Assembly (NCBI GenBank): GCA_033442325.1
Contig: JAWQFM010000011.1
Coordinates: 802,096 to 866,095 of the forward strand
From: Salpingoeca rosetta
Taxonomy: Eukaryota; Protista; Choanoflagellata
Reading direction: 5' to 3'
Length of the DNA: 64,000 nucleotides
The position numbers and the translations under genes were made by a program. Shown piece by piece: positions 1 through 64,000 of this stretch. The notes beneath the pieces were generated by a model. The model was not told the origin of the DNA and ran no database searches. It saw nothing but the letters and a program-made list of their open reading frames with translations. Numbering within the stretch: the stretch's first letter is position 1; every line of letters begins with the position of its first letter.

Positions 1-1269
1 GAAGTGGAGAAACTCTCCAAGGACTTGGCAAAGGCGAACAAGGTGCGTTGCATGCATGTGCTTGTGTGTGTGATGTGTGTGCAGGTGTGATGTACGTTTG
101 TGTGTGCATGTACACGTGTGGTCGTGTGCATATTTGTGATGCCTGTTGGGTGTCAGTGCACTTGTGAAAAGCCACTGGAAGTATAGCAAGCGCTGCCTGC
201 CGCGTCGATGCCAGTCAGCTCAACCCAACCTCTTGTGACATTGCACAGGCCATTGCCAAGTCGAAGAAAGCACGGGAAACCAAGGCCATGATCGACCTGC
301 ATCAGGTGCGCAGAGTGCGTTCGAAGAACGTGTGTGTGCATGCGTGCGTGCGTGCGTGCGTGCGTGCATGCGTGCGTGCGTGTGTGTACCATGAGGAAGC
401 AATCGTTGAACTGGGCTCATGCATGTGCAAACTTCGGCATGTATCCACGTGTGTCACGCCAACACTGCTGCTGTCCGCACCACGACATCAAGGCTGAGAA
501 GGAAGAGCTGGAGCTGCAAAACAAAGGCCTGTTGGAGAACCTGGCAGAGGTGGGGCATGCACAACTGCTGTTGACTCGGCTGCCTGCTTTGTTTTGCCTC
601 ATCTCAATGCTCCATGACACAAGTGACAGGATACCAGTCACAGCTCGCGGCTGCACCTTTGCTGTGCACCTTTGCTGTGCACCTTTGCTGTGCACCTTTG
701 CTGTGCACGTTTCACCCCCCTCACCAGCTCCTCCACTCTCTTTCTCTTCTTTCATGTGTATTTACGTGCGTGCGTGTATGCGTGCGTCAGATTTCTGGGC
801 AGAACGAGGCGCTTCAAGCGGAGGTTGACCGGTTGCGTAAGGGCACAGATGGCGATCACCACCACCAGCACCAGCAGGCGGACGGCGCACTGCAGGAGCA
901 GCTCACAGCTGCGCTCAAGCAAGTCGAAGACCTGCGCGCAGACACAGACGCAAAAATCGCAGACCTTCAGGTGTGTGCGTGTGTGCGTGTGCACGTGTGT
1001 GTGTGTGTGCGTGTGCGTGTGTACAGGGTGGGATAACACACCAGAGTGTCTGCATGCCAAAGCGATACTTCATATCAGCCGTGTTCGCCACCACAACCTT
1101 GATTCCATCCACCGTTGATTGTGTCATCTCACCACCATCACCCTCATCATCACCCTCACCATCACCCTCACCATCATCTATGCAGGCGCGCAACACGATG
1201 CTCTCGTCCCAATTGGCGGAGGCGGAGGCAAAGTACCGCGAACTCCTCGAAAGCAAACTGTACGCTCAC

Positions 1270-1344
<75 letters not shown>

Positions 1345-3325
1345 CTGGTTCTGTGTGCCTGTGCCACTCTCCTCTTCATCAATTTATCTCATAGAGGTGG
1401 CCGGCACAATATCACGACACACACGCACACACATACTCCCCGCCAACACACGACACACGCACGACTTGCATTGCAGGGCTGTTGGCTCTGGTGATGGCGG
1501 AGACGGACCGCAGGACAAAAGCGCCGATCAGGACGACAGCAACACAGCGGATGATTCGTCCAGTGATGCCATTCGCGTCAGGTGCGTCTTGCAATTGCGT
1601 GTGTGTTTTTGTGTAGGATGATATCTATGGCGTACAGGGTGTACGACTTTCTGCCGTTGCGCGTTGTCTAGACATACACTCTCATACACACACATACACA
1701 CACACACACACATACACACACACACACACACCCTCTGTTCCCCCCCCCCACACACACAGGGTGCAGCAGCTGGAACAGGTCAACGCCGAGCTGAAGGGAA
1801 TGTGCCAGCGGCAGGAGGACCGTGCAAAGCAGCTGGCAGAGGTGTGCACAGACAAAGAGGGGGCGTGCTGCTTGTGCTGCGTGTGGCGTCAAATTGTGCC
1901 GTGCGGAGGCTTAGGCAGTACACGTGCGGTGACTGTTCTGTCTACAGTACCGTCGTTGTCACACCAGCAGCGCTGTGCTCTCTCCACCGCCATGATCCCT
2001 TACTCACACGATCCACTCTTCTTCCCCTCCCCTCCCCCCCCCTTTCTTGTGCGGTCGCCAGGAGAACAGCGAGCTGCGTGTGTCGTCGCAGCAGCTGCAG
2101 CAGCAGCTTGACACCGCCAACGCCGCTGTCGACGACGCGCGACGACAAATTGACGCGGATAAGGCCGCCCACGCTGCCGAGCTGGACGAGTGCGTTCTTG
2201 CGCTCTTGCAACTCCCAGCCACGCTCGCGATCATGTGTGCATGTGGTGTCGTGCATGTGCATGTTGTGTGTGTGCGTGTGTGTGCGTGTGAGTGCGAGGG
2301 AGGCGTCGTCGCGTTGTTGGTTGTCATTTGTGCTGCGTGTACCGTCTCCTCTCACCACCACCCACTATTCATCCGTTCACATGTTTACGTGCCAGGCTGC
2401 AGCAGAAGTACAGGCGAAAGCAGGCGGCGCTGCAGGAATTGCAGCAAGAGAAGGAGGACATGTACCAACAGCACACGAAGGTCGGGTGGCCCCACCGTCA
2501 CCTTCAACACGGAGTGGAGAGGGTGGTGGCTTTGTGTGTGCGTGTGTGTTTGTTTGTTTGTGTGTGTGTGTTTGTTTGTGTGTGTGTGTGTTTGTTTGTT
2601 TGTTTGTTTGTGTGTGTGTGTGTTTGTTTGTTTGTTTGTTTGTGTGTGTGTGTTTGTTTGTGTTTTTTGTTTGTGTGTGTTTGTGTGTGTTTGTGCTCTG
2701 ATGCGGTCAATGTGCAAGCAACCATTGCAGTCTGCAACTTCTTCTCCTCACCTTGACACGCATCTGTCTCCCGGCCGTTGCCTGTCGTTGCTTCCGAATG
2801 TGCTCAGGAGATGGAGGCGCTGAAGAAGAAGCACGAGAGCGAAGTGGAAGCGCTGCAGTTGAACGCGGACAACGAAACGCAATCCATGAAGAAAATGATG
2901 CAAGAAAAAGAGGAGGAAGCGGCGTCCAAATTGGCGGAGGTGCAGTCCGAATTGGAGCACCTCAAGGAATCCCTCTCATCTCACAAGGTTGGTGGTCACC
3001 CTGTATGAATGCGGTTTGAATGCGTTTTATGTTGTTGATCTGTAGGCTGCTGTGCTGGTGTGCGAGCCAGCTGCTGCAGAAGCGAACGTCATGAAATACA
3101 CGTGCGCACTCTCGCCCTCACACATACTCACACACTCACGCTCACACATGTATACATGTGCACCACGTGCGGCCAGGATGCTGCTGCGGACTTGGATGCG
3201 CGAGCGCGAGAGTTGGAGGAGACGCGGGCAAAACTTGCGACCGCACGCGAGGAAGCGGCAGCAGCACAGGCCGGTCCGTACTGCCGATCATGTCATCGTG
3301 TCGTGTGGTGTTTTGTGTGTGTGTG

Positions 3326-3383
<58 letters not shown>

Positions 3384-3886
3384 CATGTTCTCAAAGCACA
3401 AGTCTGCAGTTGCGTTCATGCGTTCATGTGGCTTTCATGTGTGCGCCTGTGTGTTGCGTTTGTCGTGCGCTGCTCTTCGTTGTTGCGCGCTGACGATCCG
3501 CGTACATGTGTTCATGCACTGCAGAGGCGGAGCGGCTGCGAGAGGAAATCAACGCCGATGACTCCAAGCAGAAAATCGAACAGCTCAACAAGGTAAATGT
3601 CGACGTGCATGTGCACACACACACATACACATACACACACATACAAATACACACACATACAAATACACACGGCTTACATTCGCATGCGTATCTGCTTTGA
3701 TTGCAGGATGTGGAGAAATGGAAGGAGCAGGTGGACGAGTTCAGCAAACAGCAGCAGGAGCAGCTTGCAAAGTAACAGGACGCTGGGCAGTGGTGATGCT
3801 GTGTGATGATGGCCTTGGCTACTGTGGAGATAATCGTGTTCCCCTCTTGCGTCACATGTAGCTCCCATGGTCTGCTCACAACTCCC

Positions 3887-3929
<43 letters not shown>

Positions 3930-4188
3930 CCATTGTCTTGACTTGCAGGCACACGAGGGAGATGGATGCACTGAAGGCGGAACACGAGGAGAAGATGAAA
4001 GCAGTGCAAAAGGAGCGGGACGACGCCCTCCATGCCAACGACCGTCAAGCACACAAGCACCAGCAGGTTCGTTGCAGGCCGGTGTTCGTGTGCACGTGGT
4101 AACGCTGGGGAGCTCTGTGTGTGTGTGTGTGTGTGCGTCATTGTACGCGCTGTACTTGATTCTGTTCACACATGGACAATGACAACCA

Positions 4189-4246
<58 letters not shown>

Positions 4247-5990
4247 ACTGCCAGGAAATTGCGCGGTTGCAAGCGCGCGTGTCCGCTTCGAGCAAAGTGG
4301 AGGAAGAGAAGCAAGAATTGTCTGCACAGCTGAAGGAAGCAGAGGCGAAGGCAGAGGCCCTTGAGGATGAGAAGCAATCCCTCAACACCCAGCGCTCGCA
4401 GCTCTGCGACCGTGGCCTACGCGTCCTATTCCTAGCCGTCGCCGCCATCACACGAACCAAACAGGTGTGTGTGTGTGTGTGTGTGTGTGTCTGTGTGTGT
4501 CTGTGTGTCTGTGTGTGTGTGTGTGCGCATGTGTGTGCGCGTGCATGGGTGTGTGTATGTGTGCGTATGACAGGTGTATGTGCGTATGACAGGTGTGTGT
4601 GTGTGTTGCACTTGCCATCCGTGCCCAATGCTGCGTGTCACCTCCTCATCTTCCCGCCGACTGCCCCCTCCCCGGCGGAAAACAGCGCGCGGCTGTGTCA
4701 AGGGTTGCGTTGGAGGAGAAAGTTGCTGCAGCGGAGAAGAGGGCCGATGAAGCCAAATCCCGCATTGAGCAGAGCGAGCAGTCCATTGCCGCCAAGACAA
4801 AGAAGGAGGCCGCTTTTGTACGTGCAGCGATTTGCTTCGTTTGTGTGTGCATATGTGTTGCGCGATGCAGCGTGCGTGTGTGTGTGTATGTGTATGCATC
4901 TGTGTGTTCTGTGTGTTCTGTGTGTTATGTGTGTGTGTGTGTGCATCTCATGTATGTTACCATGTATGTATTGTTTCCCCCCCTGTTTTGCAGCGACCAT
5001 CAGACATTCATCCTCCATGCATCACCTCACATTCTGCACATGCGTTCGACGACACCTTGTGTTGTGTTGCAATTCCTCCTTCTCCTCGTCTTCCAGATCA
5101 AAGAGCTGCAGAAGCAGCTGAAGCGCGAGCAGCGGCGGGCGGAGAAGGCCGAACGCGAACTCGCAGAGATCAAGCGGCCAGGTGTGTGTTTGGGATGCAC
5201 GTGCATGTACCTTCACACGCGCTCGCGTGTGTTTCTGATGGAAGACCTTCACCAAAGTAGTCAAAGAAGTCAAAGTACTTGCAAATGGCTCACCATCACC
5301 ATCATCATCATGATCATCACCACCACCACCATCATGTATGCGTGTGTACAGGCGACAGATCTGCCTCTCAGATGGGCTCTCCGTCGGTGTCCCGACGAGG
5401 TGCGTACGGGCAACAGCGGTTGCACATTCCGGTGTCAAGTGGATGCGTTGTTGAGTTGGTTGCGGTGAAGCAACGAAAGGACTTGAGAGTGAGCGCATGT
5501 GCATGTGTGCGTGCAAGTGCACATGCCCGTGGATATGACGTCAGCCGCAGCGGCATTGTACGCGTGTGCTCACTCTGTTGTCTCCCCCTCTCGCTTCTAC
5601 GTGTGTACACAGGCCATCATCGTCGTACTTCGTCGTCATCATCGTCACTGATCATGCGGTAGCTGGCCCTATGCAATGGCACACTGCCTCTCGCGCACCG
5701 CCACCACCACTACCACCACAGATACACACACACACACACACACAGATGATGACACCTGCCTCACGATGCCCCACGCAACACGTGCATGGCCGTACACGTG
5801 TGCACAGAGAGGCGCCGTCACTGGATTCCTTGAATGCATCGGACGCGCACTCCGTTCGATCGGTACATTTGCAAACAGCTTTAGTTTTTGCTTGATTTGC
5901 CACTTTGCGAACCGCGCATACACCCTCACTCACACACACGTATGCCTCTGTGTGTGTATGTGTGTGTGTGTGTGTTTCTCCTCCCTCCCT

Positions 5991-6068
<78 letters not shown>

Positions 6069-7156
6069 ATGCACTCAAACTCACACACACACACATACAC
6101 ACAAACACACACACGGAATAACCAGGTTGATTTGCAGATCAGCGAGAGTGAGCACGCGCAGCTGCTGTCGGATATGGTTGCAGTCAAGACCGAGCGGGAG
6201 GAGCTCAACGACAAAGTGAGAGCAGCGCTTGTCCAGCATGCGCAACAATGGCGAAGAATAGGCATACGCATGTGCGCGTGTGTGCGTGCGTGTGTGCGTG
6301 TGTGCGTGCGTGTGTGTGTGCGTATTGTGCGCGCCCTTCCAATACATGTTCTTGTGCGTGTGCATGTGTGCAGGTCCGCTATTTGGAGTCGAAGGTGCGG
6401 GACTTGGAGGGCGAGCTGTGCGCAAAAGCCATGCTCGTGGACCAGGTCATCCAGACCGGATCAACAAGTGCGTGTGTGCGTACATGGGTGTGCGTGTGCG
6501 TGCGTACGTGCGTGTGTGCGTGCATGTGTTGCATGATGCATCTTCCGTGTATGTGCTTCCCACCTTGGATGTTCAGCCACGTGTGCATGACAACCATCTT
6601 GCACCTCTGCATTGTGCTGCGTGCCCAGATTCATCGCCGAGCAAAGGCCACAAGAAGACGGGCGATAAGGCGCAACTACGGTGTGAAGGCAGATTGTGTG
6701 TGTGTGTGTGTTTGCACGTGGGTGTATGTATCCTTGTTCCTGTTGTTCATGTTGTTCATGTTGTTCATGTTGTTCATGTTGTTCATGTTGTTCATGGCGT
6801 GTGAAGAGTGCCAGCTGAATGACTGACCCGTGTGTGTCTTCCCCCACCGTGTCGCCTTCGTGTGCCTGCTTGGTTTACCTGTTAGGGAGAGCAATGACAA
6901 GCTTCGGGTATTGTTGGAGGAGACGCTACTCAAGAACATGCAGCTCGAGCAGGTGCGTGTGTGTGTGTGTGTTGGGGGGGGTTGTTCGCGTGTTTCGTGT
7001 ACTGTTTCGACGTGGCTGCATGCACATGCATGTGTGTTCGCCACTGCGAGTCATTCACACTACAGGCCACTGACAAACACAAACACGCACGCACACACGC
7101 ACGTACGCACGCACGCACAGATGGTGGAAGCGTTAACGCAGCAGGACAAGCAGTAG
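1..7156 (+). CDS. GRIPAP1: GRIP1-associated protein 1 (GRASP-1)-like long coiled-coil protein, >20 exons, 5' end outside window
   Basis: Spliced exons (e.g. 1-42, 249-305, 493-549, 791-970 ... 6885-6952, 7121-7156 TAG) give KDLAKANKAIAKSKKARETKAM...ELELQNKGLLENLAE; FIKELQKQLKREQRRAEK; ISESEHAQLLSDMVAVKTEREELNDKVRYLESKVRDLEGELCAKAMLVD; and C-terminal ESNDKLRVLLEETLLKNMQLEQMVEALTQQ. These match N-terminal, middle and C-terminal blocks of GRIPAP1 as I recall them ([51 protein letters not shown]). Confidence 0.8.
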
Positions 7157-7514
7157 GAGGACAACACCTGTAAACTAGCCAACAGAGGGAGAAGAAGAAC
7201 AAGGGTGTGCATGCACTCGTGCGGGTGTCTGCGTGTATGGTGCAAAGCCCTCACACCCATCGCGCGACAGTGCGACACATAAAAACATATAAGCATGAGT
7301 CATCGCCGGTTTTTGTTGTGTCCGAGCACAGAGACGACGAGAAACAGCTGCTGTCCACACAAACAAACAAACACACACAAGCAAGCCATTCCCCCCGACT
7401 GCTGTCTCGTCTTGCGCGTCAGCCACCCTCCCTTCGTTCTGCCACATACACGCTGAGGGAAGAATCAACTCCACATCATCATCATCATCATCCAACCTCC
7501 CCGCTGCCGCCACC

Positions 7515-12609
<5,095 letters not shown>

Positions 12610-12992
12610 ACACACGCACACGTACATACACATACAGTGGCACAGATGCACGTGTTGCGTGAAGGTGTGACTGCTGCGTCCTTGTGTCCGTGTGAGGTGA
12701 TGTGTTCTGCATTCTGGTGCCACTGAGATAGATGCACAGGCGCGTGCATATCATCTGTTTGTTGTCTTCCTTGAATATTTGTGTGAGGGCTTCTTGCTTT
12801 CGTTCAATGCTTTCCATGCTTGCTTGCTTGCATGTATGCTGTTGTTACACGTTTTGCGAATACAGCGAACAACTGAAGGAATGCACATCTACACCGCAAG
12901 ACGCTTGAACAGGGCTTTGGGGGGAGGGGGGGGGGCAAAGAAGATACAGCCACAAAACACACACGGGGACAACAAGGTGGACACTAGCCCGT

Positions 12993-19247
<6,255 letters not shown>

Positions 19248-19335
19248 TGCCCAGTGCGGTTGTGGACAATTTGTAAATGATGTGTCCAATTTTCCGCAGA
19301 CGCACACACAACAAAGCAGCAGCGCAGAAGAGGAG
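19248..19335. promoter_or_regulatory. Very short divergent (bidirectional) promoter interval between THOC1 and the CHCHD5-like gene
   Basis: Head-to-head ATGs at 19247 (-) and 19336 (+) are separated by only 88 bp. Confidence 0.55.
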
Positions 19336-20256
19336 ATGGATCGATTGTTAGATGCGGTGGAGGCCTCATGCAGGCAGGAGGTGGAAGCCTTCCACAAGTG
19401 CGCAGAGGTGCATGGCAACGACGGCTGCCCTGAACAGAAAGCGGCGCTGCAAAAGTGCAGCGATCAGAGGTACTGTCGCTGCTGCTGTTGCGGATGCTGC
19501 TGCTGTTGCGGATGTGGACGTGCGTGAGTAGGGGTGCTTGCGTGTGGATGTGCTGGTGTCGTGGCCACCACACCATTGTGTGCTTTGGTTGCATCTGCGC
19601 TTTCAACTCACTTCTCGCGCGCGTGTATGTCGCTGCTTTGGCTGTGTTAGCGTGGAGTACATTCGGTCTATTCAGCGGGTATGCAAGCACTCCCTGGCGT
19701 CATTTCAGAAGGTGTGCTGTGGCGTGCGTGGACTACTCCCCTGTCTTTGCTTCTCGTTCATTGCTCGTTGGACGACGCTGGCGTGCGACAATAACACACC
19801 TCACGCGCTGTGCACGTGTATGTGGTCTTTCTTAACATGCAGTGCGTATCAGAACATCCAGAGGATGCGCATATTCGATGCGACGAGAAGGTCAACGTGT
19901 TTTTGACCTGCGCAGAGAGCGTCATGAGGTGCGTGCGTGGTCATGCTGACGCGAGCGTCGCGTCCTTTACCTCTCCTGTTTCAGCGTTGTGCCTGGCGTT
20001 TCCACAAGAAACAAACAGCCTCATTGTTTGTCTCACTGACTGTGTGTGTGTGTGCGCACACGCACAAACAGCCTCATTGTTTGTCTCACTGACTCACTGA
20101 CTGTGTGCGCGCACACACACACAAACACAAACACACTCACAAACACACACTCTTCTATCTCTATCTCTCTCTATCTCTCAACCGCACGACAGCTACTTTG
20201 AGAAGCAAAAGGCGGCAGCACGATCGTCGTCAGGCCAGGACACCACCACCAGTTGA
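19336..20256 (+). CDS. CHCHD5: Mitochondrial intermembrane-space double twin-CX9C protein (CHCHD5/Mix14-like)
   Basis: Exons 19336-19469, 19651-19711, 19843-19928, 20193-20256 splice in phase. Product has four CX9C motifs: C-RQEVEAFHK-C, C-PEQKAALQK-C, C-KHSLASFQK-C, C-DEKVNVFLT-C. Confidence 0.8.
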
Positions 20257-20542
20257 CAAACAACTTGACATGGTTTCTTGTTCATAAGCAAAGTGTAGGC
20301 TCCTCTAATACAAACAGCGACACAAGCAAACCGCAAGCCTTTGTTGCACAGAGAGCAACGACAAGTGGTGCGATGATGTGAAGGTGGAACAAGCAACAGC
20401 GTTCGTGTGCGTGTTGAAGATGGAAGCCACAAACACAACAACAGATGCACGCCCACACACACAGACCAGCATAGTCATCCTTGAATATTGGTGGAAGATG
20501 TTCACCACTTTTCCGGAATCCGTTGCGCGCTTTTGGTGGTTG

Positions 20543-21797
20543 ATGATGACGATGCGGATGCGAGCGGTTGTGGTCGCGGCAGTGGCGGCGATGCTGCTGC
20601 TTGTCGTGGGATGCTGTGATGTGTGCGCTGGTGATGAGTCGCAGCTGTACCCATCAGCAAGTGCTGTCATGGACCTCAACTCCATTTCACAGCTCAACAG
20701 CCTCAGACACGCAAAGAAGCTGACCATCATCGGTGCGTGCGTGGAGTGCATGTGTGTGTATGTATGTGTGCGTGTTCGCACGTGTACACGTGTGCATGCG
20801 TGTGTGTGTGTGTGTGTGCATGGGTACATGGGTGCACATGGGTGTCCTGCCCTTCCAATCCCATATCCAGTCTCACACCCACATCCGCTCCCACTCCCAC
20901 ACCCACATCCACGCCCACACCTACATCCCTGCCCCTCTCCCACTGTACTTGCTCCACTGGTTGCTGACGGCACGTGCATCTGTGCATCGTTTGCTGTTGT
21001 TTCTTCTGCTTACATACGCAGAGATCTACCGCGTGGATTGCGGGTATTGTCAAGCTTTTGCTCCAGAGTATGAAAAGGTGGGCGCATGCATGCAACCATA
21101 CAAACGTGCCGCAGTTCTCGCCCTCCCCCCCCTTATGTTCCTGTACAACCTGCCGATGTCACGCCCCTCAATCACCACCAGCATCTGCTCACCGAATTCT
21201 GTGATGCGTCCTGCGATGCTGTGGTGAATGGGAAAGGTTGCGGAGAAGCTGCGACGCATGGTGAACGTGATGGCCGTGGACGTGCACCGCAACATGGAAG
21301 TGGTGCGGGAGATGGAAAGCCGGTACAACTTCAAGCTGGAGGGCGTGCCGCACATCTTCTTCCTCAAACCGCAGGCCAACGGCAAACCGCCAAAGCGCAT
21401 TGTCTACGACTCTGACCGGAAAGCCAGCACCCTCTCCAAGATTGCTGTCGGCCATATGCCAGGTGCGTGTGTGTGTGTGTGGGTGTGGCTGGGTGTAGGG
21501 GACAGAGGGGCGCACACTAATGTGCGTGTGCGTGTGCATAGGTAGATGCATACCAAACAAATGCTGGTTTAAAGAAGGCTTTTCTCCCTCACCACTTCCA
21601 CACCTGTGCGTGTGTGTGTGTGTGTGTGTGTTGGCGTTGACACGATATTAGACTACAGCCGGTATGTGACCGACATGTCGCTGCACAAGATCATGCGCGA
21701 GGACGACCTCCCTGTTGCCGTTCTGGTCACGTCCAAGAAGACAACACCGCCCATCTGGAAGGCGCTCTCGGCCAAGGTGTGATCACCGTGTGCTGTG

Positions 21798-21880
<83 letters not shown>

Positions 21881-22501
21881 TGTCTATGTGTGTGTGTGTA
21901 TTACGTGTGTGTGTGTGCGTGTGTGTGACGTGTATGTGTGTGTTTTCCTTGTTATTGCATGCTCGCATGTGTATGTCCCTCCGTTCTCCCTTGCTTGCTC
22001 TTTCATCTACTCATCACATCCACCCCCTTTCCATCACCTCACATTCACCTACGTGTGTCGCTCCCGGGCAGTACAAAGGCCGCATGAAGCTTGGTGTCAC
22101 AAACCCAAAGCACAAGGGCGTAACCGACGCCACCGGCGTGGAAAATGCACCCGGCATTGCAGTCCTCCGCAGCAACAAGGTGGACATCCACCCCACACAC
22201 GGCGAGGCGCTCGTGTACGAAGGGCCAATGACGTTCATGGCCATCGACTTCTTCCTCATGGACCACGCCCTCCCGCCCAAGGCAAAGAAGGCGGCGAAGC
22301 AGGGCGACGAGGCAGCGCAGCAGCAGTCAAACGCCAGCAGTGGCAGCAGCAATGGCAGTGGTGGTGATGGTGGTGATGGTGGTGGAAGGCCTGCAAGTGG
22401 CAGCAAAAAGAAGGAGGCCGCTACCATCCCTGACAACCTTGAATCGGTGTGTGTGCGTGTGTGCGCGTGTGTCCGTGTGGCTGTGCCTGTGTCTGTGTCT
22501 G

Positions 22502-22540
<39 letters not shown>

Positions 22541-23497
22541 GTCTTGTTCGTTTTCATGGATGAGCGGTACTCTACATGCACTGACGTCACCCTACTGTTC
22601 ATTCTGCCACAACCTTTGCCCATGTCTCGCCTCCGTGTTGTCACAGCTTCGCGTGTCTGATCTCCGCAAGCTGCTGCAGCAGTTTCACGACCCGTGCAAC
22701 GGGTGGGTTGCTGGTGGCGATTTCGGAGGTGGTTGTGGCGTGAGCGGCGGTGATTTGGTGAAGGTGATCGATGTAGATGATTGGTATCATCGCGCTTTCC
22801 TGCGCGCGCGATTCACCACCAACTGCTTGATCGATCGAGTATTGCATGTATCTCACGCCCCTGTGCACCGTCGCCGTGGTGTCGTCGTGATTTGTTCAGA
22901 TGCATTGAGAAGCAACACATGATTGACCGCCTCGAAGTCCACAAGCAGAAACAGCAGAAGAAGGAGCAGGTCAAACAGGCTGCAGACGACGCACGTGCGC
23001 ACGCAAAGCACTCCATCTGCGCCGTGAGTGGTGTTTATGTTGTGTGTGTGTGTGTGTGTGTGTGCGTGCGTGTGTGTTGTGTGTGTGTGTGTGTGTGTAG
23101 TTTTGTGTTGTGTGCACCTCGCGTTTCTCATTCACATTCCCTTTGTTGTTCCATGTGTCAGTCCAACCACCACTCACAACTCACTCACTCACACACACAC
23201 ACACACACTCTCTCTCTCTCACATACTCACACCACCACGACCACACCTCACCTCGGCAGGAGCAAGTGCGAGCTCTGCGGGAGGAGAATGCTGTGCTGCG
23301 CCGCCACCTTGAAACGCTCCTCAACTCCATGCCCATCGATGGCTGCCCGGAGCCAAAGTGAGCAGCCAATCCCACACAACTTGTGCAGAGGAGGAGAATG
23401 GGGAGTTTGGGGGGGGGAGGCGCACGTTGTCGCTGTTGAGGTGGTGTATTCTGCTGTTAATTGACATGGCTGGCTTTGTCCTGTTCGCTCATGACCG

Positions 23498-23589
<92 letters not shown>

Positions 23590-23822
23590 GCCATGCCACT
23601 TCCTCTGCCAGGCCAACGACGACGATCTTGGAGGAGACGCGCGATTACATCATCGAGGAGGTGCCGGACGAAGATGATGGGCAGCAGCCATCGCACACCC
23701 ACGGCATGGTTGGCGACCAAGGCGGTGACGACGACGATGATGGTGATGATGATGATGATGATGGTGATGGTGAACACGAACCTGCAGCCCCATCTCCCGC
23801 ACGAGACTCTGAGGACCTGTGA
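20543..23822 (+). CDS. ER/secretory thioredoxin (PDI-like) protein: CGYC Trx domain, inactive Trx-like domain, ARMET_C (MANF/CDNF-like) domain, coiled coil, acidic tail ending SEDL
   Basis: Signal peptide MRAVVVAAVAAMLLLVVGCC; EIYRVDCGYCQAFAPEYEKVAEKL...VMAVDV...GVPHIFF; VAVLVTSKKTTPPIWKALSAKYKGRMKLG...YEGPM; LESLRVSDLRKLLQQFHDPCNGCIEKQHMIDRL; KDEL-like C-terminus. Confidence 0.8.
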
Positions 23823-24329
23823 TACTGTCACGTGTGCGTGTGTGCGTGTGTGTGTGTGTGAATGTGAATGTGAATGTGTGTGTGAGTGTGAATGTGAATG
23901 TGTGTGTGTGTGATTGTGGCAGTGCTGTTACGGCTGTGTTGCACTCGTCGACATCACGACTGGCAGCCGGTGCTGGGACGCTGTTCTTCACGATTAAACA
24001 ACACGTAGTTTGGTCCAAGCGATCTTTTTCAACACCAGGGCCTGTCGCCTCCCTTTGTCTCATACTTGTTTTGTTCATGTTTTACGGTGCGTGTATGTAC
24101 TGGGTGCGTGTACTGCGCGCATGAGCGAATGCAACAGAAGCAGTCAAGCAGGGAAACAAAGAGCAGTCGTAACGAGACCAAACAACACAGAAAGCAAGCT
24201 CAAAGGAGAAAGCTGACGCCTCTATCAAGAACAGGGCAGCCACACATGGGCTGAGCAAGGCACCAAGCGACCAGGAACGAGAAAACGGGCCCGCAGTGAC
24301 AGTTGGAAGGAGCTGGAAGGAGTTGTGAC

Positions 24330-27300
24330 TCATCCTTCTTCATTCATGAGGTCACAAGTTTGTGGCGTGAGCAGACTGCAGGTACTTTTGCTTCCGCCTG
24401 TAAGCAGGAGCGATGCACGGGTAATGTGAGTGAGCAAGCACGTAAACGTGGTGGAGGTGTGTCGTGTTGTTGGCACTTCTTGCTTTGTTGCAGTGTTGCA
24501 TTGGAAGGAATGAGCAGGAGGACAACTAGCAAAGCGAGTTGTCGAAAGCACACAATACACCCGTCGTTGAAGAAGTTCAACGAAACAATCAAGGATAGGC
24601 AGTTCAACAACAACACATGCTCTCATGCTGCCATCAACATTGCATCACACCTGTGCCTGAGAATAAATTCCTGCTTCCAGGGTGGAAGGGCGTTGAATTC
24701 CGTTTCCGAAATGTCGTCTTGCTGCTGCAGCGATTGCATCATGGACAGGTTTTCCCGCTAGAAGGTGCAAGGCATGGTCAACAAAGCACAGTCGCGACTT
24801 GAAGTGAGTACCAAGGTCAACTGGCAGACATGCCGAGGGCAAACTTATGGATACAAGTGCATACGTGTGAAAACGCGCACAAACACAAACAAACAAAGCG
24901 GAAAGAAACAAACAGGCAGACACACACAAGCACAAGCACACAAGCAAAAGCAAATACAATCACGCAATGGAACGCACGCGGTGGAAGTGGCCGCGACTGC
25001 GGCGGTCGGTGGTCGACGACGTGTGCGGCTGTGGCGCCTGGGACGAGGCCTGAAGAGAACACAACGCCATCATGAGTTGTACGCATGAGCAATGAAATGA
25101 GGATGGGATGCTGAACGGTTGGTCTTGCGGTTGCGCGCTGGCAAGCTGTTACACTCTCCCGCTCAGAGTGCTTGACTTGCATGCTTACGTGTCTGCACGA
25201 ACGCGCAACGCCCTGCCGGGCACAAGGTCAAACAAACACCCACACCACGCAAATCAATCAAACAAACAACAACTAACAGACAAATCAATCAAACAACACT
25301 CACCCTGCGCTTCTCTTGCGACTCTGCCATGCGCCGAGCACGTGCGAGCTTCTCCTGCAGCTCTGTGCCGTCGTCATTGCACGGCAGCGGAGACATTGGT
25401 GGCGAGCAGAACCCAGACGACGTTCTCTTTGGTGCACTTGGAGACGTTGGCGATGTCGGGGATGTCGGGGGTGACAGCGGTGGAGGGCGTGCTGCCGTGG
25501 CAGAAGCAGTCGTGGTTGCTGTTGTTGTTGCTACTGTTGCTGCTGTTGTCGTCGTTGTTGTTGTCGCTGCTGCTTCTGTTGTCGGTGGGACGGTGTCGAG
25601 ACTCTCGCGTTTGGATGAGGCCGCGCTCTTGTTCCGCTTGCGCTGCAGGAGATCCCATTTCCATCGCGGCATGGAGAACCGTGACGACGTCGACGTGCTG
25701 CTGCTGTTGTTGTTGTTGTTGTTGGTCGTGGACGTGTCCGCCGTACCCTTCTCGCTGGCACCGGCAGCGTTGCTGCTCTCTTGCGCTGGCGCCTCGTGTT
25801 GACCAAGTCGGTCGCGGCTGACGTTGTTGCTGCTGACGTTGCTGCCACGGCGCGTGGTGTAGCGGTGCGGGGACATGTGTGCAAGCACACGCGACACGAG
25901 CCCCCGCTTCTGCGTGCCATCCTGCTGATTCGCGGCCGACTCGCGTTTGGGCTTGGGCTTCGTCTTGGGTGCGGGCGGCTTGGCACGGCACACTTCTTGC
26001 TGTTGCTGTGGGCCTTCCTCTCCTTGGCTTGTGGACAGGGACTTGGATGACTTTCGCGGGAGGGGCACTGGCTTCTTCTTCTTCTTTGCGGCCTTCTTTG
26101 CCTCTTTCTCCTTCTTCTTCTCGGCCCGCCGCTCAGCCCGCGTCATCTTTGCTGGTGACGCCGCTTGCTTCTTCTCTGCCTCGCCCTGCTTCGATTGCGC
26201 CGCTGTCTCCTGCTCCGCTTGCTCCTGCATTGCACTCGTAACATCCCCATCTTCCTCGTCATTGTCCTCCTCTGACACCGGTGCTGCGCCCGCTACGGCA
26301 GTTGTTGCCTCCTCGGCCTTGGTGTCATCAGGAACACCGGCCGACACGTCGTCTTCCTCCCGCTTCGCATCCTGGTGCGCGTGCCCGGTTGGTTGCTGGG
26401 GCACCGACTGTTGTTCTTCAACCATGCTCTCCTCGTCTTCTTCGTCCACCTCGGCAAGCGTGTCCTCGGCGTCGCTGCTGTGCTGGCGGCGGCTCATCGC
26501 CTTCTTTGACTTGAACTTCTGTTTGAATCACGTGCGTGTAGGGGTGTGTGAGGGTGTGTGCGGGTGTGTGCGGGTGTGTGAGGGTGTGTGAGGGTGTGTG
26601 CGGGTGTGCGGGTGTGCGGGTGAGCATGTGTGTGTGCGTGTGTGTGCGTGCGTGTGTGTGCGTGCGTGTGTGTGTGTGTGTGTGTGTGTGTATCAGTCAT
26701 GAGATCAAAAGTGAGAGCGTGCACGTTTTTCAACATGTGTGCGAGTGTCAGTGCTAGGAGCACAACTGCACCAGGATGCATGATGCAGGAACTCACCCTA
26801 CGGCTGGGGCTGCCTTCCACGCCCTTGGTAATGGTGGGCTGCCTGGCGAGACCGGCTGTCGCCTCTTCGTCCTCAGCGAGATTGCCAACATTTGAGTGCG
26901 TGCCTGCAGGCAATTGCACGGTGGTGACCGTGTCGTCGTCCACTTCAGGCGCGCCGCCCTTGATCTGCATGTAGTCCGAGTGGCTAGCGAGGTCGCTGTC
27001 ACGCGAAGGAGTGCGGACAGAGAGCCGCTGCATGAGCTCTGCGCGCAGGTTGTCGCCCCACGACGTCGAATGAGAGGAGGCGTGCTGCAGCAACTGCACA
27101 ACCGGTGACGTGGGCTGCTCGCCTTCCTCCGTGCTGTTGTCGCCCTGGTCAGCGGTGGTTTCGGGCACGTTGTCCTTGTCGTTGCCTTCGTGCAGCGAGG
27201 AACATTCGCCTTCCTCCTCTGCTTGCGCTGAGACGATGTTCTCCTGAGGTTGAAGGGTGAGGGATGGACGGTGTTGCTGCTTTGCGTCTTCTGCTTCAAC

Positions 27301-28163
27301 CTGTTCCTCTTTGACTTCATCCTCTTGCTCTTCCTCCGATGCTTCGGCTCCCTTGTCTGCTGGCACGGCTGCTGCCTCAACGGGTGCTGGCGGTGCGCTA
27401 TCAGGCTCCTCTTTCATATCCTCTTTGACGCTCAATGGTGTCTGATCGCACGTGATGCCGTTGTCTTTGATTTCTTCGGCCTGCGCTGCCGGCTCTGCTT
27501 TGCTTGCACGCACTTCTTCATGATGTTGCTGGTGCTGCTGGTGTGGGTGAAGCAGTTTTGTGAGCATGTCGTGCATGCTGTGACGCTTGTGCTCGTGTCC
27601 GTGTTGCTCTTGCTGCTGTTGTTGCTGCTGCTTGGTGTTGTGCTCATGCTGGTGGTCGTGGTGGTCGTGGCTGCCGTGGTGGCTTGCGGCGCGTGCCGGC
27701 TGCTGCGCGTTTGCGTTGTGGAGCGGGTGAATTGCAGGCAGCGAGTGCGACGGCTTCTTGATGGGTGTGGGCTCTGCCTTGTGTTGAGCAGCCAACGAGC
27801 CACGGGCGTGCATAGTCGTTGGCGCATCTCTCTTATGCCCGTGCTCGTGTTCGCTTGTCGCAGCAGCGGGCACAGGGGTTGTGTCTCGGGAGAGGCCTGA
27901 GGATGGCGCAGCGCCGTGGTCGTCGACAACGGAGCACGATGCGTCCACGCGAATATAGCGGGAGCGGGCAGGCCGGGACCGGGTCATCTAGGCGGTGTGT
28001 GTGGGGGGGGTGTATGCGTGTGTGGGGGTGTAAATGGAATGAGACGTGTGTGTGTGCATGTGGTTGCAGGCATGCAAGCAAAGACAAAGTGAGAGGGCGT
28101 TAAAGGCTGTTGGGAGAGACAAACAGGCACAGACAGACACAAACAGAGGAAGGTAGACACAGC

Positions 28164-28197
<34 letters not shown>

Positions 28198-29489
28198 AAC
28201 GGAGACAGCGAACCTTTGAGGCGCGGAGGAGGGCAATGCGATCCTTTTGCGACTGGGAGACCAGGCGGGGGCGATAGGTCTGGGGATAGGAGGAATCAAA
28301 GCACCACAAGTCACAGGAAGGGTGAGGCAAGAGAAGCACAACAAAGCAATGTCAGCGCTTGGCATGGGGAATGGCACCACATCACGCCGTCTCATCACAC
28401 CGTCTCACGGAACTCAAACGATGTCCGCAACAAAGAAAGACCACACACGCGTGCTCGCTCCCAGCCCGTACTTCTGTGTCGTCTGTGGAAGAAGAGGCGT
28501 GCGCTGAGCCCAGAGAAAGCTCGCGCTTGGTTCCCGGACGCCGGGGTGCTGGCAGGCCTGGGGAGCGCACAAGGCAGGAGGCGAGCTGGTTCTTGAAGGC
28601 TGCCCGCGCGGTCTCAAAGGAGTTGGTGCCGCTATCGTCTTCATCGCTGTCATTCTCCTCTGGCCTGGGTTCCTCTTCTGCATCGCTTGTCTCACCTTCC
28701 ATCTTCGCCACCTATGTGAGCGCGTGCGTTGGTGTATGTGTGTGTGTGAGTGTGTGAGTGAGTGTGTGAGTGTGTGAGTGAATGAGTGTGAGTGTGAATG
28801 AGTGTGTGTGTGTGTGTGTGTGTGAGGATCAGGCTGCTGAGATGGATGACCCTCATGTGTTTCTGTTATTGTTGCAGGATGGAGCAATCAACGACAAGAT
28901 GCTCCCAACAGGCACACACCTTTGGGGGCTGCTCTGCTTGTCTAGCTTCCTGCTGGTCCTCTGGGGCGGGGGACAGAGTGCCGATGACAGAGCTGTTTTT
29001 CTTCTTCACTTGCTCCCACAGGTCAGCCTGAATGGTGTGGGTTTTGGAGGATGATGGAGCATGGATGGAGCATGTGGGAGATGAGGAATCGAAGCAAGTG
29101 GAAAGGAGGAGGGGGAGGATCTCGAAGAGATGTAGGCGAAACACCCGTCGACCGCATCGGAGAGCACCACGTATTCAACATCGCACACATACACACACAC
29201 TCACTCACTCACACACACTCACACACTCACTCACACTCACACACACATACATACACACTCACTCACATACATACACTCACACACTCACTCACACTCACTC
29301 ACACTCACTCACACTCACTCACGCACTCACTCACCCACACTCACCCACACTCACCCACACACACATACAAACATACATGCATCTACTCACGTCTGATGCT
29401 TCGTGAGGCAGGACACCTACGCTGGATCGCTGAGCGGTGTGAGGGCCGGCACCCAGCGCGACAGAGCGATCCTTGATGAGCTGGTTCAT
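24330..29489 (-). CDS. Large low-complexity/disordered protein with C-terminal villin-headpiece-like motif
   Basis: Phase-consistent exons from ATG 29489 (MNQLIKDRS) through ~28919-29027, ~28472-28711, ~28214-28279, ~26797-27987, ~25304-26518, ~24979-25050, ~24651-24757 ([22 protein letters not shown]) and ~24330-24375. Long exons are rich in E/Q/S/T/K. Some junctions are approximate. Confidence 0.6.
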
Positions 29490-29809
29490 CTTGTGGTTGG
29501 TTGGTGTTGTGTTGTGGTTGGTGTTGGTGTTTGTGGTGAGTGATGAGAGACAGGCAGCACAAGCAGCCGAAGCAAGCGCCACCAACAAGCATTGCATTCC
29601 AAACGTGGTCGTTGACAGCATTCCTCTTCGCAACTCCCAACGCAGTACAACGCAACCGGACAAACCCCTTCGGTGTGCGGATTGAAGGTCCTGTTCCGAA
29701 TACTGTCAGAGACATCACAAAGTGTGGTGTGGTTGGTGCAGCCGACGACTTCCTGCCTGCTGCACTGCATTTCCACCAGCCAGCCAGCCAGCACTCTGAC
29801 ACACCCAAT

Positions 29810-31130
29810 ATGAGCGGCAGGGTGCAGCTTGCCACGATGATTGAGGCGGCTGGGTTGATCCCCAGCACGGCCAGCCTCGTTCAATCCATCGCCAATGGCA
29901 CAGCCACAGGGCTCGTCAAGTTAGTAGAGCCCATCCACCCATCCTACCCATCCACCCATCCACAACGTGCCTTCACCCGCATGAGTGTTGTGGTTTTGGT
30001 GTTTTGCACCACACGCGTTTTGTGCTTCCTTGTTTATTCCTCACACTCGTGGGTGATGTGACTGTGTTTGACAATGGCATTGTATGGGAACAATCCGCCA
30101 GCTTCCAAGGGAGGCACATAGGAGATCTTGGATTGGAGGCTGTCATCCTCGCACTCAAGCACAGGAATTTCGTCGAGTGGCTCGAGTCAGTTTGTGTTCT
30201 TCAGTCTGTCCGGTTGACAGAGCAGCACCATGCAATGTGCAGAAGCCATGTGTCTTGTGTATTTGGCGCAGCATCTTGCCGCGTCTTGCCGTCTCTTGCC
30301 GCCGCTTCCTGCGTCTTGTCGCCGCTTCCTGCGTTTTGCGGCGTTTTGCGGCGTTTTGCGGCGTTTTGCAGCGTGGTTGGTTGTTGTTGTCTCACGCGTT
30401 GTTTTCCCTCTGAACTCAATTCTGACTTTGCGTTGGCACTGCAGTCTCACGGAGAACGACATTACGTCAGAGGGCGTGAGGGCACTCGTCACCGCCTTGA
30501 CCAACAACCCCACGCTGCACACGCTCACGTATGTGGTGTGCATTCATCAGCGCGCCTGTTTGGCTGTTTGCCTGGTTGGAAAGGCTCCCGGAACCTTTTG
30601 CAGACATCTTTGTCCTTTCTGCCTTGTGACACCAGCACGTGCACATCGCAAACGCACGACACAGGTTAACGAACAACACCCTGGACGATGCCGCCGCAGA
30701 GAGCCTCGCCAACCTTGTGGAGACAAACACTGTCGTGAATGCCATATCGTGAGTGGAGAACGGAACCTTGCACGCACGTGGATGGAAATGCGCACGGGTG
30801 AAAGGGTGAATTAGTGTGGCTCCCAGAATTCATGGCTGTGAACGTGATTTGCCTGCGCCTGCATTTTGCACGCGTTCCTCACGTCAAATGCGTTGATTGC
30901 ACATGCGCACAGGGTGTATGACAACCCCAACATCAGCCGTGCTGGCATTAACCGGCTCCGCGCTGCAGCAAACGCCCGTGACAACTTCACTCTTGGCGTG
31001 TACGTCCTCATGTTGTGTGTGTCTGTTGTGTCTGTGTGTCTGTTTCTGTGTGTGCATGCGTGGTGCATGTGTGCATGTGTGTGTGTGTTTGTGTGTAAGT
31101 GCGTTTGTGTGTCTGTTTTCTGTGCGTGCA

Positions 31131-31164
<34 letters not shown>

Positions 31165-31859
31165 GCGGCACCGCCCGTTGCTCCATTAGTCCACAATGCT
31201 CGGCTAACGCTGTCTTTGTCCGCTCTGTCCCACAACACCCCGTTGTTGTCGTTTTGTCATTAACCCGCCACATACAGGGATGATCCTGATGAAACCACAC
31301 ACACCCGGCACGTTCTTCGTCGCCACAACCACAATACCACGGGCAACACGCAGGCACACGACGACGACGACGACGACGATGACGACGCTGACGAGGATGT
31401 TCTACACGAAGCACAAACACCGATGTCAAGCAGGGTCTCACGCACGTCCATGTCATCACTGCGAACGCCTGATGCTTCCGGCGGTGCACCAGCTTTCACA
31501 CTACCTCGCCACCGTCAGCCGCCACCACAACATCAACAGCACCAGCACCAGCAGCAACAGGCAACAGCAGACCCAACCGTCGTGAACCAACTATGTACGT
31601 GACCACTCGTGACATGCTTGCTGCTTGTGTGTGTGTGTGTGTGTGTGTGTGTGAGTGAGTGTGTGTGTGTGAGTGAGTGTGTGCGTGTATGCATGTGTTT
31701 TCATGGGATTGTGCATGCCCTTCTGAATCATTGACACAAGCAAGTCTCACGTAACTCACTTCTGAAATGAACACTGCATACATGTGGTTGGTTTTCCTGC
31801 TGAACAGTGGACCAGCAGCACAGAATGCAGGAGCTCTTGGACGAGCGAGGTGTGGCTCT

Positions 31860-31937
<78 letters not shown>

Positions 31938-34900
31938 CGTCAGTTGTTGTCCCATCCTAATTGCGGATGTGTCTGCATGCAAACAGCCATGGAAGCTCGT
32001 GTTCCACGTGCTCATTTTCGTGCTGCATTGATCGGTCGGTTCTTGCAGACGCGACCATCGCCACGATGAGGGTGCAATTGGAGGAGCAGGAAGCAGCACA
32101 AACGCAAGCAGCAGCGGCCCTTATCAGCGAAAAGGAGCAGCTTCAAGGTGGGCCGACAACATGCGTGTGCCTCATCAACTCTGTGCAGAATACCTTGTTT
32201 CACCCTTTCGCTCTCGCACGCACACCACATAACATCTGATACGCTCGCCTCGCAATCCTGCCCGCTTACTTGCCTGTCGGTTCTTGCCCCTCAACAGCGA
32301 CAATCGCAGAGCTCACACAGACGAATGAGCAACGAGCAGAGGAGTGCGACCAAGCCAACGAGAGAAAGGCTGAACTCGCCCAGAGGCTGCAGACTGCCAT
32401 CGATGAATTGGGTGCGCTTGCATGATTGTTTTTGTATGTGTGTACGTGTGTGTGTGTACGTGTGTGTGTGTGTGTGTGCGTGTGTGTGTGTCTGTGTATG
32501 TGTGTTGTGGTACAAAAGGAGGGTCGTTTCGTTTGGATGACTTGTGGTTGTGGTGCACTGGGTGCATATGTCACTCGTCTTGTCACTCACGTTGGACTTT
32601 CGCGGCGTATTTGTGCGCCGCAGAATCGCTGAGGAGTGCACACGCCGACAGCGAGCAGCAGCAAACTGATCTGACGGAGCGCATCAAGGCAATGAAGGAA
32701 GAGATGGAGGACTTGCAGCAAGCAAAGGACGACGTGGAACAGAGCAAGGCAGACCTGGAGACCAGACTCGCAACGCAACTTGGTATGGCTACTTCTGCTT
32801 CTGCTTTTGCGAGTGAGCGTGCGAAAACAAGAAAGAGAAAAGCATAGAGAGGAGAGAGGGGGTGTGCGTGCATGCGTGCGTGTATGTGTGTGTGTGTGTA
32901 TGTGTGTATTGCGCTCACGCGACGCTGGATGTGTCGGTTGGGTGTTGTCATTCTTGCAGAGACCCTCAAAACTCAGCACGAGCAGAAGGTGAAGGACCTC
33001 GGTGAAGCAAATGAAGCGTTACAGACGCAAAGGAACACGCTGCAACAACAAAACGAAAGCAATGCGCAGGCGCTGCGAGATGCCCGCGCAGAGATTGGTG
33101 AGGCTGCCCACTCATCCTGCTTTGCTCTGCTCTGCCTTTCCCCTCAATTGGTAGGGTTTCTGCTCCCGTTTGCCTTGTCACTTTTCGAGTTCCAACGTGG
33201 GCGCCCCTTTCTTCTTTTCTGCTCTGTTCAAACACACACGGACGCACACGCGCGCGCAAACACACTCACACACACTCACACACGCTTAATACACACACCC
33301 CGCATAACGTACATGACACGCCACCCACGTGAACCGTGACACAGAGCGGCTTCAACAGGCCTTGCAGGAGCCAACGACCAGCGATTCAGAGGACGCAGGC
33401 GCCACATCAGCGAAACCGCCACCAGGTATGAACTGCGTTTGCGTGCTGAGGAGGATAAGTCATGCATATCGAATCATGCACATCGCTGGTGTTCACACAC
33501 TGTTTCTGCATGCAACTCATTTGTGCTCTTCTGACTCACATCCACGTTCACCTATGTCGAATTCTTTGTGTCACGTAGGGCCAGACACACCAACTTCGCT
33601 GCAAGAAGCCGAAGCAAAGCTTGGTGCGTTTCTCTGCGCATGTGTGCGTGTCTGTGTGTCTGTATGTGCGTGTATTTCTGTGCGTCTACGTGCGTCTATG
33701 CATGTCTTCGCTGTGTGCGTGTTGTGCTGCTTGCTGTGTGTTGACTTGCATCGCGCTTCTCCCCCTGTTGTGCTGTTTGTGCGCGATTGCGAGCGCACGA
33801 GTCACACATCCGCGTGCGGTTCTCACACGCCGTGTGCGTCGCCCCATGCGTTTTGTTGCAACCGCACCAGAGGGCATGCTGAACCTGAACATGGACCTCG
33901 CTCGCTTCACCACGAGGGAGCGCGTGGTGGATGACAAGGGCGACTTCACCAAGGGTGGCTACGGCAAACTGTACCGCTGCACCATCGCAGGCCACGACGT
34001 CGCACTGAAGGAGATTGACGTGCGGTCGCGCCCTCGTTTGCTTGAGATTCTCTCGGAAAAGTCAAACACGCAAGCCCATGCAAATGACAAGCGGGTCCGA
34101 CGAGAGGTGGCCATTCTGATGACCCTCAGGCACCCCAACATTGTTTCGTTCTATGGTATATGCTACGACGCCGAGCGGAAAACGCTCTCCTTTGTTCTGA
34201 GCTGGGCAGACAACGGCTCCCTGTTCGACTTCATGCACCTTCACAAGCGCCAGATCAGCCACGTCGATAAGCTGCGCATCTTGAGCGAGGTTGCCGGCGC
34301 CATGGAGTTCCTGCATGCCCACGACGTGGTGCACCGCGACCTCAAGTCTGCCAACGTGCTGCTGGACGCTGTGCTCTCCGCCAAGGTGACGGATTTTGGG
34401 CTGAGCACGTTCAAGAACACGGAGACATCTTCGCTGTCCCGAGTGGCTGGAACGCCACTTTGGGCGTCGCCCGAGCAGGTGCTGGAGGAGAAGTTGCGCG
34501 CGGACACGGACGCGTTTTCCTTCGGCTGCCTGGCGTGGGAGGTGTGGTTTGCTGTCAAGCCATGGCACCATGGCAAGTATGAAAAGGACGGCATATCGCT
34601 GCTGCAACTTGCCCTCAAGTACGAGAAGCACGAGTACCTGCCGCTCGAGAAGGTGATCAACGGACAGGAGATGCCGGTTCACCTGCGAGCGCTCCTTCGT
34701 GGCTGCTTCACCACGAGTGGTAGCCGCCTCAGCTTTGCTCTGCTTCACGCAGCATTTAGGGGACAGTACGCCGCTGCCCGTGAGCAGCGTCAGCTGAACG
34801 AGGCACGACAGCAGGAGTTGTTGCAAGGGCCACCCGATGCTGTGTGGAAGTTCGACCCTGAAATCCTCGCAACACTGAAGGAGAAGAAGCATGCGTTGTC

Positions 34901-35032
34901 AACCCGTGACACGGTGTACGTCGTGCCGCTTGATCTTGGGAACCAGGATGAGGCCAGCCTTGTCAAGACGGTGCGTATGTGTGTGTGTGGGTGGGGGGAG
35001 GGGCGGACGGGGTGATGTGTGTGTCTGGCTGT

Positions 35033-35094
<62 letters not shown>

Positions 35095-36077
35095 ATGTAT
35101 GCGTTTTCTGTCTTTGGTGCGCGCTGCTCGCCTCACCGTCCCATTGTCATCACAACTCTCACACCCCTGCCCTTCTCTCTGCTTTGTATTCTGCTCTTAT
35201 CTTCATCCACTGCACACCACAGCTCCTTCGTCAGGCTGGTGGCCGCACCGCTCGGCAGCCAGACCTTCTTGGGCCATTTGGTCGCAAGGTCGCGGCTGCT
35301 GTTATTACATGGTGTGATCAGAAGCTTGCAGCGTTCAATGGCGCCATGCATCGCAACAAGACGCGCTTTCGCGGCCACCTCACCAGCACCAGCCACCCAT
35401 TTGCACCCAAGTATGAGGTTGATGATACTGGCGCTGCCACCAACGCTGAGGAGAAGGCAGTTCTTGATCGTGTCACCACGAAGACCGGCCACTACAGGCT
35501 GTTGGATGCGTCCCTCATGAAACAAGATCCACCGCTTCGCGTCCAGCGTGTTTTTCATGGCGTCAACAGCTTCGATGCTGTCGTTGGCATCTTGGGTGGT
35601 GACTTTGCTCCGCTTCAGAAGACGGACATTGGCTGGTTTGGCGCAGGCCCCTATTTCACACCAGACCTTGATTACGCGCTTGAATATGCACATGACTGCG
35701 ATGGCGCCGACGTGCCAGCCGATCTTCGTTTCCTCCAGCTGACACCAGGCGAAGTGTACCGCATCGTCCTCGTGTGCGACGTGACGTACGGAAACCCTTA
35801 CCCAGTGACCAAAAACAGCTTGCACCCAATGGTGCAATCGACAGCAGAGGACAAGCTTCCGACAGAGAGGTGGCAGACATTTGCTGGCCTGCCGCTGGTT
35901 GCTGGGCACGACGCACACATCGCAGTGACTGCCTTTGACTCGAAAAGCGTCGATTACGTCCCCCCATTTGACACTCATGCTGATTGGTCCCAGCCTGGCG
36001 AGAAGCCAGTGGCCGAACTTGTGATCAGTGACACGTCTTGTGCGCTTGTTCGTGCGGTGTGTGTATTTCAAGGTTGA
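29810..36077 (+). CDS. LRR - coiled coil - TKL-type Ser/Thr protein kinase - PARP-like ADP-ribosyltransferase fusion protein
   Basis: N-terminal RNI-like LRR exons (NFQGRHIGDLGLEAVILALK; LTENDITSEGVRALVTALTNNPTLHTL; LTNNTLDDAAAESLANLVETN; VYDNPNISRAG). Coiled-coil exons ~31807-33097. Kinase exon 33871-34970 has KGGYGKLY, VALKE, HPNIV, HRDLKSAN, DFG, GTPLWASPE, DAFSFG. Last exon 35235-36077 has RVFHG, GWFGAGPYFT, VLVCDVTYGNPY, GHDAH, AELVI (H-Y-E triad). Confidence 0.88.
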
Positions 36078-36942
36078 AAGTGTGATTGCTGTGTGTTTCT
36101 GTGTTTGTGTGTGTCTGTCTGTGTCTGTGTGTCTGTGTGTGTATGTTGAGGGCCCTTTCCATTTTTTTCACTCTGTTTTGAGCTGCATCTAGTGCTTGTT
36201 GTCTTGTTGTCACCTGTGATGTGCTTTGCCTTGTTGGCGTGGCATCAAATTGAACAAATCAACACACAAACCATGCTGCTAACGATGTCGGTTGATGACG
36301 GCACATGGAAGGAGAGGCATGGAGGATTATCGACAAGCAAGAACGGGGTGTGGAAAACACGGTTATGGAGTGCGTGTGTGTGCCGCGCTGTGTGTGTATG
36401 CATGTGTGTTAGGCGGGCACAAATTTGCAGACAGACGTGTGGATATTCTGACAAACAGATGAACAGTGATAAAGGGGCAATCAGACAAAGACCAAGACAT
36501 GCACACACACACGCACACATGTGCACGTGTGTTTGCCGTCGTGTAGGACCAACTCGTCTGCTTTTGCGCTCGTCACCATCTACCGCCCGAGAATATGAAT
36601 GTGTGCTCCCCCCATGCATAGACTATATAACTAGAGGTTGAGGCTACTTATTGTAAATACACCTCTGTGCCATTGGCAGAGGTGGGAAACGAAAAGGAAT
36701 GCTGTTCATACATAGGGATGAAGGAGAGACAGAGGGGCACGACGAAGGGAGACATCAACGAAAAAAAAAAAAGCACCCCCAACTGTACATGCAGATATGT
36801 ACGCACACACGCACACACACACTCGTACGCACACACACACACACATACACACATGTACAACTGTACGCACATACACACACATACACATGTGTTGAGCCCG
36901 CCCCAAAAAAAAATTTGGGTGTGTACCTTCCGCCTGCACGAC

Positions 36943-37003
36943 AATAACTTAGCCCTCTCTCTAATAAATACGAGTAATAACTTAACCCTCTCCCTAATAA
37001 ATA
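36943..37003. repeat. AT-rich 28-bp direct repeat (2 copies, 33-bp period)
   Basis: AATAACTTAGCCCTCTCTCTAATAAATA (36943-36970) and AATAACTTAACCCTCTCCCTAATAAATA (36976-37003), 2 mismatches. Confidence 0.9.
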
Positions 37004-37278
37004 AGGGCATGGAGCACCTCGAGGCTGACGAGGAGCGGGCGGGTATCGAACCCGCGCTCTACAAGTCGCACTTACGATGACATCATGCAAGGGGACGTGC
37101 AGGCTTCCAGTACACACCATCTCGCGCCTAAAATTCTTCATATAAAGCAAAGGGTTTGCTGGGGCCCCTTCGACTCGCCCCCAACCAGCCAGAAGAGGGC
37201 GAGACAGGTGCCCCCTGTGCTGTGGCGGTTGGGGGCGGGCGGGCTTGTGCTGCAGAACACTGTTGGCTGGCGTTGTGC

Positions 37279-37342
<64 letters not shown>

Positions 37343-37442
37343 NNNNNNNNNNNNNNNNNNNNNNNNNNNNNNNNNNNNNNNNNNNNNNNNNNNNNNNNNN
37401 NNNNNNNNNNNNNNNNNNNNNNNNNNNNNNNNNNNNNNNNNN
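37343..37442. other. Assembly gap (100 N) next to an (AG)n microsatellite
   Basis: Run of n. Confidence 0.99.
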
Positions 37443-37583
37443 TGGGTGCTGGCGGTGGTTGGAGGTGTGGAAAAGTGGTGAGGAGTGCAATGAGGAGGGG
37501 AGGGAGAGGGAGGGGATGTGAGAGGGAGAGGGAGAGATTGATTGGGGGATGGGGGTAGAGTAGAGAGAGAGAGAGAGAGTGTG

Positions 37584-37702
<119 letters not shown>

Positions 37703-39708
37703 TTCAAACAAAGCCCGCCGTCCGTCGTGACCTTGACGACCTCCAACCAACGTCCAGTGAGAAAGTTTGTGATGATTTTGAATTTGGCACAAATTTCTCC
37801 CGCGCACGCTAGCTTGCTCTGCCACCTCATCTTGGTTGTGCCACTCACCCCACTCGCCTCGTCCAGTGACTCTGTCTGTGTTTACAATTATTACAACCCC
37901 CACGCTCGCCTTCGCCTGTCCTCTCCTGTCTCTCAACAAAGGAGATGGCCATCTGTTCAACCCTACACCTCCTCCCCTGCCCTCTTGTGCCTTGACACGA
38001 AACTCCTACCCCATTCTTAATGTGTTGGTGTGGGTGTTGGTGTGGGTTGGCGACTGTCCTTTCAGCTTCTGTGATGGCAGCGGTGGCAGTGGTGGTGGTG
38101 GTGGTGTCCTACTTGGTCCCACGGCTCTTGCATGGGGTTGTTTTGTTGTTGGTTCATCTCCGTTCTGCTTTACCAAAGCCGCCAGCGAGCATGTTCCTTT
38201 GCCGTTTCCATCTTTCGCTTGCTTGGCTGCTTGGAGACCTCAGCCCAAAACACCGCACCCAGAATGTTCGGGGCTCATTGTGCCTGCGACCCTACAGCCG
38301 CCATGATCGTTTCCCCCCCCGCTTGCAGCGCTGAAGCGTGGCTTGCTTCAGCCTGCGTGTGGATTATGCGCCGTTTCGCACGCTCTGGTCCCACCACCAC
38401 AATAGTGATTCGTGCCAGTGTTTTACACACGATGATGCGCGTTGAAACACCAAAGCGAACCCACAAAGGAGGCAAAACACCAACCACACCACTGTTCATT
38501 TTTTCCTGCCCTGCGATTGTGCCTTCCTTCCCTCTGAGACCAACGCATGAGTGTCAGTAGCAGTGGTTGCTGTCGCTACACCGACCCTGCTCCAGTTCAT
38601 GATGGCCTTGACAGTGTTCCTTGCGTCACTGCAACGAGTTTGCTTGCATGATGACGAGCTGGCCTTGATTGTTTTTCGTAGCATGTGACATGACTCAGTG
38701 GCATGGTCCTTCTTCTTTCCCCTTGAGCCTCCCTCCTTTTGCACACCAAGCAGGATGGCTGTCATCCCGCGACCCCTAAGATGCGTCGCAGTGGGGCAGC
38801 CAACCAGCCAACCAGCCGATGCACTAGTGATCGTCAAAGGCCGAAAGCAAGTTCGACAACCAAAACGTCGCTCCTCAATGATGTGATGATTTGATGGTGA
38901 CTCACTTGTTACGGTTTTCGCGCCGGACCAAGTTGACTCTGTCGTTTGCCTTGCCCCTCTTTGCAACCGGCCAACACCACCTTCGTCTGACAACAACTCA
39001 AGCATCATGCACCCTCGCCGCGGTTTTGGCGGGAAGCTCTCCTCCTGGTATGGTCCTCAGTCCCAAGACTTCGTTGCCGCATCCTCCGTGCATGCGAGCT
39101 TTTGTGTGTGATTTTGCTGACAAGAAGCCTGCAAGCAAGCCTTATCCTTCACCACTGTTTTCTCCATCTTGGTTGACCCCATGCGGGAATCTCGTATGCT
39201 GGTGCACTCGTACAGGGAGGGGATGAATGACCCCACGCCTTCCGAGCGTGAATCATCTTCACCCAGGTGTGTTTGCGTTGCATGTCAGTGGTTCCACGCG
39301 TGGTTGTCGTCACTTGCACCGCCAGTCTGACAGACCTTACAACCACTCGCTTGTTTGATGCATTCAGTACCGGGAGCAGGCAACCTCCCGGCCAGACCAC
39401 CGGTGAGCCGGTGGTGCTTGTCAGATACGTTGTCTGCCTTTGATGACTTGCACAATCCTCACCAACACTGTCTGTTCTCCCACGCTTCTATGCTTTTGCA
39501 AATGAACAAGATGAACATGATGAACAAGATCATCGCCATCGCCTGGGTGAGTGGGCCATAAGTGCAACCTGCCTGCGTTTCGCATGCCCACCGACCCTGC
39601 GTCTGCTTGTTTGGTGCCAAGCCCATCCTCACCACTGTCCTCGAATGCTTCACTCTCGCACACACACACACACACACATACACACGCACACACACACACA
39701 CACACACA

Positions 39709-40172
39709 GCCCAGGACTTCATAGAGGCCAACGTTGACGAGTTGAACGATGACGGTTCTGACGACGTTATCCTCCACCTAAGCGGTACGTGCTTGCTCTT
39801 CCTTCGTGCTTATGTGTTGCTCTGATAGTCATCGGTGCCTGCAGGCAGTGTTGGCGTCTGTGTGCGTGGTTGCCTGTGTGCGCGTGTGCATGTACACTGA
39901 ACTCTCTCTTGTCATTCCACGCGCTTGTTTCTTCAGAGCATGAGGAAGTCTCCCTCGCCCAGCAGAGGGTGAACTCCCAAAATAACCAGCAGTCGCAACA
40001 ACTTCTGTCAAGCTGCATTCCGCAAACCGATGCAGACGCTCGAACCACACAGCTCTCGTCCCAGGGCGTGCCAACAGGTACGGCGTTGTTGCTCCCGTCA
40101 AAACCTATCGCCGTGTGAATGTTGTGCTTTGGCGTGTTTGTTTCGGCGCGTGTATTCTTCAAACAGACAAAC

Positions 40173-40217
<45 letters not shown>

Positions 40218-41235
40218 CGTGTGTGAAACGGTTTCATACTTACTCGCGAGTGCTCAACTCTCGTTGCTGCCTGTTGTAGGAACGCACAGCGACGAAGACA
40301 GTGTCGCTGAGAACGAGCAGGGCCGTGCTGTTCCTATCCATGACGGAGGCGCTGAAAACGGCACGAACAAGACCCTCGACCACCACCACCGCGACCCACC
40401 TGCTGTTGGTTGTGACGGCAATGACGGCAACGGCGGCAACGACGGCAACGAGGACGATACGAACACCACCACCCCTACCACCATCGCAACCACCGTTGAC
40501 AATGACAAGAGCCTCGACCACCACCACCACCACTGTGACCCACCTGCTGTTGGTTGTGACGGCAGCGAGGGCGACAACACGGCCGACAACACCCGCACTC
40601 AGGTCACTGACCCTTCAATCGATCACGGCAACAACACCCGCACTCGGGTCACTTACCCTTCAATCGATGGCAACAACACCCGCACTCAGGTCACTGACCC
40701 TTCAATCGATCACGGCAACAACACCAGCACTCGGGACACTGACCCTTCAATCGATAACGGCAACAGCACCAGCACTCGGGACACCGACTCTTCAATCGAT
40801 GACGGCAACAGCACCAGCACTCGGGACACCGACCCTTCAATCGATGACGCCAACAACAGAGCACAGGCATTTGTGACCTTCATGGCACTTCTGACCTCTC
40901 TACGAAGTGGGAGTGAGAATGGCAGTGCAAGGAATGACGACGGTGGTGCTGATGATGTTCTCCTCGACCACACTGAATTTATTGCTCGGGCGAATGAGGT
41001 GGATGGCGATTCCGTTGACAGTGCTGTTGAGGGCGATGGCAGCAACAATGAACCTGGTGATATTGGCGGGTTTTTCATCGGCCGTCCAGTTCCTGGAACT
41101 GCTGTTGCAGTTGATAGCGACAGCGACAGCGACAGCGATGACGACGACGGCGACGAAGCTGGTGACAGCGGCATTGACACCGACACGGACGAAGAAGCTG
41201 GTGACAGCGGCATTGACACCGACACCAACGACTAA
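39709..41235 (+). CDS. Hypothetical acidic low-complexity protein with 15-aa tandem repeats; start not resolved
   Basis: Phase-1 exon chain ~39709-39784, ~39937-40077, ~40280-41235 (TAA) stays in frame. An upstream donor at ~39547 is plausible but I found no in-frame ATG. Confidence 0.55.
40588..40857 (+). repeat. Coding minisatellite, ~6 x 45 bp (NTRTQVTDPSIDHGN-type units)
   Basis: Six units, nearly all containing CCCTTCAATCGAT; one unit is 42 bp. Confidence 0.9.
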
Positions 41236-41791
41236 AAGAAAAGCAGTTGGTTTGGGCTGAGGGAGGGGGTTCACCTGACGATCACTTGATTGAGCGGGTT
41301 CTGTGCGTCCTTTTGTTGTGTGTGTGTGTGTGCGCGCGCGCAGATGTGCTTGCGTGTGCCGGGCTGTTGTGTCAGGATGGCCCATGTGCGTTCTCCTGTG
41401 TGTGTGTGTGTGCATGTGTGTGCGTTTGTTTTTTCTTGCGCTTCGCGTGCGTATGCCTACCTCATCCTCTTATCCGTCTGTCTTGCGTGCGTGTGCACGT
41501 GTTTCTGTGAGTGTGACATGATATGCGCATATGTTGCGGGCCGTTTCTCTCTCTCTCTCTCCCCACCCCCCTTGAGTTTTGTTTCTCAGCTGTCCTGTTG
41601 GACGGCCATTCCGTTTGCTTTCAGCCTATCCCTCCAGCGCCCCTTGCCAGGTGTTTCAGTCATGTTGCTGACGATACACAGTGCACGTGATCTTCGCATC
41701 CGCACAACAGACAACAGCCAGAACAGCCAGAGTGATGTGATACGACACCATAAAATTCACCAAACGGACACCACCACGACCAAAAGCAACC

Positions 41792-45093
<3,302 letters not shown>

Positions 45094-45325
45094 TGGCCCG
45101 AACATCAACACGACTGCAATCCCTCCGCTCCTGTCCCAGCCCTCTCTGTTTGCTGTAGACATGTGTGTGTGTGTGTGTGATTTTCGCGTACTGTCATTTC
45201 ATTGGTGTGTTTGTTTGGTGGCTGTGGATGGGAGCAACATGGAGGATCGCAACGGGCTTCACAGGACTGACTGAGCGAGTTGTTCTCTGTGCAGAAGTAT
45301 CAAAGCCCAGACACACACACGACAC

Positions 45326-45399
<74 letters not shown>

Positions 45400-45907
45400 G
45401 CGCACACGAGACACACGACACACACACACACACACACACATATGCACACTTTGCGTTCACTCACTCATCGTGCTTGGGCGCTTACAGGTTGAACCTCACG
45501 TGGAGAGTGATGAAACGTCAAGAAACGCTGACAATTAATTGAATCGTAATTCAAACGTACATCGTGGTTGCACTTCCCTTTCTCTGGACACATGATTCTC
45601 CCCTTGTCTCCTTCTCCTACTTTGTGACTAAGCTTGCTTGCTTTCTTCAGCAGCTTGGACTTCGATACACGGCAACTTGCTGGGCAAAGTGACACTCTAT
45701 TCCTGGTTCGAAGCAGACAACACCTCAACAAGTGCAAACACACACAGACACACACACAGACACATACACAGGCACTGGCATAGACACGCACAAACAGACA
45801 CAGACACGCGCAGACACAAACACACACACACACACATTCAAACACAAACACACATTCAAACACACACACACACATTCAAACAGACAGAGGCGTGTCCTGG
45901 TTGGGAG

Positions 45908-46230
45908 CTAAGTGGGGTGGGAGGTGGCAAGCGGCTGAAGATACCGCTGCTGGCAGCGCAGCAGCTGCAATCGAGGCAGCAGCGAGCTCGAGTGTGTGCC
46001 GCGAAGTTTAAACGCCGCCTCATAGAAGTATATGGTCTCCTATCACCAATGTCAACCGCGCGGGAGCAGAAGAATATGCAGATGAGAGGACCGTAGGTTG
46101 GGGGGGGGAAGGAAAGCAAATATGCAACAGCAACAAGCAGCGCGGAGAAGCAAGCAAGCAAGTAATACACAGACACAGACACATAGACACAGACACAGAC
46201 ACACAGACACAGACACAGACACAGACACAG

Positions 46231-46263
<33 letters not shown>

Positions 46264-46477
46264 GCGTCGCATCAACGCGAGTGGCCGCACCTCTGTTGAT
46301 CTGCCGCCGAGACGGCTGAGGACATTGGCCATCGTCGTGTGGCAGACGGCATCAAGTGGTTCCATCTGAGGAAACACACGACACCAGCGGCAGTGGTGAT
46401 GAGGAGGAGCATAGGGCGAACAAAGACGGGTAAAGATACACCAGCACACGAACACGCAGAGAAAAGAAACACAACTC

Positions 46478-46543
<66 letters not shown>

Positions 46544-47546
46544 AGACACAGACGCACAGACACAGCTAGCGAGGAGGGCGACCACCGGTTTCAGTCGCGC
46601 GTATTCCTCTATTACTCTGGGCCGTGTAGGCGTGGTTCTGTTCAGGAGAAATCGTTTAGTGGATGAACGTAGAGTTCTCCTCTCGGAAGTGGATTACAAT
46701 GCTACTCTATCCGCCGTACTTGGTCGAGGGTCATGCGCGGATTACAATAGATAAGTTCGACTGGAAGTAGGAGGTCTGGACAACAAAGTGGGGCTATAAA
46801 TTAAGAGGAGTTTTACAGAATAGCCTTTAATGATGTTTGAGTTGGCATGTCCTTCCGGTCTTAATGAGCGCTACCGGCCCACAGACACAGACACAGACGC
46901 ACAGACACAGACGCACAGACACAGACACAGACACACACTCAGACACACACGCACGAGTTTATTTACCCTGATGGCAGTTTCCGCTGCGGCCATGGCGTCC
47001 ACGAGGTGGCCACCATGACTCAGTGCATTCGCAAGCCTGTTGTCCGTGGATGAACACACACACATGCGCATGCGCATAGAGTGAGGGATTGAGCGCGAGG
47101 CAAGTGTGCATTGGACAGTGGATGGCGGGAATGCAAAACGACAAATGGTGGTCGAACCCGATGAAGATGTGAAGGTGTTGACGTCGAGGCGCGAACGCAT
47201 ACGCCGTGCGAAGACACTCAACCGCCTGCACGCGTTCCGTGTTTGCACATGCGTGAGCATTATGTGTGCAAGGTTTTGGAGAAAAGCCAGCGACCACCAA
47301 GTGCGTGTACAGACAGACAAGCACACAGACAAAGACACAGACACACACACAGACAGATAGACACACACATACACACACATGAAACACCACTTCTCTAACC
47401 TGTGAAGTGTTGCCTGTGCCACGCCAGAAGAACGACGCAATGTAGTTTGCTTGCCAGTGTGTTGGCTCTCGCTTGAGCAATTCGGTGGTGCGGATCGCAA
47501 ACTCCTTCACACCCAGCCCGGGCTCCCTGGTTGTGGGAAATGAAGT

Positions 47547-47624
<78 letters not shown>

Positions 47625-48007
47625 GGCAACAATGTCATACACGCGTGAGTGGTTGCGTACCTACATTATGAAAATGGTGAAAAGCAATTCGCTGATAGTA
47701 ACAAATGAAGTAGCATTGGGCCAACTCACTCGAGCTGGGCGATCATCGCTTGAATGTCTGTTTCCTCCGGCACACGCTCTTTGTTGTCGTATCGGTTCGC
47801 AACGGCATGAAGCGCATCCAGTGCCTGCGGTGGTGATGGCAAAGATGACAATGGTGACGATGATGACGATGAGCGCTTTTCCAAAGGCGTGAAAAGCGAA
47901 GCAGCAGCGATTGTGACAAACACTGACATCGAGAGACACACAAGCACAGGCAGACAGCAAGACAGGCACAGACAGGCACAGACACACACAGACACACACG
48001 CATAAAC

Positions 48008-48056
<49 letters not shown>

Positions 48057-49979
48057 AACCTGCACAAACAAACACAAGCACACACCACATGATCCATGGC
48101 GGCAGGTGGGCGACATATTGGGAGCTTGAAGCCGACTTGCTTGCGCTGGGACTCGAGTGATGGGGCAGATGCGATAGACGCCAATTCGTCGCGCAATAGC
48201 GCAACATCGTCCGCCAACCACGTGCTGCCGCCAGTGCTCGCCTCTTCCTCAACCAGACGCTCCATCACCGCCCATGCAGACTCCTGCAGCGTCAGCGATC
48301 CCTCACCATCACCATCACCATCACCATCATCGCCACTGCTGCCACCACGACGACTGCGCCTCGCCCTCTTGCTCCTCCTCTTCTTCCGCCTCCGAGCGGC
48401 GCCACCGCGGCCATCGTCGCCGCCATCAAGACTGTCGCCAGCAGCGCCGAGCACGTCGCCATTGACCATGGAGATGATGGACAGTTTCTCCAGCTCGTGC
48501 AGTGTCGGCTCCGGCAGTTGCAGCCGCTCCGAGCACTCCGCAGCCGTCGGCCACGAAGGGTCCGCCAGCACCTGTGAGTGAGTGAGCGAGTGAGGGAGAG
48601 AGGGTGCGCGCGTACGTGTGCCGTGTGTACATGGAGGAAAGTCAGCGTGAATGACAGTCCCATGGTGCATCAAGTTGAGACATGTGCGTCTCGTAGCGTC
48701 TAGTTGTTGTTTTTGCACGGGCAAACGCAGCACAGGAAGCAGATAAAAAACGTCACACCTGCACGGCTGTTTGGTTCGTGTGGCCCACGAGGGCGTTGTC
48801 GACAAACTCAATCAACGTCGGGATGGACGGAGACTGGAGGTTGTACGAGCAAATGCATGCACACATGAGATGAGCGTGAATGCACACATGTCAAGCTCTG
48901 AAACATCAAATCTGATAGCCACAACAACAGCAACAACAACAACAACAACCACAACATGATTGTGTGAGCCACACGAACGACTCACGGTGGTGATCAAGCG
49001 CGAGGCTACAGGGTCCGACGTGCTGCCACCATCATCACGATCATCATCATCGTCACTATGAGTGTGGTGGCTGTTCATGCTGGTGATAGCGGCGTCAACG
49101 AGCGCCTTGCCCTCCTGCTGTTGCAGCTTGAGCGAATCCACTGTCCAAAGTGGCCGCATGCACCCGTGAGGTCAGCCTTCAGTAGGAACAGATGCAATGG
49201 TTCGAGCACAAGCGGAGTCGGTGCGACACACAGCCACAGGCACGACACAGACACAGACACGACACAGACGCGGACACACACAGACACACAGACACACACA
49301 GACGACTCACACACACACACACACATACACACACACATTCACGCACACACACACACATTCACGCACACGCATACGAGCAATACACGGCAGCCGCACCTGG
49401 GTCGAGGTCGTGGAGCATGGCGTCGAACGGGGCGAGGTCAGCGAGCTGCGGGTCGTTCATCTCTTGCTTTTCCTCCTCTGTGCGCAGGCGGAGTTTGTAC
49501 TGCAGCGACGACAGCAGCCGTTCTTCCGGTTTGGCGCGCGACTCCATCTTCTGTCGCAGGAACACCGTGCGCAAACGCTCCTCCGCATCGTGCAGTTGCG
49601 ACTGACAACACACACGCACACACATGCGTAAACATACGTCAATGCAGGCAGGGTGTCACATGGTCACACACACAAGAAGACCAGCATCAAGTAATCCACA
49701 TCAGATATTTTCGATCGAGCATCATACACAGACCAGTCAACTTCACGGATCCCCAAATAAGCAAGCAAGACACCAGCGGCACCTTGAGCTGTGCGACCTC
49801 CGACGACTCATCGTACGCCTCCACAATCTGCTTCAGGTGTTCAAGGCGATCCTTGAGGGCACGCGCATCCTTCACCTGGCGATGCAGTTGCTCTCGCGCA
49901 GCCCGCTCCTGTCGCCACACACACACATACACACACGCACGCACACACACACACACGCACGCACACACACACACACGCA

Positions 49980-50041
<62 letters not shown>

Positions 50042-50443
50042 AACACAGCCATACAATCACGTACATGAGCAGTTACAAGCAAAAGGACACAGACACAGGC
50101 AGATAGACACAGATACGTACACACGGCAACACAAGTGGCGGACAAGGCGTTGTGTCTCACCTCCTTTGTCTCCTGTTCGCTGTACATGTTGGCAAGCGGA
50201 TACTGCTGCGCACACCTGTGATGCAAGGAGAAGTTGGGACAGCAGGCGTGACCGGTGTTGATGAGTGAGAAACAGGGGGGTTGGATGATGACCTTTTCAA
50301 CCACCCAGAAGTAAGGCCAAGAAGACACAGAGACAAATCCTCGCGCATTCATCCACAAATGGACAAATGCCCTCACCTCACCCAACCCCGCCCCATCAAC
50401 ACAACAACAACAACAACAACAACAACAACAGCAACAACAACAA

Positions 50444-50474
<31 letters not shown>

Positions 50475-50480
50475 AGCAGC

Positions 50481-50530
<50 letters not shown>

Positions 50531-51742
50531 GAACAACAATAACAACAACAACAACAACAGCAGCAGCAGCAGCAGCAGCAGAAAAAGGCTAACATGGCGC
50601 GGCGAAGGGAGTGTTCAGCGAGCTGGAACGAGGGCTGGTAGCGCAGGGCGTCCTTGTAGTGCTCAATGGCCTCCACAAGCTCCGTGCGCGTAAACAGGAC
50701 ATTCGCCAGCGTGAAGTGGCAGATGGCGCGGTGGTGCTGTGTCGTGGCCAGCGCAACCTCCGCCACAGCACGCGCATCTGGTCGGGCAAATTGGTGGTGC
50801 ACGGGTGCCATTTGGTGAGTGGAAGTCAAGAAAATATGGGAGAGAGACCAAACCAAACACAGGATCAAACCACAAAGAGGGACGTGCAGACGGACAGGCC
50901 GAAACGCAGACAGACACGTGAAATACTCCCAGACAGACAAACAGATACACAGGCACACACAACGCGAACACACAAATGTATCCTGCGAACCTGCGAGGGA
51001 GTTTCTGCGCAGGAGAATGTTTGCGGCGTTGATGAGAGCGACGTCCTTGTACTCTGGCGGCGAGTGAAACAGCGATGCGCGGATGCATCGAATTGCCTCC
51101 GTGTGTTTCCCTTGCACGCGCCAGTACAGCGCAGCAAGGTCATACAGCGCCCAGATCGCTGCGTGTACGTCCATGTGTACGTGTGGGTGTGGATGTTTTG
51201 ATGTGGATGTGTGGATGTGTGGTTTGGTGTTGGGATTGGACGGGAATGCCAAGGAGGAGGAGGAGGAGGCAAGATGGTGTGAGGTGGTACTGTGATTTTG
51301 AACATGCACGGGCTTTTTGCATGGCATTCAAGCAAGCAAGCACATGCAAAACGGTCGTCGGGTGACAACAGTGAAATCACCAGCACAGGTGCCAAAAGCA
51401 CACGTGAGCAACACGACACTACTGACTTTCGTGGCCGCTGAGCACGTCAGCAATCCGATGACCAAACTCGTCCACAGGCATCGCAAACCCTGGACCACAG
51501 AGTATCAGAGTCGGTGAATGGACGGTAAGCAGTACAGTTTCAACTCTGCATACAGCACAGGTCGCTGCTTTCCACCACGGGACGAACAGACAGGCAGGCA
51601 GGAAGACAGATAGATAGATAGATAGACAGACAGGCAGATAGACAGATCGATAGACAGACAGACAGACATACAGACACACACACACACACACAGAGACACA
51701 CACATACACACAACCACACACAACCACACACACACACGCACA

Positions 51743-51835
<93 letters not shown>

Positions 51836-52454
51836 GCGGCCCTGACCGAGCAAATGCTGGGCAATGTCCTTGAGTCCCGTTTCCTCCGGGTACGTGCTGC
51901 CGGGGCCGAGGGAGGCGTTGATGGCGAGCGACGGAATGCGGTCCATCGTGCCCGCGCTGAACACAACTTGCCCCTGCGTGCAGAACGGCCTGGCAAAGTA
52001 CGACGTAAGGTATTGGCACGAGCGTGAGAATGGAGCACAAGGTTTGCAGAGCGCGAGGAAATGAAAGGATTTGCAGGACTCAAGTGATCGATGCGCAAAC
52101 ACACCCACACCCAGACACAGGCAGACCCACCCACCACAAACACCCACAAACCCCCCCCCCCCCCCCCCCCCCCCACACACACACAACTCACTGCTGGAAT
52201 TTGGTGTTTGGAGGGATGCGAATTTTTGTTGCGAGGAGGGTCTGCAGGGAGAGGTCGTAGTCGGGAACAGGCGGCAAGAACGTGCTGGGGAGAAAATGAA
52301 CAAGCACAGCAGGAGCAGGATGGCGGCGAGAGATGAAGGAGAATAGAGACGTGAGGGCAGAAGTCAAGGATGAGAAAAATGGGCAGGTAAGAGACACAGA
52401 GAGACACAGGCACAGACAGACGGGCAGACAGATGGACAGACAGGCACACACATA

Positions 52455-52498
<44 letters not shown>

Positions 52499-53952
52499 AA
52501 CCGACCTTGAGAACTCATCCCATGACGGCATCCTGCGCATTGCGCGCGTGCACTTGTCGGCGGTGATGAAGTCCTCCTCCTCAAAGGGAAGGTGGCGCCG
52601 CGCACCGGAATGCGTGTCCGCAGACGTGCCGGGTTTCACGCCAACGGCCATTGTGGGCTGCAGCGATGCGTCTTCGAGGTCGTTGGGGTCAAAGATGCCC
52701 GTGTCAAAGTCGGATGCTTTCGTCAACACGCCACTGTCACCACCGTCATCCTCGTGATCATCGCTGGTGTTGTCGTCTCCTTCGTCGGCAGCGAGGGGGG
52801 TGGTGGACTCGACAGCTTCTGCATACGCGTGCACAGGTGACACGATGATTCGCAACGGTGTGCGGATGCAGTGATTGTCGAGTGAAAAACTCACATCACA
52901 CAGACGTGACCACACAAGCCGCACGCCGTCTCAATCAAACACAGAAAGACTTTGAAGACGGGAGGGGAAATGAAGCAAGACACGGCCAACAGGAGGGCCG
53001 CAGCAGGTCGCACTGCTCACCGTGTTCTGGGACGCATCTGTTGTTGTGCATATCTGCAACGAAGCCGTCAGCACAGCGGCAGTGGCCGTCGTCAGGATTG
53101 CAAGTGGCGTTTGCGGGGCACTGCTGGCGGTGACACGGCTCATCTGCACAGCGATCAACGCCGGCGCGTTGTGTGTGTGTGTGTGTGTGTGTGCGTGTGT
53201 GCGGTGAAAAGAGGGCGGGAGGGGAATAAAGACTTGTGTCAAGAGTGACGCGCAGGTGAAAGCGTTCACACACACACGCACACACAGACACACACACACA
53301 CACGCACACATGTGTCTGCGGACCTTTGATGCAGATGCCATCCTCGGCCTTGTATCCGATGCGACAGAAGCAGCGGCCGCGCTGGCAGAAGGAGTTGTTC
53401 CCGCACACAATGCCAACACACTCCTCCGTCACGCACTGATGGCACAACCACAACAAAGATGGGCAGTGACGTTGAATGGTGAAGAAGTGAGAGGAGTCCA
53501 AACATGGCAAACGTACGCAATCGCAAACACACACGCATGCACACAATGGTTCGCAATCACACACACGCATGCACACAATGGTTCGCAATCACACAGACAG
53601 ACACGCGCACAGACAGCACACGGCCCGCGTTACCTCTGGGCCGTATGCCTTGAATGGCGGGATGCACTTGCAGAGGCCGTAGTTTGGGTCGCACACGGCG
53701 TGCTCGACACAGTCGACACCGGCGCATGGATCCGCAACACACGCGCCGTTGGAGGCAACGTATCCCGGGCGGCAGTAGCAGCGCCCGCCACGGCACATCG
53801 CATTCGGCTGTTCACGCGGTGTGACGAAGGTCGTGTGTATGTGTGATTGTGTGCGATTGTGTGTGTGATTGCGTGTGTGTGTGGAGTGTGTACAGTCGAA
53901 AGGACCAAAAACAAACACACACGGACACACACGGACACACATGGACACACAT

Positions 53953-54021
<69 letters not shown>

Positions 54022-54190
54022 GCGCACCTTGCACTGGATGTCTTCGCACAGGTCGTCTGCAACGCACTGCCCCTGCACAGCGAGCCATCCGTCCATGCAG
54101 TGGCACTTTCCGTCCAGAGGATTGCACTCCGCGTGCGCCGTGCACGTTGCTCCGGCACACATGTCTGCACCACCGCCACAAGCAGCACCC

Positions 54191-54234
<44 letters not shown>

Positions 54235-55672
54235 CGTTTGTGTTTAACGCGTGTGTGTGGATGTGTGTGTGTGTGTGAATGTGAATGTGCGCTGTTCTCT
54301 GTGTGGCTTGTGTATGTGTTCATGGCAGTTGTGAGCGCGAGGCAAGGCCACAGCCGCGTGCACGGACCAGCTGTTGCCTCGTAATCAAAGTCCGCCCACG
54401 TCAGGTCCGGCGGGAGCACCTGAGCAGTTGTGCACATGTACATGTGTGTGTGCACATGCGTGACGGGCGAGTGTGTGTGTGTGTGTGCATAATGAGTGAG
54501 CGTAAATGATGTTGTGATGAGCAACACATCGTTTCACGCCATTACATCCCCGCCTCACACCAGCGCATGAGCACAACCCCCCCCCTCTCTCAAAGTGCAC
54601 GGACCATGGTGAGGCGACGGAAGTTGATTTCGCGCTCGCGTCGGGCCGTTGCAGCCGCCGCCTTCACGTCGCTCAGCGTCGCAAGGAGAAACTCAAAGCC
54701 AAGCGTCAGCCCTGTCGTGGCGACGATGGTGGTGGTGATTGGTTGAGTGCAAGCAAGCGGAGGAATGCAGTGTGGTGCTCTGTGCACTGAGGACTAGACG
54801 TCCGAGGCAGTCGCGGCAGGGCATGTGCGGTTGTAGTGTGTAGTGTTGAGTAGTGCTGCATAGCGTGGTTATGTATTGTGTAGTGTTGAGTAGTGCTGCA
54901 TAGCGTGGTTATGTATTGTGTGGTGTTGAGTAGTGCTGCATAGTGTGGTTATGCATTGTGTGGTGTTGAGTAGTGCTGCATAATGTGGTTATGTATTGAG
55001 TGGTGTTGAGTAGTGCTGCATAGCGTGGTTATGTATTGTGTAGTGTTGAGTAGTGCTGCATAGCGTGGTTATGTATTGAGTGGTGCTGTATTGGGCGGTG
55101 GTTGCGCACCGCGGTTGAGTTGAATCGCCTTTGCAAACGACGTCGACGCATCAACGGTTCGGTTGGCCGTCTGCAGCGGCGCGTGTTGCATGGTGAGTTG
55201 CAGATGAAATGCGCGGTGGTGCAAGGTGACACGGCGAAAACACGGTGATGACAATGATGATGGTATCAGACAACGAGCACAACATGAATCTTTCAGCACA
55301 GACGGACGGACGGCCAGACGGACGGACAGGCGTACACCCACCCACCAGGAGGATGATGCCTTTGAGCATGTGCGGAAGATAGAGGGAATCTGTTGTTGAG
55401 AGCGCTGAGTCAATCAGCACCAGCGCGTCCCCCGTTCGCTGTTTGTCACGTGCGGGCAACAAACAATACACAGCCAAGTGAACACGGGGTGGTAATGCGT
55501 GAACGCCCACAAAGCACTGATTCATTTGTGTGTGCACGTGCGGTTTGTGCACGCAAGGCCAAAACGCTGCAGTAGTCCGTTGCCTCACAGCACACAACCC
55601 AATCACACACGCACGCACACGCACACCCACCCACCCACACACACACACACCCACCCACCCACACCCACACCC

Positions 55673-55719
<47 letters not shown>

Positions 55720-56267
55720 CACCAGCTTCACCCTCTCTCTGTGCGTATGTGTACGTTAGCGCGGAGGAGGACGGCTGAGAGGGAGACGAGTGGGAGGTCG
55801 CGGAAGGGATCGGGGGCGAGGTAGAGCGCCCTGCGGAAACACTCCACGCTGCTCGACGCATCGCCACCGGCCCGCCAGTACAGCCCAGACAGGAAGTGCA
55901 CGATCCACGACTCCGGGTACACAGCTGGCACGCGGTGGGGTGGTGATGGATGCGTGTGAGCGAGCCAGGCACGGAGATTGGGCATACGTGCACATGTGCA
56001 CACGTGCGTGCTGTGTAAATGCGGTGTTTGAGCTCACGAACATAAATCACGCAGGTGCATGTACAGCACTTACAGAGTGCGTGGGCAAGACCACCACCAA
56101 GCTTCTTCAGGAACTTTGGGGGCACCGTCGTTTCGTCATCATCGTCCTAGGAACAAGGCATTGGGAGGTGTGCGGAGAGGAGGAGTGAGATGGGGCTGTG
56201 TCCAACGCCGTCATGCTGACGCAAGGGCCAGTTAAAGGCACCCACAGAACCAAACAGGCAGACAGAC

Positions 56268-56318
<51 letters not shown>

Positions 56319-56767
56319 AAACGCTACCTGAGCGAGTTCGAGCCAGAGGAAAGGGAGGAGGTGTGTTTCGGCGGTGCGTGGCAGGCCCTCCGAGCGAATC
56401 AGCGAAAACAGCGCCTGCGCATCTTTGCTGCTGCGCACAGCAACACACGCGCACGCATGTGAGCAGTGGTGGTGGCATGGCATGGCATGAGGGGGGGGGG
56501 AATCTTCGAACAGTGCAGTATTGCTGTTATTGATTTCACGTCCACACAATCACAATCACACGTGTTGATATTGCACCTGAGATTGAGGTCGGTGCAGATG
56601 GGCGCTTTGCCCTTGAATTTTGGCGGAATGGACTGAATGTCCACAAACTCGCGAGCACTGCGCACCAAGCATTAGTGAAGATGAGGGCGGGTGGTTTCGC
56701 AAGCAGAGAAACACACACACACCCACCCACATAACACACACCCACGCACACACACGCACACACACAC

Positions 56768-56843
<76 letters not shown>

Positions 56844-57602
56844 ACACACACCCACGCACACACTCACACACAAACACTCACACACTCACACACACACACA
56901 CACACACCACAGCAACGCCTGCATGCATGCAGCCAGCGCGGCTTACTCGAGGCCCTTGTGGGAGAGCATGAGGGCGAGCGGTTGGTGCAGGTCGAGAGTG
57001 GACACCGTCACGGCCGGGTCGTAGTCCCGCGTCTTCGCAAGCACATCCGGCATGTCCACCTGTCCACGGCGTCAATACGGCGCATGTGTGAATGACGTAA
57101 GAGTGTGAGTGTTTATGTGAGTGTGTGAGTGTAAATGAAGGCACACAAAGAAAACGTAGCCACGGCATGAGCGAGTGTGCGTGTGCGTGTGCGTGTGCGT
57201 GTGTTTACAGGTCGTACGCATCGCTGACCTTGAGGATGGAGAGGGCAGGCTTATCGAGGAAGTATGCTTCGTCGATGCGCGTGGCCGTGCTTCTGTATCG
57301 CCCGATGCGGTGGTCGTGGAACACAAACGCCGACAAGTGCTCCGAATGTGGATCAACGCTCTCAAACTCAAAGTCATCCTGGCGGTCAGTGGCAACAAAC
57401 CATCGGGGGTGCAAAGGCAGACAAAAGGTGGGAAGTTAGCGAATGCACATGCGGCCGGTGCTGAGATGGAGCATGTACTGCATTCGTTCGTCGAGCGACA
57501 AGACAAAACAAAGGGTTGATAGACAACCACAGCAGTGGCACAAACCTCTGCACAAGACAACACAACACAGTACACTCTCTCACACGCACATGTTCATGAC
57601 AT

Positions 57603-57680
<78 letters not shown>

Positions 57681-57825
57681 GCGCGCTCGTAAAAGCGGAC
57701 ACACATGCACTGACCGCTGGTGCAATGACGCCTGTGCTGGTGGCCATCCAGTGGTTGACTGCGGTGGCACATGCGACCAGCGCACAGACCACGGCGACTA
57801 CCACGTTGCAAACCAACTGTGACAT
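45908..57825 (-). CDS. TTC17: TTC17-like secretory-pathway TPR protein with an internal block of EGF-like repeats
   Basis: Signal peptide then NHWMATSTGVI (cf. TTC17 THWVVTEDGKI). Three TPR blocks: SWIVHFLSGLYWRAGGDASSSVECFRRALY; WALYDLAALYWRVQGKHTEAIRCIRASLFHSPPEYKDVALINAANILLR; HWQANYIASFFWRGTGNTSQAVECLRTA. Also WPTAAEC and C-terminal YFYEAAFKL...LQLLRCQ, stop at 45908. Cys-rich EGF-like exons at ~53020-54165. Confidence 0.85.
46566..46879. other. Compositionally foreign 314-bp island inside a (CACAGA)n intron of TTC17
   Basis: High-complexity, TA-rich sequence flanked on both sides by the same CACAGACACAG repeat. Contains GGATTACAAT twice. Confidence 0.8.
50398..50580. repeat. Intronic (AAC/AGC)n trinucleotide microsatellite
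   Basis: ~180 bp of mixed CAA/CAG inside a TTC17 intron. Confidence 0.95.
54837..55085. repeat. Intronic 40-bp minisatellite (6 copies) built from degenerate pentamers
   Basis: Unit TAGTGTTGAGTAGTGCTGCATAGCGTGGTTATGTATTGTG starts at 54841, 54881, 54921, 54961, 55001, 55041, contiguous with no spacers. Confidence 0.95.
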
Positions 57826-58406
57826 TGTGCGTCACCGACTATCACGATGAGCACAGAGCCAAGCACCGGCTGGTGATGGTGGTGGAGTGGGTTCTCTGTG
57901 TGCGTGTTCTGCTGTTGACCAGCAACAGCTCCTAAAACGGCGAGGGGTGCACCCTTGCCCAGCTAGTCCTCAGGTGCTTCTCACAACTGGTTCGAGGCGA
58001 CAGAGCGGGCGTGCCGTTGCTCGCTCACGTTGCCACACGGAACGAACGATGCGTGGTCTGAGATGAAACGTGATTGGAGCAGAGTTGGTGGTGTCCAGCA
58101 GGCGAACATGAGTGAAACGGCATAGGAGTCGAGACATGTGCGCGTGCATGTGCGTGTGCATGTGCGTATGCGAGTGTGTGTTCGTGGCTGTGGCTGTGGC
58201 TGTGGCTGTGGCTGTAGGCGAGGCATCCGCACAGCGACAGAGTGCAAACCCGAAACACCCACGCACGCAGATCCCCCCCCCCCAAGTCTCCACCTCCACG
58301 CACCACTGTCGTCGTTGATGTCTTCGCTGCTGTCGTTCCACACGCGGCGACACGACACACAAAAAAAGCCAAGACAACCAGCAAGAAGGACAAGCAAGTA
58401 AGCAAG

Positions 58407-58437
<31 letters not shown>

Positions 58438-58594
58438 TTGTTTTGCTGGATCGGCAGTGCAGTGTTGTTGTGGTGTTGCTGTTGCCGTGTTGTTGCCTTG
58501 TAGGAGTGCTCAATCATTTGGCATTGGAGTTGTAGCGAATCAGAAGGAAAGGGTGAGACTGTGAACGCAGCCCAAGCAACAAGAGCAAGGAAGC

Positions 58595-59163
58595 ATGGAC
58601 GTGCCTGCCTGGGCCAAGTGAGTTCTCACTCGTGTTTGTGTATTGTGGGTTGTGTGTAGTGTATTGTGTTGTGGTGTGTGTTGTGTGTGTGTTGTGTGTG
58701 TGTTGTGGTTGCTGCTCCTGCGTGCCTGTTGATGCCGTTCCTTGTTGTTGTGTGTGCTTTGGTTTGGTGAGTGCGTCTCTCATTGTGTTTGATGTGGCCG
58801 TGGGGACCCTCACAGGCGGTCGGGGTACCGCGGAACAGACAAGCCCACCGTGAGTGGCACTGCTGCCAAGGGCGGCGCAAGCACCGCTGCTGCGCCACCT
58901 GTTGCCAAGCAAACGTCAATGCGGGAGCACTTTGCACCCCCACAGAAGGAAGCCCTGCAGACCAAGAGGTACGATAGGGGAGAGGGGAGGAGAAGAAGGA
59001 GTGTGTGTGTGTATGTATGTGAATGTGTGTATGTGTGTGCGTGCGTGTGTATGTATATGTGTGTTTATGTGTGTGTATGTATGTGTGTGTGTGCGTGCGT
59101 GTGTGTATGTGTGTGTATGTGTGTTTATGTGTGTTTATGTGTGTATGTGTGTTTATGTGTGTT

Positions 59164-59213
<50 letters not shown>

Positions 59214-59522
59214 CGTGCGGTCGCAACTTGCGCGGTCGCAAGCGCACAGCGCTCACTCGTTGAACCTCGGTTGAACCGCGTGCGTTTCATCATGCAGGGT
59301 TCCAAACGCATCGTCCATGGTTCCCGGGCGCCACGAGCGGCACTACCCATCCGAGTCCCTGCGCATGGGCCCTCCGCTCAAGGTTGTGTGTGCGTGTGTG
59401 TTTGTGCTCACCAACGTATGCTCAGGCCCACAAGTGGCGGCTGTCTGTGTCACGATTGATGACGCATGTGCCAGGGCCTGTGTCAGTGCTTGCCTACATA
59501 TACTGATTGTGCTGTATTTGCA

Positions 59523-59556
<34 letters not shown>

Positions 59557-59698
59557 TCCAACCACTGTACAGGCGCAGACAAAGACACCCAAGGCCAAGG
59601 TCCCCACTGGCGTGAGGCTGACACAGACAACCACCAACCGGCAAGAGTTTGGTGTGCATGCTGCCTCAGCACAAGGTTCGCCACAGTTTGAAGAGTGA
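58595..59698 (+). CDS. Small basic Pro/Ala-rich hypothetical protein (~128 aa, 4 exons)
   Basis: Exons ~58595-58617, ~58816-58968, ~59298-59382, ~59573-59698 splice in phase: MDVPAWAKRSGYRG...QTSMREHFAPPQKE...QTTTNRQEFGVH...FEE*. Confidence 0.6.
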
Positions 59699-60446
59699 AG
59701 GGGCAGGAGGGCTATTGTATTGCTGGTGGTGATGGTGATGGTGGTGCTGGTGAAGGCGCATTGCTTGTGCGGTTGCAGTTCAACAGAAATAAGAGCACAA
59801 GAAGGCTTGCTGTGGTCCTGCGTGGCATGGGGTCCGTCGTTGTACCTCACGCCGTTGCACTTGCGTGGTGGTGTTTGCTGCGCACGCGTCCCTTGCAGAT
59901 GAGAAGCAGAACGTCGACCTGGCGTCTCACAAGTTTGAGACGCGCGCCCCGAAGGTGGAGTACACCTTCTCTTCTTCAATCACACTTGGCTGAGCCAGTG
60001 GAGCGAAGGGGAAGGGTGAAAGTGGGGTGGGCAGATGGATGGTGACGACGTGAGATGTGTGCAGAGGACACGGGGGAGCAGAGTGTGCTTTCGTCGCTGA
60101 GCTGAGACAGGAAGATGCGATGTGATATGCAGTTGTGATGCAGTTGTGATGCAGTGATTGATTATGAAGTATGATTGCTTTGACACCCAACATAATGGCC
60201 TGCGCTTGTGATTGCGAGTGCAAGCCAATGATATGAAACCATGAACGCCATGCCACAAGCAAGCAAGCAAGCAAGCAACAACAGCAGCATCAACAATCAA
60301 AAACACCCAGAGCGGCAGGAGCAGCAAGCGGTTTACTCACCTCTGCGGGTGTGCACGCGAGCTGGATGGAGAAGGTGGTCCTTCAACTGGACAGGCGCCT
60401 GCGTGTTCGCGAGCGTGGGTGTGCCCTTCGTCATCGCGTTCGCCTC

Positions 60447-61073
<627 letters not shown>

Positions 61074-61432
61074 NNNNNNNNNNNNNNNNNNNNNNNNNNN
61101 NNNNNNNNNNNNNNNNNNNNNNNNNNNNNNNNNNNNNNNNNNNNNNNNNNNNNNNNNNNNNNNNNNNNNNNNNNNNNNNNNNNNNNNNNNNNNNNNNNNN
61201 NNNNNNNNNNNNNNNNNNNNNNNNNNNNNNNNNNNNNNNNNNNNNNNNNNNNNNNNNNNNNNNNNNNNNNNNNNNNNNNNNNNNNNNNNNNNNNNNNNNN
61301 NNNNNNNNNNNNNNNNNNNNNNNNNNNNNNNNNNNNNNNNNNNNNNNNNNNNNNNNNNNNNNNNNNNNNNNNNNNNNNNNNNNNNNNNNNNNNNNNNNNN
61401 NNNNNNNNNNNNNNNNNNNNNNNNNNNNNNNN
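61074..61432. other. Assembly gap (359 N)
   Basis: Run of n following (GT)n. Confidence 0.99.
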
Positions 61433-62447
61433 CCTTATGCCATTCACGGCAACAAACAAACCCGTCAGCGGCGCGTGGGGAGATCACCGAGGCACGGCAC
61501 CACACTTGCTGGCTCGCACAGGACAGTGAACATGAGCTTGGGCGCCGCCGTGTTCGTCCACAGACCCTCGCCCGCTTTGATCGAACCATGATAGGTACTC
61601 CTCGCTGCAACCAAGTGATCACTTATGCGTGTGCGTTTGTCATGTGGACAACTCGCGTCAGTTGCCCTCGGTATCTCACTGTTGCCCCTCCCTCTCTCTA
61701 CACTGCGCGACATGTCTTCTTGCAGGAAACCCCGCTGCTCAGGTACAACAAGTCAGTGCCCGCTACGGCCTAACCATGTCGGGTTCCCAGATGGCAGAGT
61801 ACGCAGCACAAGCTCAAGGCAGAACTCACGTCAAGCGGCAGGAGGAGTTTGACAGACTGCACTCGTTCGTTCGTGAGTTTGGTTGCGAACTTGTGGGTGT
61901 GTGTCTGTCTGTCTGTGTGTGTCTGTCTGTGCCTGTCTGTGTCTGTGCCTGTGTGTCTGTGTGTGTGTATACACGTGTGTATGTACACGTGTGTGTACAC
62001 AAGTATGTATGTGTTTGCGTCTGTGTGTACGTACACGTGCGCGCGTTTGTATGTACACGCATGTGCGTGCGTGCGTGCGTGTGTTTACATGCATGCACGT
62101 GTTTGTTTTGCCGTTGTTGCTTCAACACACTCAAGTATGCATACCACTGCGCTGATGGTCGTGCAGAGTGGATCAATGCAAATGGACATCATGCAGCGCA
62201 CCTGATGACCAAAGACGGTGCATTTAGCGAGCTTCTGTTCTGCCTAAAGCTGAATGGTTTGTCGGCCAAGTCTCCAAAGGTCCTGTTCACGGACGCGACG
62301 CATCTGTCGTACAACAACATGATGCTCCACCTCTTGTGCCAACTGGACGCAGACAACAAGATCTTCATTCTGGGCGCCAACATAACCCAGCAGGTAACAC
62401 CCTGTACGCATGTGCGCACGCGTGTGCATGTGTGTGTATGTCTGTCT

Positions 62448-62487
<40 letters not shown>

Positions 62488-62634
62488 ACGTGTGTGTGTA
62501 TGGTGTGCGTGTGTGTGTGTGCACAGGCATACATATGCGTGTGTGTGTGTACACGTGTGTGTGTATGGTGTGCGTGTATGTGTGTCTCTGTCTCTCTGTG
62601 TCTGTGTGCGTATGTGTGTGTGTGTGTGTGCGTG

Positions 62635-62673
<39 letters not shown>

Positions 62674-64000
62674 ACGTGTGTGTACACGTGTGTGTGTATG
62701 GTGTGCGTGTATGTGTGTCTCTGTATCTCTGTGTCTCTGTGTCTGTGTGTCTGTGTGTACACGTGTGTGTGCATACATGTGTGTGTACACGTGTGTGTAT
62801 GGTGTGCGTGTATGTGTGTGCACAGGCATACATATGCGTGTGCATGTGTGTGTCTGTTTGTCTGTGTGTGTGCGTGTCTGTGTGTCTGTGTGTCTCTGCA
62901 TCTTTGTGTCTCTGTGTGCGTGGGTGCGTGTGTATGTGTGCATGTGTGTGCGGCGCCACCTTGGAACTCATCGTGTACCTGCATCGATGTGACGTATGCC
63001 TTTTACTTGCAGGAAACCAAGCCCGCTTACGCACACTTGTTCCAGCTCTGCTTATCGGTCATGCCCCCACTTTGGGTGAGTCTCCATGTCCATGTATGCA
63101 TGCACTTGTGCCCGTTTTCGCGTGTGTATGAACGCCTGCCTTGCTGCGTGTGCACGTGACCGGTGTTTATTCGCCTCCACGCACGCACATGCACACGCAC
63201 TTACACGCACATGCATACGCTCACGCTCACACACTCACACGCACACTCACACGCACATGCACACGCGTGCGCACACATGCACACTTACACGTACATACAC
63301 ACGCACTTACTCACATACATACACACACACACTTGCAGGGCGAGCATACGATTCTCTCGGATTTAGGGACTGCTGTGACCAGCGCAATCAACGAAATACC
63401 CATGTGGCACCACGGCATGTGCTCCGTGCACATGCGAAGGCGTCTGCGGCACCAGCAACTCTTTGATGCAGCCATGAATGCAACCTCCGTGAGTGACCTG
63501 GAGAAAGCCCTGGAACGATACAGGACACAGGCGCCGAAGGAAGCTGCTCGCGTGAAGAACCGCATTTGCAACCTGAGCCCTCTTCTACACCCACTCGGAA
63601 CGTACGAATCGCACGACCCGACACGACCGCGTGCTTGCATTGACACGCATGTGCACAGCGCTCGCACGACATGACCACACATGAGCGCGCACATATACTT
63701 GCACACTTGCGAGCACGCACGCACACACACACACACATGCACACACGCACGCATGCACTTGCACACTTGCGACCACGCACACACGCGCGCGCGCAAGCAT
63801 ACGCACACACACACGCATGCACACACATGCACACACACACACACACGAGGCGACCACATGCACTTGCACACTTGCGACAACGTATACACACACACATGCA
63901 CACACGCGCGCGCGCACACACACACACACATGCACACACATGCACACACGCGCACGCACGCACATACATACACGCACGCGCGCACACACATGCACACACA
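61433..64000 (+). mobile_element. Mutator-like (MULE) DDE transposase gene with spliceosomal introns, partial at both ends
   Basis: Exons <61433-61594, 61726-~61892, 62136-62393, 63013-63075, 63339-~63601. They give ITEARHHTC (end of Zn-finger-like domain); VLFTDATH (1st D, 62292); LDADNKIFILG...ETKPAYAHLF; [14 protein letters not shown] (2nd D, 63360); [11 protein letters not shown] (MULE CxxH). Confidence 0.85.

Follow-up and report, generated by a model that had tools for sequence, protein, structure and literature searches.

A choanoflagellate protein that carries leucine-rich repeats, a coiled coil, a TKL-type kinase and a PARP-type ADP-ribosyltransferase domain in one chain

RESULTS

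One 15-exon gene encodes the entire protein

The window analyzed here is a stretch of 64,000 nucleotides from the choanoflagellate Salpingoeca rosetta (contig JAWQFM010000011.1, positions 802,096 to 866,095), and all coordinates below refer to it. Positions 29810 to 36077 of its forward (+) strand constitute a single gene of 15 exons, whose product is the 1132-aa protein XP_004994575.1 (P0005), publicly labeled just "serine/threonine protein kinase." Of its 14 GT..AG junctions, spliced RNA contigs (run X3) contain 13, among them the one that joins the kinase and PARP exons in frame; the other one (31849/32049) was placed from the reading frame and the length of an RNA contig. The coding sequence rebuilt from the RNA-contig junctions is identical to XP_004994575.1 across all 1132 residues.

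An earlier interpretation of this DNA, prepared without database searches (the sequence-only reading), had both limits of the gene right (start codon at 29810, stop codon at 36075 to 36077) and held that all domains belong to one transcript, as is borne out by a single reading frame and by an RNA contig (run X3, depth 104) that joins 34970 to 35223 in frame. It had placed the acceptor of the last intron at 35235, and this needs correction: the RNA contig puts the first exon base at 35223, making the junction 34970/35223. Two raw RNA-seq runs (X13 and X14) cover the gene at a depth of at most 0.5x, indicating low expression in both, and yielded zero junctions. Pile-ups in these runs at ~33.6 kb and ~35.0 kb, along with an apparent joint between opposite strands (33648/34978), were treated as cross-mapping from another transcript because each rests on GT-rich matches of 21 nt whose loose ends are unrelated. 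Pfam searches of the neighboring large open reading frames in the window supplied no functional context, the sole hit being one TPR protein.

LRRs, linkers and a coiled coil precede the kinase

Exon 1 (29810 to 29919; junction 29919/30102 in an RNA contig of run X3) supplies the start codon and an N-terminal cap (aa 1 to 37). It is followed by four leucine-rich repeats (LRRs; aa 37 to 150) of 28 to 29 aa, in register with exons 2 to 5 (30102 to 30185, 30445 to 30528, 30665 to 30748, and 30913 to 30999), each of which is 84 to 87 nt long, is in phase 2 at both ends, is bounded by RNA junctions and encodes one repeat. The repeats are RNI-like, as originally proposed, and the Pfam model LRR_6 scores above threshold (26.5 bits, with the cut-off at 23.4). 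Four LRRs form a small surface, which speaks against a sensor.

Exon 6 (31278 to 31594; aa 150 to 256), defined by its translation and RNA junctions, encodes a disordered, low-complexity linker that is acidic (poly-Asp) and Gln/His-rich. The coiled coil noted previously then occupies exons 7 to 11 (31808 to 31849, 32049 to 32147, 32298 to 32411, 32624 to 32782, and 32960 to 33097; approximately aa 256 to 440), all of which are in phase 1. It comprises ~190 residues within aa 250 to 450 that are free of Pro and Gly and have a strong heptad periodicity, 5 to 10 times background. Modeled as a homodimer, it is predicted to self-associate in a parallel, in-register arrangement with an ipSAE of 0.47 (best control, 0.00). 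Of 30 proteins whose solved structures pair two copies of one chain, 21 attain this mark, compared with 0 of 23 whose structures hold a single chain (among eukaryotes, 17/29 and 0/30, respectively). Separate runs have 98% or more of their contacts in common, and the partner pLDDT is 88 or higher.

A Pro/Ser/Thr-rich linker (exons 12 and 13, 33345 to 33425 and 33579 to 33623; aa 440 to 482, delimited by RNA junctions and the exon table) connects the coiled coil to the kinase. The N-terminus of P0005, upon inspection of its sequence, is not signal-peptide-like, and the 1132-aa protein is putatively soluble and devoid of a transmembrane segment.

The kinase and PARP-type domains each occupy one long exon

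As anticipated in the sequence-only reading, the kinase and PARP-type domains are each confined to one long exon (exons 14 and 15). Exon 14 (33871 to 34970; aa 482 to 848) encodes a domain that, judged by Pfam and its motifs, is an intact TKL-type kinase, again as originally described. Pkinase scores 138.6 to 140.3 bits against a cut-off of 31.7 (E value of 1e-40) and PK_Tyr_Ser-Thr scores 129.8 to 131.9 bits (3e-38). Every catalytic motif is kept: VALK (aa 525 to 528; 33999 to 34010), HRDLKSAN (aa 636 to 643; 34332 to 34355), DFG (aa 656 to 658; 34392 to 34400), and an APE-like SPE; in the G-loop, the third Gly is substituted (GGYGKL). The closest solved kinases are CTR1, JAK2 and EGFR, and NCBI names one paralogue "TKL protein kinase."

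Intron 14 (34971 to 35222), a phase 0 GT..AG intron of 252 nt that is rich in GT microsatellites, separates the kinase from exon 15 (35223 to 36077), which encodes the ADP-ribosyltransferase (ART) domain (aa 849 to 1132) and the stop codon. Here, the two Pfam models suggested for the protein part ways: Pkinase passes, and PARP (PF00644) remains below its gathering score (18.3 to 21 bits versus a cut-off of 26.7). Because Pfam alone makes no PARP call, the assignment required evidence from profiles and folds. Searched against the PDB, a profile built from 93 relatives of the ART domain matches PARP catalytic domains and nothing else, with E values of 1.7e-8 for ZAP/PARP13, 2e-6 for PARP10, 1e-5 for PARP12, and ~1e-4 for tankyrase. 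PF00644 matches 65 of these 93 relatives, and its cut-off is exceeded by Paulinella P0039 (34 bits), metagenomic P0029 (32 bits), and three divergent S. rosetta copies (L039, L037 and L038, at 33.9, 33.7 and 26.9 bits), which themselves match the family profile at ~1e-47.

Predicted structures point to the same superfamily. An AlphaFold model derived from an alignment of 12 paralogues was unusable (pLDDT of 37), which was remedied by supplying all 93 sequences (pLDDT of 95.9, pTM of 0.92). The best 50 Foldseek hits to this model are PARP catalytic domains throughout, at a probability of 1.00, and its VIA superposition on PARP12 (Z score of 14.6, root mean square deviation [rmsd] of 2.6 A) covers 157 of 182 PARP12 residues. 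Matches to PARP15, PARP14, PARP10 and tankyrase are tied with PARP12, and for the PARP10/12/13/14/15 group, Z scores are 14.0 to 14.6 with rmsds of 2.4 to 3.1 A over ~157 residues. The absence of a predicted ART fold had been named in advance as grounds for abandoning the fusion; the model instead adopts a PARP fold.

The H-Y-E triad lies at precisely the codons first reported: H960 (in FHG, 35556 to 35558), Y992 (in GAGPYF, 35652 to 35654), and E1113 (in AELVI, 36015 to 36017), and in the alignment all three fall on the triad columns of PARP10 and ZAP. Among the 93 relatives, Tyr is conserved in 93, Glu in 91, and His in 75; among 12 aligned S. rosetta copies, His and Tyr are present in all 12 and Glu in 11, with Asp in its place in L010. 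Eight residues past the triad Tyr is Ala1000, in a column that is Ala in 82 of 93 relatives and that, judged by this spacing rather than by a residue-level structural alignment, appears to correspond to the nicotinamide-contacting Ser of PARP1 (S904). Since Ala appears at this position, NAD+ binding may differ from that of PARP1. The domain lacks the DNA-sensing and helical regulatory domains of PARP1, has ~100 extra N-terminal residues and a variable insertion flanked by "GNPYPV" and "GHDAHV," and shares with its family a nearly invariant D-x-H motif of its own. By sequence profile and predicted fold, then, the C-terminal domain is a PARP (ARTD) superfamily ADP-ribosyltransferase with an H-Y-E triad.

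A cassette-like ART exon on varied front ends

A count of paralogues, which the sequence-only reading had recommended, reveals 36 ART exons (loci) with varied front ends in the S. rosetta genome, among them 23 close copies; at least 18 immediately follow a kinase exon. Upstream of the ART exon, the paralogues carry LRRs, ankyrin repeats, coiled coils or an LRR-Roc-COR-TIR assembly: P0014 consists of ankyrin repeats and the ART domain alone, and P0011 has the ART exon at the end of LRR-Roc-COR-TIR. In 20 of 20 paralogue loci examined, including those with non-kinase scaffolds, an AG acceptor lies exactly at the counterpart of aa 849 or no more than two codons away. The modular exon shuffling proposed at the outset thus accords with an ART exon that acts as a cassette, whose phase 0 acceptor is conserved on kinase and non-kinase scaffolds alike.

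A tblastn search with aa 1 to 481 returned no match in the 20 paralogue loci at an E value of 1e-3, and for this reason, front-end homology was assessed solely through the Pfam hits of annotated proteins. The phylogeny of the ART domain is poorly resolved (3 of 25 inner branches are well supported); in this tree, the nearest paralogue is P0004, and the ROCO-TIR copy does not fall clearly outside the kinase-linked copies. Pfam detected no NACHT, NB-ARC or death-fold domain in P0005 or 19 relatives and no Roc, COR or TIR domain in P0005; among the relatives scanned, Roc-COR occurs only in P0011. One kinase copy (C4:2208125) was considered as a case of a different C-terminal effector and dropped, as the "5515-aa open frame" downstream of it is 11.6 kb of N.

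Beyond S. rosetta, the sequence databases hold kinase-PARP fusions from Microstomoeca, Didymoeca, Paulinella, Cryptomonas, Apiculatamorpha and metagenome contigs. Among characterized animal PARPs, none is known to be joined to a kinase or to LRRs, and to this extent the original claim that such fusions are absent holds; it does not extend to the databases, where they are many. The architecture is therefore uncharacterized, not unique, being numerous in S. rosetta and present in other protists. Literature searches (by accession and by choanoflagellate, PARP and kinase terms) recovered no description of a kinase-ART family, which likewise goes unmentioned in PARP surveys (including PMC4245714) and in a survey of choanoflagellate gene families (PMC6040629), probably because the ART domain is sub-threshold in Pfam and the genes are filed as kinases.

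DISCUSSION

Our preferred explanation combines the anatomy described above, an output from two enzymes, and membership in a diversified recognition-plus-effector family, and as a whole, we give it a probability of about one half. Its components differ in strength. The anatomy itself (LRRs, linker, coiled coil, kinase and ART) is close to certain, and it is reasonably probable that both enzymes are active; a role in sensing or defense is tentative. Under this explanation, the coiled coil would hold two chains in a parallel dimer, setting two kinase-ART units side by side, and the dimer may be constitutive rather than triggered. The LRRs would set kinase activity, either through binding of a partner or ligand or through autoinhibition, and the kinase and ART domains would mark their own chain and nearby targets with phosphate and with mono- or short oligo-ADP-ribose from NAD+. 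The family would then amount to a diversified cytosolic set of recognition-plus-effector proteins that respond to biotic cues or to stress, with a logic analogous to that of immune receptor-effector fusions. We favor such a family because a 3' cassette, either kinase-ART or ART only, joins varied front ends in 23 close paralogues. Family expansion and domain shuffling also fit signaling outside defense.

Among known systems, the compact ART domain, without the helical domain of PARP1, most resembles animal clade 3 PARPs (PARP10/12/14/15 and ZAP/PARP13), which are its best matches by profile and by fold. The PARP10/12/13/14/15 group is interferon-linked, and the PARP10/12/13/14 group is tied to antiviral defense. 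PARP10 and ZAP, however, have a hydrophobic residue at the third triad position, where the S. rosetta domain has Glu, and the partners of the animal group are macro, WWE and CCCH domains rather than LRRs, a coiled coil and a kinase. Tankyrases 1 and 2 share the layout of a C-terminal H-Y-E PARP domain that follows target-recognizing repeats and a self-associating module, and their fold is tied with the best (Z scores of 13.6 to 13.9), but they employ ankyrin clusters and a SAM polymer, contain no kinase, and are only weakly similar in sequence (~1e-4 with the family profile); this likeness in layout is probably convergent.

Within choanoflagellates, the lineage-specific Kinase TIRs and Kinase TLRs also wire a kinase to LRRs and/or an NAD+-related signaling domain (Richter et al. 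2018, PMC6040629). Theirs is a TIR domain, accompanied by a transmembrane segment in Kinase TLRs, whereas the present protein has a PARP-type ART and no TIR hit; the term PARP occurs 0 times in that paper. ROCO/LRRK-type proteins are large soluble multidomain proteins that likewise carry N-terminal LRRs ahead of a TKL-type kinase but have a Roc GTPase and COR where this protein has its coiled coil. Four protist fusions (Paulinella chromatophora P0039, Didymoeca costata P0069, Cryptomonas paramecium P0154 and Apiculatamorpha spiralis P0049) place a kinase upstream of an ART of the same subfamily; they are far more distant (E values of 1e-12 to 1e-23, versus 1e-140 for the S. rosetta paralogues) and have other front ends, such as a SidE-type phosphodiesterase in Paulinella, and none is characterized. 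The likeness to NLR/STAND receptors is one of logic alone, as NACHT and NB-ARC are absent from the Pfam hits.

The alternative that survives best, although we consider it somewhat unlikely, is an ordinary intracellular signaling or scaffolding enzyme with no part in recognition or defense, in which the LRRs and coiled coil do no more than localize a kinase-ART pair that regulates the cytoskeleton, the cell cycle, the development of colonies or the response to stress. Its logic would be that of tankyrase, which is paralleled by the combination of repeats, an oligomerization module and an H-Y-E ART and by the tied fold. The Ank-plus-ART paralogue P0014 also counts in its favor, as does the finding that Ank-PARP combinations originated several times (Perina et al. 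2014, PMC4245714). In the same direction, Pfam scans of P0005 and 19 relatives detected neither a death-fold domain of the immune type nor a NACHT domain. A set of 36 copies with swapped front ends, one bearing TIR and Roc-COR, is, however, a poorer fit to housekeeping, and the best profile matches are to the animal PARPs with an interferon link.

It is improbable that the ART domain is mainly an NAD+-consuming, NADase-like effector of suicide or growth arrest, switched by the kinase, rather than a modifier of proteins. The intact H-Y-E triad would suit this role, as would the position of the ART exon behind a TIR domain in P0011, given that the TIR fold is an NADase in SARM1 and in bacterial defense. 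Sequence cannot separate hydrolysis from transfer, and the PARP-fold enzymes characterized to date are known to transfer ADP-ribose to acceptors rather than simply hydrolyzing NAD+. Also on the side of NAD+ consumption, the catalytic Glu of SARM1 is conserved in choanoflagellates (Richter et al. 2018, PMC6040629).

We consider it equally improbable that the ART is a catalytically dead binding module, as in ZAP/PARP13, leaving a protein that is functionally just an LRR kinase. The top single PDB sequence match is the inactive PARP domain of ZAP, the domain falls under the Pfam PARP cut-off, and Ala stands at the nicotinamide Ser position as assigned by spacing; but ZAP lacks the triad in the alignment, and the S. 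rosetta family keeps H, Y and E (E in 91/93, Y in 93/93). Finally, it is very improbable, and already largely refuted, that faulty annotation or assembly has merged an LRR kinase gene with a distinct PARP-like neighbor: although the whole gene is covered by a chain of overlapping RNA contigs from one study and not by any single contig, one contig spans 34970/35223 in frame, retention of intron 14 would introduce a stop after 15 codons (35013 to 35015), and the kinase-intron-ART arrangement is repeated at 17 further loci and is matched in proteins derived from the transcriptomes of other species.

Returning to the recognition-plus-effector reading, its most specific form, which we put forward as speculation, is that S. 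rosetta and its relatives possess a diversified family of cytosolic receptors in which LRR, Ank or ROCO-TIR recognition modules share a single chain with a kinase and an H-Y-E ART related to the PARP10/12/13/14 group. Whatever its role, the protein brings enzymes for phosphorylation and ADP-ribosylation together in one polypeptide, behind recognition modules that are interchangeable within the family, and the genetic tractability of S. rosetta makes this a compact natural setting in which to study how the two modifications are coupled. Should the defense reading fail, 36 unannotated PARP-type genes are still added to a reference genome. Should it be true, PARP-based immunity would extend to before the origin of animals, in a form once without NLR or death-domain adaptors, and the H-Y-E state of this family would be the one from which animal mono-ART PARPs are derived.

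Gene structure and transcript

The gene encoding P0005 (1,132 aa) lies in an intron-dense, typically eukaryotic region of the Salpingoeca rosetta assembly (55.4 Mb in 68 contigs; the window corresponds to C11:802096-866095), with GT/CA microsatellites inside introns. An exact protein look-up identifies P0005 as EGD72752.1, XP_004994575.1 and UniRef100_F2U8P4. Its public title is "serine/threonine protein kinase [Salpingoeca rosetta]"; an annotation of the gene therefore exists, but it names only the kinase. No literature was found under its accession numbers.

Four runs were aligned over window positions 29780-35775. In one of these, X3, the contigs leave out 13 intervals, each beginning with GT and ending with AG; X3 is therefore evidently assembled RNA. 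Exact exon boundaries were set by script from the X3 contig junctions, and junction 31849/32049 was deduced from the reading frame together with the 139 nt that a contig has between the neighbouring pieces. The resulting gene comprises 15 exons (29810 to 36077), with 1,132 codons plus a stop, and is identical to the public annotation at every residue. An X3 contig (depth 104) joins the kinase exon in frame to the exon encoding the ADP-ribosyltransferase (ART) domain, from 34970 to 35223; retention of this intron (intron 14) stops the frame after 15 codons. The sequence-only reading had placed the ART-exon acceptor at 35235, 12 nt too far downstream, but its other coordinates were exact. This transcript evidence consists of several overlapping contigs from one study rather than one molecule, and raw RNA-seq coverage of the gene is 0.5x or less in both runs.

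Relative to the assembly, the base at 29945 (intron 1) is missing from all four runs, and most reads disagree with the assembly at the intronic repeat positions 33276, 33647 and 34992; these mismatches represent either assembly errors or cross-mapped repeats. The window contains runs of N at 37343-37442 (100 bases, just downstream of the gene) and 61074-61432 (359 bases, near the window end).

Domain architecture of P0005

The N terminus contains four RNI-type LRRs of 28 to 29 residues (aa 37-150; LRR_6, 26.5 bits against a cut-off of 23.4), each encoded by one phase-2 exon of 84 to 87 nt. The translation continues with a low-complexity linker, poly-Asp and Gln/His-rich (aa 150-256), and a coiled coil (about aa 256-445) with strong 3.5-residue hydrophobic periodicity and free of Pro and Gly. 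When two copies of aa 256-445 were modeled together, a parallel, in-register dimer was predicted over the full length (ipSAE of 0.47 versus 0.00 for the best of three controls), with contact agreement of at least 98% among runs and a partner pLDDT of at least 88. Among proteins solved as same-chain pairs, 21 of 30 attained 0.47, against none of 23 solved as single chains (17/29 and 0/30, respectively, in a eukaryote-only calibration). The modeling supports, short of proof, self-association of the coiled coil.

The protein kinase (aa 482-848) has intact VALK, HRDLKSAN, DFG and SPE motifs (Pkinase, 1e-40; PK_Tyr_Ser-Thr, 3e-38), and its closest solved structures are CTR1, JAK2 and EGFR, in keeping with a kinase of TKL/TK-like type.

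The C-terminal domain is a PARP-superfamily ART

The C terminus scores 18 to 21 bits with Pfam PARP, below the cut-off of 26.7, and a profile of 12 paralogues barely reached ZAP in the PDB (E of 0.09). Because these matches were weak, the paralogue profile was run against 1.84 billion representative proteins, returning 237 matches at an E of 1e-3 or better and 23 at 1e-30 or better. In an alignment of 93 ART-domain relatives (A2), 65 sequences match PF00644 (top, 1.7e-14). The A2 profile has 105 PDB matches, and all 60 among those listed are PARP catalytic domains, led by ZAP (1.7e-8), PARP10 (2e-6) and PARP12 (1e-5) and followed by PARP4, PARP2, tankyrase, PARP15, PARP14 and PARP16.

An AlphaFold model built with A2 as input (pLDDT of 95.9, pTM of 0.92) leads to the same superfamily: the best 50 Foldseek matches are all PARP catalytic domains (probability of 1.00). 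VIA-align superimposes the model on PARP12 with a Z score of 14.6 (rmsd of 2.6 Å, 157 of 182 residues), with PARP15, PARP14, PARP10 and tankyrase within one Z unit. An independent protein-language-model search also returned PARP clusters. Profile, fold and language-model evidence being consistent, aa 849-1132 is a PARP-superfamily ART domain.

The triad residues H960 (RVFHGV), Y992 (GAGPYFT) and E1113 (VAELVIS) align with those of PARP10 and ZAP in HMM alignments and are retained in 75, 93 and 91 of the 93 A2 relatives, respectively. Family-specific features include about 100 additional N-terminal residues, a variable insertion behind GNPYPV and a nearly invariant D-x-H motif (GHDAHV). Judged by spacing, a family-specific Ala presumably occupies the position of the PARP1 nicotinamide-binding Ser. 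The proposal, made before any database search, that LRRs, a coiled coil, an intact kinase and an H-Y-E PARP-type ART reside in one protein is thus confirmed by spliced contigs, Pfam, profiles and fold.

Relatives in other organisms

A close relative, P0021 of Microstomoeca roanoka, combines Ank, coiled coil, kinase and ART. Less closely related kinase-ART fusions are found in Didymoeca costata, Apiculatamorpha spiralis, Cryptomonas paramecium, Paulinella chromatophora and metagenome contigs, such that the architecture is rare, yet not unique. In P0039/P0151, from the P. chromatophora transcriptome, a kinase and a PARP domain (34 bits) accompany a phosphodiesterase domain of SidE type (104 bits), a pairing of ART and phosphodiesterase that recalls the phosphoribosyl-linked ubiquitination performed by Legionella SidE.

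Kinase-fused PARPs are not mentioned in the PARP evolutionary surveys of Citarelli 2010 (PMC2964712) and Perina 2014 (PMC4245714), the latter listing eight PARP types in choanoflagellates. Richter 2018 (PMC6040629) reports "Kinase TIRs" and "Kinase TLRs" as choanoflagellate-specific and never mentions PARP.

A paralogue family built on a terminal exon cassette

Searching the S. rosetta genome with the A2 profile yields 36 strong ART loci, 23 close to the P0005 copy and 13 more divergent (E of 1e-40 to 1e-46). Among four divergent copies tested, three score above the Pfam PARP cut-off, and ordinary transitive homology thereby connects the family with PARPs. The nearest paralogue of P0005 is P0004 (68% ART-domain identity).

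A kinase exon lies directly upstream of the ART exon in at least 18 of the 23 close copies, and the modules in front vary. LRR_6, kinase and ART occur together in P0005, P0003 (which also has a coiled-coil-type match), P0004, P0006, P0012 and P0023; coiled coil, kinase and ART in P0002 and P0007; Ank, kinase and ART in P0013; and Ank and ART in P0014. P0011 (PTSG_11903; 1,728 aa; C4:885200-895000) combines LRR, Roc, COR, TIR and ART, making it a ROCO protein in which two NAD+-related domains stand in place of the kinase.

The AG acceptor at the position homologous to aa 849 is exact in 17 of 20 paralogue loci and within two codons in the other three, including copies without a kinase. Because it is kept in all 20, the ART domain constitutes a conserved phase-0 terminal exon cassette, and the suggestion of modular exon shuffling is accordingly supported.

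The divergent loci include C24:1202260-1202919, C27:6148-6834, C34:18174-18839, C32:33797-34384, C2:37546-38211, C25:56143-56841, C33:64104-64769 and C13:1698675-1699349, with five others besides. At least 8 of the 13 are no more than about 65 kb away from a contig end, a distribution that points to a subtelomeric gene family. The 3-kb stretches around four divergent loci yielded no kinase.

Three further loci deserve description. In C25:881600-891400, an uninterrupted 2,814-aa ORF (1310-9754 of the stretch, minus strand) with a weak AAA_7 (dynein-type P-loop) match immediately precedes a PARP-like terminal exon, with no kinase in between. In C4:1048700-1058500, tandem PARP-like exons (6855-7676 and 8695-9456) lie about 1 kb apart, and the 6.8 kb upstream yielded no kinase exon. 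A close kinase paralogue at C4:2208125-2209117 runs into 11.6 kb of N, either a gap in the assembly or withheld sequence, which hides its C-terminal part.

Discussion

P0005 places two enzyme domains, both apparently competent for catalysis, in one chain with a small LRR module and a probable parallel dimerising rod. As modeled, the rod would hold two kinase-ART units side by side, and the LRRs may bind a partner or restrain the enzymes. Outputs would be phosphorylation and mono- or short oligo-ADP-ribosylation: unlike PARP1, the ART domain lacks DNA-dependent regulatory domains, and mono-ARTs are its structurally closest group, although elongation of chains would also be compatible with the H-Y-E triad.

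Among the readings of the family, a role in recognition or defence is the likeliest, although we give it a probability of only about one in three. It ranks first because the family has expanded and its recognition modules are swapped, because one paralogue bears a TIR domain, and because of the affinity to PARP10, PARP12, PARP13 and PARP14. Non-defence signalling is less probable on this ranking, as is an ART domain acting as an NADase-type effector; a pseudo-enzyme, with the triad residues in place, is also placed below recognition or defence. Of the sequence-only reading, then, the fusion architecture stands, modular exon shuffling is supported, and the recognition or defence role is retained only at the odds stated. 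P0005 of the reference organism S. rosetta is a new, so far uncharacterised form of known kinds of enzyme.
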